Source of the DNA: Candidatus Poribacteria bacterium
Lineage (GTDB): Bacteria > Poribacteria > WGA-4E > PCPOR2b
DNA: 64,000 nt
NCBI GenBank assembly: GCA_965215015.1
Contig: OZ244042.1
Span: 352,001 to 416,000, forward strand
Direction of reading: 5' to 3'
Under the pieces are notes generated by a model. The model was given only the letters and a program-made list of their open reading frames with translations, did no database searches and was not told the DNA's origin. Position numbers and translations under genes: made by a program. Below, one piece after another: positions 1 through 64,000 of this stretch; within the stretch, counting starts at the first letter, position 1, and each line of letters starts with the position of its first letter.

Positions 1-1358
1 ATCAAGACAACCAGATCGTCTATCTGCTTTGCAAAACTGGACAGGTTCACCTCAAATTTCCCACCTTGATGATACTTCAGTGTCATCTGTCCATTCCAAG
101 CCTTTTCCGGACGAAGAAACGGGTTGAGGCTGATGTAATCTGTGTCAAAGTAAAGCGTTGACAATCGGTGCCGCGCAATAGTCCGAACCCCTTCAAGTTG
201 AATTAACCAATGTTTATCAAGATGGGTCGTCAACGCAAGAGACGGATTTAACTGCAAGCTGACTTTATCTCCCGTATCGGTCTGTGGAGTTGCGTCTGCC
301 ACCTTTAGCTCTGAATCTGCTTTATTTTCACCAGTTTCAGCGTCAGTTTGTTGAGGTATGTCTGCCACATTTAATTGTGAGTCCTCTTTATCTTCGTTGG
401 TGCCATTACTTTCACGAAGACTAACTCCTTCCAAGCCTATGCTGCAAACTAACGGTCCAAATGGCGTAAACTCATCGCGGGCATACAGGCGAACGATTGT
501 CCCCCAACTATCTCTACTGAACTGCTCATCTGTCGCAGAAAAATATTCCACATGGCCACCGGTGTGAATTGGGTTCAGGAAGGGCCACGAAAGTGCCATA
601 TCAAAGTTGAACAGCAGATCTACCGCTTCATCCCGCAGGTTGGATTTACCGTGATCAACACGGAGTAGGATTGTATCAAGATTCAATGTCGACCACGTTG
701 TGTCAGAAATCTGCTGCTGCCAATTCAGATCGGAACGGAAAAGCAGCAAATCCTTCTGAGGATTTGGGGCTTTCCACTCAAGTGCTTTGAGGTTTAATCC
801 GAGGTCAAGGGAGATTTCACTCAATTCCTGATACTGGTGACTTAATCTACCGCGGACTCCGTCAAGGCTATAATCTCCCCGCTCTTTGGTCCGTAAATTA
901 CCGAGTTGCTGCCGGTCTAAATGGAGAAAACCGTGTGTCTGCTCGGTACGCCCCGCGAAAAGCACCTGATAGAACAGTGATTCTGGCAAACTCGGATATG
1001 CGGTAAGGTGGACCCTATAGTTCTTCGGTGGTGGGGTGATGGGCTTGACAGCTTTCTGGGGCGTAGTGGTGGGGGGTAGGTTCCAAAGACGCTCTTTGGG
1101 GTATAGGGCGATAGCGTGAATCAGTTCGGGTGCCAGCGGATCGCTAAAGCGGCTGCGCGGCTCAAGCACGATTCGGGTGGTATCAATAATCTCTGCGATA
1201 ACCTCATCTGGCAGATCTGATTCTAACTGTTCTTCCGGCGGTTCCTGCGTTTGGGCGTAAACTTGTGATAAACTAAATAGAATGTAAAGACTAAAAAGTA
1301 AAACGTGGGAGATATTGCGTCGAGCGTCTCGCGTCAAATGCTTTTTCCATCCTTTCAT
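1..1358 (-). CDS. TonB-dependent receptor-like outer-membrane beta-barrel protein (partial, runs off window start)
   Basis: Absent from the ORF track because no stop falls inside the window. Manual translation from ATG 1358 gives MKGWKKHLTRDARRNISHVLLFSLYILFSLSQVYAQ (signal peptide); near 60-180 the same frame reads RLSTLYFDTDYISLNPFLRPEKAW, matching the NPxLxPE motif of TonB receptors. Frame spot-checked only. Confidence 0.7.
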   Translation of the reverse strand, partial: MKGWKKHLTRDARRNISHVLLFSLYILFSLSQVYAQTQEPPEEQLESDLPDEVIAEIIDTTRIVLEPRSRFSDPLAPELIHAIALYPKERLWNLPPTTTPQKAVKPITPPPKNYRVHLTAYPSLPESLFYQVLFAGRTEQTHGFLHLDRQQLGNLRTKERGDYSLDGVRGRLSHQYQELSEISLDLGLNLKALEWKAPNPQKDLLLFRSDLNWQQQISDTTWSTLNLDTILLRVDHGKSNLRDEAVDLLFNFDMALSWPFLNPIHTGGHVEYFSATDEQFSRDSWGTIVRLYARDEFTPFGPLVCSIGLEGVSLRESNGTNEDKEDSQLNVADIPQQTDAETGENKADSELKVADATPQTDTGDKVSLQLNPSLALTTHLDKHWLIQLEGVRTIARHRLSTLYFDTDYISLNPFLRPEKAWNGQMTLKYHQGGKFEVNLSSFAKQIDDLVVL

Positions 1359-1406
1359 CCTTCCACTCTTACTCGTTCTTCTGTCGATCATCTCTACCAC
1401 CCAAAC

Positions 1407-4400
1407 TTACTTAAAAAGTTGTTGAAGTTTGTTATTCGCGTAATCATATAGTGCATCCCATTTCTTCCGTGCCTCTGCATCTTGCACCTGCTGAACATTC
1501 GATTCATAAAACTCAATTGCGTTCTCATACTCATCCCTCGCCTGATGGGTGTATGCCGGTTGCGCTAAGATTTCACCGGCTTTGGCAAAGGCGTCAGCGG
1601 CATAAACGGTTGCTTGGAATGCCCTGTACGGATCATGCTCCTTGTACAGGTAACGGATACGCAAATAGGTTGTGCCGGCGTCTTTATGTTCCCCCATCTG
1701 TGCTTGTGCATCTGCTAAACGGAGTAGCCCTTCGATTACAATGTCAACAGAGTATCGCTCTGTACCCTTTTCGCGAATTATGTCATAAGCTTCGATGGCT
1801 TGCTGGTATTTCTGTTGAGCGCGATAGGTATCTCCTAAAGCCAACTGGGCCCACTGCGCTTGCTCCGAGCCCGGGTAATCGTTGAGGAGACGACGGTATA
1901 CCTGCACAGCTGTGTCCCACTCTACCAACTCTTTGTAGCACTCACCGGCAAGCAAGAGCGCACGGGGAGCGTCAGCACTTTGCGGATAGTTCTCTGGTAC
2001 AGCAAGAAGTGCCTTCACAGCGTTACCAAGATTGCGACTCGCATTGTTTTGATTATACCATGCGTAACCAATTTCATACGCTGCAGCGGCTGCAAATTCG
2101 CTCCTAGCGTCAACTCGTTCAAATGCCCTAATCGCTTGACGATAAGACGCTAGCGCAATGTAACATTTGCCGATGTTGTACTGTGCTAGCCACGCCGATG
2201 AGGTGTTGGGATACTGGTTAATCGCGTTTTGAAACTCAGCAATCGCCCGTTTATAATCCTTTTCATTATAATAGAAACGACCAATTTGGAGTTGAACATC
2301 TGGGGCAAGTTCTCGGTTGGGATATTTCCGCGTCAGCGTCCGATATGCCTGTATCGTTTTCTTTTTTTCACCCAAATTTTCATACGCGGTTGCAATTCCG
2401 TACTGTGCATCATCCGCCCACTCACTTTTGGGGTGATGTTGGAGAAGCTTTTCATAAGCGGCGATTGCTTCCGGATAATTCTGAAGGTTCAAAAAACTTT
2501 CCCCGATATAGTATTGCGCCTCTGGACGGAGATTGATAGCCCTTTCAGCACCCGCCTCCCGAATTGGATTGGGGTACTTGTCAACCACCCGCTGATATTC
2601 ACGAATCGCTTGTGCATATTTGCCTTGTTTGAAATGGGCATTGGCAATACCGAAAATCGCTCTCGGAACAAGCTGTGAGCCGGGATGCACTTTGAGCATT
2701 TCATTGAAAGCAGCGATTGCTTCGGGATATTTTTCCTGCTTATAAAGCACCCAGCCCCTCTGATAGCGTGCGTTATCACCCCAGTTGCTACCGGGGTGGT
2801 CGGAAAGTACCTGCTTAAAAGCCTGAATTCCGTTGTTATACTGTTTGAGGTTGACATAAGCGATACCGATATGGTATCGCGTTTTGTCTGCAAGTGTACC
2901 GTTCGGGTGATTTGCAAGTCCTTCCTTCCAAGCCGATACCGCTTCTTGATAATGTCTTTGCTGCTTGGTACTGTCTTTTGAGAGTGTCGCCTCAGAGAAA
3001 TGGGTCCAACCGATTCCATAGCGGCACTTTTCCGCCCACTCAGCCCCGAGGGCGTCGGGAGCAATCTGTGATTGTTTCTCTAGCAAGGCTTGATATTTTT
3101 GACGTGCCGATTGATAGGCTTTCGGGGTTTGCTCACGCCAATAGGTGCTTTCTGCGATAAAAAATTCTGCCCGATAGCGCAGGCGGCTATTCGGAAAACG
3201 CCGAAGCAACTCCTCGCAGGCCCGAAGGGTTTCCGAATAATCTTCTAGCTCAAACCGGGCGCGCGCTTTCCAAAACAGGACCTCATCGGTAGGGGCAGTC
3301 TCCAAGTTAGCATCACGGTTTTCGGACAGGAAGCTATCAAAGGCTTGAGAACTTTCTTGATACGCCTTTTGGTTAAAATATGCGAGTCCAAGTTGATAAA
3401 GGACATAAGGTCGGAGTGGACTAGAGGGTTGATCGCTCAACAGCGCATTCAGCACATCAATGGTTTGCGAATAGTCTCGCAGTTCAAATGCACTGGTGGC
3501 TCTCCCGTAAAGTGCATCATCTGTGTACGCCGATTTCGCCCTCACTTTTTTATAGTGAAGGATAGCAGAATTAAACTCGCGTTGCAGACGAAAACATTCG
3601 CCAAGGCGGAAACGGGCTGCGTCAGTGAGTTCAGAGCGCCGATTCTCTGCAACCTTCTTGAATTCGTCGCCTGCTTTGGCATAGTCACCTTTTAGAAAAT
3701 GCGCCATCGCAATTCCGTATTGAGCATCATCGACAACCTCCCCTTGTGGGTAAAGCGTAATAACTTTTTGATATTCATGAATTGCTTCAGGGTATTTCTG
3801 CTCTTCCAACAAAACTTCGGCAATCCAATATTGCGCTTCCGCAACGATGGGGGAGTTGCCATGCTCGCGCAGTAAGAATTCAAAAGTATTTCTTGCTTCT
3901 ACCATTAACTTTTGCTGAAAATAACACTCACCGAGTCTGAATCGCGCATCTATAGCAAATTGCCGGTGCTCTTCGTCTTTCTGGTAGGTGTCAATAATTT
4001 GTTGGTAAGCCTGTTGTGCCTTCACCCAATCGCCAAGGTTGAACAGGGATTCGGCTGCACGGTAGGAAGCCTCTGGGATGGCATAGTGGGTGGGATATTT
4101 TTTAATCAAGTTTGTCAGTGTACTGTATGCCTCGCCATATTTTTTAAGTCTGTAAAGGCTCCAACCTTTGGCATACAGGGCATCTGATGCTTCGGCAGAC
4201 TGGGGATATTTAGTGAGGAGCTGCTCGTAATATTCACCGGATTTTTGGTAGAGCCCCAAGTTGTCATAAGACTCGCCGATGAGATAAAGACTATGGGAAA
4301 TAACGGAGGCATCGTCTGAACTTTCGACAACTTTTTCGTAAGCCTTGATTGCTTCTTCATATTTACCCTGATGGAACCAAGCTGTTGCCGTGCCGCGAAC

Positions 4401-4703
4401 CGAATCTAAACGCAGTGGGCTGTCCGGATAATCAATCTGGAGTTGTTTATAATGCTGGATTGCTTCGTCATATTTCTCAAGCTGCAGTGCACATTCCCCC
4501 ATGAGGAAACGGGCATCATCGGCATCTGCGCTTTGTGGGTAGTCCTGGATGAATGCTTTAAGTGCATCCTTAGCAATGAAATAAGCACCCTCCTGGAAGA
4601 GTTTGTAGGCAAAAACATATTCATCACGCTCGCCCGCAAACGTGGGGTAAATCGTCCATGTCATTATTATAATGAGGACCGATATTGCTGCTCGACGTAT
4701 CAT
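1407..4703 (-). CDS. Exported multi-TPR protein (CpoB/BamD-like TPR repeats)
   Basis: Signal peptide followed by many ~37-aa repeats of the type A.Y.IG..Y....Y..AI..Y..L...YP.S. Confidence 0.9.
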   Translation of the reverse strand: MIRRAAISVLIIIMTWTIYPTFAGERDEYVFAYKLFQEGAYFIAKDALKAFIQDYPQSADADDARFLMGECALQLEKYDEAIQHYKQLQIDYPDSPLRLDSVRGTATAWFHQGKYEEAIKAYEKVVESSDDASVISHSLYLIGESYDNLGLYQKSGEYYEQLLTKYPQSAEASDALYAKGWSLYRLKKYGEAYSTLTNLIKKYPTHYAIPEASYRAAESLFNLGDWVKAQQAYQQIIDTYQKDEEHRQFAIDARFRLGECYFQQKLMVEARNTFEFLLREHGNSPIVAEAQYWIAEVLLEEQKYPEAIHEYQKVITLYPQGEVVDDAQYGIAMAHFLKGDYAKAGDEFKKVAENRRSELTDAARFRLGECFRLQREFNSAILHYKKVRAKSAYTDDALYGRATSAFELRDYSQTIDVLNALLSDQPSSPLRPYVLYQLGLAYFNQKAYQESSQAFDSFLSENRDANLETAPTDEVLFWKARARFELEDYSETLRACEELLRRFPNSRLRYRAEFFIAESTYWREQTPKAYQSARQKYQALLEKQSQIAPDALGAEWAEKCRYGIGWTHFSEATLSKDSTKQQRHYQEAVSAWKEGLANHPNGTLADKTRYHIGIAYVNLKQYNNGIQAFKQVLSDHPGSNWGDNARYQRGWVLYKQEKYPEAIAAFNEMLKVHPGSQLVPRAIFGIANAHFKQGKYAQAIREYQRVVDKYPNPIREAGAERAINLRPEAQYYIGESFLNLQNYPEAIAAYEKLLQHHPKSEWADDAQYGIATAYENLGEKKKTIQAYRTLTRKYPNRELAPDVQLQIGRFYYNEKDYKRAIAEFQNAINQYPNTSSAWLAQYNIGKCYIALASYRQAIRAFERVDARSEFAAAAAYEIGYAWYNQNNASRNLGNAVKALLAVPENYPQSADAPRALLLAGECYKELVEWDTAVQVYRRLLNDYPGSEQAQWAQLALGDTYRAQQKYQQAIEAYDIIREKGTERYSVDIVIEGLLRLADAQAQMGEHKDAGTTYLRIRYLYKEHDPYRAFQATVYAADAFAKAGEILAQPAYTHQARDEYENAIEFYESNVQQVQDAEARKKWDALYDYANNKLQQLFK

Positions 4704-4897
4704 CGTTCTACCTTTCAGTATTTCACAGGCTTCAAATGGCTATTATATCATTGCCCATCCCTGTTTTCAAGCCTTTTTGGATACCGTTGTTGAACCGTTG
4801 GGAGCGCAAAGTTCCAGCTAACGAAGGGAGTTGCGATACTCGTTTGAAGACATTAATAAGAGGTAACCACGGTTCAATCAAAGTTTTGCTTAACCCA

Positions 4898-4934
4898 AAA
4901 CGCCCCGATGCCAAACCTCGACGCCGGGGCGTTT
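4898..4934 (-). terminator. Intrinsic terminator-like hairpin
   Basis: AAACGCCCCG...CGGGGCGTTT stem followed by a short T-run on the minus strand, downstream of the DAC-domain gene. Confidence 0.5.
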
Positions 4935-4952
4935 CTCTACTTTTTAGGTTAT

Positions 4953-5075
4953 TTGACGTACTCCTAAGCCTAAGTACTTGGGATTCTTGAATCTTGAATA
5001 CTGTTAACCAGCAGACTTACATAGGGGCCAATTGAATCGACTCCTATGGGGGACGCCATAGCCCCAACTACAGGA
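4953..5075 (-). mobile_element. IS200/IS605 right-end remnant
   Basis: Minus strand reads CAAGAATCCCAAGTACTTAGGCTTAGGAGTACGTCAA, resembling the IS605 right-end hairpin ending in TCAA. Upstream hairpin CATAGGAGTCG...GGCCCCTATG. No tnpA or tnpB nearby. Confidence 0.5.
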
Positions 5076-5311
5076 AACGAACCCTGATACTTTATTCTTT
5101 CGATTTACTATGCACCGAAAGGCAAGACAATTATTCCAGAAAACCGCATAAATAAAGAAATCCGAAAGGATTGGGATTTAGCACTAAAGTGATTTCGTTA
5201 ATTTCGGATGGCCAAAATCAATGCCGTGAAGTGCCAAACTCTCACCGAAGTTGTCGTTAGCAATACGACAATTTCATTTTGTGAGGTATCGCGTCGGATC
5301 GCCCAGTACAA

Positions 5312-6289
5312 TCATTCGGCGAGTAACTGAGTCATTGTCTCTTCCTCCTGAACCTCTCGGTTTAGCGATTCTTCCGAAAATTCTTTACGCTTCATGGGGA
5401 CCACTTTATCTTCACGCAATGTTCCTTGATCGGTGTAAGGATCATAGCTCTCTATAAAACGTCCATCCCGGAACAGCGTAACTTCACTGGTTTCCTCGCT
5501 AATCACAATTGACACCCTGACCTCATCGAGCGATGAAGCATAAATCGCGGCATTATGTCGCGCGCTCCCCTTGTGTAAACGCTCCACTTTGTCAAATACT
5601 CGATGGGTCCGTACCCCTTCCACCATGATACGAGATCTAAAGGCAACCCCATTCAAATCGACCAGTACTGCGCCATCCCGCTCCTCGTGCCCGGTAATTT
5701 CGCCGCTTTTGTCCTTTAAGATGACCTTCTCCCCCATATAACTAAATATCTCGTTGATTTTTAGGGAGAAAATCTGGGGGATTTGAGAGATACCCTGATA
5801 TTGTTTCTTCGTTAAATGTTCAATCTGACCGTCGTAGAATTCGGAAAAATTGTCCTCGTTCATATTTCGGCGGTCCACCAATAACAAAAATAACCCGCGA
5901 TTTTTTCTCATTTTCTGGTTGCTGCGCGCGAAGTCCTTTGCAAGTGAGTACAGTTTATCAATATACAAATCAACTAAATCTAATCTATCCGCCCAGAGTG
6001 TTTCAATTTGCTTGAGGCTCAGTCCAAATTCTTCGGTCACACTCTCCATATCTTCCACAATACGCTGCTGCAGCTGTTCATACTCCTGCGCTGTCTGCTG
6101 AAGCCCCTCCAGTTGCTGATTGAGTACCGATTTTTCCGCCTGATGACCCGCTTCGAGTTCATCCTTTTCTGTTGTCAGAGCTTGGAGCTTTTCCTCAAGT
6201 TCATTGAGTTCGCGACGCAGATTCTTCTGCTGATTGAGCAGATGCTGGTGTTGGGCGCGACTTAAGATCTTAAAGCCAAAAAAGAACAT
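5312..6289 (-). CDS. Diadenylate cyclase (DisA_N/DAC) domain protein with N-terminal coiled coil
   Basis: RDGAVLVD (DGA motif), GSARHNAA (RHR-like motif) and IVISEET...F.DG; E/Q/L-rich N-terminus. Start set at ATG 6289 after a GGGGA RBS. Confidence 0.75.
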   Translation of the reverse strand: MFFFGFKILSRAQHQHLLNQQKNLRRELNELEEKLQALTTEKDELEAGHQAEKSVLNQQLEGLQQTAQEYEQLQQRIVEDMESVTEEFGLSLKQIETLWADRLDLVDLYIDKLYSLAKDFARSNQKMRKNRGLFLLLVDRRNMNEDNFSEFYDGQIEHLTKKQYQGISQIPQIFSLKINEIFSYMGEKVILKDKSGEITGHEERDGAVLVDLNGVAFRSRIMVEGVRTHRVFDKVERLHKGSARHNAAIYASSLDEVRVSIVISEETSEVTLFRDGRFIESYDPYTDQGTLREDKVVPMKRKEFSEESLNREVQEEETMTQLLAE

Positions 6290-6414
6290 CAATTTATCCC
6301 CTTTGCCGCTTTGAACATAGCCGAGTTTGTCAGAATTCGGAAAGCCAAAAAATCCGTCAATGGTCCTCAATAGAAGTTGCTTTGAATTGATTTAATGGAA
6401 CCTGTCGTTTAATC

Positions 6415-6552
6415 GGGAGTGCTCATAAATAGATTTTGATGCGTATACTTCTCAACACCTCCCCGTCTGGCCTGGAAACCAAACCCTTACGATTGACCCA
6501 GGCACCCTCGCTTGAATTCCGCTACAATGTGTCTCGAATTAGGCACACCCCT
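6415..6552. mobile_element. MITE family A, copy 1
   Basis: GGGAGTGCTCATAAAT...AATTAGGCACACCCCT imperfect terminal inverted repeats; clearly homologous to 44040-44163. Confidence 0.7.
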
Positions 6553-6642
6553 GTTTGACTGAACTCAGGTTGAAGCCTTGAGTACAACGGCTCGACACGC
6601 CTTATCATCGTTGAAATCTAACCGATATTATATTTCGTAATG

Positions 6643-6770
6643 AGTAGATAGTGAGCTTTTCTCTGAATTTAACGCAACGTCGCCCCCCTCAGTCCCGAAT
6701 ACCCACACGGTTCTCTTCCCCCTGCTTGCGGGGGGACTGAGGGAGTTCTTAAAGGGGAAGGGGGGGCACC
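6643..6770. repeat. Composite intergenic repeat
   Basis: GCTTTTCTCTGAATTTAACGCAACGTCGC shared with ~19125; CCCGAATACCCACACGG shared with 24731/24792; CCCCCTGCTTGCGGGGGGACTGAGGGG shared with ~19175, 24760 and 41874. Confidence 0.8.
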
Positions 6771-6996
6771 CGATTCGGTTGCCTCCAAAGGGAATGCTTG
6801 CCATCGTGGATTCATGGTTTCATCGGGAGAAGGGGAGAAGAACGAAGAAACGCCTCCCATGCCCTGACAAAAGGGAAAACGGGAAGCCGATTCTCTCGCT
6901 TTCTCGTTATCTAACTATCCCGTTTTCTTTGCGTCTTAGCCCCTTGGCTCGCGCGCGTTTTATTATTTTATTAAAAGCCACTAACGACTTATTCCC

Positions 6997-8685
6997 TTAT
7001 ATTTTGGATCGCTGAAGGGCCCGACGGATAGCATATCCTCCAGAAATTAACACTATAATAAATAAGACCAAGACACCGATATTAATCAGGCGACGCCCAA
7101 AATTAAGTTCCCCTAGTCGTTTTGTCGCGAGTTCATACGGCGTTGAACCTTTTGCCGCCTGCAATTTTACCTGCTCCCAATAGACTTTAGATGCGTCTCG
7201 AAGATTTAGCCTATCTGCCAGCTTTGCAGTAGCGACAACGTAGGCGATGTTTTGGACGTTTACTTTATCCACTACCTCCGAAAAGGAGTCAAAGAGTAAT
7301 TTGGTAAACTCAGGGGACAGCGGCGGAAATTCGATGGTTTCCTCAATACCATTTTGGAATGCAGCTATGGCGTTCTCGTACGCCTTTCGATTAAACTGCA
7401 TTTGAGCAACTCCGAACCACGTCTTTTTACTAAGGACTAGGTCACGCTCTGTGGACTTGTGTGAGGCGAGTGTAAAATTTGCCTCCGTATGATAGAGCTC
7501 ATTGCTCTCGGCACGTAAGGTGTACATTTTACCCGGCTCCAGCACCTGTTTATCCAATCGATCCGCTTGGGGTGTAACGTTAACAATATTGGCAGAAAGT
7601 TGGTACCGACCATCTGCTTTGAGATATAGCGGATTCTGTTCGTACGTCGTTCCGTCTATCCACACCGTCCCGCCCTCAAGGGCGACACCATCAGGGGCTT
7701 TGATGCTGCCATGAACAGCAATGGATTCCAAATCCCATGAGAGATTAATCGATTCTCCCTGAACCATCTCAACTTCCACGGAACGCGCAGGCGGAATGAG
7801 GTATCCCAGCTTTCTAACCTCCACATTGTACGTCCCCCGTTGGAGGTTATCGGTAAGCCGTTGCGGCGTTACCCCTATCTCTTGTCCATTGAGGAAAACA
7901 GAGGCCCCATCAGGCACTGTCCTAACCTTGAGTACTGGGCTTAATTTTAAGACAACCTCCTGAATCTTCCCGATCGGGAGCAGAATCCCCTCTGTAAGCC
8001 GCAAAGTGCCGTCATCCAAATTCGAGGTGAGATAGGTGTGGAGCTCTTCAATGGAGACTTGCCGATTGCCATCAAGGTCGGTTTCATCAGTCCCTAACAC
8101 TCCCAATAATGTTTGCGCGAACAAATCCTCAGTGCTTAAGGCCGCACGCTGGATTGATATAAGTGCTGCAGTCCCTGGCATCCCGCGATTGGCGTAGTAC
8201 GCCATTAAATTCCGATCCCTAGTGTAGCCATCAAGAACGACAATCACTTTATTTTGGGACGATTCACGAAGCCAACGGTTTAATTGGCGGTCTTTAAGCG
8301 CATCTGTCAAATGCTCCGATGTCGATCCGTATGTTAAAAAGAAAATTGAATTCGATCTTCTCGGCTTCGTAACAAAACCGCGAAAGTAGAAGATGAGGCG
8401 ATCGCCTCGTCCCATTTCACTGCCAAGTTTATCTAAGCCAACCTTGATACCGTCGCGGGTGCACGCATCACCTTCGATTCGATGGATGTGTTTCGACAAG
8501 ACTTTTCCGCGTTCTTGCAGCAGATTGACCAATGAATCGAGATTACTTCGAGAACGGGTATCAGCGTCAGGGGTCACAATCAGCCACCAAGTTGTCGCAT
8601 CGGTAACTTGGGCATATAACGGCGAAACAGTGATAAGTGAAACCCCAATGAAGAATACGATAAGTACTAGAATTTGTTTCATCAT
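6997..8685 (-). CDS. PEGA-domain membrane-anchored protein with degenerate caspase-like (peptidase C14) N-terminal domain
   Basis: Signal peptide; GDRLIFYFRGF and VIVVLDGY at the positions of caspase FSGHG/LDAC; DLDGNRQVSIEELHTYL; PEGA motif VRTVPDGASVFLNGQEIGVTP; C-terminal TM helix. Confidence 0.7.
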   Translation of the reverse strand: MMKQILVLIVFFIGVSLITVSPLYAQVTDATTWWLIVTPDADTRSRSNLDSLVNLLQERGKVLSKHIHRIEGDACTRDGIKVGLDKLGSEMGRGDRLIFYFRGFVTKPRRSNSIFFLTYGSTSEHLTDALKDRQLNRWLRESSQNKVIVVLDGYTRDRNLMAYYANRGMPGTAALISIQRAALSTEDLFAQTLLGVLGTDETDLDGNRQVSIEELHTYLTSNLDDGTLRLTEGILLPIGKIQEVVLKLSPVLKVRTVPDGASVFLNGQEIGVTPQRLTDNLQRGTYNVEVRKLGYLIPPARSVEVEMVQGESINLSWDLESIAVHGSIKAPDGVALEGGTVWIDGTTYEQNPLYLKADGRYQLSANIVNVTPQADRLDKQVLEPGKMYTLRAESNELYHTEANFTLASHKSTERDLVLSKKTWFGVAQMQFNRKAYENAIAAFQNGIEETIEFPPLSPEFTKLLFDSFSEVVDKVNVQNIAYVVATAKLADRLNLRDASKVYWEQVKLQAAKGSTPYELATKRLGELNFGRRLINIGVLVLFIIVLISGGYAIRRALQRSKI

Positions 8686-9127
8686 TTGCCCCCACAATAT
8701 GCGAAGTGTACAACGTAAAAGCCGAAAAAGCTCGGGGTCTGTTGTACGATTTCTTAACATGAGCCTCATTTTTTTTCTGACTTCCGGGCATTAAACTACA
8801 AAGTAAGTGTAGCAGCATTTATTAGGAGGTTGCAAGGAAAAATGGGGATTCTCAGACCCCGTCAATCTTCTGATCGTGATCCATATTCAATTTGGGAGGA
8901 TGGTGCTCACACCCATGATACTGTTGGATTAATGGACTTCTTGATACGGCGTCCCATCTTCAGTCTAAACTTTCGATCTCTAATTCCGTCAAAATTCACT
9001 GTCAAATCACCTATAGACATATACGATAAAATCAGTGGAAAAATCTTGCGTATCATTTCTTTAGTGTAATTTCACAGAATTTGCTTCTGTCTGAACGAAA
9101 CAAATTTATATCAACAACTGATAGGAG

Positions 9128-10462
9128 ATGAGAATGACCCGATGGAGGATACAGTTCGCTTTGGTTTGTACGCTAATCTTTGTTGCTATCACAGCAATTG
9201 CCCAAGAAGAACAGGAAATTAATCTCTCCCAACCGCTTACCTTGGAACAATGTATTCAGCTCGCTGTTGAAAACTCAACCGATATGCGGAATGCCCGCAT
9301 CAATCTCGCCATTGACAGCTTGCGTGTCAAAAACGCGCGTGCCGGCTATTATCCAGAGATTTTCCTCGATGGGCGATACAATTTTTCAGATGTCGTTGAT
9401 TTCGGATTTGAGCGCGATAATTATGACCTAGGTGTGAGCGGACAATATACGCTGTGGGACAACGGACGAAGAGAGGCAACTTTCTCGCAGGCAAAGGAGC
9501 GACATAATGCGACAACAAGTCACAACGAACAGACAAAGCAGAACCTGATTTTTCAAGTTACGCAAGCATATTATAATGTCCTCAAGGCGCAGGAATTGGT
9601 GAAGGTCGATCGGGAAATCCTAGCGCGATCGCAGGAGAATACTGACAGGGTGAGGGCTTTTGTCCAAGCGGGAATTCAGATTGAAGCTGACGTGGCAACA
9701 GCGCAAGTCAGAGAAGCAAACGACGAATTGAGTCTGCTGAACGATCAGAATGCCCTGGAGATTGCAATGGCAACCTTACCCCGGATCATGGGACTTGACC
9801 CGGCGACGCTCATTACTGTTGCTGAAGACACTGACTATCAACTATACAGTCAGAAAGGGCAAATTGAAATCATAGAGGTATCCATCGAGGAAGCTATCCA
9901 GAGGGCTTTTGAAACTCGCCCTGAATTTAAGGAGCTCCAATCCACAATAAAACGACTGGAATGGAACTTGACATTAGCAAGGTTGAATCGTTGGCCCCAA
10001 TTGAACGCTGAATATAATTATAGCGTCAACCTTGATGATTACCTCCATGAGCGCGAAAATTTCACGGACTTCCGAAGTTGGGAAGTAAGAGCGACACTGA
10101 ATTTTCCAATTTTCGACGGCGGCGTGACAAAGCGGCAAATCGAAGAAGCGGAGTTATCGCTCGAACAGGTTCGTGAAGATGCGAGTGACCTTGAGCGCTC
10201 TATCGCATTAGATGTCCGACAAGCCTACCTAAACCTGAAGCGGGCTGAAAGGGCGGTAGAAATCTCTAATACACAGGTGCGAAACGCCGAGCTAAGCCTC
10301 CAAGTCATCAGAGGACGTTTCGAGCAGGAACTCTCCATCCTGCTTGAATTGCTCAATGCCCAAACGGAGTTTGCGCAAGCCTTGACCAATCAGGTTCGAG
10401 CTTTTTATGATTATAAAATCGCGCAAGTTGCTTTGCAGCGAGCAATGGGAGTTATTCAATGA
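9128..10462 (+). CDS. TolC-family outer membrane efflux protein
   Basis: LTLEQCIQLAVENS, QVTQAYYNVL, FPIFDGG, DVRQAYLNL; two OEP repeats. Confidence 0.9.
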   Translation: MRMTRWRIQFALVCTLIFVAITAIAQEEQEINLSQPLTLEQCIQLAVENSTDMRNARINLAIDSLRVKNARAGYYPEIFLDGRYNFSDVVDFGFERDNYDLGVSGQYTLWDNGRREATFSQAKERHNATTSHNEQTKQNLIFQVTQAYYNVLKAQELVKVDREILARSQENTDRVRAFVQAGIQIEADVATAQVREANDELSLLNDQNALEIAMATLPRIMGLDPATLITVAEDTDYQLYSQKGQIEIIEVSIEEAIQRAFETRPEFKELQSTIKRLEWNLTLARLNRWPQLNAEYNYSVNLDDYLHERENFTDFRSWEVRATLNFPIFDGGVTKRQIEEAELSLEQVREDASDLERSIALDVRQAYLNLKRAERAVEISNTQVRNAELSLQVIRGRFEQELSILLELLNAQTEFAQALTNQVRAFYDYKIAQVALQRAMGVIQ

Positions 10463-12447
10463 ACAGGAAACGAACGGTTGTTCTTATTATCAGTGTGTTG
10501 CTCCTTGTTGCCGTGGTTGCCATCGGTGCGACGAGAATATTTGGTAAAAAAGATAAAGATGATGGTGCAGACGAAAAAAAAGAGGTCGCCCGACGCGGTG
10601 AATTTATCGTCAAAGTTAGGGAATCTGGTAACCTTGAACCTTTAATCTCTGTTAACGTGCGCTCGAATGTCGAAGGCGAGATTGAAACACTTTATATCAA
10701 AGAAGGCGACGTAGTCGAAAAAGACCAGCCACTACTCAAAATTGATGATGAGCAGGTTCGCGAACAAGAAAAGCAGGCTTCCGCGAATCGAGATGCGCGG
10801 AAGGCACAAGTGGAACAGGCGGCATTACGTATTGAGATGACGGAGAAACAGCAAGAAAGCCAGATCACGCAAGCCCAAAACGCTGTTGAATCCGCAAAGG
10901 CCGCGCTTGAGTCGCTGGATGCAAACACGCGCCAACGGATTACTGAAGCTGAGACCCAAATTTCTACAACGGAAAACCAGCTTCAACAGGACAAGATCGC
11001 TTTGCGTCAGTCTGAAATTGAGTTACAGCAAGCCGAACTCCGGCGGGAGCGAGCTCAGGCGGCAGAAGAATCGGCGAAGGTTGCTTATGAAACCGCCGAA
11101 TCCGAATTGAAGCGGAATCAGGAACTTTTCGAGAAAAATCTGGTCTCGAAGCGAGCACTTGAGGAGGCTGCGAGAGGACGCGCCAATGCTCTTTCCCAAC
11201 ATGAGACCGCCAAAAAAGATGTCGAGTCTCAGATTAAGGCGGTTGAATCCCAACAAGAAACCATTGATGCTAGAAAAAAGGCACTTGAAAACCGTCAGGC
11301 AACCCTTCGGCTACATCAAGAAAATCTCGTTACCATTAAAGAATCGCAAGCAGCGCAAAAAAGACAACTTGACGCAGAATTAAAAAATGCAGAAACTCGA
11401 CTCCAACAGATTCTAGAGACAACAGATGAAGAGAAGAAGCTTACCGTTCATGCAAAAGCGGGTGCAGACGCGGCACTCCTAGAAGCTCAAAGCACCCTAA
11501 AAGCCCAAGAGGAACGGGTCACTTGGACAACCGTTATCGCCCCGATGCCAGGAACGGTTACGCTCCTCAGCGTTGAGGAGGGCGAAATTGTCACCTCCGG
11601 ACGCTCTGCATTTTCGCAAGGACCCGCTATCTTGACCATCGCAGATCTCTCCAAAATGGTCGTCAAAACGCGAATCAACGAGGTTGATATCGCCAAGATT
11701 GCACTGGGGCAAACGGTAGAAATCCGTGTTGATGCTTATCGCGATAAAGTCTTTGAAGGCAGGGTCAGTGAAATCGCGCCGAGTGCATACACACCTAATC
11801 AAAGGGGGGGACAACAGGGAGATGGCACAATCACTTTCGAGGTGATGATTGAAGTGATTGGATCTCCACCCGAACTGCTGCCCGGCATGTCGGCGGACGT
11901 AGACATCATTGTCATGCAGGATAACAATGTCCTCCAACTTCCCATTGATTCGGTAATCGATTCTGAGGTGTTGACGGTCAAGCTCAATGTGCCTTCCGGT
12001 TCGATAGGACGTTTCAAATCTGATCAGGAAGTGGAGGTACAGAACCTGATTGGGAAGAAGTTTCCCGGCAAAGTTGGTAAAATCTCGCCGAGCAGCGCAC
12101 GCGGCAATGTTGAAATCTTACTTGATGGCTCGCCGCGCGGCTTGCGGTCGGGACCTACCGAGGTACATATTTTATTCTCTGAGACGGATAAGATTGAAGG
12201 GCTTGAAGCTGAAATTGAGAGTGAAAAGAAATATTTCGTTATGCTCGATAAAGAGAGCTCGAAATCAGATACCGAGAAAAAGCAGAAAAAGGACAAGAAA
12301 GACGGAGAAAAAGGCACACGGACCCGTATTGAGGTAGGGCAGCGAAATAATACCCATTTTGAGTTGATTAGTGGCCTTGTAGAGGGGGATCGTGTATTTG
12401 TGCCATCTATGCAACAACTCATAAAAACAGGTCCAAGCAATGAATAG
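10459..12447 (+). CDS. MacA/HlyD-family periplasmic adaptor with long coiled coil
   Basis: N-terminal TM; lipoyl halves (VEGEIETLYIKEGDVV / IAPMPGTVT); INEVDIAKI; LLPGMSADVDI. Confidence 0.88.
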   Translation: MNRKRTVVLIISVLLLVAVVAIGATRIFGKKDKDDGADEKKEVARRGEFIVKVRESGNLEPLISVNVRSNVEGEIETLYIKEGDVVEKDQPLLKIDDEQVREQEKQASANRDARKAQVEQAALRIEMTEKQQESQITQAQNAVESAKAALESLDANTRQRITEAETQISTTENQLQQDKIALRQSEIELQQAELRRERAQAAEESAKVAYETAESELKRNQELFEKNLVSKRALEEAARGRANALSQHETAKKDVESQIKAVESQQETIDARKKALENRQATLRLHQENLVTIKESQAAQKRQLDAELKNAETRLQQILETTDEEKKLTVHAKAGADAALLEAQSTLKAQEERVTWTTVIAPMPGTVTLLSVEEGEIVTSGRSAFSQGPAILTIADLSKMVVKTRINEVDIAKIALGQTVEIRVDAYRDKVFEGRVSEIAPSAYTPNQRGGQQGDGTITFEVMIEVIGSPPELLPGMSADVDIIVMQDNNVLQLPIDSVIDSEVLTVKLNVPSGSIGRFKSDQEVEVQNLIGKKFPGKVGKISPSSARGNVEILLDGSPRGLRSGPTEVHILFSETDKIEGLEAEIESEKKYFVMLDKESSKSDTEKKQKKDKKDGEKGTRTRIEVGQRNNTHFELISGLVEGDRVFVPSMQQLIKTGPSNE

Positions 12448-12462
12448 AATAGAGAGGTAACA

Positions 12463-13143
12463 ATGCTAATTGATGTTCGCAACCTGACAAAAGTATATGA
12501 AATGGGAGATGTAAGGGTTCACGCCTTGAGGGGGGTTTCATTTACCGCCGAAAGCGGTGAGTTCATTGCCATTGTGGGGCCTTCTGGTTCAGGGAAATCC
12601 ACAATGATGGACATCCTCGGCTGTCTTGCAAAGCCGACAGAGGGAGAATACTATCTCGAAGAGGAAGAGGTCGGTAAGCTGTCGGATAACCGTCTCGCTG
12701 AGATTCGCAATCGGAAGGTCGGTTTTGTCTTTCAGTCATTCAACCTTTTACAGCGTACCACCGCGTTACACAATGTCGAATTGCCGCTCATCTACAGTGG
12801 GTTGGGGCGCAAGGCACGACGACGTAGAGCCTTTGAAGCGTTGGAATCCGTTGGACTCGCGGATCGCGTTCACCATAAGTCAAATGAAATGTCGGGAGGG
12901 CAAATCCAGCGTGTAGCGATTGCACGGGCACTTGTGAACAACCCGTCGATGATCTTTGCCGATGAACCGACGGGAAATCTGGATACTCGTTCTGGCAGCG
13001 AAATCATGGCGATTTTTGACGAGTTAAACGAGGCGGGAAACACGATTATCATGGTCACACACGAACCTGAAGTCGCAGCACATGCCCGCCGCATCCTCCA
13101 CATCCGAGACGGATTGATTGAGAGAGATGAACAGATAGGGTGA
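12463..13143 (+). CDS. ABC transporter ATP-binding protein (MacB/LolD-like)
   Basis: Walker A GPSGSGKS, GFVFQSFNLL, MSGGQIQRVAIARAL, ADEPTGNLD. Confidence 0.95.
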   Translation: MLIDVRNLTKVYEMGDVRVHALRGVSFTAESGEFIAIVGPSGSGKSTMMDILGCLAKPTEGEYYLEEEEVGKLSDNRLAEIRNRKVGFVFQSFNLLQRTTALHNVELPLIYSGLGRKARRRRAFEALESVGLADRVHHKSNEMSGGQIQRVAIARALVNNPSMIFADEPTGNLDTRSGSEIMAIFDELNEAGNTIIMVTHEPEVAAHARRILHIRDGLIERDEQIG

Positions 13144-13175
13144 TAGGCGAATTAGCACATAACTAGCGGAAACGA

Positions 13176-14156
13176 ATGAACGCTAACGGCGACTCCGTCA
13201 CAATTAAGACACCGGCCCGACTCCACTTTGCTCTCATTGATCTCAACGGCTCACTGGGTAGGATTGATGGCAGCATTGGCATGGCAATCAATGATCCGCA
13301 TTTTGAAATTATCGCTGAACCCGCAGATCAGATCCGAATTTCATCGACCCAATACAAGGGGCGGGCGTGTGCTATTGCCGAAAAACTTCGGGCAAAATAC
13401 AGCTTTCCGGGCATCCATATTCAACTTACCTCAGAAATCCCACCGCATTCCGGATTTGGCTCCGGGACCCAACTGGCTTTAGGCATCGCCCAAGCGGTAA
13501 ATATGCTTTACAATTTGAACTTGAGTGTAGCAGATTTAGCGCGAGCTGTTGGGCGCGGCGGAACATCAGGGATTGGCATTACCGCATTTGAGCGGGGCGG
13601 GTTTATCCTCGATGGTGGACACCGCTTCCCGAATCAAAAATCCTCATTCTTACCCTCCTCCGCAGCGGGTAACGTTCCCGCTCCCCCGCTTCTCCTCTGT
13701 TATCCCTTCCCAGATTGGGAATTGCTCATCGTCATCCCGCGCTGCACGCATATCTCCGGGGAGACAGAGATTCAGCTTTTCAAGACGCTTTGTCCCCAGC
13801 CCAGGTCCACTGCCGAGCAACTCTCCCACCTCATCCTCCTCAGGTTATTGCCGGCAATCTTAGAAGAGGACCGCCAAGCCTTTGGGGACGCGATTAACAC
13901 TATTCAGACCTTCGGTTGGAAGAAGGTAGAAATTGATGCCCAAGGCGGCATTCTGCAACGGACGCTTGAATTTTTACGGGACAATGGCGCGATGGGTGCA
14001 GGGGTGAGCAGTTGGGGACCAGCAATCTTCGCTATTGGGGACGACCTCCCCGCCTTAAAAAAGAAAATGGAGGCGTTCCTCCAAACGCTGCCGGAGGGGG
14101 GGACCTGCTTTATCACAAATGCGAACAACGTCGGTGCGGCGGTTAAGGGGGCTTAG
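13176..14156 (+). CDS. mptG: Beta-ribofuranosylaminobenzene 5'-phosphate (RFAP) synthase, GHMP superfamily
   Basis: TPARLHFALIDLNGSLGRIDGSIG, HSGFGSGTQLAL, GRGGTSGIG, GGFILDGGH, SSWGPA. Confidence 0.85.
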   Translation: MNANGDSVTIKTPARLHFALIDLNGSLGRIDGSIGMAINDPHFEIIAEPADQIRISSTQYKGRACAIAEKLRAKYSFPGIHIQLTSEIPPHSGFGSGTQLALGIAQAVNMLYNLNLSVADLARAVGRGGTSGIGITAFERGGFILDGGHRFPNQKSSFLPSSAAGNVPAPPLLLCYPFPDWELLIVIPRCTHISGETEIQLFKTLCPQPRSTAEQLSHLILLRLLPAILEEDRQAFGDAINTIQTFGWKKVEIDAQGGILQRTLEFLRDNGAMGAGVSSWGPAIFAIGDDLPALKKKMEAFLQTLPEGGTCFITNANNVGAAVKGA

Positions 14157-14168
14157 GCTTCATTCTTC

Positions 14169-15056
14169 CTATGCGACAATCTCAGTTCCAATGCCCGATT
14201 GCGTGAAAACTTCCAACAAAATTGCGTGGCTAATTCGACCGTCAATAATATGCGTTTTCCAAACCCCGCCTTTGAGTGCAGTCACGCACGCCTCGACTTT
14301 CGGTAGCATCCCTGAACCAATCACCCCATCAGCAACTAACCCTTCAATTTCACTGGACCTTATTCTTGATAGCAGCGAAGATTCATCGTCCAAATCTTTT
14401 AGGATACCGCGTTGATCGGTCAACAGAATTAGCTTTTCTGCACTGAGGGCGGCAGCTATCTCTCCTGCCATTGTATCCGCGTTGACGTTATACGTACAAT
14501 CATCGTCGCCCACGCCGTTTGGTGCGAGCACCGGGATATAACCTCCCTCATCCAAGGTAAAGAGTACGTCCGGCTTAACGCCGACAATCTCCCCGACAAA
14601 ACCGATATCCACGGAAGTTGTCTTCCCATGTTCATCGACGACCTGCGGACAGTGCTTCTGCACACGGATGAGGTTCGCATCCTTCCCACAAAGCCCAACC
14701 GCTTTGCCGCCATGCAGGTTAATCAATGAGACAATTTCTTTATTGATTACCCCCGCGAGTACCATTTCAGCGATTTCGATGGTCTCCGCATCGGTGACCC
14801 GCAAGCCTTGGACGAACTCCGCCTCCTTGCCGATTCGCCGCATCCACTCACTAATCTGGTTGCCACCACCATGCACAACAACGGGGTTCATACCGATGTA
14901 CTTCATCAGCACCACATCCTGCATCACACTGTGTTTGAGCGATGCCTCCTCCATCGCAGAACCACCATATTTGATCACGATGGTTTTTCCGGCAAAAGTC
15001 TGAATGTAAGGCAACGCCTCGATTAAAATTTCCGCTTTCTTGACCAATTCATCCAT
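14169..15056 (-). CDS. argB: Acetylglutamate kinase
   Basis: IEALPYI, IKYGGSAM, VVHGGG, GLRVTD, NVNAD, GMLPK; GGAGG RBS before ATG 15056. Confidence 0.95.
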   Translation of the reverse strand: MDELVKKAEILIEALPYIQTFAGKTIVIKYGGSAMEEASLKHSVMQDVVLMKYIGMNPVVVHGGGNQISEWMRRIGKEAEFVQGLRVTDAETIEIAEMVLAGVINKEIVSLINLHGGKAVGLCGKDANLIRVQKHCPQVVDEHGKTTSVDIGFVGEIVGVKPDVLFTLDEGGYIPVLAPNGVGDDDCTYNVNADTMAGEIAAALSAEKLILLTDQRGILKDLDDESSLLSRIRSSEIEGLVADGVIGSGMLPKVEACVTALKGGVWKTHIIDGRISHAILLEVFTQSGIGTEIVA

Positions 15057-15366
15057 TGATGACCTCCTGTCTCTTGGTTTCACCGTCCTTTTCTATTTAA
15101 ACTGAGCGATTCCCCTTGATTCTAAGGACATTTTACCACTTAGGATTTACGCAGTTGAAGGTTCAAAGGAAACGCCAAACACTGCTGCGCGACTGTCCGG
15201 GTCGGTTGAGCCATGATTATGGCGCAATAATCATGGTATACTCGGTGACCCATCAAATACCAAGTGTGTCCCTCGACAGTCCTGGCTCAACCAACCATAA
15301 ACATTGTGCAACAGTGTTAGGTGTCCACTGTTGTACGACAGTGTTGGTATCTATACGACTCACGAG

Positions 15367-15445
15367 GCCCGATGAATCGGGCACCTACAGTTCATCCGAC
15401 AGTAGTGGGCACGTTCCGCGTGCCATCCCCCCGCTTGCGGGGGGA
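15367..15445. repeat. BIME-like pair of GTAG REP palindromes
   Basis: Reverse complement matches 61274-61333 (GGCACGCGGA...GTAG.TGCCCGATTCATCGGGC); ends with a CCCCCCGCTTGCGGGGGG palindrome. Confidence 0.7.
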
Positions 15446-15475
15446 TAGAATACGTGAGTGATATGCCGCATTCGG

Positions 15476-16273
15476 CTATTGCCAACCGATGAGCGTTAAA
15501 TACCAATTCCAGATTTGGCCTCCCCAAAACAGATCCAGCAATGCACCAATCACCAGAAAAGGACCGTAAGGTATCCGACTCCCACCCCCACTTTTTTTAT
15601 CGAGCACTATCAGGGACAATCCGACGATTGAACCGGTGAAAGCGGAAACCATAACTACAATCAGCAGATGGGGCCACCCCCCCAGAAACAACCCGATAAG
15701 GATCATCAATTTGATGTCTCCACCACCCATCGCTCGCTTACGAAAGAGAAACGTCCCCACAGCCGCAATTAACAGCATTGATCCACCGCCCGCTATCGCC
15801 CCAATAAGGCGATCAATCAGGTAACTCGGATTGTGGTGGGTCAACGCAATGAGGAGAGCTACCGCCGCGCCAGTAATCAACCCGACAAGGATGATGGCGT
15901 TTGGAATGATATACCACCGAGCATCAATCCAAGCGATGGGTATCAACAAGCTGATGAACAAGCAACTGTGCAAGAGGGCGAGCGTTGATCCGAACCGATA
16001 CAGCGAGAGCAGAAACAGGATACCTGTCATCAGTTCGACCATCGGGTAAATCTTCGAGATTTCCGAACCGCAGTGTCGGCAACGTCCTCTCAGGAAGAAG
16101 TAACTCAGGACTGGGAGGTTATCATAGAAGCGAATTGTCGTCCGACATTCAGGGCAAAAGGAACGGCGTGGGGAATGAATGGAGAGCCCTTGGGGAATGC
16201 GATAGATGCACACATTCAAAAAACTGCCGATTACCAACCCGAGCGCAAAGATGAGGAGGGACATCGCTATCAT
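15476..16273 (-). CDS. pilD: Prepilin peptidase (A24)
   Basis: GSFLNVCIYRIP, two CxxC motifs (CPEC, CRHC), MGGGDIKL, IPYGPFL. Confidence 0.92.
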   Translation of the reverse strand: MIAMSLLIFALGLVIGSFLNVCIYRIPQGLSIHSPRRSFCPECRTTIRFYDNLPVLSYFFLRGRCRHCGSEISKIYPMVELMTGILFLLSLYRFGSTLALLHSCLFISLLIPIAWIDARWYIIPNAIILVGLITGAAVALLIALTHHNPSYLIDRLIGAIAGGGSMLLIAAVGTFLFRKRAMGGGDIKLMILIGLFLGGWPHLLIVVMVSAFTGSIVGLSLIVLDKKSGGGSRIPYGPFLVIGALLDLFWGGQIWNWYLTLIGWQ

Positions 16274-16351
16274 TGGTAATTAGTCTCCTTCCATGATTGC
16301 GATAGTCCAAACATGGTCATCGATTTTGGCTGCTAGCAAATATTTTACAAT

Positions 16352-17755
16352 TCATTCCGGACGCTTGATGTTAAATTTTTCTAGTTTTTTATAGAAATTG
16401 CTACGCTCGATTTTCAACTGCTCTGCGGTGCGCTTGATGTTCCAACTGTTCGCGTCAAGGGCATTACGGATGAAACCTGCTTCAGCGTCGTCAACCATTT
16501 CCAGCAGGGATTTGCCCGTTTGAAAACGATTTGCTTGGGGGACAGCGACAGTCTGGGAAACCGTCTTTGGAATCGGCAAAACGTTCTCTACATCAGCCGG
16601 TAGGATAACATCTTGATTGACCATGATGAGCAGGCGTTCAACAATATTTTTTAACTCTCGTATATTGCCGGGCCAATGATATAATTGCAAAAGTTGAATC
16701 GCCGATGGATCGATGACTTTGGGGGTACGCGCGCTATCCTTGTGGAAACGCTCGACGAAATGTTTCACTAATACCGGCAAATCTTCGGTGCGATCACGAA
16801 GAGGAGGAACAGCGATCGGAACCACACTCAGACGATAGTAAAGATCTTGCCGAAACCTCCCCGCTTCAATTTCCCGCTCAAGGTTCTTATTTGTTGCAGC
16901 GATAATCCGAACATCCACATGCAGCGTTTGTGTCCCGCCGAGGCGTTCCAGTTCACCATATTCCAGCACACGCAACACTTTCGCTTGTGCCTTCAAACTC
17001 ATATCGCCAATTTCATCGAGGAACAGCGCACTTCCGTTGGCAATCTCAAATTTTCCCTGCCGTCGTGCCGTTGCACCGGTGAAGGCACCACGTTCATGCC
17101 CAAATAGCTCACTTTCGATGAGTTCCTCCGGTAATGCCGCACAGTTGAGCCGGATAAGCGGCTTCCGACTGCGTTGACCCTGCTGATGAATCGCATTGGC
17201 GACCAGCTCTTTGCCGGTGCCGTTTTCGCCGGTAATCAGCACGCCCAAATCGCTTGACGCCACTTGACTAATCTGCGATCGGAGTTGCTGCATCACAACG
17301 CTCGCTCCAATCATTTCATCCTGAGCCCCTATCTGCTCCTTCAGTGCCTCATTTTCCTGCGCCAGGCGTGAAAGCTCCAAAAATGGCTCAATAGCGTACA
17401 CAATCTCATTGATGCTAGCCGGTTTCGTCAGGTAACGTCTCGCTCCCAGCTCCATCGTTTTGACCGCCGTTTCAATCTCTTTCTGCGCGGACATCATCAC
17501 AACATTCAACTGTGGTTTAATCTGTCGCAAGCGGGTCAGCGTTTCAACACCGTCTATACCGCCCGGCATCAGGATGTCCAGCAGCACCAAATCAACTGTC
17601 TTCGACGCGCACAGCTGCAGCGCGGTCTCGCCACTCGAAGCGGTTAGCGTATCGTAGCCTTCCAATTTTAACGCTTGCGCGAGCATCTTCAAAGCATTTT
17701 CTTCGTCATCAACAATGAGAATAGTAGCCATAATTTTGTATTTCTGAAGTTGCAT
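16352..17755 (-). CDS. Sigma-54-dependent response regulator (NtrC/NtrX family)
   Basis: Receiver domain ILIVDDE...LLDILMP; GENGTGKE, ESELFGHERGAFTGA, WPGNIREL; Fis-type HTH. Confidence 0.95.
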   Translation of the reverse strand: MQLQKYKIMATILIVDDEENALKMLAQALKLEGYDTLTASSGETALQLCASKTVDLVLLDILMPGGIDGVETLTRLRQIKPQLNVVMMSAQKEIETAVKTMELGARRYLTKPASINEIVYAIEPFLELSRLAQENEALKEQIGAQDEMIGASVVMQQLRSQISQVASSDLGVLITGENGTGKELVANAIHQQGQRSRKPLIRLNCAALPEELIESELFGHERGAFTGATARRQGKFEIANGSALFLDEIGDMSLKAQAKVLRVLEYGELERLGGTQTLHVDVRIIAATNKNLEREIEAGRFRQDLYYRLSVVPIAVPPLRDRTEDLPVLVKHFVERFHKDSARTPKVIDPSAIQLLQLYHWPGNIRELKNIVERLLIMVNQDVILPADVENVLPIPKTVSQTVAVPQANRFQTGKSLLEMVDDAEAGFIRNALDANSWNIKRTAEQLKIERSNFYKKLEKFNIKRPE

Positions 17756-17930
17756 GCCCTGTTAGGGCTTTGGATTTTGCCTCGTCCCTGGGACGAGAGC
17801 ACCCTCAACACATCATGGGGTGTTTTTGAGAATTCAACCTTACCGTTGCGATATACACCTTCAATAGTTGTAAGGATGGGGATTGTCCTAATTTTTCGGT
17901 ATTGCTATAACCTGTTACTCCGATCGAGTG

Positions 17931-19052
17931 CTACGTCCGTTCTTCGATCGGCACAAACGACTTTGGCTCGGGGCCAATGTATGCCGCCCTTGGGCGAATC
18001 AACCGATTATCGCTGCGCTGCTCAATGACATGGGCGGCCCAGCCGGTGATTCGTGACATCACAAAGATGGGGGTGAACATCGGTGTCGGGATACCGCACA
18101 GATGATAAGCAGAGGCACTGTAGAAATCGAGGTTCGGGAATAGCTTCTTTTCCCGCCACATCACCTGATCAATCCGTTCAGAGACTTCGTAAAGTAACCT
18201 ATCTCTGCTTGACTCAGAGAGTTTCTGTGCCCAACCCTTAATGATATCCGAACGTGGGTCGGAGATTTTGTAGACGCGATGGCCAAAGCCCATGATTAGC
18301 TGCCTTTCTGCGAGCATCTTCAAAATGGCGGCTTCGGCTTCGTCCGGCGTCTGGAATTGTGCAATAAGTTCCATCGCTGCTTCGTTTGCACCGCCGTGCA
18401 AGGGACCGCGCAACGTTCCAATGGCTGCAACAACCGCGGAATAGACATCGGATAAAGTAGAGGTTGCGACTCGCGCTGCAAACGTTGATGCGTTAAACTC
18501 GTGCTCTGCATAAAGGATTAATGACACATCAACGGCCCTGCGTTGCAGTTCATCCGGTCGTTTCCCATGCAACAAGTGCAGAAAGTGTCCAGCGGTGGTT
18601 TCATCCTCCGTTTCAACGTCAATCTGTTTGCCGTTAGTGTGGAGATGATGCCAGTAGAGCAGCATTGAACCGAAACAGGCGGTCAGTCGATCCGCAATGT
18701 GAAGCGAATCACTTTTGTCGTTTTCAGCTTCCAGCGTTCCCAAAGCTGAACAACCGGTACGCAGGACATCCATTGGATGTGCATCCCCCGGCACTTGCTC
18801 AAGCACTATTTTGAGTCCATCCGGTAGACTACGCAGTTCCATCAGTTTTTTCGTGTAGTTATCAAGCTCGGTTTGCGTTGGTAGTTTGCCGTGAATCAGC
18901 AGGTAGGCCGTCTCTTCAAAGGTAGCATGTTCTGCTAAATCGTGAATGGAATACCCGCGATAGGTGAGTCCAACGCCCTCTTTTCCCACCGTAGCGATTG
19001 CGGTTTCGCCTGCGATAACGCCGGCTAACCCCCCGGTTTTTTCAGTCTGCAT
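17931..19052 (-). CDS. prpC: 2-methylcitrate synthase
   Basis: GLAGVIAGETAI, YAEHEFNASTF, GPLHGGANE, MGFGHRVY, FPNLDFYSA; adjacent to prpB. Confidence 0.92.
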   Translation of the reverse strand: MQTEKTGGLAGVIAGETAIATVGKEGVGLTYRGYSIHDLAEHATFEETAYLLIHGKLPTQTELDNYTKKLMELRSLPDGLKIVLEQVPGDAHPMDVLRTGCSALGTLEAENDKSDSLHIADRLTACFGSMLLYWHHLHTNGKQIDVETEDETTAGHFLHLLHGKRPDELQRRAVDVSLILYAEHEFNASTFAARVATSTLSDVYSAVVAAIGTLRGPLHGGANEAAMELIAQFQTPDEAEAAILKMLAERQLIMGFGHRVYKISDPRSDIIKGWAQKLSESSRDRLLYEVSERIDQVMWREKKLFPNLDFYSASAYHLCGIPTPMFTPIFVMSRITGWAAHVIEQRSDNRLIRPRAAYIGPEPKSFVPIEERT

Positions 19053-19111
19053 TGGTCTTATCCTCCTCTGTCAATTTAGTGGGAACCGTTGGAAGGATTA
19101 ATCTTTTGCAA

Positions 19112-19204
19112 TGAATAGATAGGGGCTTTTCTCTGAATTTAACGCAACGTCGCATCCCCTTACCCTCTGCGCCTCCCCCTGCTTGCGGGGGGACTGAGGG
19201 GGGT
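19112..19204. repeat. Composite intergenic repeat between prpB and prpC
   Basis: Same modules as 6643-6770. Confidence 0.75.
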
Positions 19205-19210
19205 GCGTCC

Positions 19211-20104
19211 CTAATCTTGTTCCCGATCTGCGTTCAAAAGTCGATCGAGCTTACGTTCATATTCGTAATAGTCTAAGAACTCATACAGGTCCACCCGTGT
19301 CTGCATAGTATGGACCACAGCTTTTTGTGTTCCCTCACGGCGTAATGTCTGATACACATTGAGTGCAGCCGCACTCATTGCGCGGAATGCCGATAGCGGA
19401 TAAAGCACAAGACTGACCCCCGCATCCCTGAGTTCCTCTATCGTGTAAAGTGGTGTTTTGCCAAACTCGGTGATATTTGCCAAGATGGGAACGTCAACCG
19501 CAGCCGCAAACTTTTGGTACTGATCCAGCTCCGTCAAGGCTTCGGCAAAGATCATATCTGCGCCCGCCTCCGTATAACGGCACGCACGTTCAATAGCGGC
19601 ATCTATCCCCTCGACCGCAACAGCATCTGTCCGCGCCATCAGGATAAAGGCCGAATCGGTTTTGGCATCGGCGGCGGCTTTCATCCGATCGACCATCTCC
19701 GCTGCGCTCACAATCTCTTTGTTCGGACGGTGACCACAACGCTTCGCCTGTACCTGATCTTCGATATGTACGCCGGCGGCACCCGCCCGAATCATCTGGC
19801 GAATGGTTTTAGCAATCATAAACGCATTTCCCCAAGCGGTATCGGCATCAACCAGAAGCGGAAGTTCTGTTGTGCCGGTAATGCGGCGCACATCTTCCAG
19901 AACATCGTTTAACGTAGTTATTCCTATATCTGGAAGACCGTAAGAAGCATTTGCCACACCCCCGCCCGAAAGATAGATTGATCGGAACCCAACACGCTCT
20001 GCCATCAACGCTGAGTAGGCGTTAATTGTGCCGACAACTTGCAAGGGCGTTTCTATCGCCAGGGCATCACGGAAACGACGCCCGGCAGAGGATGTATGAC
20101 TCAT
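19211..20104 (-). CDS. prpB: Methylisocitrate lyase
   Basis: [37 protein letters not shown]. Confidence 0.95.
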
Positions 20105-20210
20105 ATCTGACCTCTTTGATTCATTTCAAAAGAAGGTACAAAATGCTAAGGACGTGAAACCTGAAAACCATCTGTTTATTAGGTCATTGGGACCGACTTA
20201 ACGTAACTGA

Positions 20211-20283
20211 TATAAAAAGGGAGTGCAAAACGCTAGGAGAAACTGAGTGTTTGTCAAAAACTCGGTTTCTGTTGCACAATCTC
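20211..20283. repeat. REP-like palindrome repeat
   Basis: GTGCAAAACGCTAG.AGAAAC.GAG...AAAACTCGGTTTCTGTTGCAC; inverted homolog at ~40600-40670. Confidence 0.7.
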
Positions 20284-20290
20284 ACCTCTT

Positions 20291-21736
20291 CTACTCGATC
20301 CAGAATGAGAAGAGACGCGCTTGACGCAGATAGAACTTCAGGCGCACCGGCTTCTCGAATACCAAGTTATGTGGGTATTTCCACTGAATCTTCGCTTGGG
20401 TGCTGTCACCGGTAAACGGCGGCGGTTCCTCTCCCGGCACCCAGAATCCCTCATGAGGGCGCTGCGTCTCTGCATCGACAATCTCGCTATAAATCTCGCC
20501 CCAAGTCGCGTCCGCATTGATGTAAACATCTTCGCCCTTCAGTTCAAACGGCTTTGTTACAATTGTGCCACATTCACCACCATCGATCGACACGAAGCCA
20601 TCGGGACGTAGCTTAGCGAGGGTCAACGCACCCGTATCTTCAAAGTGTTCGGGCCTGACATTCAATCGGAACAACTCCTTGGCACGGTTGAATTCTTTAT
20701 ACCGCTCAATGCTTGAAGGCATACGCAGGGCGTTGTAGTAGCACCAGATCTCACCGTCCTCGCGCACGATGGGGTGACCCGCCATCAGGAGTTGGCTGCA
20801 GCCGTAATTCTCCCCATTGAATGGTTCAAGTTCGATGAACAATGCGCGATCCGCGACGCGTTCCCAGTGATGGAGATCGCGTGAGACTGTCAGCTCAATC
20901 TGGTTGATACGAGTGTAGTTTGTCGCAGGCGGCGGAACAGCACCAAAAGGATTGAATATGGTCGGGAAACCAATATAAAACCCTTGGTACGGCAGCACTG
21001 CCATGTTGTAACACTCGGCGATATAGTCCTCGTCGTCAATGATGGGCGGGGTGATATACGCTGGGTCTTCAATGATTTTTCGGACACGGCGACGACGATT
21101 CTCCCGGTCGGCCTCATCCGTGTGGAAAATTAGCCTCGGTTCGGAGAATGTCTTGAAATCGGAACTGGTAGAAAGCCACACGGAACGCCCCCACTCCGTA
21201 CCCAGCTTAACCATAGCGAGAAACTGGTTCGATTGGTGATCATGTGTAAACTGGGACTCGTCTTGGCTGGGGATGGGAGGCATATCAACGAAGGTCCAGT
21301 TAAAGCCGTCCGGCGACACTGCCGGATGGCGGTTGTGGGCACTGAACAAGCCTTTATAACGGCGTCCGGGATCTGGATCTGTTTCATCGCGCACAACGTG
21401 ATACGGACGCCCCGGGGCCTTGTCATCCGGGGCGAAGGAGATGTTGTTGTCCTTAGAACCGTTCGATTCGTATAGCCCGAGGGAAGGTTTTTCCCAATGC
21501 TCGCCATCTTCAGAGACCGTATAATACGAATGTTCACCGAAGTACCACCATTCCCACAGTTTCTTCTCCGAATTCCATTGCGGACAGGAGCGGCTTTGAA
21601 CCCCCTTGCCGTTGATAACGGGCCCCCATTTCTTTGGAGAGTGTAGAGTACGCGTGGTGCTTTTCATGCTTTCTACCGCGAAGTCATCTAGGAAAAGCTG
21701 GCGGTATTTCTTGGGATTAATCATATCGAGGGGCAC
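20291..21736 (-). CDS. Hypothetical beta-propeller glycoside-hydrolase-like protein
   Basis: RQLFLDD start, repeated SxDGxxW-type (Asp-box-like) motifs, LRPDGFVSIDG and C-terminal beta-sandwich. GTG start with AAGGAG RBS. Confidence 0.6.
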   Translation of the reverse strand: MPLDMINPKKYRQLFLDDFAVESMKSTTRTLHSPKKWGPVINGKGVQSRSCPQWNSEKKLWEWWYFGEHSYYTVSEDGEHWEKPSLGLYESNGSKDNNISFAPDDKAPGRPYHVVRDETDPDPGRRYKGLFSAHNRHPAVSPDGFNWTFVDMPPIPSQDESQFTHDHQSNQFLAMVKLGTEWGRSVWLSTSSDFKTFSEPRLIFHTDEADRENRRRRVRKIIEDPAYITPPIIDDEDYIAECYNMAVLPYQGFYIGFPTIFNPFGAVPPPATNYTRINQIELTVSRDLHHWERVADRALFIELEPFNGENYGCSQLLMAGHPIVREDGEIWCYYNALRMPSSIERYKEFNRAKELFRLNVRPEHFEDTGALTLAKLRPDGFVSIDGGECGTIVTKPFELKGEDVYINADATWGEIYSEIVDAETQRPHEGFWVPGEEPPPFTGDSTQAKIQWKYPHNLVFEKPVRLKFYLRQARLFSFWIE

Positions 21737-21755
21737 TGGCGTTTCTCCTTTGTTT

Positions 21756-22628
21756 TTATACAGTTCTATTGTCCAGCGAATACTCACGGTTGCCCTCAGG
21801 ACCCCCACCAATTGCCCAAGTCCCGCGGAAAAGAGATTGTCGTTTCGACGGCATCGCTGCGATCACTTCGTGGCTAAGGTTGAGGCGATGCCACTGTGCC
21901 CATATTGAGTTGTAACAATTAAAGACAGCACAGCGTGGATTGTCCGGATTGGTCCAATCGTTCGCCGCGTGAACGAGACTTTCCGTGAAGATGACCACCG
22001 AACCCGGTGGGCAACTGTAGTCATCCATTACCGCTCGCATGTTCGCTTCCCATGGAGAATCACTGATGTTTGGCCGGTATGGGTCCGGACCCCCGTAGTT
22101 GAAATGTGCTTTGTGCGACCCACTAAGGAAGGAGGTGCCGCCACTCCCTGCCTTTACCTCCTCAAGTTCCCACACCACCCGTGTAAGCCCGGAGAATATC
22201 TTACCCCCTGCGACCTGATACCGCATGGCATTGGCTTGCTGCGGTGGGCGCACGACGTGGGGCAACCCACCGTCTCCTCGCTCTGACTTGCTCCACCCGG
22301 GCGGTCGAACCGTGGTGAAAGAACCCTCACATCGGAAACTATAACAATCACCTTTCACAAAAGGATCTTCAGACAAAATTTCGGTCAAAATCCCTACGAT
22401 TCCCGGATGGTCGAGTAGTTTCTGAAGTGTGCCCGCATAGCTCTGTCTGGCACCGGCATACACCTCTGCCTTCGTCTCCTCAATCTCGGCCTCCGACAAC
22501 ACGGAGGGCAGGAGAACCCAGCCGCGGAGATCGAAGAAAAACTTCTGCTCCGGAGTCATAGGCACCGGTGCATTAGGGGCAATGCCATGGGCTGCCTCTG
22601 GCCCTGTGGTCTGCGTTGATGTCATCAT
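21756..22628 (-). CDS. Phytanoyl-CoA dioxygenase (PhyH) family protein, non-canonical
   Basis: FFDLRGWVLLPSVLS, GGTSFLSGSHKAHF, GSVVIFTESLVHA; the HxD position reads PHVV. Confidence 0.75.
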   Translation of the reverse strand: MMTSTQTTGPEAAHGIAPNAPVPMTPEQKFFFDLRGWVLLPSVLSEAEIEETKAEVYAGARQSYAGTLQKLLDHPGIVGILTEILSEDPFVKGDCYSFRCEGSFTTVRPPGWSKSERGDGGLPHVVRPPQQANAMRYQVAGGKIFSGLTRVVWELEEVKAGSGGTSFLSGSHKAHFNYGGPDPYRPNISDSPWEANMRAVMDDYSCPPGSVVIFTESLVHAANDWTNPDNPRCAVFNCYNSIWAQWHRLNLSHEVIAAMPSKRQSLFRGTWAIGGGPEGNREYSLDNRTV

Positions 22629-22962
22629 TTTACCTCAGTCCTCTACATAATTTCTTGTGGAGTGCGTAGTACCTGTAATAAAAGTAGATCGGGTTGACGC
22701 CAGTGAAATCTAACACTGAAAACATAAAGCGTGAGCAAAAAATGGGAGGCGGCATCCGCCCGTTTCCCGGTCTTCTGAAGTCTATCACCTCAAAAAAGTG
22801 AAGTCAAGCCCAAAATAGATGGACAAAGTTGCACGCGGATGGCAAAATATGAACGCCGTGAGGCGAGATCTCGTGCAGCGATGAAACGGCGGTGCGGCTA
22901 GGACTGAATGCGTTTTAACCGATGGATTCGCCGCTAATGTTCAGGACAAGGAGGGGTAACCG

Positions 22963-23496
22963 ATGTTTTATCGACGAAATCACAGAGCTTTCTGGTTAGG
23001 TGGATTGGTATTTGCCCTTGTCGCGATTGCAGCAGCCAATATGGCGGACCAAAATACCAAAACAGCCAAATCGCAAAACGCGTATGGTGTCGAGGGAGCG
23101 AAGGAGATTCGGATCCGTGGGCATCTGGTGTGTCTCGCGGAGGCGATGCACGATTTGTATCGTGCCGATCTCCCCCCCAATCACGAATACTTATACGGCT
23201 TTAAGACGATAGACGGTGTCTTTTACACACTGCTTCGCACAAATCTATCCGAAGCGTTGTTTGTCGATAAACGCTTGCACCAAAAGACGCTCATCATCAC
23301 AGGGAGAACCTTTCCAAAAACGCACCTACTGGAAGCGATTCGACTTCAATCCCTCCATGATGAGGTTGTCCATGACCTCTATTACTACTGCGACACTTGT
23401 GCAATACCTGCTGCCGCGCCGGGGGACTGTGTATGCTGTCAAGTGCCCGTTGAACTGGTTGAAAAGCCGGTCAAACTTGCCCCGCTACCGGATTAG
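22963..23496 (+). CDS. Exported hypothetical protein with C-terminal Cys-rich metal-binding motif
   Basis: Signal/TM segment; YYYCDTC...PGDCVCCQVPVEL resembles a heavy-metal-binding (HMBD) motif; GGAGG RBS. Confidence 0.65.
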   Translation: MFYRRNHRAFWLGGLVFALVAIAAANMADQNTKTAKSQNAYGVEGAKEIRIRGHLVCLAEAMHDLYRADLPPNHEYLYGFKTIDGVFYTLLRTNLSEALFVDKRLHQKTLIITGRTFPKTHLLEAIRLQSLHDEVVHDLYYYCDTCAIPAAAPGDCVCCQVPVELVEKPVKLAPLPD

Positions 23497-24461
23497 CTTG
23501 GGGTATCCTGTCTGAAAAACGCATCCACCTGTGACTCCTGCTGCTCAAGCTCGGCGAGCCGACGGCGGCTGCGCTGTCGGCATCGGAGATACACTATAAT
23601 AAATACCAACCCAAGGCTGCCCCAAAAGAGATACGAATTTGAGAATATCGCTGCCCAATAGTAACGTTGGGAGAGCGAGGCTTGCCATTCTGCGTCGAAT
23701 CTGGCGAGATCCCAGCCGATGGCCTGTTCATACGCGGTATTCAGATCGTTCCCCGCGCCAAGTAGGTCGATAACCTCCCACAGCTTTTCGACCCCTGCAA
23801 TTTTTGTCAACCACACAACCGCATTCAAGCTCTCTGCGTAAGCCAACTGCGCCCCTCTTTCAGCACTTGGAAACCGCTCCGCTAGCTCCGCGAGCGGAAT
23901 AATCGATCTCGACAGGATATGTTCAAACATAACCTCCTGGCGGTGTGGCGTCCACTCTCCGGAAAGGTAAATCGCAATCCCTTCAATAAACCACAAGGGG
24001 ATGTCTCCAATCGTAGATTTCGTGCGCTGTCCAAAGGCGATGTGCACAATTTCGTGGCGGAGGACTTGGGAGAGTTGAAACTTTCGATCAATGATAACAC
24101 GTGGGTTCTGAATCACAATGCGGCGACTGAGTGGGAACGCACAACCGACCGCCCAATCTTGGATGGGAGCATGGGCGGCGGCTTTGAATTGCTGCTGTGT
24201 CTTGCATATCCAAATCTCAATCTTGTCCATCTCTATCCCATCAATCAGACGGTTGATGTGGGGATAGAAGTCCTCGGCAATATCGGCAATATCTTGGGGG
24301 TGGGTTTCGTCGGATTGGTAATAGATCTGGAAGTGCTCGCTGTCAAGCCTTTCCCAGGCAGCCTCAGCTGCGCTATGTAGTGTAACTGCGCTGAGGATCA
24401 GAAGAGTTAGCAAACAGAACCGGGAAAGAGGGCGTAATGCTTTCCAACCGATAACGTCCAT
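23493..24461 (-). CDS. Peptidase MA-like zinc metallohydrolase
   Basis: LRHEIVH (HExxH), PLWFIEGIA, LAYAES; signal peptide and C-terminal TM. Confidence 0.85.
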   Translation of the reverse strand: MDVIGWKALRPLSRFCLLTLLILSAVTLHSAAEAAWERLDSEHFQIYYQSDETHPQDIADIAEDFYPHINRLIDGIEMDKIEIWICKTQQQFKAAAHAPIQDWAVGCAFPLSRRIVIQNPRVIIDRKFQLSQVLRHEIVHIAFGQRTKSTIGDIPLWFIEGIAIYLSGEWTPHRQEVMFEHILSRSIIPLAELAERFPSAERGAQLAYAESLNAVVWLTKIAGVEKLWEVIDLLGAGNDLNTAYEQAIGWDLARFDAEWQASLSQRYYWAAIFSNSYLFWGSLGLVFIIVYLRCRQRSRRRLAELEQQESQVDAFFRQDTPS

Positions 24462-24550
24462 GCTCTTGCCCGTCCTTTTGTAGTGGATGCCAAAAAAGTT
24501 ACGCCATTAAAGCATGATGCCCCTCTAAGGATTTGGCAACCTTAGAAAGT

Positions 24551-24830
24551 TAGAAGTTACGCACCTGAGTTTGTAGTCGCGCAATTCAACCCGCGTCTTT
24601 AAGGGAGTAGGCATACCCCGTATGCCGTCCCCCCTTCCCCGCTAAATACCGGGTGGAGTGTCCATCAATTCCTGGCTCATTGGACCTGTTTCCCCCTCGC
24701 TTGCGTTCTTGGGGGACTAAGGGGAGTAATCCCGAATACCCACACGGTTTTTTCCCCTCCCCCTGCTTGCGGGGGGACTGAGGGGGGTAATCCCGAATAC
24801 CCACACGGTTCTTTTCCCCTCCCCCTTTGT
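24551..24830. repeat. Composite MITE/REP element, family B
   Basis: TAG.AGTTACGCAC.TGAGTTTGTAGTCGCGCAATTCAACCCGCGTCTTTAAGGGAGT.GGCATAC...GTATGCC, also at 40425, 41773 and 61146; followed by duplicated CCCGAATACCCACACGG modules. Confidence 0.8.
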
Positions 24831-24863
24831 TACCGATGCAAAAAGATTTGTCGATGGTGATAC

Positions 24864-25645
24864 CTATCCTGTTTATCCTTCCATCCTGAAAATCATGATT
24901 CAGCACACGGATTCAAATAGCCACCTTATCTGATTCAGACATTTTCCGCCGCTGTCAGAATCTGGATTTACCGGATTCTATGATTCTCAGGATTCTTAGA
25001 TGATGGCGTTTCTATCCTGTTTATCCTTCCATCCTGGAAACCCTGATTCAGCACACGGATTCAAAGACTGTCAGAATCTGGATTTACCGGATTCTATGAT
25101 TCTCAGGATTCTTAGATGCTAGCGTTTCTATCCTGTTTATCTCTCCAGCCTGGAAACCCTGATTCAGACATTTTCCGCACAATCCACAATAGCCATTTCT
25201 TCACGAGTCAGAACGTATTAAACGTATTAATTGTCAGAATCTGGATTCACCAGATTGTGTGATTCTCAGGATTCTTAGATGATGGCGTTTCTATCCTGTT
25301 TATCCTTCCATCCTGAAAATCTTGATTCAGACATTTTCCGCACAATCCACAATAGCCATTTCTTCACGAGTCAGAACGTATTAAACGTATTAATTGTCAG
25401 AATCTGGATTCACCAGATTCTATGATTCGCAGGATTCTTAGATGCTGCCGTTTCTATCCTGTTTATCCTTCCATCCTGAAAATCATGATTCAGACATTTT
25501 CCGCACAATCCACAATAGCCATTTCTTCATCGGATACCTCGGCTGTCAGAATCTGGATTTACCGGATTGTATGATTCTCAGGATGTTTAGATGCTGCCGT
25601 TTCTATCCTGTTTATCCTTCCATCCTGAAAATCATGATTCAGACA
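24864..25645. repeat. Array of 102-bp palindromic elements with short spacers
   Basis: TGTCAGAATCTGGATT...AATCATGATTCAGACA units at 24953-25051 (3 nt short), 25069-25170, 25232-25333, 25395-25496 and 25544-25645, plus a half unit at 24864-24903; spacers of 17, 61, 61 and 47 bp. Confidence 0.92.
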
Positions 25646-28600
25646 TTTCCCTCCACAATAGCGATTTCTTCAGAGGTAAGACCGTATAACAAGTATACTA
25701 TCTGATCAATCTCATTTTCAAGTTCGGATACATCCGCGTCCGGATCCGTGTCTTTGGCAGCGAGAATCTGATTGACGATTTTGACAATTGCTCCTTGTTG
25801 TCCAGGAGTAATAGTTGGAACAGGAATCTTGCCTACATAGTAGTTATCGAAATCCATAGTTCTAATTGCGGCACAAAAAATAAACCTGTAAGCATACCAG
25901 TTTATGAGCGTTGAATTAAAAAGAGATGCAATAAAAAACGGACTAAAATTTTTATCTGTAATGACCGTGTTTTCGACTGTATCAACACTCAGTATATTGC
26001 CAGCTTCATCAACCGTTGAAGTTATTTTGATATGAGGCTTAGGATTCTGAATATGAGCCACAAGCCTCTGAGAAATTACTTTCGGCTGAAGCAAAAATCG
26101 AATTTTTCGATTGGTCAGATCTAAATTTTCACAGTTTATAAATCCTTTTATTCCTACAATTCCATACCGGCTTACCTCTTTTCCGCCAATCACTTGAGTA
26201 TCACCATGCGTGCTGAGATATTTTTGTATAGGCAATCCTCGCGTTGTTTTAGAAATGTTGCTGAGATACGTCCCTGCCCCCACAATCTTTGAACCCAGTT
26301 TAATCTCATCACTTGACACATCACATATCCAAGCATGAAACTGTTTGGGATATTTCCTATTGATATGAATTGTTCGCGTAAAAACATTATTCAAGAACTT
26401 ACGCCCAATGTAAAAACGACTATTACATTGAGCACTCCAAATAAAAACAACCTGCTCCAACTTGACCTCTCCAAATGCTTTTTCAACATCTACTAAAATA
26501 GCTGTCTTTTCTAATAGAGCGAAAGTTAAATCCAGCCATCTTTCGGAATACAACAGAGATTTAGGAACAATAAAAGCAACAACACCATCTGCCCTATCAG
26601 TCCTAATTAAACGGTTCTTTGCATAATCAATAAACAATGCCGCACTGTTTGAATTTCTCGTGTCTTGGATATTAACTTTGATCTTGTTCAAGTCGCTGCG
26701 GTTAATTTTAGCACCATACGGCGGATTGCCAATCACTACATCAAAGCCCTCCCTGACCCCAAACATCCACTCCGGATCGAACCAATCCGCGCTTGCGTTC
26801 TGGTCGTAGGGGTCCCAAGCGGCGACTTTATTCGCATCATCGGTAGGCATACCGATATGCGTTAATTCTGTCGCCAATGCTCGCCGCAATTTCTTGTCGG
26901 CTCGCTTACACTCTAGTTTCTGTGAGCGTGTCGTTGCGTGAAAATGCCGCTCGCGGTTCTCACTCAATTCCCCTTCCAATGCTTTGGCCCTGGGGCTGGT
27001 CAGGGTTCGTTCGCCTTCGAGACCGATGAGCGTGTTTGCCGAGATAAATCGTGTCTCCAGATTGGGCAGCGGCTTAATCCCAAAGTTAGCTGAGGCACTA
27101 TCCGGCTCCTGCTCAATGGCAAGGGAGATGAAAAAGCGGAGCTTAGCGATTTGGCAGGCTATGGATTGAATGTCCACACCGAAGATACTGTTTTGAATCA
27201 GATACAACTTCCGTCCGAAGTTGCCCGAATAATTTTCAAAGATTCTGCTAATTTCCGTGAGCTCTTCGTCGCGGCTCTGTCTATCCTTCGTATCAAACGC
27301 ATCCGCCGCCCGTTGGAGGGCGCGTTCTTTCTGTAGCTGTTCCCATCGGGTGTTATCCGGGTCCAGCCGTCGTAGGGCGAGCGTCAGTTTGTGTAGTATC
27401 CCCATCGGAAACGCCCCGGAGCCGACGGCGGGGTCAAGTATCTTCAGTTCTGAAATTGCCCGCACCACCTCGTCGGCTTCGCGGCTATCGAACCATTCGT
27501 TTGCATCGTCGAACGCCTTCGCATAATCGAACAGATAGCGCAACCGCTCGTCCCAAGCCTTGGGGTCTCCGTCCGTCGGGGCCACCTGTCCTGCAAGCGT
27601 GGCTACTAACGTCTCCTCTACCATGTAGTCCACAATGGCGCGGGGGGTGTAATAGGAACCCGTCTGCTTCCGTGCCGTTGTACCAGTTTCGGGGTTATAC
27701 GCAGCGAGCAGGTTTTCAAACACCTTACCGAGCAGCTCCGGATCCAATGCGACCTCCTGCTCTATCGGTGTGTTTTCTTCAACGGTGAACTTGTAGCGTT
27801 CCAGTAGGGGAATCAGACCGTAAGCATCATCAAAGAAGAGACGGTTGGGGATGCTTAATTGACTGTAATGCACATCGGAGAAGCAATCCACCCGGTAGCC
27901 GCCATCTCGTGTCGCCTCCTCGCTGTCGAGGCAATCGAATAAGCCACCGTTAATGAATGGGGTTTTCTCAAAGAGTGCTAGCAGTTTATCGGAATCGGCT
28001 ATCTGGTCTTTGTAGCGATACCGTGAGAAATTGCGATGAGCCGGGTTGCCCCCTTCGCTAAACCCACGCTTCTCTATCTCCGTGTTCAGCGTGGCGAAAA
28101 ACAGATTCTGTAGCACCGCCCGGTAGTAGGAATCGCCCGTGCCCCGGTCATAGTTTTTCAGCAATGGGGCGACGGGCGTCTCGTTGAACAGGTCATCGGC
28201 GACCAGTCCCTTCTCTTTGATAAACCAGACGAATAGCAGGCGCGTGATTAAGCGGATGACGTGCTCCTCCGATTTCAAGGTACGCTTTTCGTTTGTCGGG
28301 AACTCCCCTTCATCAACCGCCCATTCAAACCAGTCGAACAACTCTCGGTAGAATTTCTTGTTGAGTGCTTCGGTGTCGAGTGTCTTTTCCCAAGCGCGAT
28401 GCAGCTCGACAAAGTTGCGGACACCGTGCGTTTGGTTCAACGGGTCGAGGGCGAGATCGAATAGGATATCGATGTGGGCGCGGTGGGGATACTCGAAATT
28501 AATGTCCTTGATAAGGGTTACTTTTTCAAGGACATCGCGGGATGGGTCCCTTACCCCCAAACGGCGATTGATAATTGACAGCGTGAGCGTATTGCCGTGT

Positions 28601-29040
28601 TGAAAGAGCAGCATCGCGGGTATCGAGAACAACTTGTTGATTTCACGGGTGATTTGCGATAGTTGGGTGCGGTTGTAACCGCTGCCCTCCAACCGGATTG
28701 CGAAGAAAAGGTAGGACTCGATGATGGTGTTATCTACCTGCGTCTGGCTGGGATTGAAAATCCATCGGGTTGTATCCGTGGGCGTCAGCTCCTCGCCTGT
28801 GAGTTGGAAAAGCAGGTCAATAGAGGTCCACTCTGCTGTCAGTGCCCTATCGCGACTTAGTTTTTCTTGCGAATCATACGCGTCAATAAAGGCCTCGGCG
28901 GTATTCGACTCAAGGGCTAGCGTCCTTTCGCTCCGATAGCCGAGTGTGTTGAGTAGGTTTCGGCTGTTTTCGACGAGGCCCCCCGCGGTGAAGCGGTTTA
29001 AGGCCTCCTTGATAGCGGTTTTGTGTTGTGGGGCACTCAT
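25639..29040 (-). CDS. Eco57I/Type IIG-like N6-adenine DNA methyltransferase with C-terminal TaqI-like target recognition domain
   Basis: PFINGGLF, LLGKVFENLL, TGSYYTP, ILDPAVGSGAFP (motif I), GFDVVIGNPPY (motif IV), C-terminal EIDQIVYLLYGLTSEEIAIVE. Confidence 0.9.
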   Translation of the reverse strand: MSAPQHKTAIKEALNRFTAGGLVENSRNLLNTLGYRSERTLALESNTAEAFIDAYDSQEKLSRDRALTAEWTSIDLLFQLTGEELTPTDTTRWIFNPSQTQVDNTIIESYLFFAIRLEGSGYNRTQLSQITREINKLFSIPAMLLFQHGNTLTLSIINRRLGVRDPSRDVLEKVTLIKDINFEYPHRAHIDILFDLALDPLNQTHGVRNFVELHRAWEKTLDTEALNKKFYRELFDWFEWAVDEGEFPTNEKRTLKSEEHVIRLITRLLFVWFIKEKGLVADDLFNETPVAPLLKNYDRGTGDSYYRAVLQNLFFATLNTEIEKRGFSEGGNPAHRNFSRYRYKDQIADSDKLLALFEKTPFINGGLFDCLDSEEATRDGGYRVDCFSDVHYSQLSIPNRLFFDDAYGLIPLLERYKFTVEENTPIEQEVALDPELLGKVFENLLAAYNPETGTTARKQTGSYYTPRAIVDYMVEETLVATLAGQVAPTDGDPKAWDERLRYLFDYAKAFDDANEWFDSREADEVVRAISELKILDPAVGSGAFPMGILHKLTLALRRLDPDNTRWEQLQKERALQRAADAFDTKDRQSRDEELTEISRIFENYSGNFGRKLYLIQNSIFGVDIQSIACQIAKLRFFISLAIEQEPDSASANFGIKPLPNLETRFISANTLIGLEGERTLTSPRAKALEGELSENRERHFHATTRSQKLECKRADKKLRRALATELTHIGMPTDDANKVAAWDPYDQNASADWFDPEWMFGVREGFDVVIGNPPYGAKINRSDLNKIKVNIQDTRNSNSAALFIDYAKNRLIRTDRADGVVAFIVPKSLLYSERWLDLTFALLEKTAILVDVEKAFGEVKLEQVVFIWSAQCNSRFYIGRKFLNNVFTRTIHINRKYPKQFHAWICDVSSDEIKLGSKIVGAGTYLSNISKTTRGLPIQKYLSTHGDTQVIGGKEVSRYGIVGIKGFINCENLDLTNRKIRFLLQPKVISQRLVAHIQNPKPHIKITSTVDEAGNILSVDTVENTVITDKNFSPFFIASLFNSTLINWYAYRFIFCAAIRTMDFDNYYVGKIPVPTITPGQQGAIVKIVNQILAAKDTDPDADVSELENEIDQIVYLLYGLTSEEIAIVEGNV

Positions 29041-29116
29041 TGAAAAACTCCTTTAGGTGTGGAAACCCATAGCGCACGGTTCAACGATATCATCGGAGCA
29101 ATAACTATGTACGCCC

Positions 29117-30115
29117 CTAACTCGTCTGAGATAAAGCCTCCCGAAACGCCTTGACGTGCGCGGGGTTTGTACCACAACAACCGCCGATTAGATAAGCACC
29201 TTCCTTAATCAACGCTGGCAGGTAAGGTGACATCTCCTCCGGGGCTTGGGGCCAATATGTCTCCTGATTCTCGTCTAAACGTGCCATACCCGCATTTGGA
29301 TAAGCCATCAACCGTTTTGAATTAATGCCCCGCTCCTCCATCGCTTCGCGCAGCTGCTGGATGCCGTTTATCGCATAGGGCATTCCCGTATGCTCCTCAC
29401 GCCTTGATTCTGCACCGCAGTTTAGGCCTAAGATTTGAACGTGATCGAGTAGATTGTCTCCGTTGGAGAACTCCCCTTCGGCTAGGATCCGGACGAGAGA
29501 TACAGCCGAATGCCCCCAATCCGTTTTGTATATTACCCTCTTCGTTCGCCGATCCATAGTGTACTTATAAGTCATATTCACGGCGATGGGAACCCCCGTT
29601 TTTCTCGCAACGTCGACAGCGATTGCAGCCTCCTTTGCGGAGAACATAGTTTCAATACAAAAAAAGTCCACCCCTTCTTCTGCGAGCGTGTTTATCACCC
29701 GCTCATGTGCATCTCGGACCGCTTCATTTGCAATACCAAAATCAACGCCGCCGCTATCGGCTTCGATTGCGCCGGGCGAAGGGCCCACTGAACCAGCAAT
29801 ATATACATCCCTCCCACTTCTCTCAACGGCTGCTCTCGCGTGCGCCGCGGCCTGCTTTGTCATCTTCTCGGCTTCGGCTGCGTCTTTCCCCGCCATTTCG
29901 AGGTGCAGGGGAGAAGCAACAAATGTGTTCGTTCCGATTGCGTCAGCACCCGCTTGAATGTAAGCCGAATGAATGTCAATAACAGTTTCCGGGTGCAATT
30001 CGTTTGCGAGAGCACTGTTTGCCAAAGCAATGCCCGCAGTGAAGAGCTGCGAGCCAAACCCACCGTCATAAATCATTGGGGTGGGATCTTTCAATCTATC
30101 CAAGAATGTCTTCAT
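29117..30115 (-). CDS. Homocysteine S-methyltransferase family protein (stand-alone MetH N-terminal domain)
   Basis: DGGFGSQL, AGADAIGTNTF, GLNC, YPNAG, GGCCGT Zn ligands. Confidence 0.9.
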   Translation of the reverse strand: MKTFLDRLKDPTPMIYDGGFGSQLFTAGIALANSALANELHPETVIDIHSAYIQAGADAIGTNTFVASPLHLEMAGKDAAEAEKMTKQAAAHARAAVERSGRDVYIAGSVGPSPGAIEADSGGVDFGIANEAVRDAHERVINTLAEEGVDFFCIETMFSAKEAAIAVDVARKTGVPIAVNMTYKYTMDRRTKRVIYKTDWGHSAVSLVRILAEGEFSNGDNLLDHVQILGLNCGAESRREEHTGMPYAINGIQQLREAMEERGINSKRLMAYPNAGMARLDENQETYWPQAPEEMSPYLPALIKEGAYLIGGCCGTNPAHVKAFREALSQTS

Positions 30116-30199
30116 CTACAATCCTCTGTTGTTTCAATTTTTACCTACTTCAATTCACTTCTTTCACCCTCAATCTATTGAGATTCAGCAGAGGAATTT

Positions 30200-31261
30200 C
30201 TACCCTGTCGCCCAACGTTCTGGATCGAGACCGAAGGCACGGGCCTCCTCACAGATGGCCGCCCAAGTTGTCTCATCAATCTCAATACCCTCAATCTGTT
30301 TTCGTGCAGCGTTGCGAAATTCGGGTTCACCAGGACTCAGAATCTCCCGAAACCCCGGCGCAAGGCGACTTGATTTGACATGCCGAATCAAGCCCTCCAC
30401 TTCATCGTAGTAGGCGTCGAGACTGGTGAAGTGAGTGATGCTATAAACAGTGAAGAGCACGCCGTTGCTAACCATTGTGCGCTCACCGGCAGCACACCCT
30501 TCGCCACTGAGAGTTCCCCCCAAAAGCTCCACCACAAAGCTAAGACCGTAACCTTTGTGTGCCACAACGCCGCCCATCGGCAGGATGGCACCCGGCGGAT
30601 CAGCTCTGAAGTCGTTTGGCTCGGTGGTCGGGTTGCCCTGTGAATCAATGAGCCAACCTTCCGGCACCTGCTTGCCTTGATTGATAGCAACGCGAATCTT
30701 GCCTTCAGCCACCACAGATGTAGTCATATCCACTAAAATTGGGTCATTATTTCGACGTGGAGCAGAAAACGCAATCGGGTTTGTGCTGAGGCGACCGTCG
30801 AGACCGCCAAAGGGGGCAATCTGATAGCCGAGATGACCCGCATTGACGAAAGCGATTCCTAGCATCTCGTTTCGAGCCGCCATCAAGGGATAGGCACCCG
30901 CCCGTCCGACATGACTCGTATTTCGCAGCGCAACGGTGCCTGTTCCGTATTGTCGCGCTTTTTCGATAGCGAGGTTCATCGCAAAGGTTGCACCGACCTG
31001 TCCAAGCGCGCTGTGTCCATCTACCACCGCAGCGCAAGGATTGTCACTCACAATTTCAGGCATTGCAGTGGGCCGGAATCTGCCATCTCGTATAGCACGG
31101 GCGTATTCGTAGAAACGGATGGCACCGTGAGAGTCGTGTCCGAAGAGGTTAGATTCAATCAGGTGGTCAACAACCGCTTGCGTATCTTTCGGCGTACAGC
31201 CGGCGGCTTCAAAGAGGTCATAGCCAATCTGCCGCAGGGTGTCGGGGTGGAATGTGGGCAT
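30200..31261 (-). CDS. Ldh_2 family oxidoreductase (malate/L-lactate/sulfolactate dehydrogenase-like)
   Basis: GHDSHG, HVGRAGAY, STNPIA, DMTTSVVAEGK, HKGYGL, PGEPE. Confidence 0.9.
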   Translation of the reverse strand: MPTFHPDTLRQIGYDLFEAAGCTPKDTQAVVDHLIESNLFGHDSHGAIRFYEYARAIRDGRFRPTAMPEIVSDNPCAAVVDGHSALGQVGATFAMNLAIEKARQYGTGTVALRNTSHVGRAGAYPLMAARNEMLGIAFVNAGHLGYQIAPFGGLDGRLSTNPIAFSAPRRNNDPILVDMTTSVVAEGKIRVAINQGKQVPEGWLIDSQGNPTTEPNDFRADPPGAILPMGGVVAHKGYGLSFVVELLGGTLSGEGCAAGERTMVSNGVLFTVYSITHFTSLDAYYDEVEGLIRHVKSSRLAPGFREILSPGEPEFRNAARKQIEGIEIDETTWAAICEEARAFGLDPERWATG

Positions 31262-31356
31262 AAAGAATCCTTTCTATTATCTTGATTCGGATAGAATTCG
31301 GCTTGTTGATCCAATGGAAAGAGGACACGCATTGAATAATGAACACCTCTCCATGT

Positions 31357-31482
31357 CCGTAGTCGCGCAATTCATTGCCCGTTTGTCCCTATCCGTGGCC
31401 GACACAAAGACTATCATCAATATTTGAAGTAGCCACAATTCATGCCACGTTCGTTCGTAGTAGCGCAATTCATTGCGCGTTC
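31357..31482. repeat. Two GTAG REP-like palindromes
   Basis: GTAGTCGCGCAATTCATTGCCCG and GTAGTAGCGCAATTCATTGCGCG. Confidence 0.7.
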
Positions 31483-31531
31483 GTTGCTAGCCGCGTCCTA
31501 CGCTAAATCGGTTGGATTTGGCGAGGCAAAA

Positions 31532-31807
31532 TTACCTTTTCTGTCGTCTCTTATCCTTGTATTCCGCTTCCAGTTCCTGCACAAGGGCGTTCAACACAGC
31601 CTCGGGCTCGCCGGGACGCTCCATCTTCTCCGTCCACTCCCACTGATCGAGATAATCGTCGCTTCCGGCTAAGCCTGCTTCCATTGCCGCTCGATCGATT
31701 TCAGACTGAAACCGATTCGGCATCGGATGTGAAACAGGTCTTCTTCCCTTAAACACTCTTACCTGAGCCGGAATATCCTTCCAGTATAAGATTTGATAGA
31801 CTGCCAC
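31532..31807 (-). CDS. Small 'virulence factor' family (CvfA-like) protein found in B12 methyl-transfer clusters
   Basis: YWKDIPAQV...RFQSEIDRAAM...DDYLDQW. Confidence 0.8.
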   Translation of the reverse strand: MAVYQILYWKDIPAQVRVFKGRRPVSHPMPNRFQSEIDRAAMEAGLAGSDDYLDQWEWTEKMERPGEPEAVLNALVQELEAEYKDKRRQKR

Positions 31808-31810
31808 GGT

Positions 31811-32851
31811 TCACCCCTCCAATTCCCCTTTGCGATAGGCACGCAGGAACGTTCTGCAAAAGCGATCTTTTCCCAGCAGCATATCTTCGGTCAGTTGATA
31901 AGCTCTCGACGCTTGGTCAACGGAAAGTGCTTTTTGCGGATTATTGGTCACTGGGTCGATAATCCCACTATCGGCACCGGCTTTGACCGCGAGAACCATA
32001 AAAACGTCATTAATGAGACGACGGGACGGCATTTGGAAAGAGACATTGCTGAACCCACCACTGATATGGATGGTGGGACCATATTTTTCACGGAGCTGTC
32101 GAATCGCTTCAAAAGCGTGGTTGCCATTCTCCGTGTCCACCCCAATCGGAAAGAATAACGGGTCAATGAAGATGTCCTCAGTCGCAATTCCCTCGTCGTT
32201 TGCTGCATTTACCATACGTGAGGCATTGTCAACTCGCTCTTCGGGGTTCTGTGGCATTCCAGATTCACTGGCAGCTGTTACCATAACCTTCGTATTGTAC
32301 TGTTTGGCAAGGTCTAACGCCTCAAGACGTTCCAGCGATGCAGAGTTGAGTAGTGCCCGCCCGACGCGACTATCATACACTTCAAGCCCCGCTGCGATAA
32401 TTTCGGTGTTAGATGAGTCTATTGACAAAGGTGTATCAGACATCTGCTGAAGGGCTTGCACCAACCACCGCATGGCTTCCTTCTGCTCCTCAAGCCGCCA
32501 CGAAATTTCATCCACATTAACATCAAGGAAATCGGTGCCGGTATCGACTTGCCGTTGAACGATTTTGTGTATGTACCCCACACCTTCGCTAGCGTGGGGT
32601 TCCTCACCTGACATCGCCGCTTGAACCGCAATAATTACGTGTTTGACGCGCCCCTCCTCATATTCTTGCGATTCCTTGATAGATTCCGGGATGACAAGGT
32701 AGCGGCGTTTTTTGTTCGTGTCCAAATAGCGGACAGATTCGAGTCCGTCTGGGTTGTTTGTAACCAGTTTTCCGTTTCGGCGTACCACCCGAGTAGTATG
32801 GACATTCTCGCCAATAATGATAAAATCCTTACCGTTTAGTTGCATCTTCAC
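31811..32851 (-). CDS. Pterin-binding methyltransferase (AcsE/MetH pterin-domain-like, DHPS fold)
   Basis: IIIGENV, FLDVNVD, PLSIDSSN, LLNSAS, IFIDPL, GGFSNVSF, GIIDP. Confidence 0.85.
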   Translation of the reverse strand: MKMQLNGKDFIIIGENVHTTRVVRRNGKLVTNNPDGLESVRYLDTNKKRRYLVIPESIKESQEYEEGRVKHVIIAVQAAMSGEEPHASEGVGYIHKIVQRQVDTGTDFLDVNVDEISWRLEEQKEAMRWLVQALQQMSDTPLSIDSSNTEIIAAGLEVYDSRVGRALLNSASLERLEALDLAKQYNTKVMVTAASESGMPQNPEERVDNASRMVNAANDEGIATEDIFIDPLFFPIGVDTENGNHAFEAIRQLREKYGPTIHISGGFSNVSFQMPSRRLINDVFMVLAVKAGADSGIIDPVTNNPQKALSVDQASRAYQLTEDMLLGKDRFCRTFLRAYRKGELEG

Positions 32852-32916
32852 ACCTCGTTACACTGTGCACGACTGACACCGGCTTCACCAATTGATATCC
32901 GGCCCCATCCGCGGCA

Positions 32917-34527
32917 TCAGCTATCAGATTTTTTCTGAGCGTGATGGTCTCGCTCCAGAAAAGTGTTGCCCCAAGCACTTGTGCCGTTGAGGGCACCGTC
33001 CTTGAAAATCGCTGGACCGTCTAACATCGTTTCTTCTTCACCGTAGGCTTTGAGACGGTCATAAGCCCTTGCCCAGATACAGTCCTTCTCCCCGATTTCG
33101 CATTTGCCCTGACGAGTCCCGCCACACGGGCCGTTGCGCTGATTTTTCACACACTGAGATTCGGGACACAGATACGCAATATCGGGCAGTGAGCAGTCCC
33201 CGCAGTCCCGACAATCAAAAGCAGTAATCTTAACCGCCTGTTCCAAATCGTGCGCGGTTTTCTTTACACCCTCACTCGCCCCATCAATTGCCTGAGAAAT
33301 TCGCTTGCCGATATTGAATCCCACGCTCCCCTTTTCAAAAACTTGGTCATGCACCATGCGATTAATCTTATAGCTCAAGGCGATTTTCTGCTTGGCGGCT
33401 TTCAAACCTTCTGCCCGTTTTGAAAAGAGATACTCGCGATTAATCTCAGTTGAACTGAGTCCCGTTTCCGGTTCCGGCTCAAAGAAGTAAAATTCGTCGG
33501 GGTAGTGGAAGCAAATTTCCTGGGCAAAATCCTTCCAATCCTCATCCCCAAAGCGGTCTACTAGCTTCAAGATTCGCTCATAATCTGTGTAACGTATATG
33601 GCCCCCTAAGTATACGCCTCGATAGCCCAATCCTTTGGCGATGGCACACTGCTTGGCAGCAAACTCCAAGAGGAAGGCTTTGCCCTTGTCCTTTGATTTT
33701 GACTCTTTTTCAATCAGGTTGAGCAATGGGTCAGTTACAGTGACACCGGGGATATTACCCTTGTTGAAGAAACGAGCGGCGGGGCGACTGAGGACGTAGA
33801 CGTTGCCAATCACTGGCACGTGCAGATTGTGGGTCGCCATATATTTCAGCAATTCATCCTGTTTGCGCGAGTCATATCCAATCTGGTTGATGATAAACGC
33901 AGCACCGTTCTCAATCTTCTTTTTCAGTTTGAAATACTGGGGCATGACCTCGCGTTCGTAACGTTTGTGGTTGTTGACCACCGCACCCAATAAGAAATTG
34001 GTACGCTCCAGCACCTGTAATCTTTTCCCGGTGCCCACCGTCATACCGGCGTTCATGTCAACGAACATCTTCAGCAATCCCACTGAGTCGGTGTCAAAGA
34101 CGGGGCTCGCTTGACCACGATACCCATCGATCGGGTAATCGCCCGATAACGCTAGGATATTGTTAAACCCTTCACTGGCGAGCTGCCAAGCCCGGCTCTG
34201 AAGCGCGTTGCGGTTCCAGTCTTTGCAAGACAGATGGATAATCACTTCCTGACCCCGGGAGAGGAGATCTCGACCCAAAGTGTCGGGACCGACCATGGCA
34301 TTGCCGCCCGGATTGTCGGTAATACTCAGGCCATGTATGCGCGGATTGTCTGCCAGTTTTCGCGCTAACTCCAACACCCGACGCCCATCGGGATCGGCGA
34401 TAGTTCCACGCGAGGTCACCACTTCCACACAAGTGACAAATGTATCGGTCTCCTGGAGCAGGTAGCGGAATGAGGGCTTCTGCGAAGCATCACAGTTACG
34501 GTCTGTTTCGGTTGAGGAGGTGTTCAT
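32917..34527 (-). CDS. metF: Methylenetetrahydrofolate reductase fused to a Cys-rich MTHFR_C2 (MetV-like) domain
   Basis: ITDNPGG, HLSCKDWNRNALQS, LALSGD, KKIENGAAFIINQ; C-terminal CRDCGDC...CPESQCVKNQRNGPCGG...CIW. Confidence 0.85.
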   Translation of the reverse strand: MNTSSTETDRNCDASQKPSFRYLLQETDTFVTCVEVVTSRGTIADPDGRRVLELARKLADNPRIHGLSITDNPGGNAMVGPDTLGRDLLSRGQEVIIHLSCKDWNRNALQSRAWQLASEGFNNILALSGDYPIDGYRGQASPVFDTDSVGLLKMFVDMNAGMTVGTGKRLQVLERTNFLLGAVVNNHKRYEREVMPQYFKLKKKIENGAAFIINQIGYDSRKQDELLKYMATHNLHVPVIGNVYVLSRPAARFFNKGNIPGVTVTDPLLNLIEKESKSKDKGKAFLLEFAAKQCAIAKGLGYRGVYLGGHIRYTDYERILKLVDRFGDEDWKDFAQEICFHYPDEFYFFEPEPETGLSSTEINREYLFSKRAEGLKAAKQKIALSYKINRMVHDQVFEKGSVGFNIGKRISQAIDGASEGVKKTAHDLEQAVKITAFDCRDCGDCSLPDIAYLCPESQCVKNQRNGPCGGTRQGKCEIGEKDCIWARAYDRLKAYGEEETMLDGPAIFKDGALNGTSAWGNTFLERDHHAQKKSDS

Positions 34528-34835
34528 GATTGTTGCCTCGCTTGACGATGCTCAGGGTCAAAAACCTTCTGACTCACACCAGATCTTGCAATGAACATCT
34601 ACTATCTCGTTCAGTGTTGTCGTCGATATATCTCCGCATCCTTGAGATGCTTTTACTCCCTTAGATACGGAGTTGTTACATTGTTTCATTTCTGAATTTG
34701 TTGGAATCACAATAGGCATACGTTTCAAATAGTTTGCTGAATTGTTGGCTGCTGGGTTGAGTCGTAGCAGCTTCTCGTAACAGCCACATCTCGAGTTACC
34801 ATCTCCACCGAATGATTGTGCAATGGATAATTATT

Positions 34836-35633
34836 TCAGGCAAACAGCGGTGTCGGCTTTGGAGGACCGAAACCGAGTTCCACCAACCTCGATACCACTC
34901 GTCGGAGTCGAGGACGGTCACTGTTGACCATTTCTTCTGCCGGATGCAATGAATAGTTCCAACCCTCGTATAGCCCCTTTATGTAAGTGACTTGCTCATC
35001 TGTTACAGGGTTTGCCATAAAACTGATCGCATGTTGGGAGCGTCCCGGTGGGCCGCCGAACGCCCCATGCCATAGGGTTTCTGGAAAGATAATAACATCG
35101 CCGGGCTGCGATTCAACGACAACGCTAGGAACATCCACACCCGCAACCCCGAACGGCATCGCAGTCGGATTATCCTGCTGGACGGTCAACGGCTGTAACA
35201 GTTTCCTCAATTCTAGCTTATGAGACCCCGGGATGAAACGTAGTGCCCCTGTGTCTTTTGTATTTGGCTCAAGGTAAAACGCAATCTTGATGTGTAGCAC
35301 TGGTTCTGGATCCAGTCCCCCGCCGTGCCACTGCGTGTCGCCGACGTGGAGGTTGCCCTCGGTAGCGTTCAGGATGAACTCAGGCCCGAGAAGGTCTTCG
35401 CCCAGTCCATAGATACGGTCGTCCTCGATGAGCCACTGAAGTCGGGGATTCAACTCGAAGAACGGAATCATGGCTTGACGCTTTTCTCCGGGGAACGGCT
35501 CGCCTTGGCGGTTTTCCCGCAGAACCGCGTCGGACTCACGACGGATGACATCAATCTCCTGCGATGTGAATAGCTGTCGCAGAATAAGGAATCCAAACGT
35601 TTCAAAGTGCTGTTTCTGCTGAATCGTTAGCAT
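34836..35633 (-). CDS. PhyH-family Fe(II)/2OG oxygenase, HxG variant
   Basis: HFETFGFLIL, TQWHGG, GALRFIPGSH, PGDVIIF...WHGA. Confidence 0.8.
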   Translation of the reverse strand: MLTIQQKQHFETFGFLILRQLFTSQEIDVIRRESDAVLRENRQGEPFPGEKRQAMIPFFELNPRLQWLIEDDRIYGLGEDLLGPEFILNATEGNLHVGDTQWHGGGLDPEPVLHIKIAFYLEPNTKDTGALRFIPGSHKLELRKLLQPLTVQQDNPTAMPFGVAGVDVPSVVVESQPGDVIIFPETLWHGAFGGPPGRSQHAISFMANPVTDEQVTYIKGLYEGWNYSLHPAEEMVNSDRPRLRRVVSRLVELGFGPPKPTPLFA

Positions 35634-35806
35634 GTTGGCCTCTTTTCCGGTTCAGAATTATGGCTGCCATTGTCCTACTCTTTGCATTCCGTAAAAATAA
35701 AGTCAAGGATTCCGAATACCTTAGCAGGATCGGTTATTGAATAAGCCAGCGGATGTTTCGCGAAAGTATTTGTCTCCAACTTGCCAAACCCACATCTGTT
35801 CAGGCA

Positions 35807-37744
35807 TCACACAAACTCCATCGGCATCGGCTTAAACTGGCAGCCCTCGACAAATACCTCGAAGAAGTCGGAGGTTGTCTCCAATTCTACATGTTCAATC
35901 CCTTTGACTAAACACTCAATAGCCTCACGTTTCTTGCGTGAGAGGAGGACCTCCTTCGCCCCTTGTACCGCAGCGTTACCAATCTTGACGATGCGATTTT
36001 CGTCTACCGGTGCCAAAAACCCAATCTCGATTGCATTACGAACATCCACATAATTGGCAAAACCACCCGCCAAATAGAGCCGACTCACATCCGCCGGATT
36101 GATCCCAAACTTTCGCATAACGATGAATTGGCCGCAGTAATTGGCAGCCTTCGCTTGAGCCAGATTGCTAGCATCTTCGCGGGAGAAGGTGATGCCGAAT
36201 TCCGGGACAATCGGTATCTCACGGGTTTTTCTGTCCCCGAATACGCCCATTGAGGTCATCTGTCTATTGCGACGGAGCTCTGCCAATAGATCGATTAAAC
36301 CGGAGCCGCAAATCCCTTGAGGTTCGACGCCGCCGATCGTGTTATATTCAATCTGACCGTCTTTCCATCGGATTGACTCGATCGCTTCGTTGTAGCCCGG
36401 CATCCCGTACTTAATGCCGCCCCCTTCAAAAGCAGGACCCGCCGGGCAAGAAGCCGCGATCAGCCGCTCAGGCTGTCCGACCAACACTTCGGTGTTCGTG
36501 CCAACATCCACCAGCATGATGACCTCCTTTTGGGATGCCATATCGAGTGCCACCAAATCCGCCGCGACATCAGCACCGACATGGCTGCCAATCAGCGGCA
36601 GTCCATACACCCACGCCTTCGGGTTGGCTCGGATTCCCAGCCGTCGTGTCTTCTCAATGAGTGAAGTAGTTTCGCGTTCACCGGCGTGATATTGGTGTTC
36701 AATTATCGACTGGTAAGGCTTTTGGCCGATGCTCTGCACATCCAACTTAAAGAAGAGGTCCCGCATCGTCGAGTTACCCACCACAACAATTTCATAAATT
36801 TCTTGGCGGACGAACCCTAACTCTCTACCCATTTCTTGGATTTCATGGTTGAGCGCATTAATGACCGCCCAGCGCAACTCCCCACCAAACTCGCCATCAT
36901 ACGAAATGCGGTGCATTATGTCGCTGCCGCCGAACCGTTGTGGGTTCTCAAAGGAACTGACGTGGACGCTCTCACCGGTCTCCAGATCGACCAAGTCGAT
37001 GACCACTGTTGTGGTGCCGAGGTCTATCGCCAAGCCGTAGATGTGGCCGCGGTATTTGTCGATAGCCTCATCATCATAGTAAACCATATTTTCGCGGCGC
37101 ATTACTAACGGATCAATGTGAAGAGGTTTTTCGTGGGTGCGGGTGAGGATCTTGGGGGTGCGCCGTAGCGGCGAGAACACTATATCGACATCGGCATCCT
37201 TAACCACCGCTTGGCAGGCGAGCCGATAATTCTCCCGTAAAAACGACTCGGCTTCGTTCCGTGGACGCAATGCCTCCATCCCCGCTTTAATCTCAACAAT
37301 ACATTCATGGCACTGTCCGGTGCGAAAGCAGGAGGTCGGCACTTGAACTGTGAGTTCATCGGCGTAATCAAAAATGGTTTTTCCGGCTGTGAGTGGACGC
37401 TTTTTGCCATCATGCCTTACTGTTCCCTTGCCATAGCTCACTTCACTGTCGATGAAAGCCCCCTCAGCAGCTTCGGTCTCCCACGCGGCCCGATAGTCGA
37501 TTTTATCGTCCCCGCCGCATAAGAGCAATTCCTCCTTTGGGACCCCACGGGTACTATCCTGCTGACCGACCAAATCCTTGCTAGACGGTCTTCGCTGGTT
37601 TCGACACCCAAACTTAGCAGTACACTGATCAAAACGGTTTTTATAAGGGCATCGATACATGGATTGCTCGTTGGCATGGTTCACCATGCTTGAGAACATC
37701 TCTGTTATTTTGTCTAAACGCTTCTGATATTCTGTTTTGTTCAT
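35807..37744 (-). CDS. ASKHA-domain ATP-dependent corrinoid reductive activator (RamA/RACo, DUF4445) with 2Fe-2S domain
   Basis: SC...GQCHEC...RLACQ ferredoxin; AIDLGTTT, ENPQRFGGSDI, DVGTNTE, AGPAFEG, GICGSG, LAGGFA. Confidence 0.9.
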   Translation of the reverse strand: MNKTEYQKRLDKITEMFSSMVNHANEQSMYRCPYKNRFDQCTAKFGCRNQRRPSSKDLVGQQDSTRGVPKEELLLCGGDDKIDYRAAWETEAAEGAFIDSEVSYGKGTVRHDGKKRPLTAGKTIFDYADELTVQVPTSCFRTGQCHECIVEIKAGMEALRPRNEAESFLRENYRLACQAVVKDADVDIVFSPLRRTPKILTRTHEKPLHIDPLVMRRENMVYYDDEAIDKYRGHIYGLAIDLGTTTVVIDLVDLETGESVHVSSFENPQRFGGSDIMHRISYDGEFGGELRWAVINALNHEIQEMGRELGFVRQEIYEIVVVGNSTMRDLFFKLDVQSIGQKPYQSIIEHQYHAGERETTSLIEKTRRLGIRANPKAWVYGLPLIGSHVGADVAADLVALDMASQKEVIMLVDVGTNTEVLVGQPERLIAASCPAGPAFEGGGIKYGMPGYNEAIESIRWKDGQIEYNTIGGVEPQGICGSGLIDLLAELRRNRQMTSMGVFGDRKTREIPIVPEFGITFSREDASNLAQAKAANYCGQFIVMRKFGINPADVSRLYLAGGFANYVDVRNAIEIGFLAPVDENRIVKIGNAAVQGAKEVLLSRKKREAIECLVKGIEHVELETTSDFFEVFVEGCQFKPMPMEFV

Positions 37745-37801
37745 CGGTTCATTCGTTCATCAATACATTGGTTCATTAATGAACCAATCTACCGATAAAT
37801 C

Positions 37802-38569
37802 CTACTCCTCGTCCCAATCCTCGTCATCTGCTTCAAGGAATTTCTTTGCCAGTGCCACGCATTCAAGGGCGTCCTTGCCGTACCCGTCCGCCCCCATATC
37901 ATCAGCGAACTCTTGGGTCACCGGGGCACCACCCACCATAATCTTAACCTCTTCCCGGAGATCTTCATCAATAAAGGCTTCGATTGTCTTGCCCATGTTC
38001 GGCATCGTTGTGGTCAGCAACGCCGACATTCCAAGTATGGGCGCCTCATGCTCCTCTACCGCTTCAATGAACTCATCGTCCGAAGTGTCCACGCCCAAAT
38101 CATGCACAATGAATCCTGCCCCCCGCAACATCATAATACAAAGGTTCTTGCCAATGTCGTGGAGATCCCCTTTCACCGTACCCATAATCACTGTCCCAAC
38201 AGGATCTATGCCGGAGGCGGATAGAATGGGTTCAATATACGTCATCCCAGCTTTCATGGCCCGCGCACAGGCGAGGACTTCCGGGACGAAGATAAAGTTC
38301 TCTCGAAACTTGATTCCGACAATCCCCATCCCTGCGATGAGCCCGTCATCCATGATTTCGAGCGCTTCGGTGCCCGCTTCCAAAGCGGCTTGGGTCAACT
38401 CATCCACACCATGGTTATCTCCGTCGATGAGTGATGCGGCGATATCCTGCATCTCGGGGGTCGCTTGGGCGAAGGTGTTAATGGTGCGCTCCCGCTCGTC
38501 AGGACGCTCAACAAACTCCTCAATCTCATCTATAATAAATTCATTCTGAATGTCAGTAATGTCTGCCAT
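37802..38569 (-). CDS. Corrinoid (B12-binding) protein, MtaC/MttC-like
   Basis: FVPEVL cap domain; GTVKGDLHDIGKNL (DxHxxG), SALLTTT, MVGGAPVT; GGAG RBS before ATG 38569. Confidence 0.93.
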   Translation of the reverse strand: MADITDIQNEFIIDEIEEFVERPDERERTINTFAQATPEMQDIAASLIDGDNHGVDELTQAALEAGTEALEIMDDGLIAGMGIVGIKFRENFIFVPEVLACARAMKAGMTYIEPILSASGIDPVGTVIMGTVKGDLHDIGKNLCIMMLRGAGFIVHDLGVDTSDDEFIEAVEEHEAPILGMSALLTTTMPNMGKTIEAFIDEDLREEVKIMVGGAPVTQEFADDMGADGYGKDALECVALAKKFLEADDEDWDEE

Positions 38570-38580
38570 AAATTTCTCCG

Positions 38581-39630
38581 TTAATTCGCATGTTCCTTGT
38601 GCCAATCCTGTACCGCTTTGGGAATCTCTTTGAGATTTTCAATAGCAGTTTGTAGCGGAATCGCACACTCTGGCCCGACAAGCTGCACGCCGGAGTCTAG
38701 ATTCTTGTAGACCTCTCCCCGAACGTCCTCTGGGCCCTTCGAGAAGAGTGTCTCAGGGTTATTAATGTTTCCCACCAGAGAGATTCGTTCCTTAACCACT
38801 TCCATAGACTCGCTGGGTTGGTTCTTAGAATCGTAATGGAAGGCTGCCATTCCTGTCTGAGCGATGTACTCCATTCTATCCACTGTCCGCCCACAAATAT
38901 GGAGAATCAGTGGGATGGGAATCCGATCGGCAAACTCAATATGCAGATCGCGGAGGTAACGCTTATAGTAGTCACCGTCGACGAGGTCACCCGTTGCGTG
39001 GTCGGGTAAGGTCAGCGCGTCTGCTCCCGCTTCAATCTGTGCCACACCAAACTCCACCGTGGCTTCCTTCATCCTGTCCAGAGCGAGTTTTGTTTTGCCC
39101 GGATCGTCCAGAGATAGCAGGAGAAAAGGTTCCACACCGAAACAGTGATAACCCAGCGACCACGGTCCCATGGTTTTTCCGATAACAGCGACATCATCGC
39201 CATATTCCTTCTTGAGGATTTTAATTGCGTCGAGTACGCACTTAGTATCCTGATGAGTCAGGAAATCTGATGGGAGCTTAATTTCATCGACATCCTCCCA
39301 GATCGGCTCACGCATTCTAACCGTGGGCCAATTGTCCTTCTGCTCCCATTGAATCTTACACCCAAGCGCAGAGGATTCTTGGATAATCGAAAAAACAGGC
39401 ATAATTGAATCGAAACCTAACTCAGTATGCCCGGTGGCGGCTAAACGGGCCATCAACTCAGGTTGACGGTTGGCCTCCGGGAATGGGGCCTCCACCAAGT
39501 CCATCAGCTCTACTGTGGCGACAGATGTTGGGTTGCAGACCGGGGTTCGGTCCACAGGCTCCCTCTTCAACGCTGCCAAAACCCGCTCTTTACCGGTCAT
39601 TGATTCGACTGTTTGTTTTTGGGTGCCCAT
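38581..39630 (-). CDS. MtaA/CmuA-family methyltransferase (URO-D fold)
   Basis: ERVLAAL...VDRTPV, GPWSL, QIEAGAD, ILHICG and GPECAIP (His-Cys-Cys Zn site), LVGNIN. Confidence 0.85.
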   Translation of the reverse strand: MGTQKQTVESMTGKERVLAALKREPVDRTPVCNPTSVATVELMDLVEAPFPEANRQPELMARLAATGHTELGFDSIMPVFSIIQESSALGCKIQWEQKDNWPTVRMREPIWEDVDEIKLPSDFLTHQDTKCVLDAIKILKKEYGDDVAVIGKTMGPWSLGYHCFGVEPFLLLSLDDPGKTKLALDRMKEATVEFGVAQIEAGADALTLPDHATGDLVDGDYYKRYLRDLHIEFADRIPIPLILHICGRTVDRMEYIAQTGMAAFHYDSKNQPSESMEVVKERISLVGNINNPETLFSKGPEDVRGEVYKNLDSGVQLVGPECAIPLQTAIENLKEIPKAVQDWHKEHAN

Positions 39631-39639
39631 AACTTCCTC

Positions 39640-40275
39640 CTAATTCTGTTGGCTTGGGGCTGCAAGGATGCCACGTACGGATGCCATCTCCTGCTCCCGT
39701 ACGATGGCTCGTACATTCGGGGCACGGACGAGCAGTAAGCCAAGGAGCACATCGTGGGAGTGGCCACACGGAAACGCGACCTTGTCGAGGGTTCCATCCA
39801 CCTCTTCCATCTCTCCTAGTTTCATTAACCCCCCAGCAATGGCAGAGATGCGCCGGTCAGCGCGTCTGCCCTCGCCATCAGCCCGCACTTGGTAAATCCC
39901 TTCTCCAAGACTATCAACCGTGATGGTTAATCCTGACTTTTTGTCCAAAATCTGCAAGGGACGGGGTTCCACCGAATCGTTCGGGGAGAGCTTACACGCC
40001 TCCAGAAAAGCGCGTCTGCAAGCCAGTTGATGTCCCATACCACAGGGAAACCGGAGCAGCCCATTCGCGTCCATAACCAAGTTCCCCAAGCGTGTCATCG
40101 CATCAACCACAAACTGAATACGCTCTTGAGCCCCTTCCATCTGGCTGTAGGTATGCACTAAAAATAGGGGACTCTCATCGCGCCCCTGTTGGTATAAGGC
40201 GATTGTTATATCGTGGAAATGAGGGTCCATCGGGACCAATTCAATGCGTTTCCCAATATCGACCGTTTGACCCAT
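39640..40275 (-). CDS. Hypothetical protein with two FPCG..H motifs; first gene of the methyl-transfer cluster
   Basis: Open ORF with GAGGAGG RBS before ATG 40275; 9 bp from the next gene. Confidence 0.7.
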   Translation of the reverse strand: MGQTVDIGKRIELVPMDPHFHDITIALYQQGRDESPLFLVHTYSQMEGAQERIQFVVDAMTRLGNLVMDANGLLRFPCGMGHQLACRRAFLEACKLSPNDSVEPRPLQILDKKSGLTITVDSLGEGIYQVRADGEGRRADRRISAIAGGLMKLGEMEEVDGTLDKVAFPCGHSHDVLLGLLLVRAPNVRAIVREQEMASVRGILAAPSQQN

Positions 40276-40424
40276 GGCTACCTCCTCGTTAGGAATGAAT
40301 CGAGTGCCGATTTCGTTGGATTGTTCCAATGCCTACGAAACCGTGGATCCACAATTCCGTAAGCGTTGTTCGAACGTAACGGAATCAGGACCGGTTGGCG
40401 GCTAGATTATAATTTTTGCTCATG

Positions 40425-40588
40425 TAGGAGTTACGCACGTGAGCTTGTAGTCGCGCAATTCAACCCGCGTCTTTAAGGGAGTCGGCATACGCCCTATGCC
40501 GTACCCCCCCTAAGAACACCCCCGCTTGAGGAGGGTCTATGAGTCACCGACAATACGAGGGGTTGAACGTTCAACTACCTAAATCCGA
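40425..40588. mobile_element. MITE family B with both ends
   Basis: Left end TAGGAGTTACGCA; right end is the degenerate reverse complement of TAGGATTTACGCAGTTGAACGTTCAAACCCTCGTA seen at 51943 (shorter copy at 15141); internal REP palindromes. Confidence 0.65.
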
Positions 40589-40701
40589 TCATGTTAAGAA
40601 ATCGTGCAACAGAAACCAAATTTTCAAGAAAAACTCGGTTTCTACTAGCGTTTTGCACTTTACTTTTTACATGAACTATAATTTTTAGTTCTTAATTTGG
40701 C

Positions 40702-40747
40702 TTGACAACAGAGCGTTTTAGCCGCATAATAATTAATGGTCTGACCT
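40702..40747 (+). promoter_or_regulatory. Sigma70 promoter with a FadR-type operator
   Basis: TTGACA(40702)-17 bp-CATAAT(40725); TGGTCTGACCT at 40737-40747 fits the FadR-subfamily TNGT-N3-ACNA consensus with one mismatch. Confidence 0.6.
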
Positions 40748-40810
40748 TTGCGGAATAAGTTTAACTCAAAATTGAGAAATTGTAAAGCAAAATTTTCACT
40801 ATCCTACACT

Positions 40811-41548
40811 ATGAAAGCCCAAAAACAAGAAAAATTGGCAATGAAGGAGATGAAGCCCGATACTCGCACCTCCCTGAGTGATGGGATTGTAGAGCAGATG
40901 GTTGACCTTATTTCCCGGGACGTGCTGAAACCCGGGGACCGGTTGCCTTCTGAGAGGAAATTGTGTAAGCGATTGGGGGTAGGACGGAGTTCCTTAAGAG
41001 AAGCCCTGCGTTCGCTCGCTGTCATGGGGATTATAGACGGACGGGTTGGAGATGGCACCTTTGTTTCTAACAGTAACCAGCGGTATCTAGAGAAAACGCT
41101 ACAGTGGGGGTTGCTGCTTGACCGTAAAAAGGTCCAAGACCTTATCGAAACCCGGCTCATGCTAGAATCCCAGACAGCGTTTTTGGCTGCTCAGCGAGTT
41201 ACAGCGGAAAATATTGAGGCAATCGAGGAAACCTTGCGGGGGATGGAAGCATCGATCGAGCAGCCTGAAAAATACTTAGAATTTGATTTACAGTTTCACC
41301 TGACCATTGCACGCGCAACGCAAAATTCGATACTCTATAGCCTCCTGAGCATGATACGGGGTTATCTACAAGAGTGGATCAAAGGAAGTCTCACTGAGCC
41401 GTCAACAACTCAAACGGAGACGCGGGCGAAATTGTCTTTACAAGAGCACCAGAAAATTCTCCATGCCCTCCGAAAGGGAGAAGCGGGGCAGGCGCAACAG
41501 GCGATGACAGAACATATTCTCTCCAGTAGCGTTGATCTTCAGAGGTGA
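40811..41548 (+). CDS. GntR/FadR-family transcriptional regulator
   Basis: LKPGDRLPSERKL...GVGRSSLREAL...GDGTFV; FCD domain DLQFH...EHQKI. Start uncertain (40748-40850). Confidence 0.92.
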   Translation: MKAQKQEKLAMKEMKPDTRTSLSDGIVEQMVDLISRDVLKPGDRLPSERKLCKRLGVGRSSLREALRSLAVMGIIDGRVGDGTFVSNSNQRYLEKTLQWGLLLDRKKVQDLIETRLMLESQTAFLAAQRVTAENIEAIEETLRGMEASIEQPEKYLEFDLQFHLTIARATQNSILYSLLSMIRGYLQEWIKGSLTEPSTTQTETRAKLSLQEHQKILHALRKGEAGQAQQAMTEHILSSSVDLQR

Positions 41549-41772
41549 TGGCATTCTCTTTGACAAGTGATTTCAGAGGTCCTATAACTATTTTGGTTTG
41601 TCAAATGTTTTGGAAATTCCCGCCGCAATAGACTAGTGCCAAATACCTGAATGTGATGAAAGCACAGCTTTCGCTTGCATAAAATCAAGCAAGTCCCACC
41701 CATTTTTTCTACATAGCACAAGTTGCCCTCTATCTTAGAGAAGCCGGGTTTCTCATTCACCTTTAGACTTTT

Positions 41773-41902
41773 GCACTTGAGTTTGTAGTCGCGCAATTCA
41801 TTGCGCGTCTTTAAGGGAGTCGGCATACGCCGTATGCCATCCCTCTTCCCCCGCTAAGCCCCCGCGTTCTTCCCCCTCCGCTTGCGGGGGGACTGAGGGG
41901 GG
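41773..41902. repeat. Family B composite repeat
   Basis: GCACTTGAGTTTGTAGTCGCGCAATTCATTGCGCGTCTTTAAGGGAGTCGGCATACGCCGTATGCC followed by CCGCTTGCGGGGGGACTGAGGGGGG. Confidence 0.8.
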
Positions 41903-42093
41903 TTCTTGCGATGAAGATGAGACTACTTTTGAAGATGCTGCATCCCAAACAGTTATACAAATCCCCAAAGAATTGCTTCCTATCGTTCGTGAGCTTCTAG
42001 GCTAAACATTTAGGTTGAGTCAGCACGTGCCAACCGGATGGAGCCTACAAACTCCCCCACTGCCACAGATTAGACTGAGAACGCACCACGCTG

Positions 42094-42810
42094 TCAACCC
42101 GTCACCCGCCGAAAGTAATCCTCAAGTCCACCCCTGGGCGTGAATCCAAGAATCCGTTTCGCTTTCTCAACCTGATATTTTCCCTGCGCGAAATAGCTCA
42201 GTAGATTGAAGGATTGGAAATTACCCGGAACAGATTCAATCTCTAATGCCAAACGGCAGGCGTGTTGCAAGTCTTCCCACACCACCGTGAAGGGCGGAAA
42301 GTCACCCTGAGTGACAGCTTCTGTCGGCTTCGGACCGAGACCGTTAAAGAGAAAACAGACTGTTTGGATATCGTATGTTCGCGAGAAAATTTCGCATATC
42401 TCCATACTAAGGTACTTGGTAATTCCGTAATAGCCGACACCCGGTGCTAACGGCACATCGTCAATGTCAAATTCGTGGTCGTATGCGTGACGAATTGATT
42501 GGGGCCCGGTGTGAACTACCTTTTTGATGCCGAGTGCGGCTGCGGCTTTCATCACGTGATATGCCCCCTTCGTACTCACCTCAAAACTCACCACCGGATC
42601 ATCGCGAAGGACGGTAAAATTCATGAGGGCATCCATCCCGCGGCACGCCTCCAACACAGCCGGATATGAGGTTACGTCAACATTGATAATTGGCTTTCCG
42701 TCTGGATGGGGCACAATATCCGAGAGATATAAATCGTAATCTTTCTCCAAATCTGGCGTGACGTAAGGGGCGATATTGCCAGACGCGCCCAGCACAAGCA
42801 CTTTTTTCAT
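42094..42810 (-). CDS. NAD-dependent epimerase/dehydratase (uronate dehydrogenase-like extended SDR)
   Basis: VLVLGASGNIA, YGITK (YxxxK), KAKRILGFTP. Confidence 0.8.
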   Translation of the reverse strand: MKKVLVLGASGNIAPYVTPDLEKDYDLYLSDIVPHPDGKPIINVDVTSYPAVLEACRGMDALMNFTVLRDDPVVSFEVSTKGAYHVMKAAAALGIKKVVHTGPQSIRHAYDHEFDIDDVPLAPGVGYYGITKYLSMEICEIFSRTYDIQTVCFLFNGLGPKPTEAVTQGDFPPFTVVWEDLQHACRLALEIESVPGNFQSFNLLSYFAQGKYQVEKAKRILGFTPRGGLEDYFRRVTG

Positions 42811-42871
42811 GGTTGAATTCTCCTATGCGTGAACGGTAAAACGTAAAATATGATTGCGTAGACGAGCACCT

Positions 42872-43642
42872 TCATTCGCTCTGCCCAGATGGGGCGGCAG
42901 TTTTCAGATAGAGACTCTGAAAATCGTGAACAGGTTGATATCCGACCCCTCGTGCTTGATCAATTAGGAACTTGGGATTGGGAATATCCGCACAGATATG
43001 ATAAGTCGCCCACCGTTGCGTCCACCATGCACTGTTGCTACTGTCGCGATTCAAAACACAGCGGAATGCACCCGCGGCATCGCGGATATCGAGCCACGCC
43101 AGGTTGGGGGCTTCTCCTTGAACGGCTTCCTCAAGTACCAATTCTCCCAACCGTAACCCTGTCACCGTAACGAGGTGCTCCCGCGCAAACTCGCGGGCGG
43201 TCAGCTCACCCAAATACTTTGTCATCTCCACAATTTCCGGCGATGGGAGGGGCTTCCAAAGCTCGGTGATATACACATCGTCAGTGTAGGCATTGAAAAT
43301 AGATAAGGTGCTCGCATAGATAAGTTTCTTTATCCCCGCTTCAACCGCCGCGCTAAAGAGGACGTGTGTACCTCGCGTCGCCAAGTCAAGCAGCATCTGC
43401 TCGCGTTTTAATTGATCAGACGGCAAGTCAGTCGGCGGCTCGCCGGTATGGATCAAGGTATCGATTCCCCGAACCGCCTCCCACGAATCATCAGGATCCA
43501 AGATGTTCCCCTGAATAAAGCCGCAGCCCTCTGCTACGTCAACCGGTACACTGTCCATAAAGCGAATACTATGGTCATCCTTTAGTTCAGTTGCTATTGC
43601 TTGTGCTAGTTGACTGGATGCACCGGTGATAAGAATGTTCAT
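42872..43642 (-). CDS. NAD-dependent epimerase/dehydratase family protein lacking the catalytic Tyr
   Basis: ILITGASSQLA, LIYAST, VEMTKY at the YxxxK position. Confidence 0.75.
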   Translation of the reverse strand: MNILITGASSQLAQAIATELKDDHSIRFMDSVPVDVAEGCGFIQGNILDPDDSWEAVRGIDTLIHTGEPPTDLPSDQLKREQMLLDLATRGTHVLFSAAVEAGIKKLIYASTLSIFNAYTDDVYITELWKPLPSPEIVEMTKYLGELTAREFAREHLVTVTGLRLGELVLEEAVQGEAPNLAWLDIRDAAGAFRCVLNRDSSNSAWWTQRWATYHICADIPNPKFLIDQARGVGYQPVHDFQSLYLKTAAPSGQSE

Positions 43643-44039
43643 CGGGTTACCTCCTTCGCATTTTCGTTCATCATATCAGAAAGCTTTGAACCTGTCAATT
43701 TTTTTCCTTCCCTCCACTGAAAGATGGTATAATGAATGAGGGGTGCTCATAAATAGCCCCTCGGTTGGGTTGAACGGATAAGCCCCAATCTCTACCCACA
43801 TCAACCGGTGTTCGGCGTGTCAGCGATAAGCATTTTGTAAAAAGTGTTAGATTTTGTTAGATTCTGTTAGGTTTGCCCAACGTTTAGCGGAGCGGGCCTA
43901 CTCCTGTTTCCCACTTTAGTAGGACCGGAGGTTGGGGCACAACTCCTGTTCACCCCAACTCCGTTCCGAGAGTCTGCGACCGACATGCTGTCAAATGTCA
44001 ACAGAACTTACCTAGGGAGTCAGGGGATCGCATGTAAAT

Positions 44040-44163
44040 GAGGGGTGCTCATAAATAGGTTTTGATGTGTTTATCTCTTAACACCTCTCCAACCCCTTAC
44101 GATTGACCCAGGTGCCCTTGCCTGAACGCCGCTATAATGCGTCTCCAATTATGCACACCCCTC
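44040..44163. mobile_element. MITE family A, copy 2
   Basis: GAGGGGTGCTCATAAAT...AATTATGCACACCCCTC inverted ends; homologous to 6415-6552; left end repeated at 43736-43756. Confidence 0.75.
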
Positions 44164-44246
44164 ATAATAAATAGGGGAAGGTGTGCACCGCGGTTACACC
44201 GCCCGATGCCAATGGAGTGCTGTCAATATTAAGAAAGGATAGTCCC

Positions 44247-46577
44247 TTGCAAAACGGTCAGTATCGCCAAATCAAGAGAGTTGCTGTAGTTGGGGCAGGG
44301 ACAATGGGATCTCAGATCGCCGCCCATATTGCCAACGTCGGGATACCGTGCGATTTGCTAGATATCCCGCCCACGAAACTGACCGTGGAAGAGCGTGCCA
44401 GGCACTTGACGATCGATAGCCTCGCTGTGCGGAATCGAATCTCGCAATCGGCTTTGGATCGGATGAAAAGTGTGAAAACTCGCTCGCCGTTTTATACCCC
44501 CGATGCAGCGGAGTTGATTCGTAGCGGCAACTTTCACGACCACGTCGAATGGCTGGCGGAGGCAGACTGGATTATCGAGGCTGTGGTCGAAAACTTGGAG
44601 GTCAAGAAACAGGTCCATGCGCGGATTGATCAGCATCGCAGGCGCGGCACACTTGTGACCTCCAACACCTCCGGCATTTCAATTCGCGCCATCGCTGAAG
44701 ACCTCTCGGAGGATTATCAGGAGTGCTTTCTCGGCACACATTTCTTCAATCCACCGCGCTATATGTACCTAATCGAGCTCATTCCGACGGCTGCAACTCG
44801 CCCGGATCTGGTCGAATTCATCTCTGATTTTGCGGAATACACCCTTGGTAAAGGGATTGTCCGTTGTAAAGATACGCCGAACTTTATCGCTAACCGGATC
44901 GGCATTTTCTCAATTCTGCATACCATTCACCTGATGCTTGAAGAGGAGTATACCATCGACGAGGTGGATGCGATTACGGGCCCGCCGATGGGACGTCCTC
45001 GAAGTGCGACCTTCCGTTTGGGCGACATCATCGGGCTTGACGTTCTTGTAGATGTGGCGACCAATGTCTACGAGAATGCAACCAACGATGAGGAACGCGA
45101 GGTCTTTCAGGTTCCCGATTTTATTTTTTCGATGGTTGAAAAGGGTTGGCTCGGTGAAAAAACGGGGGGCGGCTTCTATCAAAGGCGCCGTGGCGAAAAC
45201 GGCAGCGAGATCTGGACGTTAGACTACAATACGCTTGAATATGTACCCCGTTCAGAGGTCCGATTTGATTCGATTCACGAAATCAGACGAATTGCCGACG
45301 CAGGAGAACGGTTGAAGCGACTCATTGACAGCGATGACCGTGCAGGTCAGTTCGCGTGGAAATGCCTCAACCATACGATGCGCTATGCGGCATCACGCAT
45401 CCCCGAAATCGCCGATAATCTGAGGAGTATTGACAACGTGATGAAATGGGGATTTAACTGGGAGCTTGGGATTTTTGAGGCATGGAACGCAATCGGTGTG
45501 CCAGAATCCGTTGAGCGGATGAAATCAGAGGACCACGTCATACCGTCATTCGTCGCAAAACTAGTGGATTCGGGAAGTACCTTATTTTACCAAACATCGT
45601 CCAAAAGTAAGCCTATGAAATCCAATGCAGACGCCAGCCTCATCGACATGGGCGAGGGCGTCCTATGTCTCGAATTTCACAGCAAGATGAACACGATTGA
45701 TAACCCAAGCATTGAGATGATGTTTGAAGCCCTTGATGAGGTGGAATGCAATTTTGAGGGGTTGGTCATCGGGAATCACGCGGACAACTTCTCCGTTGGT
45801 GCCAACCTCGCTCTGATGCTTGAGCGGGCCCGGAACGGAGATTGGAAGACACTTGAGACGATGATCTCCGCTTACCAAAGGGCAAACATGAAATTCAGAC
45901 TTTCACCCAAGCCGGTGGTCGCCGCCCCTGCTGGTATGACCTTGGGTGGTGGATGCGAAATCGCATTCGGGGCAGATTCCATCTGCGCTGCTGCCGAAAC
46001 TTACATCGGTCTGGTTGAGACGGGTGTTGGACTTATCCCCGCTGCAGGCGGTGTAAAAGAGATGGCAATCCGCTGCCTAGAGGGGGTTCCCTTGGATGAG
46101 GACGTTGAACCGTTTCCACACGTTAAGCGTGCCTTTGAAACTATCGCCTATGCCAAAGTATCTGAGAGTGCTGCACACGCAAAGATACTCGGCTATCTCC
46201 GCGATGCAGACACTATTTCAATTAATCGAGCGCATCAACTTCACAATGCCAAGCAGCTAGCACTAGCGATGGCAGCAGATGGGTATCAGGTACCTCAACC
46301 GAGACAGGTATTTGTGCTGGGCGGGACGGGACTTGACCGCTTGAGATTAGAGATTAATCTTGCGCGCCGCACCGGGCATCTCAGTGACCACGATGTGAAA
46401 ATCTTGAATCAACTCGCGTATGTCCTCTGTGGTGGGGCACCTTCCACTCCGCAATTTGTATCCGAGGACTATCTCCTTGAACTGGAACGCGAAGCATTTC
46501 TCGGACTCTGCGGTGAGGAAAAAACACATCAACGGATTGAGTACACCCTCAAGACAGGCAAGCCGTTGAAGAATTAG
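44247..46577 (+). CDS. fadN: 3-hydroxyacyl-CoA dehydrogenase/enoyl-CoA hydratase (FadN-like)
   Basis: VAVVGAGTMGSQIA, SNTSG, THFFNPPRYM, NFSVGANL, LGGGCE, GLVETGVGLIP, TGKPLKN; TTG start with AAGGA RBS. Confidence 0.9.
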   Translation: MQNGQYRQIKRVAVVGAGTMGSQIAAHIANVGIPCDLLDIPPTKLTVEERARHLTIDSLAVRNRISQSALDRMKSVKTRSPFYTPDAAELIRSGNFHDHVEWLAEADWIIEAVVENLEVKKQVHARIDQHRRRGTLVTSNTSGISIRAIAEDLSEDYQECFLGTHFFNPPRYMYLIELIPTAATRPDLVEFISDFAEYTLGKGIVRCKDTPNFIANRIGIFSILHTIHLMLEEEYTIDEVDAITGPPMGRPRSATFRLGDIIGLDVLVDVATNVYENATNDEEREVFQVPDFIFSMVEKGWLGEKTGGGFYQRRRGENGSEIWTLDYNTLEYVPRSEVRFDSIHEIRRIADAGERLKRLIDSDDRAGQFAWKCLNHTMRYAASRIPEIADNLRSIDNVMKWGFNWELGIFEAWNAIGVPESVERMKSEDHVIPSFVAKLVDSGSTLFYQTSSKSKPMKSNADASLIDMGEGVLCLEFHSKMNTIDNPSIEMMFEALDEVECNFEGLVIGNHADNFSVGANLALMLERARNGDWKTLETMISAYQRANMKFRLSPKPVVAAPAGMTLGGGCEIAFGADSICAAAETYIGLVETGVGLIPAAGGVKEMAIRCLEGVPLDEDVEPFPHVKRAFETIAYAKVSESAAHAKILGYLRDADTISINRAHQLHNAKQLALAMAADGYQVPQPRQVFVLGGTGLDRLRLEINLARRTGHLSDHDVKILNQLAYVLCGGAPSTPQFVSEDYLLELEREAFLGLCGEEKTHQRIEYTLKTGKPLKN

Positions 46578-46600
46578 ATGTAAACTCAGGTCGTTATCTT

Positions 46601-47443
46601 ATGAAATTTGGTGAACTTGAACTTTTTGTAATAAGCGATGGCACATTCCGGTTGGACGGAGGTGCCATGTTCGGTACGATACCGAAGGTGCTGTGGGAGC
46701 GCACCAATCCTGCTGATGAGCGTAACCGAATCCTCATGGGACTAAACTGCCTGTTGATTCGGACAGCCACAGAGAACATTCTGGTCGATACCGGACTCGG
46801 CACTGCCTACGATGAAAAATTCGCCTTTCTGTATGACGTCGACAAATCGCAGACAGAATTGCTGAGAAGCCTCGCGGCGGCAGGGGTACAAGCGGCGGAT
46901 ATCAGCAAAGTCATTTTAACACATCTGCATTTCGACCACGCAGGCGGCAATTGCTTTCGAGCGGGGGAGGGAGAATTCAAACCCACATTTCCGAACGCCC
47001 TCTATTACATAAATCAGGGTGAATTGGCATATGCAAAAAAACCTGACCCGCGCAGCAAACCCAGTTATCTCCCACACACTTGGAAGCCACTTGAAAAGCG
47101 AGGACAGATTGCTCTCGTCTCCGGGGACGAGGAAGTTGCCCCCGGCGTGGCAATACTGTCTGCATCGGGACATACACCAAACCATCAGATTGTTACGGCG
47201 CGATCGGGCGGGAGGACTGCGTGTTTTCTGGCAGACTTAGTGCCAACACCTTCGCACCTGAAAACGCATTATGTCATGGGATTTGATCTCGATCCTTTGA
47301 CTGCAATGGAAAATAAGGAACGGGTGTTGAAACAGGCACAATCGGAAAACTGGCTACTCATTTTTGAACATTCGTCGGATATCAAAGCGGGTTACTTGAC
47401 CGAGAATCTGAAGATTGAACCGGTCGAGCTCGCCACCCTGTGA
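46601..47443 (+). CDS. MBL-fold metallo-hydrolase (YtnP-like)
   Basis: FRLDGGAMFG.IPK.LW, THLHFDHAGG, GHT, VMGFD, FEH. Confidence 0.88.
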   Translation: MKFGELELFVISDGTFRLDGGAMFGTIPKVLWERTNPADERNRILMGLNCLLIRTATENILVDTGLGTAYDEKFAFLYDVDKSQTELLRSLAAAGVQAADISKVILTHLHFDHAGGNCFRAGEGEFKPTFPNALYYINQGELAYAKKPDPRSKPSYLPHTWKPLEKRGQIALVSGDEEVAPGVAILSASGHTPNHQIVTARSGGRTACFLADLVPTPSHLKTHYVMGFDLDPLTAMENKERVLKQAQSENWLLIFEHSSDIKAGYLTENLKIEPVELATL

Positions 47444-47515
47444 GGAAAATGTGATATCCGATACTATCGAATCACAAACCGGACCGATTCACAGTCGAAA
47501 GGAAAGAAACAGAAA

Positions 47516-48895
47516 ATGGTAGATAAAAGATATCTTCTCACTGACGATCAGATGCGGCACTTCATTGTTAATGGTTATGTAATCGTCAACACAGATCTCC
47601 CAGCGAACTTTCACGATTTTATTTACGAACAGACCGAAACAGTCTTTGAAAAGGAAGGCAATCCGGGGAATAACCTATTGCCTCGAATCCCTGAGATTCA
47701 AACGGTCTTTGATGATCAGTGGGTTATTGGTGGGTTGACCAGTGTTTTGGGCGAGGATTATTATATGCAGCCCCATCGCCATCCCCACTTTAATCAACCA
47801 AAGAGTGAAGGGCAGCGGATGCACCAAGATGGTGGCAGGCGATGGTCGCATCACACTCGCAGACTGTTGGTCTTCTACTATCCACAGGATACGCCTTTAG
47901 AACTTGGTCCCACCGGAATCGTTCCGGGGAGCCACTACTATAATACCCCTGACGGTGTAACAGTCAGCGACGAACTCCCAGTCTGCGGCAAAGCCGGCAC
48001 GGTGGCGATTGTGAACTATGATCTTTGGCACCGCGGCATGCCGAACCGTACCGACAAGAACCGTTACATGATGAAATTCCTCTTTGCCCGCATGTCAGAA
48101 CCGCAATCGCCTTCATGGAACAGTGAAAAGGTAGAGTGGGACCAAAGTAAGATTGGTAATGGTATCCATCAAAGGATGTTCCAGCACGTTTGGGACTGGC
48201 ATTATGGGAGAACTAACGGGGATATGCCAAGTAAGAGGCGACCTATGGAATCTGTATCAAAATTGATGAAAGCTATCGGAGATAATTCTGAGTCCATAGG
48301 CCTCGGTGCTGCTTATGCGTTGAGCGAATTTGGGGGGGCAGTTGCCCCTATGTTGATGGAAGCGTTTGAGGATGAATCGGAGACGATACGCCGCAATGCG
48401 TATTATGCGTTGAATGCGATAGGCCTACCTGCGGTTGACCCACTCATCGGGCGGTTGAAGCATCTAAATTCGCAGGTGCGTGAGACCGCCGCAGAGGCGT
48501 TGGGAGATATTGGCCATCCTGCACAAGCCGCCATCCCAGAATTAGCGAAAGCATTGGAGGATGAATCGGAGAGGGTTCGTGCCCGTGCGGCGGAAGCGTT
48601 GGGCACAATCGGTCAACAGGAGTCAACAGCCATTCCCGCATTAAGTGCAGCATTGCGGGATGAGGATGAACGGGTTCGGCGCGAGGTCATCCTTGCATTG
48701 GCGCGGATTGGGTCCCACGCAACGGATGCCGTTGACGCGTTGGGAGGAATGTTTTCGGATGAAAACCGGTATGTGCGCGGAGATGCGGTTCATGCCTTGT
48801 ATCGCATCGGCACGCCGGGAGCAAAGGAGATTTTACTTCGTTTTCTAATCAGGACTCGATGGTGCCCCCTAACTAGTCGAGAAAGCACGCATTAG
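47516..48895 (+). CDS. PhyH-family dioxygenase fused to HEAT/PBS-lyase repeats
   Basis: MHQDG, YYPQDTP..LGPT..VPGSH, LWHRG; C-terminal repeats L.DE...VR..AA.ALG.IG. Confidence 0.88.
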   Translation: MVDKRYLLTDDQMRHFIVNGYVIVNTDLPANFHDFIYEQTETVFEKEGNPGNNLLPRIPEIQTVFDDQWVIGGLTSVLGEDYYMQPHRHPHFNQPKSEGQRMHQDGGRRWSHHTRRLLVFYYPQDTPLELGPTGIVPGSHYYNTPDGVTVSDELPVCGKAGTVAIVNYDLWHRGMPNRTDKNRYMMKFLFARMSEPQSPSWNSEKVEWDQSKIGNGIHQRMFQHVWDWHYGRTNGDMPSKRRPMESVSKLMKAIGDNSESIGLGAAYALSEFGGAVAPMLMEAFEDESETIRRNAYYALNAIGLPAVDPLIGRLKHLNSQVRETAAEALGDIGHPAQAAIPELAKALEDESERVRARAAEALGTIGQQESTAIPALSAALRDEDERVRREVILALARIGSHATDAVDALGGMFSDENRYVRGDAVHALYRIGTPGAKEILLRFLIRTRWCPLTSRESTH

Positions 48896-48908
48896 GTAAT
48901 GGTGCTCA

Positions 48909-48937
48909 CTATCTCTCTGCCATCGGTAGGGAGATAG
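48909..48937. terminator. Hairpin between convergent genes
   Basis: CTATCTCTCTGCC-ATC-GGTAGGGAGATAG stem-loop. Confidence 0.4.
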
Positions 48938-49065
48938 CGGGCCTTTGATGGTTGATGGAGTACTCTCAGGTGGAAGGGGTTAGCTGGGTTGGCAGGTAAG
49001 ATGAGCGGATCTTGAGGGGAATATTCATCAGTAGAATGGAACTGTTCCCTAGCGCGATTTTTGTG

Positions 49066-49794
49066 TCATTTGCCTTTTATCTCTTCCCACTTTTCTTCAT
49101 CTTCATCCTGAGAAACTTTTTTCTCATCATCGTCATTGTTCCGGCCTCTGCCACCACGACGGCCACCCCCTTCACGTTGGCGTCGAATTGCCTCTAGCTT
49201 CCGACGCCGTTCATCCGGTGAGGCGGTGCGTAACCACTCGCGCAACGAATCGCGGTCCCGATTTCCCCCACGCCTTTCGGCTCTTTGAGCCCGGCGTTCA
49301 TTATCAGAACCTTCTGTGGAAGCTGCAGCGCCCCCGCGTTGACCCGAGTTGTCCCCTGAACGACTTGAACCACTCAGAAACTGCATTGATTCCGCTTTGA
49401 GTGTTACGATGCTATTTGAGGCTTTGAGACTCACTTGATTCGCTTCGATATTTTCGATAATTGCGTTCCCAACCTTCTCACCCTTGGCTACATAGTAGAG
49501 TTGGCTAGATTTTCGTTCCATCACGAGGGCTTTTGCAACTGTCCCTTGGGTGCCAATCCATGTGGCAACCAATGCGTATTCCGGATCTCGGTTTGGCCTC
49601 TGCCAACCCAACGGGCGGAATAGGTTGTTTTCAACGATAACGCGATAGAAATTGCTAACACTTTCCCGTTCGTTAGCTTCCTTCCGATTCACGCGCTTTT
49701 CATCCTTTTCATCCTCTGCATATACAAGATGCGAGCCGAGGCACAACACGCTCATAGCACAATACATCAATAAAGCAGTGCACTGACGGTGCAT
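49066..49794 (-). CDS. Exported protein with GspC/PilP-like HR domain and low-complexity charged tail
   Basis: NLFRPLG...LVAT...AL...YYVAKGEKVGNAIIENIEANQVSL. Confidence 0.55.
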   Translation of the reverse strand: MHRQCTALLMYCAMSVLCLGSHLVYAEDEKDEKRVNRKEANERESVSNFYRVIVENNLFRPLGWQRPNRDPEYALVATWIGTQGTVAKALVMERKSSQLYYVAKGEKVGNAIIENIEANQVSLKASNSIVTLKAESMQFLSGSSRSGDNSGQRGGAAASTEGSDNERRAQRAERRGGNRDRDSLREWLRTASPDERRRKLEAIRRQREGGGRRGGRGRNNDDDEKKVSQDEDEEKWEEIKGK

Positions 49795-50000
49795 TTGAAT
49801 CTCCTCTCTGGTAATTGGGTCACCACACCTTACCTTTGCAACTGAATAGACATTTGTAGTGCCGATTTCAATCGTTGTTGGACGATACGGCAGACACTAA
49901 AAGCTTGTCCTTGAGTGAGGGGCGGGCCACTACAAACGCGAACTTCAAAATTAGGCAAGTTGACTTTGGTGAATTAAAAAGGTAAAATTTACCTTAATCC

Positions 50001-50032
50001 TTAGACGCTGAACCCCTTAGACGCTGAACCCC
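50001..50032. repeat. 16-bp perfect tandem duplication
   Basis: TTAGACGCTGAACCCC x2, next to the palindrome AAGGTAAAATTTACCTT (49979-49995). Confidence 0.85.
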
Positions 50033-50340
50033 ATCTTTTTGTTCAGAAAAATTTTTGTACTTGCTTTTTTTAAAGCTGCCAATTTCATAGGATTTTGAGA
50101 AGATATTGACACGGCTCCACCCAACCGATACTACAACTAGAGCGTAGTTCCAATCTAACACAGCAAGGACTCAGGTTCGACGCCTAAACAGAATTGGCAG
50201 CCTATATTCGGCAAATAAACCCCAACTGATTTTATGACGTCACAAAACCAGAATTGTAAAGTCTGTTGGAATGAGACGGTGGCAAAATTGAATGCCCTCA
50301 ATTTTGCTTCTCCAAACGACCAACATACAAGGAAATAACA

Positions 50341-51021
50341 ATGCAAATCAATTTTCAGGAAGTAATAGATCTCTCTTACACAGTTGATGAGAACAGCCCG
50401 CGTGAGCTTCCGATTGACCCTGTCAAAATCTACGATACAGCAACAATCGAAAAGGATGGCTACTTTGAAAGCCGGGTCGATTTATCCGGGCATTGTGCTA
50501 CGCATATTGACGCACCTTGCCTGATGTACGCCGATGGATTCACCGTCGCTGAGATTCCGCAGGACAAATTAACCGGGCCCGCCGTGCTGATAGATTTATC
50601 AGATGTCAAGCAGCCGGGCGAGGCCGTGACGCCGGAAGACATCGAAAAGTGGATTGCCGAAAATGGCGATATTCCTCCAGACAGCATCGTTTTTATGCGG
50701 ACCGGCATGGATCGGTATGCGTACCAAGATAGTTTCAATCGGCAATGGATTGGTTTCAGCGAAGACGCAGCGAGGCTGCTCGTTCAGAAAGGCATCAAGA
50801 CAATTGGGACCGACGCCTGCAGCATCGACTCAATGGCTGGACACCCCCCACAGCACGATGGATTGCCACCCGCCCATCTCGTTTTCCTTGGTACTGGCAT
50901 TCCGCAGGTGGAAGATCTCTGTAATCTGAGCCAACTGCCGACGCACTTTCACGTAGCGATTGCACCGATGAAATTAGCACGGAGTTCCGGTGCCCCGACG
51001 CGCGTCTTTGCATTTGTATGA
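50341..51021 (+). CDS. Cyclase family protein (kynurenine formamidase-like)
   Basis: IDLSY, HCATHIDAP, RTG, IGTDACSID, VEDLCNL, GAPTRVFA. Confidence 0.85.
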   Translation: MQINFQEVIDLSYTVDENSPRELPIDPVKIYDTATIEKDGYFESRVDLSGHCATHIDAPCLMYADGFTVAEIPQDKLTGPAVLIDLSDVKQPGEAVTPEDIEKWIAENGDIPPDSIVFMRTGMDRYAYQDSFNRQWIGFSEDAARLLVQKGIKTIGTDACSIDSMAGHPPQHDGLPPAHLVFLGTGIPQVEDLCNLSQLPTHFHVAIAPMKLARSSGAPTRVFAFV

Positions 51022-51057
51022 GTGTAACTGTTCACCTGAAACGGGTAAAGTAGACAC

Positions 51058-51915
51058 ATGAAAACTCAGACAGGCAGCGTTGGGTTGGAAGAAGCAGATC
51101 GGCAGACATACCGCGATCAAGGTTTTTGGATTGGTCCCCAGTTATTTGACGCTACAGCGGTGGAGGAGCTGCGCGATGCGGTCTATCGTACCATCCGCGG
51201 TGAACGAGATTTCGATTCAATGCACTGGGGACAGCCACCGAAATTTGATTCGCAGAGTCCGAGATTGGTACATGTGGTCAACGGTTGGTGGGTGAATGCC
51301 AAAATCCGCGAATTGATCCGTTCCAACGAGATCGGTTACCTTGCTTCCCAACTGATGGAGACGGGGGAGGTCCGTTTGGTGCACGACCAAATCCTCTACA
51401 AACCGGGGATCGGTTCCGAGCGGGGGAAAGTTCCGGATGGTAACGTTGGGTGGCATCAGGATGCCGCTCACTGGACCATGTTCAACTCGACCACCTTCTG
51501 CACAGCTTGGGTTGCCCTACAGGACACCGACCTTTCCAATGGAAGCATGTGTTTTGTTGAAGGGTCACATAAATGGGGACGGATCAAAGACGCCGCCGGT
51601 TTTGCGAATAAGGAGCTACACGCTCTAGCAAAAAGGTTTTCTCAAGGTGACCGGCGGTGGGTGGAAAAACCGTGCGTTCTCAAGGCGGGTCAGGTTAGCT
51701 TCCACACGGGCCTGACCTTTCACGGTTCGGGTCCCAATCGGACGGAGGCACCGCGTCTCTCGATTGCGCTCAACATGATGCCCGGCGGAACAACTTATAA
51801 CAAGCATGGTAGAGATAATCTGATTGGTGCCCAACTCGGACCCTATGTGAAGCACGGGGACCCATGCACAGATCCCTTCTTCCCAAGAATTTGGCCTCCG
51901 AACCGTGCAGATTGA
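51058..51915 (+). CDS. PhyH-family dioxygenase
   Basis: GWHQDAAHW, TAWVAL, NGSMCFVEGSHKW, FHGSGPN...PR. Confidence 0.9.
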   Translation: MKTQTGSVGLEEADRQTYRDQGFWIGPQLFDATAVEELRDAVYRTIRGERDFDSMHWGQPPKFDSQSPRLVHVVNGWWVNAKIRELIRSNEIGYLASQLMETGEVRLVHDQILYKPGIGSERGKVPDGNVGWHQDAAHWTMFNSTTFCTAWVALQDTDLSNGSMCFVEGSHKWGRIKDAAGFANKELHALAKRFSQGDRRWVEKPCVLKAGQVSFHTGLTFHGSGPNRTEAPRLSIALNMMPGGTTYNKHGRDNLIGAQLGPYVKHGDPCTDPFFPRIWPPNRAD

Positions 51916-52197
51916 TTGACCTTGGGGGCTAGTTGATGCTGTTAGGATTTACGCAGTTGAACGTTCAAACCCTCGTAGTTCGGTGATGAGTTCCCAACAT
52001 CGGAAGGAGAGCACTGCAAAAGGCCAAGAGTTGTTTTAAAAAATCGATATTCGGAGATTGTTCCTACCTCAACCGTTACCCTCGTCATGATGTACACATT
52101 AGCAAGCACATATACCGCGTATTTTACAGTGCACCTATCGCGGACCTTCCCTCCCAACGTCGTAAGTTTGACGGGCTTTTAGAAACTGTAGCCGATC

Positions 52198-53088
52198 CTA
52201 CTGAATCAATTCCGCTTTTATCCCATCAAGCGGTATATCGAGCAAATCTTCTCCAAAGATAATATGACCCTCAAAAATCTGCCCGGCCTCATACAACAAA
52301 CGTTCACGTATCCCAGGGCGTGAAACCTGCTCCGTTAGGTGAACCAGAACCAGCACGCTGACTTGGGTATCACGCGCTGTGCGCGCCGCGTCCAGATGCC
52401 CCGAACAACAACCCGTCAATCTGGAATCTGTGACAACCCCATTTATAAAGTGACACATGTGCACCAGCACATCAGCACCCGCTGCGAGTTCGGTGAGTTT
52501 CGCTGTTGGTGCCGTATCACCACCAAAGACGATGGAACGTTCATGTGTCTCCAAGCGGTAGGCAAGACAGGTGAGTTGAGGTTGGCAGTGGATAACCTCT
52601 GCGGCTTTTATACGCCAATCCGTACACTCCACTACGGTGCCGTCAGCGACCTCAGTCACCGTTGGGCGTGGTCGCTCGCGTGGCAATACGCCGCCCCGCT
52701 TTTCATAGATGAAATGGCTGCCGGGATGTTCAGTTCTTGCTGCCAGATCCGGTCCGAAGACACCGCGTGCGTCGAAGAGCAGTTGGGTCATCCTTTCTGT
52801 GTTCGGAGGGCCATACACACTTAGCTCTGGAATTTTGCCGCCACCCTGGTCCCAGCGCGACAACACCAGATAGCCATAGTCGACACAGTGGTCGTAATGT
52901 AGATGGGTTAAAAATAAGTGCGCGATACGGGTTGGTGGGACGCCTTTTTCCAGTAGCCGTCGCACACAACCCGGGCCGCAATCAAAGAGAAACATCTCCT
53001 CACCGAGGGAGACCAAGTAACTGGAACCCGCACGATGGAGGAGGGGCGTTGGCGTACCGGTTCCGAGAAGGGTCAAACGGATTGACAT
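52198..53088 (-). CDS. MBL-fold hydrolase, RNase Z/AtsA-like
   Basis: LTLLGTGTP, FDCGPG, FLTHLHYDH, GGDT, ADVLVH, LVLVH. Confidence 0.85.
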   Translation of the reverse strand: MSIRLTLLGTGTPTPLLHRAGSSYLVSLGEEMFLFDCGPGCVRRLLEKGVPPTRIAHLFLTHLHYDHCVDYGYLVLSRWDQGGGKIPELSVYGPPNTERMTQLLFDARGVFGPDLAARTEHPGSHFIYEKRGGVLPRERPRPTVTEVADGTVVECTDWRIKAAEVIHCQPQLTCLAYRLETHERSIVFGGDTAPTAKLTELAAGADVLVHMCHFINGVVTDSRLTGCCSGHLDAARTARDTQVSVLVLVHLTEQVSRPGIRERLLYEAGQIFEGHIIFGEDLLDIPLDGIKAELIQ

Positions 53089-53230
53089 GGGGAGTTACTC
53101 CTCCGAATCAGGGGTATTTGTATCATTTGCTGAACGGTTAAATGCTTCACAACCGGTGAATACCATTGCTCTTGATGTTACCATGTTCTATTCTGAGCTT
53201 CAACCGCTTTTTTTCAATTAGGAGAGATTT

Positions 53231-54376
53231 ATGATTACCATCACTCGGCTTTCATCACCCCCTAAACATCACTTCTATGGGTACTATGGCATTGAAGCAT
53301 GGGATCCATCACTCCGATACCATCTGTCGCTCGAAACGAATTTCCACGAACATCGACCGGCTGTTGAGGATGTCGCATTGGTGGGAGTGATTGACAGAGA
53401 AACCCGGGCGTTTATTCCATACGCATCCACCAACGCCTTCAATCTACAGCAGGGAAGTATGATGCACTGGATTGATGTAGGTTTTGGGGACGAATTCACG
53501 TTTAACGATTGGGAAAACGAGGAGTTGGTTTCGAGGGCAATTAACCTCCAGACGAGAGAAGCCCGAACCATTCATGGTGCGATTGCTGCGCTCTCACCGA
53601 CTCAACCGGTTGCAATTGGATTGAATTTTGCCCGTATGGCGCACTGCCGCGCTGTTGTTGGATATGCAAACGAGATGAATTCAGACAGTTTGCAGCCGTA
53701 TCCAGCAGACGATGGTTTATTCCTGCTGGATTTAAGAGATGGGAACTCAAATCTGATTTTATCCATCGCTGATGTCATTAGAAAAAGTCAAGATACAAAC
53801 ATACCAGACGGATTGGCTTGGTTTAATCATGTCCTCTTTAACACTGATGGGACGCGTGTTCTGTTTTTCTGCCGTATCAGACACAGGGATGGTTTTTTGT
53901 CATCGCTCTGGACGGTGAAGCCTGATGGTTCAAATCTAGCCTGTCAAATTCCATTTGGAAATAAAGTTTCCCACTTTTATTGGCGGAACAAACGCAGCAT
54001 CTTAATCTCCAGTGACGTAACAGGGAAGATGCAGTTTTTGGAATTTACGGATGGCAAGGGAGATTTTAAGCCGTTCGGAGCGGGGATCCTTCCGCAGGAC
54101 AGTCATGCGAGTTTTTCACCGGATAGAAATTGGGTTGTATGTGACACTTACCCGAAAAACCCACAACGTCTCGCAGAACTAATGCTTTATGACATCAAAC
54201 GAGAAAAAAAGATTGTACTGGGGCAGTTTTATTCAGAAGAGATTTTCACAGGAGACATTCGATGTGACTTACATCCACGCTGGTCGTCTGATGGTAGGTT
54301 GATAACGTTCGATTCGGTGCATGAAGGCTCGCGACAGATCTATCTGGTGAATGTAGAGGAGATTATATCGAATTGA
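53231..54376 (+). CDS. Beta-propeller protein (oligogalacturonate lyase/TolB-like)
   Basis: HHFYGYY, FNLQQG, WFNH, SHASFSPD, CDTYP, RCDLHPRWS. Confidence 0.65.
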   Translation: MITITRLSSPPKHHFYGYYGIEAWDPSLRYHLSLETNFHEHRPAVEDVALVGVIDRETRAFIPYASTNAFNLQQGSMMHWIDVGFGDEFTFNDWENEELVSRAINLQTREARTIHGAIAALSPTQPVAIGLNFARMAHCRAVVGYANEMNSDSLQPYPADDGLFLLDLRDGNSNLILSIADVIRKSQDTNIPDGLAWFNHVLFNTDGTRVLFFCRIRHRDGFLSSLWTVKPDGSNLACQIPFGNKVSHFYWRNKRSILISSDVTGKMQFLEFTDGKGDFKPFGAGILPQDSHASFSPDRNWVVCDTYPKNPQRLAELMLYDIKREKKIVLGQFYSEEIFTGDIRCDLHPRWSSDGRLITFDSVHEGSRQIYLVNVEEIISN

Positions 54377-54459
54377 GGACATGCCTCACTAAACAACCGG
54401 ATGAGGAGTTACGCACTTGAGTGTGTAGTAACGTCATTCAGCCCGCGCATCGTTTTTTG

Positions 54460-54487
54460 TTGACACTTTCTGCTACGTGGTTATAAT
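54460..54487 (+). promoter_or_regulatory. Sigma70 promoter
   Basis: TTGACA-16 bp-TATAAT upstream of the Nramp-like gene. Confidence 0.6.
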
Positions 54488-54686
54488 GTTGGCACGTCCA
54501 ATTCGTCAAGCAAGAAACTTTATCACTATAGCGAATTGGCTTAAAACTGGGTCGGCCCGCAATCTAACAGATTGTATTGAAGAAACAAGACCCGTGCGCC
54601 GATAAGAAGCGGTTCATTAATTTCACTGGGATACCGGAGGAAATTTATCCGGACTATTTTTTTGCCCTAACGAGCTAGGAAAAACT

Positions 54687-56183
54687 ATGGAGGAAAAACA
54701 AACAATTGATGAAAATCAGGAGGAAATAGGCACCGTCCAAATTCCACCTCCTACTGGGGTTTTTACTCAACCCTGGTCGATCCGGAAACTACGCGGTTTA
54801 CTTGCGGTCTTTGGGCCCGCCGCGATTGTGGCATCGGTCAGCATCGGTGCTGGCGAAACAATTGTCGTCGTTCGTACAGGGGCTTGGGCTAGCTATGATC
54901 TCATGTGGCTCGTGCTTTTAAGCTGCGTTGTTAAAGGCGTTTTTCTTACCTACCTGCTCGGACGTTACACCGCTGTCAGTGGTGAATATCTTGGACATCG
55001 TCTGGTGCGGCTGCCCGGACCACGCGGCTGGTTGTTGCTTATGATTATGATGGCCGAATTAATCGGCGGTCCAATGGCTTGGGTGCCGATTGCGAAACCG
55101 TGTGCGGATCTATTTCATTTTTTACTTAACGGATTTCCCGAATCCATCCCTGAACCGATTTGGGAAAACATCTTCACCTCTGCCTTCATTGGCCTTGCTT
55201 TGCTACTCAGCCTGAAGCTTTCATATAACAGATTGGAGAAGCAGCAAATCATCATCTGCTTAATCCTTGTTACTGGAACAATTATCGGAACCCTGATGGT
55301 GCGTCCAAATCTCTGGGAGTCCTTCATCGGAAGTGTAAATGTTGGACACTTGCCATCGTTTCCGGAGTGGACACCTGAAGATGCGCGTCAGAATCCGCTG
55401 TTGACGATGGCGACAACGTTTGCTTACGTTGGTGGCGGGGCGATGGGTTACATCGTCTACGCCAACTGGATTGGACTGCACCGCTGGGGATTGACAGGGC
55501 ATCAAAATATTAACGCCATCCGCGCCTACGCTTTCAAGCACGATGCGATTGACTACCTGCCCAACGCACCTGAACAGGTCAGCCGATTACGACAACTGGT
55601 CGCACCGTTACGGTGGGATGCCGGCATGGGTGCAACGGTTCTGTTCATTGTAACGGGGGCATTTATGATATCTGGTGCCGCTGTTTTGTATCCGCTGCAA
55701 AGCCGATTTGAAGGATGGGGCTTACTCACCGAGCAAGCTCATGTTTGGAGTAATATCCACCCTTCGTTGGTCTGGGTCTACTACGTTTGTATCATCGCCG
55801 CACTTTGGGGAACGCTACAAGCCGTACCCGAAATCCTTACCCGTGTGTCGCAGGAATTTTTAGAGGCACTGTGGCCATCTCGCGAATGGCCTTACTTTAA
55901 AGTCCAGCGTTTCATCTGTTCCTATTTTTTTATTACTACCTTTATTATCATTTGGTACGATATAAAGTTTGATATTCTTACACAAATTGCGGGCGGCTTA
56001 GGAAACTTCACAGTTTCATTTATGATGGTTCTTGCGTTGTACTTAAACTCCAAACTCCCCCGCCCCTATCGGACGAACCGTGTGATGTTGATCGGCGGAA
56101 CTATATCTGCGCTGATTCAGATCGCTTTTGCAGGGGTTGGTACTTGGAGCTTAGGCGGTAAACTCTTCGGTGGTGGACAGTAG
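54687..56183 (+). CDS. Nramp-superfamily (YcsG-like) transporter
   Basis: FGPAAIVASVSIGAGE, GRYTAVSGE, about 11 hydrophobic segments. Confidence 0.75.
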   Translation: MEEKQTIDENQEEIGTVQIPPPTGVFTQPWSIRKLRGLLAVFGPAAIVASVSIGAGETIVVVRTGAWASYDLMWLVLLSCVVKGVFLTYLLGRYTAVSGEYLGHRLVRLPGPRGWLLLMIMMAELIGGPMAWVPIAKPCADLFHFLLNGFPESIPEPIWENIFTSAFIGLALLLSLKLSYNRLEKQQIIICLILVTGTIIGTLMVRPNLWESFIGSVNVGHLPSFPEWTPEDARQNPLLTMATTFAYVGGGAMGYIVYANWIGLHRWGLTGHQNINAIRAYAFKHDAIDYLPNAPEQVSRLRQLVAPLRWDAGMGATVLFIVTGAFMISGAAVLYPLQSRFEGWGLLTEQAHVWSNIHPSLVWVYYVCIIAALWGTLQAVPEILTRVSQEFLEALWPSREWPYFKVQRFICSYFFITTFIIIWYDIKFDILTQIAGGLGNFTVSFMMVLALYLNSKLPRPYRTNRVMLIGGTISALIQIAFAGVGTWSLGGKLFGGGQ

Positions 56184-56320
56184 TACGCTGTCAAATCCAT
56201 GACGACTCTGACCAAGTTAGGGCACCGACTCTCAACGATGTGCCGTGGACGCGCTAATCCACGGCGAGCAGCCTTTCAAGGGCTATGAACAGGTCCCTAT
56301 AGGATAATCCTCAACGTTTA

Positions 56321-57601
56321 ATGGCAAATATTTCACGACTGGCGATGCGTGGGGGGCACTCCTTGCGTACTTTCGAGGCTTTCGGCAATCGAAGCTACCG
56401 GTTGCTTTGGCCTGCGAACTTCCTCGCCTACATCTGCCGGTGGATGCAGCTGACGCTGCTTGGCTGGCTGGTTTTGGAGTTGACCGACTCACCATTTTTG
56501 GTGGCTCTGGTCGGTTTCTTCGGGATGCTGCCGCTGCTGATACTTGGCATGGTAGGCGGTGTATTGGCTGACAGGGTAAATAAGCACCGAGTCCTCATCA
56601 TGACGCAGGTAGTAAGCTGCGTTGCTGCCTTTGCAATGGTACTGCTGCTCAAGACAGGAGCAATACGGTTCTGGCACGCCTACGTCGTGATGGGGTGCAC
56701 CGGCATCGGATGGGCACTGGATATGCCATCTCGGCGTTCAGCCATACACGACCTTGTGGGCAGAGCAAAAGTGACCAACGCTATCGCGATGGACTCAGTG
56801 GGTATGCAGGGAAGCCGCATGATCGGTCCGGCGTTGGCGGGTGCGCTGATAACGACGGTTGACATGGTGGGAGGATACATCGTTGTCAGTGCAATCTACG
56901 TTGTAGCGATCGTCCTAATCTCAGCGGTAAGCCTGCCGCCCGCCGACCGGAGTCGTCTTGGGTTGTCCAACGTCTTTGGTAACTTGGCGGCGGGTTTCCA
57001 GTACGTAAGGCGCGACAATCCACTAGTAGCAACGGTGCTTGTCACCGTCCTGATGAATTTGTTGCTCTTTCCCTACGCGCAGATGATTCCGGTTATCGCT
57101 CGCGATGTCCTTTCGATTGGACCAGGGCTGATGGGCACCCTCCTCGGTGCTGAGGGGTTAGGCGCGCTTTTTGGCGCGATCACTGTTGCTTCGATAGGGG
57201 CTATCCGCTTCCATGGACGGTTGTATATCGGTGGGTCAATGCTTGGGTTAATTATGCTCTTATGTTTCTCGATGGTGCGGTGGTACTACCTTGCCCTTCC
57301 GGTTCTATTCGTTCTGGGGTTCGGGACATCCGGTTTCTCAACAATGCAATCAACCCTTGTGATGCTGCGAGCGAGGGAGGAGATGCGGGGACGGGCACTA
57401 GGCGTCATTAGCCTCGCTATCGGTGCCGGTCCGCTGGGGGCACTTATGATTGGCACTATCGCATCAATGAGCAGCACACCGTTTGCCATCGGAGTTGACG
57501 CGGTATTGGGAATTGTGTTGCTTTCTGCTGTAGCACTATTGATGCCGTCACTATGGCGACAACCAATGGCTTCAGACGAGCAGGCTCCCAAGGTTGATTG
57601 A
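56321..57601 (+). CDS. MFS transporter (MFS_3/EntS-like)
   Basis: WLVLELTDSPFLVALV, GGVLADRV, EMRGRALG; 12 TM segments. Confidence 0.9.
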   Translation: MANISRLAMRGGHSLRTFEAFGNRSYRLLWPANFLAYICRWMQLTLLGWLVLELTDSPFLVALVGFFGMLPLLILGMVGGVLADRVNKHRVLIMTQVVSCVAAFAMVLLLKTGAIRFWHAYVVMGCTGIGWALDMPSRRSAIHDLVGRAKVTNAIAMDSVGMQGSRMIGPALAGALITTVDMVGGYIVVSAIYVVAIVLISAVSLPPADRSRLGLSNVFGNLAAGFQYVRRDNPLVATVLVTVLMNLLLFPYAQMIPVIARDVLSIGPGLMGTLLGAEGLGALFGAITVASIGAIRFHGRLYIGGSMLGLIMLLCFSMVRWYYLALPVLFVLGFGTSGFSTMQSTLVMLRAREEMRGRALGVISLAIGAGPLGALMIGTIASMSSTPFAIGVDAVLGIVLLSAVALLMPSLWRQPMASDEQAPKVD

Positions 57602-57619
57602 TAACACAATCCGGGATTA

Positions 57620-59275
57620 CTACGAGAAGGGACGCCTGTATGAAAAGGTGGTTTCTTCGCTGGTAATAAATTCGAGTAGTGCTGCTTGTCCATCCTCGGT
57701 GGCTTCCCGAGCGCGCAGGATTGCCGGACCGACATCTACAGGGGCCTCTATCCGCTCCGCCCATCCGCCCATAGCTAGTGCCATATCAGCATAGTTTCCG
57801 CTAATGTCCCGCGTCCCGTATAGTTCATGGGATCTCGCCATGTGTGTTGTCTCTATAGCCATGGTGGAGTTGTTCAGCACTATAGTGAGAATCGGTATAT
57901 TATTTCGGGTAGCTGTCTCGAAGTCCAACCCCGTCATCCCGAATGCAGCATCACCCATGAAGTTAACCACGAATTTGTCGGGCGCGGCGAGTTTCGCCCC
58001 AATGTTGAGTCCAAGTCCGGTTCCAAGGCCGTGCGACTTACCCCAACCTAAGTAAGTTCGGGGACCTCCCGATTGATAGAACGGCATAAGTTGGTCGCGG
58101 GGACTTCCAGAGTCATGGGTGACGATGGCTTCCGCCGCATTCACATTGTTCATGAACTCCCAGATGACGCGGTAGGGGGTGATCGGAACCTCGTCCGATG
58201 TGAGTTTGGGGATCCACTCCTTTAACCACGCTTGCCTAATAGATACGATATCTTCCATAACTTTACTATCGTCTTGGTTAGTGCTTGGGCTTTGGAGGTC
58301 TTTGCAAACCTCTATGAACTGCTGTAGCACCCGCTTGGCGTCCCCGAGGACGGGATAGTCAATGTAGTAGTCTTTATCTATATCTATCGGGTCATTTGTT
58401 GCGTGGATAAAGACCTTACCCGAAGGAATGGTCGTGGTCATGCCGTGCTTTGTGAAGGAAGTACCGACCCCGAATACCACATCGGCCCGACTCAGGAAGT
58501 GATAAACGCAGCCGTTCATAACGCTTGAGCCACTTCCCAGAGCCAACGGGTGCTTTTCGGGAAAGGCACTTTTGCCCGCCAGCGTCGTCATGACGGGCAC
58601 CTGTAGCAGCTCCGCTAGCTCTACCAACTCCTCAGTGGCGTCCGCATATAGCACTCCCTGTCCGGCATGGATGATGGGGGCTTTTGCATTGAGCAGCACA
58701 TTGGCTGCAGAAAGAACATCTTGAGAGTCAGCTTTTGAAAGCGCGGCTTTGACGGGCTTATAACTTTCAGGGATCGAGGCAGCCACCTCTGCATCCGCGA
58801 TGTCGGTAGGGATCTCAACCATGACGGGCCCCGGGCGCCCCATCTTGAGCCTAGCGAATGCACGGCGCATTGTCTCGCCAATTTGCGAAGCGGTGCTGAT
58901 CTGCTCGACGGACTTGGTGACGTCTGAAAAGCTGCGCACCGAGCTAAAAAGAGGAAATACGCCATCACGCGCTCTAGGATGGCCCAACGGGAGCAATAAC
59001 ATGGGCACAGCGTCTGAGTAGGCGGTGGCGACGCCTGCGAAGGCATTTTCGGCACCAGGGCCGTTCTGCATGGCAAACACACCCGGCGGGTTGCCGTTAG
59101 TAACCCGCGCGTAGCCGTCCGCGATACCGACCCCAACCCGTTCCTGACGACAGATGATTGGTCGTATACCAACCTCGGCAGCAGACTCAATCAGAGCGGT
59201 TGTGGGGTAGGCACTTAGATACGCAACGCCCTCCTTTTTAAGGATATGCACTATGGCGTCAAGGACTTTCACCAA
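57620..59275 (-). CDS. Thiamine diphosphate-dependent enzyme (acetolactate synthase-like)
   Basis: CRQERVGVGIADGYAR, GPG, GRPGPV.VEIP.D, MGDAAFG...LNN. Confidence 0.9.
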   Translation of the reverse strand: MVKVLDAIVHILKKEGVAYLSAYPTTALIESAAEVGIRPIICRQERVGVGIADGYARVTNGNPPGVFAMQNGPGAENAFAGVATAYSDAVPMLLLPLGHPRARDGVFPLFSSVRSFSDVTKSVEQISTASQIGETMRRAFARLKMGRPGPVMVEIPTDIADAEVAASIPESYKPVKAALSKADSQDVLSAANVLLNAKAPIIHAGQGVLYADATEELVELAELLQVPVMTTLAGKSAFPEKHPLALGSGSSVMNGCVYHFLSRADVVFGVGTSFTKHGMTTTIPSGKVFIHATNDPIDIDKDYYIDYPVLGDAKRVLQQFIEVCKDLQSPSTNQDDSKVMEDIVSIRQAWLKEWIPKLTSDEVPITPYRVIWEFMNNVNAAEAIVTHDSGSPRDQLMPFYQSGGPRTYLGWGKSHGLGTGLGLNIGAKLAAPDKFVVNFMGDAAFGMTGLDFETATRNNIPILTIVLNNSTMAIETTHMARSHELYGTRDISGNYADMALAMGGWAERIEAPVDVGPAILRAREATEDGQAALLEFITSEETTFSYRRPFS

Positions 59276-59398
59276 CCATCCTCCCTGAGCATCTTGGCAC
59301 TCAGTTGTGAGGGAAAGCGAGGCCGTGAGGGGCGGAGATTCTTTTCTGGCTTCCCCGCTCCCTCGCCCCCTTACACTCTTACTCTCATGTACTTATGC

Positions 59399-60388
59399 TC
59401 AAGCACAACGAGGATCATCCGTCTGCCAGCGATGGAAGGTAGGATTTTCACCTTCGGAGAGTTTGCGTCGCGTCTCATACCACAGATTTGCCCATTCCTC
59501 AGGATCGTGTAATTCACTCTCCGGATTGGACCGGCTGCGCGCAACAAAGCCCGGAAACGCACTGCGCCCGGTTGGCTGACCTGTCGGGTTATAGCGCAGA
59601 TCAAAGCTCCAGCGAATATTGTCGCTGTTATTCGGCAGCGAGCTATGGCAGTTGAGACGGTGGAAAAATAGGACGCCTCCGCGTTTGAGAGGGATTGGCA
59701 CGCTATCTTCGGCACGCAGAAATTTGCCCGGAATGTGGCGACCAAATCCTCTTGACATGTCGGTGCTCGTGATGCAGTGCTGAAGCAATCCTTCACGGTG
59801 GCTTTTGGGGATAACTTCGAGGCAACCGTTTTCAATAGTAGCATCCCATAAGCCGAACCAAACCGTTAGCATATCGGTTTCATCTGCTTCTTCCGTGACA
59901 ACCCCGTTATCTTGATGCCATGGAGTTGCCCCTATCTGGACACGCCCTGTATCTTCGTTGACGGGACAGAGGTGCTCCGGAGGCTTCAGGCGTACATGCT
60001 GCACCGGGTTTGAGTAAATTTCGGGACCGATCAACGATTCGATAGCGTCGAGAAGTTTCTCGTTACGGAGAAGGTGAAAAACCTGCGGTCCAACCCACAT
60101 CGGCGTATCCGGCTGCACATTCTGCTGGGGCAACGAAAAATCGAAATACTGTGCATGCACCCTGCCAGATTCAGCGTAAATTTTCGTCAGTCGATCGCCA
60201 AACGGCAGATCATCATACGTCGAAGCTATCTCACCCTCCGCATATAAATCTTGGGCGAGTTGATCCAAAACATCTCCGTATTCTTCAATGACTGGATCCA
60301 GGTCCTGTTCAGGGGCCAGCACGTCTTCAACGACTAGATACCCCTCTTCCTTAAAGTGTGCCACTTGGGCTTCGGTGAGATGTGCCAT
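59399..60388 (-). CDS. PhyH-family dioxygenase
   Basis: FKEEGYLVV, TPWHQDNG, ENGCLEVIPKSH, HSSLPN...RWSFDLRY. Confidence 0.9.
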   Translation of the reverse strand: MAHLTEAQVAHFKEEGYLVVEDVLAPEQDLDPVIEEYGDVLDQLAQDLYAEGEIASTYDDLPFGDRLTKIYAESGRVHAQYFDFSLPQQNVQPDTPMWVGPQVFHLLRNEKLLDAIESLIGPEIYSNPVQHVRLKPPEHLCPVNEDTGRVQIGATPWHQDNGVVTEEADETDMLTVWFGLWDATIENGCLEVIPKSHREGLLQHCITSTDMSRGFGRHIPGKFLRAEDSVPIPLKRGGVLFFHRLNCHSSLPNNSDNIRWSFDLRYNPTGQPTGRSAFPGFVARSRSNPESELHDPEEWANLWYETRRKLSEGENPTFHRWQTDDPRCA

Positions 60389-60582
60389 CTTGTTACCTTC
60401 CTTTGTGTAGATTGTATTCAATTACTTCCGATAGGACAGGTTAATGGAAGCAAACCGCTCTTACTGTAATTATAACAAAATTCTGGCAAGTTGAAAACCT
60501 AAAAAATTAACAGGGATAAAACGGAGTGCCAAACGAATTACAAGTGATGCCGTGACTGTGTTATACCCCTGACGAAAAGGTG

Positions 60583-60611
60583 TTGACCGGTTGCTTGGAT
60601 TGTGCTATAAT
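60583..60611 (+). promoter_or_regulatory. Sigma70 promoter with extended -10
   Basis: TTGACC-17 bp-TATAAT with TG at -15/-14. Confidence 0.5.
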
Positions 60612-60724
60612 AGCGAGCAAGTTAATAAAGCACCAAGAATGCTTTGTAAAGAGTGTTACACTTCAAAAGCGTTCAAGGCACCTCCGACTTACACCACCTG
60701 ACGATATACCCTCTTATCAGGAAA

Positions 60725-61112
60725 TGTTGTCTAGAAAAATAAAAATCTACGAGGGAAAGAATTATCGGTTTTACAATACGTCGTGTTTCGATCTCTCTCA
60801 TTGTGCCAATGAATCCATTTCATTGACTGCCACCTCCCCTCCCTATTGGAATACTATCGATTACGATACACATGTCAATAACGATAACGCTTGGTATATT
60901 AGGACAGTATGATGGTTTCGGTACGACTTATACTAGGGGACTATCCAATCTTAGGCAGTGGGCAAACAGCGCGAGGGGCTTTAAGGTTCAATCACAAATG
61001 TGTGGGCTACGATACCAAGTATCTAGATTTAGCCCACGAGCGACTATATGAAGCACCACAGTACAAGTATCCACTACTACCCAAGATGGAGAGACAAGAG
61101 GTCATATTATAA
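60725..61112 (+). pseudogene. Degraded beta-class N4/N6 DNA methyltransferase
   Basis: Fragment 1 carries SISLTATSPPYWN (motif IV); fragment 2 carries DYPILGSGQTA...CVGYD..YL (motif I-like). The frames differ and the central region is missing. Confidence 0.65.
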
Positions 61113-61149
61113 GCTTCAATATAGATAGATAAGCTTCAATATAGATAGG
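61110..61149. repeat. 20-bp tandem duplication at a MITE end
   Basis: TAAGCTTCAATATAGATAG(A/G) x2, overlapping the TAGGAGTT end of the family B element. Confidence 0.8.
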
Positions 61150-61333
61150 AGTTAGGCACTTGAGTTTGTAGTCGCGCAATTCAACCCGCGTCTTTAAGGG
61201 AGTCGGCATACGCCCTATGCCGTCCTCCTGCGTCCCCCCGCTTGCGGGGGGTGGGGGCTCTTAGAGGGGTATTACGGCACGCGGAGCCTGCCTATCACTG
61301 TCGGGTGAGCTGTAGCTGCCCGATTCATCGGGC
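61146..61333. repeat. Family B composite repeat plus BIME-like REP pair
   Basis: Matches 24551, 40425 and 41773; the right part matches the reverse complement of 15367-15425. Confidence 0.8.
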
Positions 61334-61495
61334 GTTGAGAGGCATGTTCACCGAATCTGCAATGGTGGCACAGTAGGTCGATTTTGGAAAATCGATAGTA
61401 TTGCGTCGAGATATGAGCCTCGACCGACAAGGCTTCGAGGGGCCAACCGCGTAAGTTCCAATAGAATAAGGAATGATATTTTTCGGAGTTATTTT

Positions 61496-63574
61496 ATGAT
61501 AGATAGCTTTGTTCAATTCGCTCGCAGTATCCTATCAGACAACTGGTTTGCGTGGTTTTATCAATACCTGTTCGGTGGGCTGTTCTTTTTCTCTTCCCTC
61601 TGGCTGGCAGTCCATGCCGGTACGATATACAAGGGACTGCGCGCTGACCGGCGGATCATCTGGGTGCTCGTCGTGGGCTTCTTTCTGTTCGCAGGCCTCC
61701 ACCTGGTTTGGATCTTCTCTGTGGAGGGCCCCCCCCGGCAAATGAGCGACTCACTCCATACCATCGACTACACCGTCATTGTTCTCTACTTTGCGGCTAT
61801 TGTGGCTTGTGGAATCTACTTCGGGCGATATACGAAATCCACAGCGGATTTCTTCTTCGGGGGGCAACGCTTCGTCTGGTGGTTGATCGCCGCGTCGTGT
61901 ATTGCCACGCTCGTCGGTTCCTACAGCTTTATCAACTATTCCGACCTCGGCTATGATAGTGGACTTGCCAGTATGACGTACTATACGAACGACTGGTTCA
62001 TCATGCCGCTGTTCCTGTTAGGTTGGTTTCCCATCATCTACTTCAACCGCATAAGCACCATCCCCGAGTATTTTGAACGCAGGTTCGATCGACGCACGCG
62101 ATTCATGGTCCTGATCCTGATCATGCTGTATCTTGTCGGTTATATCGGCATGAACCTACAGACGATTGCCGTTGTTCTGAACCGTGTCATAGGGATGCCC
62201 ATACTGGTGGGTGCCGTAATCGTGGCAATCATTTCGCTTGCCTATATGCACAGCGGAGGACAGATGTCGGTGCTCATGACCGATCTGTTCCAGAGCATAA
62301 TCCTATTTGTCGCCGGTATCGGCATTTTCCTGCTTGGCATCCACCACGTTGGCGGCTGGGACGCGTTTTGGAACGGACTCCCAGCGACGCACAAAGTCCC
62401 CTTCCCCCAATTCAACGAACCCGCAAATTTTCACTTCATCGGTACGTTCTGGGGCGATGCGCTTTCAGGCACTGTGGCTTTCTTTTTCATCAATCAGGGT
62501 ATCATTCTGCGTTTCCTATCGGTCAAATCCGTCCACGATGGACGCAAAGCTATGATTGTTATGGTGCTTGTCCTGATGCCTATTGCAGCAATTGTTGTCA
62601 GCAATGGAGGTTGGGTCGGCAAAGCGATGCAGACCTACGGTTGGCCCGAAGCACCAGAAAAGGCGAAGAGTGTCTTCGTGATGGTGATGCAAATCATCAC
62701 CCAGCCGGGGGTGTTTGGTCTGGTCATCGCCGCGCTGCTCGCAGCACTGATGTCCACGCTCGATACACTTATTAACGCCGTCTCCGCCGTAGGCGTTAAT
62801 GACATCTGGAAAACCGTTGTACCGGGCAAAGACGATAAATACTATCTTCATGCAGCTCGCTTGGCAGCCGTTGGTGCAACACTTTTGGGATTGGTGCTCG
62901 TTCCCATCTTTGAACTGGACGATCAGATCTATACGGCTCACTCAAAGTTCTTCACGACGATATTGCCATCACTGATTGTAGTCCTGCTTATGGGTGTCCT
63001 CTGGTCCCGTTTCACACCGACAGCAGCGTTCTGGGCACTTCTCTTGGGATCGCTGCTTACCCTCATTACCCATCACAAATCCCTCTATTTTCTGATTAAA
63101 CCACTCGCCCACGGCGTGCCTCCCGATAAGGGATACATATATATGCGCGGATTGTTCGGTACGCTGGTCACAGTTGTGCTGGGGGTAGGAATCACTCTCT
63201 TTACCAAACCGCGACCCAAGGCGGACCTCCCCGGACTTTGCCTTGCTACCTTGTCCGAAGGAATGCGGCTATTTAAGGGCGGTGAACCCAATCGATCTGA
63301 ACCGAAGACCTCTTCCCCCCTCCAACTTCGTACAGGTTCGGTTGACGCCGACCGCGTGCAGCTGCCAATTGAGTTGATGAACGAACTTTCCATTCAGGAA
63401 GGGGACATCATCTATGTATCGGACGCCCGTCGATGGTTAGGCGGTCTACGTTCCGTGCATCTGAAAGCCGACGAACCGCATCAGGAAACAGGTGTCATCA
63501 TTCTGAACGATGCTGCCATCGATCGTGCGAATTTCAGTGTTGAGCTGCCTGTCAGGGTCGAGAAGATATTCTGA
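61496..63574 (+). CDS. Sodium:solute symporter with N-terminal two-TM extension and C-terminal soluble domain
   Basis: DFFFGGQ, TIPEYFERRFD, MTDLFQ, NQGIILRFL, LLAALMSTLD. Confidence 0.9.
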   Translation: MIDSFVQFARSILSDNWFAWFYQYLFGGLFFFSSLWLAVHAGTIYKGLRADRRIIWVLVVGFFLFAGLHLVWIFSVEGPPRQMSDSLHTIDYTVIVLYFAAIVACGIYFGRYTKSTADFFFGGQRFVWWLIAASCIATLVGSYSFINYSDLGYDSGLASMTYYTNDWFIMPLFLLGWFPIIYFNRISTIPEYFERRFDRRTRFMVLILIMLYLVGYIGMNLQTIAVVLNRVIGMPILVGAVIVAIISLAYMHSGGQMSVLMTDLFQSIILFVAGIGIFLLGIHHVGGWDAFWNGLPATHKVPFPQFNEPANFHFIGTFWGDALSGTVAFFFINQGIILRFLSVKSVHDGRKAMIVMVLVLMPIAAIVVSNGGWVGKAMQTYGWPEAPEKAKSVFVMVMQIITQPGVFGLVIAALLAALMSTLDTLINAVSAVGVNDIWKTVVPGKDDKYYLHAARLAAVGATLLGLVLVPIFELDDQIYTAHSKFFTTILPSLIVVLLMGVLWSRFTPTAAFWALLLGSLLTLITHHKSLYFLIKPLAHGVPPDKGYIYMRGLFGTLVTVVLGVGITLFTKPRPKADLPGLCLATLSEGMRLFKGGEPNRSEPKTSSPLQLRTGSVDADRVQLPIELMNELSIQEGDIIYVSDARRWLGGLRSVHLKADEPHQETGVIILNDAAIDRANFSVELPVRVEKIF

Positions 63575-63619
63575 GAGGATGCCAGGTCTCCTCTCCCACC
63601 GTCGCACGCGTTCAAAGGG

Positions 63620-64000
63620 TGAACGTGAAAGTTCAGTGTCTTTGTAGTTTTGAGTCGGGCAGTCGTTGCTATCCAATTCGATGTCGTACTGACCGGGGAC
63701 ATTGATGCCGAAGATGGCATTTTTCACTGGACCATCAGCGGGGCCCAGCGGTTCCAAATTGTGCTTATCCTACAAGTCTACCGGAATCTCGATGCGGCGC
63801 AATGCCTCGATCTGCCATTGTGGCGAACCCGCCCAGATTGAATCGGTGTCCTACAGCACACCACCCACCCCTAACCCCTTGATCAATATCCCCCAACATT
63901 GCCGCTGCGAACCTTGGATGTGTAATTGCCAACGCACCGAACGAGAGACCGATGTCGGCGTACACATTCGACACCCCGTGTTTTTCGGGGATAGCAGCCA
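63620..64000 (-). pseudogene. Amidohydrolase-family pseudogene, C-terminal part (runs off window end)
   Basis: IPEKHGVSNVYADIG...HPRFAAAMLG, then a +1 G frameshift, then ILIKGLG...VL*DTDSIWAGSPQWQIEALRRIEIP.DL*DKH..EPLGPADGPVKNAIFG with two in-frame TAG codons. Confidence 0.7.

Follow-up and report, generated by a model that had tools for sequence, protein, structure and literature searches.

Palindrome arrays with relic gene ends behind large restriction genes in a Candidatus Poribacteria genome

The array at 24864-25700 of the window (the whole 64,000-nt stretch analysed) is composed of five 102-nt imperfect palindromes (P) and one half copy, and it is a member of a repeat family that is dispersed through the genome and enriched behind large restriction genes. 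We favour, with moderate confidence, the explanation that P is a REP/BIME-like palindrome subject to local duplication and ectopic recombination, and that the specificity segments (TRDs) of the adjoining genes are swapped by homologous recombination with no dedicated recombinase. It follows from this duplication and exchange model that the spacers of the array would be fossil gene ends, co-amplified as passengers, and not one scar for each replacement.

The window array and its junction with a type IIG gene

The array is bordered by ORFs for a type IIG gene, G1, and a Peptidase_MA_2 gene. Tandem Repeats Finder read it with a 163-nt period (3.6 copies, 90% matches) and also with a 116-nt period; this and the coordinates (Table 1) agree with the five near-identical palindromes described in the initial annotation. 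On the plus strand P reads TGTCAGAATC...GATTCAGACA. Translated on the minus strand, the 47-nt spacer gives AEVSDEEMAIVDCAENV and a stop, and the 61-nt spacer, present in two identical copies, gives ...LTREEMAIVDCAENV and a stop. These three gene-proximal spacers are diverged versions of the G1 C-terminus and the two outer spacers share a different motif, CACACGGATTCAAA, both as had been proposed. Comparison with the 3' end of G1 itself suggests an internal deletion in the 47-nt spacer. The B-type linker was found again in six other arrays and, by eye, may be a degenerate remnant of the CGGATT-type palindrome of relatives.

Table 1. Features of the array, the adjoining gene and the segment absent from relatives (window positions).
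Feature	Position	Strand	Remark
Terminal half element, left arm only, 40-nt	24864..24907	-	then GTATCACCATCGAC...
B-type linker, ~49 nt	24908..24952	-	11-nt gene-end tail + GTCTGAATCAGAT + ...TTTGAATCCGTGTG
P1 palindrome, variant	24953..25054	-	first 3 nt different
Short linker, 17 nt, GTCTTTGAATCCGTGTG	25052..25068	-	found again in arrays at 5418 kb and 5664 kb
P2 palindrome	25069..25170	-	
Relic spacer, 61 nt	25171..25231	-	same sequence as 25334-25394; marks tandem duplicate
P3 palindrome	25232..25333	-	
Relic spacer, 61 nt, ...LTREEMAIVDCAEN	25334..25394	-	among real gene ends, closest to that of paralogue G2
P4 palindrome	25395..25496	-	
Relic spacer, 47 nt, AEVSDEEMAIVDCAEN	25497..25543	-	resembles gene end with putative internal deletion joining ADVS(E) to EEMAIV
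P5, palindrome nearest G1	25544..25645	-	first bases hold G1 last codon and stop (GTC TGA)
G1, type IIG restriction endonuclease-methyltransferase gene, 1133 aa	25639..29040	-	Eco57I, TaqI_C, PADLOC
G1 conserved 3' end, ...ADVSELENEIDQIVYLLYGLTSEEIAIVEGNV and stop	25639..25790	-	source type of relic spacers
G1 variable specificity (TRD) segment, ~residues 775-1035	25935..26715	-	boundaries approximate
Whole segment missing from empty site of three congeners	24491..29125	.	

The layout of repeats and spacers is the only likeness to a CRISPR array, as the initial annotation had also held. CRISPR repeats are short, direct and identical, with unique spacers of nearly constant length taken from foreign DNA; here the repeats are 102-nt palindromes, the spacers (11-61 nt) recur within and between arrays, and the ORFs adjoining the window array are not cas genes; a CRISPR array was ruled out because the spacers are self-derived and repeated. 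An assembly artefact was likewise rejected for two junctions, which recur in independent short-read contigs: the P-spacer-P junction at 25323-25419 was exactly reproduced in three public runs from two studies, and the junction of gene end and P at 25604-25723 in one public run. These contigs support the two junctions, the copy number of P being beyond their reach. Some contigs join 24948/9 directly to 25648/9, omitting 699 nt; these joints were set aside because their sides are only 25-26 nt and they may be repeat collapses.

G1 encodes, in one polypeptide, a gamma-class N6-adenine methylase and a C-terminal specificity domain of TaqI_C type, as is characteristic of type IIG enzymes (Pfam Eco57I, 1.7e-18; TaqI_C, 3e-5; PADLOC REase_MTase_IIG, 3.9e-48). 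Residues 1-430, at the end where a type IIG enzyme would have its nuclease domain, matched no Pfam family, and no solved structure was found by sequence at E<=0.01. The protein ends in ...EEIAIVEGNV, and its gene is one of eight close paralogues in the genome (tblastn), six of which have the stop codon inside P. The junction between gene end and P is ancestral, because among 70 homologues of other genomes whose flank was usable, 35 have their stop within GTCTGAATC; the count is 0 of 11 for records labelled as other phyla. Some homologues keep just the first 9-17 nt of the element and still end in ...V with the TGA inside GTCTGAATC, and this is, as judged from the homologues, the ancestral end of the type IIG gene family. 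The proposal that the element supplies the stop codon of G1 was therefore right as to position, GTC TGA lying inside P5, and wrong in so far as the stop was taken to be newly supplied. The repeat family marks the 3' boundary of type IIG genes across the whole candidate phylum.

P consists of two inverted arms of 9-nt-period GGATT/AATCC-type units between fixed termini, TGTCTGAATC...GATTCTGACA. The 10-nt termini are complementary except for one central base and are invariant in 14 of 14 aligned copies; they are common to P and the palindromes of relatives, the interiors of which differ. As DNA, P is predicted to fold to a bulged hairpin (-15.6 kcal/mol, z -3.8, none of 200 shuffles as good), in line with the single-stranded hairpin suggested earlier, and the corresponding values for RNA are -31.5 kcal/mol and z -4.6. 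Per-sequence folds were used for the palindromes of relatives because their interiors could not be aligned across genera, and gave DNA energies of -12.6 to -25.7 kcal/mol. A covariation test across genera recovered the terminal helix alone, with double changes in 2 of 14 pairs, probably from one lineage. The combination of conserved termini and free interiors resembles a site recognised by a protein, and in this respect counts against our preferred explanation.

Distribution of P and its link with large restriction genes

The array is not specific to its locus but one of 13 in the genome. P gave 253 blastn HSPs and 73 near-full copies at these 13 loci, and half-element ("arm") matches number 292 at 94 loci. 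Three to four spacer or linker types recur across the 13 loci; spacers are mostly 11-61 nt long, and the longest intervals (205-397 nt) are half elements and relics. Units of relic and palindrome are also found at loci that lack a type IIG gene: behind two DUF1156 methylase genes, behind an HD-domain gene and behind a gene for a multicopper oxidase. The genes G8, D1 and G2 are each flanked on either side by directly oriented P copies. Within the parts of the literature that the searches returned, no description of this palindrome in Poribacteria was found.

Of the 26 large (>=900 aa) DNA-methylase-domain ORFs, 16 have an arm in the 300 nt downstream, versus 21 of 2541 control ORFs, so that the suspected link with restriction-modification genes is strong; these counts include paralogues and overstate the number of events, because paralogues are not independent. 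None of 43 small methylases is trailed by an arm at this distance. Altogether 37 ORFs of at least 300 codons have an arm in this position, and about 19 ordinary housekeeping genes are likewise trailed by arms. The large restriction enzymes concerned belong to at least eight gene families: G, D, E, F, H, two type ISP families and one 1004-aa N6_N4 methylase. Enrichment across this many families is not obviously expected of a passive repeat and is a second point against the explanation we prefer; it hints at targeting, selection or co-mobility.

The position of P raises the question of a function in RNA. Behind many large restriction genes its position relative to the stop codon is -6 to +60 nt and its orientation is mostly the same, its predicted hairpin is strong on either strand, and position and structure are conserved phylum-wide despite interior change. 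The arrays might accordingly be kept as RNA or transcription elements: as a structured 3' UTR they would terminate or stabilise the long and potentially toxic transcripts of restriction enzymes, growth of an array would adjust expression, and the relic codons would be passengers of no consequence. We consider this very unlikely. No U-tract was seen 3' of the hairpin, an Rfam search of 24300-26000 returned no match at E<=1, the orientation is reversed behind the H and 1044-aa type ISP families, and a function served by a single hairpin leaves 5-18 copies unexplained.

Specificity-segment mosaicism, relic gene ends and a model of their origin

The nucleotide identity of the paralogues, measured in a sliding window, is 72-98% for the first ~2.3 kb and 76-83% for the 3' end, with 26-59% for the TRD between them. 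When G1 is compared with its paralogues and with the syntenic gene in relative G003, identity drops from 85-98% to 26-59% in the TRD segment and rises again to 55-83% in the last window of the scan. The same conserved flanks thus enclose unrelated TRDs, with sharp identity breaks, at both orthologous and paralogous loci, which agrees with the earlier expectation of different TRDs on one conserved body and 3' end. The syntenic G003 gene has its body in common with G1 and a different TRD, and the closest match to the G1 TRD belongs to a non-syntenic G003 gene (77-87% identity over the segment). The homology between G1 and this counterpart is limited to the ORF, as would be expected of a discrete mobile unit, and this too tells against our explanation. 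Twenty-four TRD segments fell into 11 types common to several species; each of the eight paralogues has its own type, except that G5 and G7 have one between them. The restriction repertoire appears to be kept fluid in this way, with gene bodies homogenised and TRDs from a species-spanning pool swapped between loci.

Passages from the work of Furuta et al. on Helicobacter and Campylobacter describe TRDs of type I, IIG and III systems swapped between alleles or paralogues via conserved flanks, and allelic TRDs at one locus in type IIG genes (PMC2853133; PMC3077401; PMC3467074). The swapping of TRDs via conserved flanking sequence is similar here to this 'domain movement'. It differs in that there are eight paralogues per genome and a TRD pool shared across species, and in that a downstream palindrome array keeps displaced copies of gene ends, a feature with no counterpart in those passages.

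The relics in an array do not always match the gene beside it. Relics of the gene's own type account for 8 of 8 in the G6 array, 0 of 3 for G1, 2 of 8 for G2, 2 of 7 for G7 and 2 of 9 for G8, and one G7 relic is the G6 end (41 of 41 identical). The window relics do not match the present G1 end and resemble the G2 end, and the G2 array holds G1-type ends; this mismatch fits a past replacement of TRD plus end. No relic contains TRD sequence. Dated copies of earlier gene ends are preserved in the arrays, which hold a history of recombination at defence loci of a kind seldom available within a genome.

Amplification has been local, because a P copy is on the whole more similar to others of its own array than to those of other loci. 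The nearest neighbour lies in the same array for 54 of 71 copies and in another array for 17, and mean mismatches are 9.5 within and 13.4 between arrays. The 18-copy array at 730 kb has seven identical spacers. The initial annotation suggested that each unit may be the scar of one TRD replacement; identical tandem spacers, the eight own-end relics of G6 and the units without a type IIG gene speak against this.

Gene tails of several lengths are joined to P. The DUF1156 methylase D1 ends in ...QQQLTIK followed by IVEGAENV, a stop and P, and its paralogue D2 in ...QQQLTIK followed by EVLPPKQAPVP and a stop; by this comparison the D1 end is a type IIG gene tail grafted onto an unrelated gene. Gene-tail remnants at junctions measure 0, about 10, 18 and 21 nt. 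A common distal module of 41-45 nt, starting with ATTGTATAC, follows at seven array or P loci, and the array junction reads P and then ATT(G)TATACGG. In relative G015 (locus L031), a gene-end duplicate of ~45 codons lies on either side of a ~950-nt insert. This resembles direct duplications of tens to hundreds of bp that, in a passage from Nobusato, Furuta and Kobayashi, flank inserts at restriction-modification loci and involve no transposase (PMC2853133); the window differs in that the duplicate has been amplified many times and the 'insert' is the palindrome alone.

At the orthologous locus G003 has a different TRD and no palindrome array, and its gene ends by microhomology 5 nt into the element. 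In three congeners the site is empty, the two flanking genes being 54-66 nt apart; the site brackets the whole 4.6-kb segment of gene and array, not a single P copy.

The duplication mechanism, the direction of exchange and the use of P as a homology arm are what we infer from these patterns. The P family is Poribacteria-wide and has long been seated exactly on the type IIG stop codon, and in this genome it also lies directly behind several other large restriction enzyme families. A short tandem duplication of the last ~17 codons plus P may have been the first step, giving two direct P copies; its end points were probably short direct repeats, GTATAC/TTATAC in the gene and ATTGTATAC right after P. 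Unequal crossing-over between P copies, or slippage between them, would then amplify the unit, and ectopic recombination or gene conversion between arrays would exchange units with gene tails of variable length. Separately, the paralogous genes would recombine, so that the first 2.3 kb is homogenised and TRD and 3' end are replaced as a block, the putative homology arms being the conserved gene body on one side and either P or the conserved 3' end on the other. After such a replacement the downstream relics would cease to match their gene, which would be the present state of the window locus. P would act as recombination-prone repeated DNA, not as the site of a dedicated recombinase. Against this model, the microhomology origin draws on few short motifs, and a 9-nt slip in a longer relic would serve equally well.

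Candidate mobilising enzymes and known systems

A transposase or recombinase acting on P was sought. The Y1 transposase search gave two fragments, one of 149 aa interrupted by a single stop and one of 91 aa, located at 1.53 and 2.41 Mb; neither neighbourhood has a P or arm match, and a RAYT/IS200 mover was rejected, both fragments being distant from the arrays. IS110 gave no match in the genome; in the IS91/Y2 search neither the query nor the control matched anywhere, so that this negative carries no weight. No transposase gene bracketed by the two P termini was found, nor an autonomous partner with the same ends.

This bears on the possibility that P is a MITE whose transposase is encoded elsewhere and which prefers the 3' ends or terminators of large restriction genes, the arrays having grown by repeated insertion beside earlier copies with flanking gene tails carried along. 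The terminal inverted repeats, the high and dispersed copy number and the arms behind ordinary housekeeping genes agree with this, and the fixed distal and variable proximal ends recall one-ended or truncating transposition. At the arrays at 4534 kb and 5418 kb the P terminus directly follows ...TTAA and the distal module ends in ...TTAA, a possible target duplication seen at these two loci only. However, apart from the enzyme searches above, the likeness of array neighbours points to local amplification, and the gene-end junction has been kept phylum-wide by descent, not by repeated insertion. A MITE origin is thus distinctly improbable.

Xer-like tyrosine recombinases form a multi-copy family in the genome, and none of the 11 matches lies within 4 kb of the 13 P loci; nor is there a recombinase among 15 ORFs flanking five paralogues. 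Four copies of one recombinase sub-family are preceded by an arm, 60-150 nt ahead of the start, and a fifth gene has two P-like copies upstream; a 1.2-kb recombinase element has a single arm, near its 5' end only. The four arm-bearing copies count as one event because the arm is common by descent. When 29 homologous recombinase loci of 16 congeners were inspected, none had either terminus motif within 600 nt upstream, sub-family A being covered by weaker matches only. Three recombinases scanned against NCBIfam were weakly near XerC/D/XerA (54-72 bits, below the cut-offs), with no integron-integrase model among the matches listed. The tyrosine recombinase link, promising in this genome, was rejected as not conserved in relatives, and the co-occurring tyrosine or HUH recombinase foreseen in the initial annotation is not consistently adjacent to P loci, with Y1 present as fragments only.

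Integron attC sites, including those of clusters that lack an integrase, are imperfect palindromes of ~60-140 nt with conserved ends and free interiors, found at gene 3' ends and in direct-orientation arrays. P is similar in size range and in each of these features. It would be an attC- or dif-like site if a tyrosine recombinase acting in trans moved restriction genes, or cassettes of TRD plus end; the iterated AGGAT motifs of the arms would bind the enzyme, and each array would be a stack of cassettes that are minimal or have been emptied. Termini that stay invariant while the interiors vary across genera and remain palindromic, a stop codon embedded in P as at many cassette ends, the three genes flanked by direct copies, the enrichment behind at least eight families and the arms beside Xer-like genes all argue for this. 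We nevertheless regard it as unlikely. The recombinase evidence given above stands against it, as do spacers of 11-61 nt without cassette content, junction positions too variable for a single crossover point and the microhomology end of the G003 gene. The termini appear unlike the attC core motifs, the intervals hold no ORF, the 13 arrays are dispersed and not on one platform, and no integron-type integrase or attI-like platform was found. The attC-like cassette insertion proposed earlier is not supported, given the missing TRD in the relics, the lack of a consistently adjacent recombinase and the G003 locus without an array.

A broader form of this idea, which we judge unlikely, is a recombination system peculiar to Poribacteria that recognises P and allows large single-chain restriction enzymes and their specificity modules to move between loci. 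It would cover type IIG, type ISP and DUF1156 methylases in a phylum-wide, integron-like exchange platform for defence specificity. The arrays would then be footprints of this system, and earlier specificities could be read from the fossil gene ends.

REP/BIME elements of proteobacteria are short imperfect palindromes present in hundreds of copies just after stop codons, in inverted pairs and tandem arrays, and prone to recombination; they usually flank a cognate RAYT, which is a Y1 HUH transposase. P has in common with them a high copy number, a mostly extragenic position at gene 3' ends, a structure of paired inverted arms and clusters with a small set of recurrent linkers. It differs from REP/BIME and REPINs in its larger unit with 9-nt periodic sub-repeats, in its overlap with a coding stop codon, in its strong bias to large restriction-enzyme genes, in linkers that are fossil coding sequence and in a genome where no intact RAYT-type Y1 transposase was found. 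If the palindrome is recognised by an enzyme, it would represent a new gene-exchange platform; if not, it would be a clear natural case of palindrome-driven tandem duplication capturing coding sequence. In practice, P arrays can serve as a marker for large restriction genes and rearrangements in Poribacteria assemblies.

The host, Candidatus Poribacteria, is a sponge symbiont. Sponge symbionts invest heavily in defence genes, and this genome has at least 69 DNA-methylase-domain ORFs.

Structure and genomic distribution of the palindrome

The array beside G1, the window's type IIG restriction-methylase gene, consists of a 102-nt imperfect palindrome (P; TGTCAGAATC...GATTCAGACA on the + strand) in five complete copies plus a half copy. 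Spacers of 17, 47, 49, 61 and 61 nt lie between them, the copy number being taken from the assembly alone. The last codon and stop of G1 (GTC TGA) fall within the first bases of the proximal P, and the three gene-proximal spacers are diverged copies (relics) of G1's last 16-17 codons, all as the initial annotation had accurately described. P was predicted to form a long bulged hairpin, far more stable than shuffled controls, as DNA (-15.6 kcal/mol, z -3.8) and as RNA (-31.5 kcal/mol, z -4.6). Retention of P by selection as an RNA or termination element is compatible with such a fold and is considered improbable. Between the array and a peptidase gene lies a separate G-rich repeat of ~61 nt in 1.9 tandem copies (GGGGGACT.AGGGG.GTAATCCCGAATACCCACACGG...); a similar sequence occurs upstream of a recombinase gene at 3.62 Mb in the genome, and this is probably another dispersed small repeat family.

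The window array is not unique. When one copy of P was compared by blastn with the host genome, a single contig of 5.94 Mb whose close relatives carry the label Candidatus Poribacteria, 253 HSPs were obtained; 73 near-full copies were found at 13 loci, and the largest array held 18. A profile of the 43-nt left arm (half element) gave 292 matches at 94 loci. One recurring spacer type, a 52-nt unit encoding LYGLxPEE(I/M)AIVExAE(N/H), is the gene-end relic also present in the window; the others are a 49-nt linker and short linkers of 11 and 17 nt. Relic units also stand without a type IIG gene: at 730 kb, where the 18-copy array lies behind an HD-domain gene, and behind a gene for a DUF1156 DNA methylase. 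Arrays found after another DUF1156 methylase gene and after a multicopper oxidase gene have linker-type spacers only. A distal module of 41-45 nt is common to seven array or P loci. The nearest neighbour of a P copy lay in its own array in 54 of 71 cases and in another array in 17, and copies differed by 9.5 mismatches within arrays versus 13.4 between them, indicating that amplification was mainly local, with some exchange between loci.

Coordinates of the features discussed (bare positions are those of the window)
Feature	Location	Strand	Description
G1	25639-29040	-	1133-aa single-chain type IIG restriction-methylase; Pfam Eco57I + TaqI_C; PADLOC REase_MTase_IIG 3.9e-48
P array	24864-25700		Five full copies and one half copy
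G-rich repeat	24689-24826		1.9 tandem copies
CTGAAG example	25190-25212		Relic core; CTGAAG or a variant at the P-E-E codons
D1	genome 5660581-5663469 (L016:3582-6470)	-	DUF1156 DNA methylase
Type ISP enzyme	genome 5302930-5307786 (L072)	+	1618 aa; Mrr_cat_2, ResIII, N6_Mtase, Type_ISP_C
H-family downstream regions	genome 4392688-4394055; 1835658-1838568; 4885163-4886287		Arms and ORF fragments
Duplicated gene end in a relative (G015)	L031:1029-2241		~950-nt insert
Recombinase element	L081:2105-3295 = genome 2380105-2381296; paralogues 6754-7903, 2700656-2701399, 2864644-2865525		~1.2 kb
Homologues in genomes labelled otherwise	L157, L168, L170, L180, L184, L194-L196		55-69% identity
MSKPLKGFITYSHKD-type downstream ORF	L024, L035, L037, L122, L148, L157, L159, L167, L178		3' flanks, other genomes

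Association with the ends of large restriction genes

A tblastn search of the genome recovered eight intact close paralogues including the window gene (G1-G8; raw ORF calls), and in six of them the product ends ...AIVExxEN(V/G) and P contains the stop. Of the 94 arm loci, exactly seven have an ORF longer than 900 codons that is closed by the TGA of the arm, namely those of these six paralogues and of the DUF1156 methylase D1; at the remaining loci the frame so closed is at most 102 codons. DNA-methylase Pfam domains were matched by at least 69 distinct ORFs of the genome, 26 of which reach 900 aa or more, an unusually large restriction-modification repertoire. These 69 were scored for an arm in the 300 nt that follow the stop; one was present behind 16 of the 26 large ORFs and 0 of the 43 smaller ones, against 21 of 2541 control ORFs of at least 300 codons (mostly ordinary housekeeping genes) and 2 of 142 controls of at least 900 codons. 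The link to restriction genes is real. These counts include paralogues, whose flanks are alike by descent, and so exaggerate how many independent events there were; the pattern still stands at the level of families, the arm-positive large enzymes belonging to at least eight families, including type ISP and MmeI/Eco57I-like enzymes. In the 1618-aa type ISP gene, which ends ...LLSES, the last codons and stop lie within an arm in a frame that differs from that of the type IIG genes. A MITE targeted to gene 3' ends would place P at such positions and would also reach the housekeeping controls; this reading is considered quite unlikely.

D1, which has P arrays on either side, is a chimera. It ends ...QQQLTIK/IVEGAENV followed by P, and its paralogue D2 ends ...QQQLTIK/EVLPPKQAPVP; the native last 11 codons of D1 have been replaced by IVEGAENV and a stop from a type IIG gene tail and P unit. 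The same kind of tail and P array begins 22 nt past the end of D2.

In relatives the type IIG family ends ...EEIAIVEGAENV, with the TGA inside TGTCTGAATC, and the palindrome that follows (76-104 nt) has the same termini as P and a different interior of CGGATT/AATCCG units. From 78 loci came 70 homologues whose flank could be used; the stop lay inside GTCTGAATC in 35 of the 70 and in none of 11 records labelled as other phyla. As this junction is shared by relatives, the element does not donate a new stop, contrary to the earlier proposal that it supplies the gene's stop codon; throughout the phylum the end of the gene and the terminus of the palindrome have existed side by side. Behind family members in three other species, relic gene ends were found as well, and no large array was seen among the relatives' loci examined.

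Genomes labelled Latescibacterota, Binatia, Chlorobiota, Cyanobacteria (including sponge Synechococcus), Dehalococcoidia and Alphaproteobacteria carry homologues at 55-69% identity over the best aligned segment, which suggests that this enzyme family has spread horizontally, and has done so without the palindrome. In many homologues elsewhere the stop overlaps or shortly precedes the start of a conserved ORF beginning MSKPLKGFITYSHKD..., which may be a partner gene of the family where the palindrome is absent or displaced. CTGAAG, the recognition site of Eco57I/AcuI-type enzymes, or its variants CTGCAG/GTGAAG, occurs at the P-E-E codons of nearly every relic and gene end genome-wide.

Relic gene ends and exchange of specificity segments

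Forty-six relics were typed against seven real gene ends recovered by the search pattern. All eight relics behind G6 match its own present end, the nearest being identical, which is plain tandem duplication of the end with P. None of the three window relics matches G1, the closest end being that of G2 (TREE...CAENV), and two relics in the G2 array have the unusual VEGNV type of end found in G1. In the G7 array the pair of relics farthest from the gene are of G6 type, one identical to G6's end, and the G8 array has mostly G2-type relics. The arrays thus keep gene ends of several paralogues, which replacement of the variable specificity segment (TRD) and end upstream of an existing array could produce, as could unit exchange between arrays; probably both occur. 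Orphan arrays carry G2- and G5-type relics, which shows that transfer of units, or loss of the gene, also takes place where no gene is resident.

Over its first ~2.3 kb G1 is 72-98% identical at the nucleotide level to G2, G6, G7 and G8 (sliding window), mostly exceeding its identity to the positional orthologue in the relative G003 (73-91%). Identity drops abruptly to 26-59% over the TRD, whose boundaries are approximate, and climbs back to 76-83% over the final ~150 nt; G5 is additionally mosaic, its first ~600 nt being only ~50% identical. In three congeners the genes on either side of the window locus lie next to each other, with 54-66 nt between them, and in the other 14 they are ~1.15-2.6 kb apart, the one such insert read (G002) being an unrelated gene, enolase-family-like by eye. 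Only the host genome and G003 have a type IIG gene between them. The G003 gene is 84% identical in its body and 79% at its 3' end, with an unrelated TRD and no P array. TRD replacement at orthologous and paralogous loci, as initially proposed, therefore occurs, and it does not require the array. The closest match to the G1 TRD is a G003 gene elsewhere (77-87% nucleotide identity), whose 5' part is only 55-87% identical. Twenty-four TRD segments from the host and ten relatives fell into 11 types, each host paralogue having its own except G5 and G7, which share one. Five of the seven host types (G1, G4, G5/G7, G6 and G8) have counterparts in other species at 70-90% protein identity among the genes examined; the TRDs of G2 and G3 had none there at the typing threshold of at least 60%.

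Origin of the arrays and candidate enzymes

On balance, and with only a little more confidence than doubt, P is read as a REP/BIME-like structured repeat, with local duplication and recombination amplifying gene ends and recombination between paralogues swapping TRD and end. P would long have marked the 3' end of the type IIG family, and a small duplication of the last ~17 codons with P would have given two direct copies. Sequence matching the array junctions (P followed by ATT(G)TATACGG) stands both in the gene (...GTATACTTGTTATACGG) and in the post-array module (ATTGTATAC), and this suggests that the duplication end points lie in short direct repeats. Unequal exchange would then have multiplied spacer and P units, ectopic recombination would have spread them, at times joining a gene tail to an unrelated gene, as in D1, and exchange of TRD and end blocks between paralogues would have left mismatched relics behind. 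What this REP/BIME-like reading explains least well is why the termini are invariant and why large restriction enzymes are favoured.

A recombinase-recognised site is an unlikely alternative to which the tyrosine recombinases are relevant: 11 matches, one Xer-like multi-copy family, were found in the genome, four copies of one sub-family having an arm 60-150 nt upstream of the start and another member two P-like copies upstream. Neither terminus motif was found within 600 nt upstream of any of 29 homologous recombinase loci in 16 congeners, so the association looks incidental. No recombinase emerged as a conserved partner. The only Y1/HUH transposases in the genome were two fragments far from every array, no IS110 was found, and a Y2 search gave no match, its control being silent too. 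The fifteen ORFs flanking five paralogues include no site-specific recombinase, their sole mobility gene being an IS1595-family transposase beside the G8 array. The cassette-platform reading is unlikely and unsupported.

REP/BIME arrays are well established. Earlier work (PMC2853133, PMC3077401, PMC3467074) covers allelic TRDs and TRD exchange in type IIG genes, repeats beside restriction-modification genes, and insertion with long target duplication. The literature searched held no account of a palindrome family that sits, throughout a phylum, on the stop codon of one family of restriction genes, of its bias to large restriction enzymes or of arrays fossilising gene ends.

One relative has two copies of the gene end (~45 codons), one on each side of a ~950-nt insert with an unrelated 228-aa ORF; only the second copy is followed by the full palindrome, and the arrangement looks like insertion with long target duplication. 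Downstream of Eco57I-like genes of the H family, opposite-orientation arms alternate with pieces of a small downstream ORF duplicated in tandem (period ~228 nt). Co-amplification of nearby coding fragments with arms is therefore not confined to type IIG gene ends. A compact ~1.2-kb element encoding only an Xer-like tyrosine recombinase is present in 10-11 copies or fragments, and one of its sub-families has the arm motif near the 5' end.
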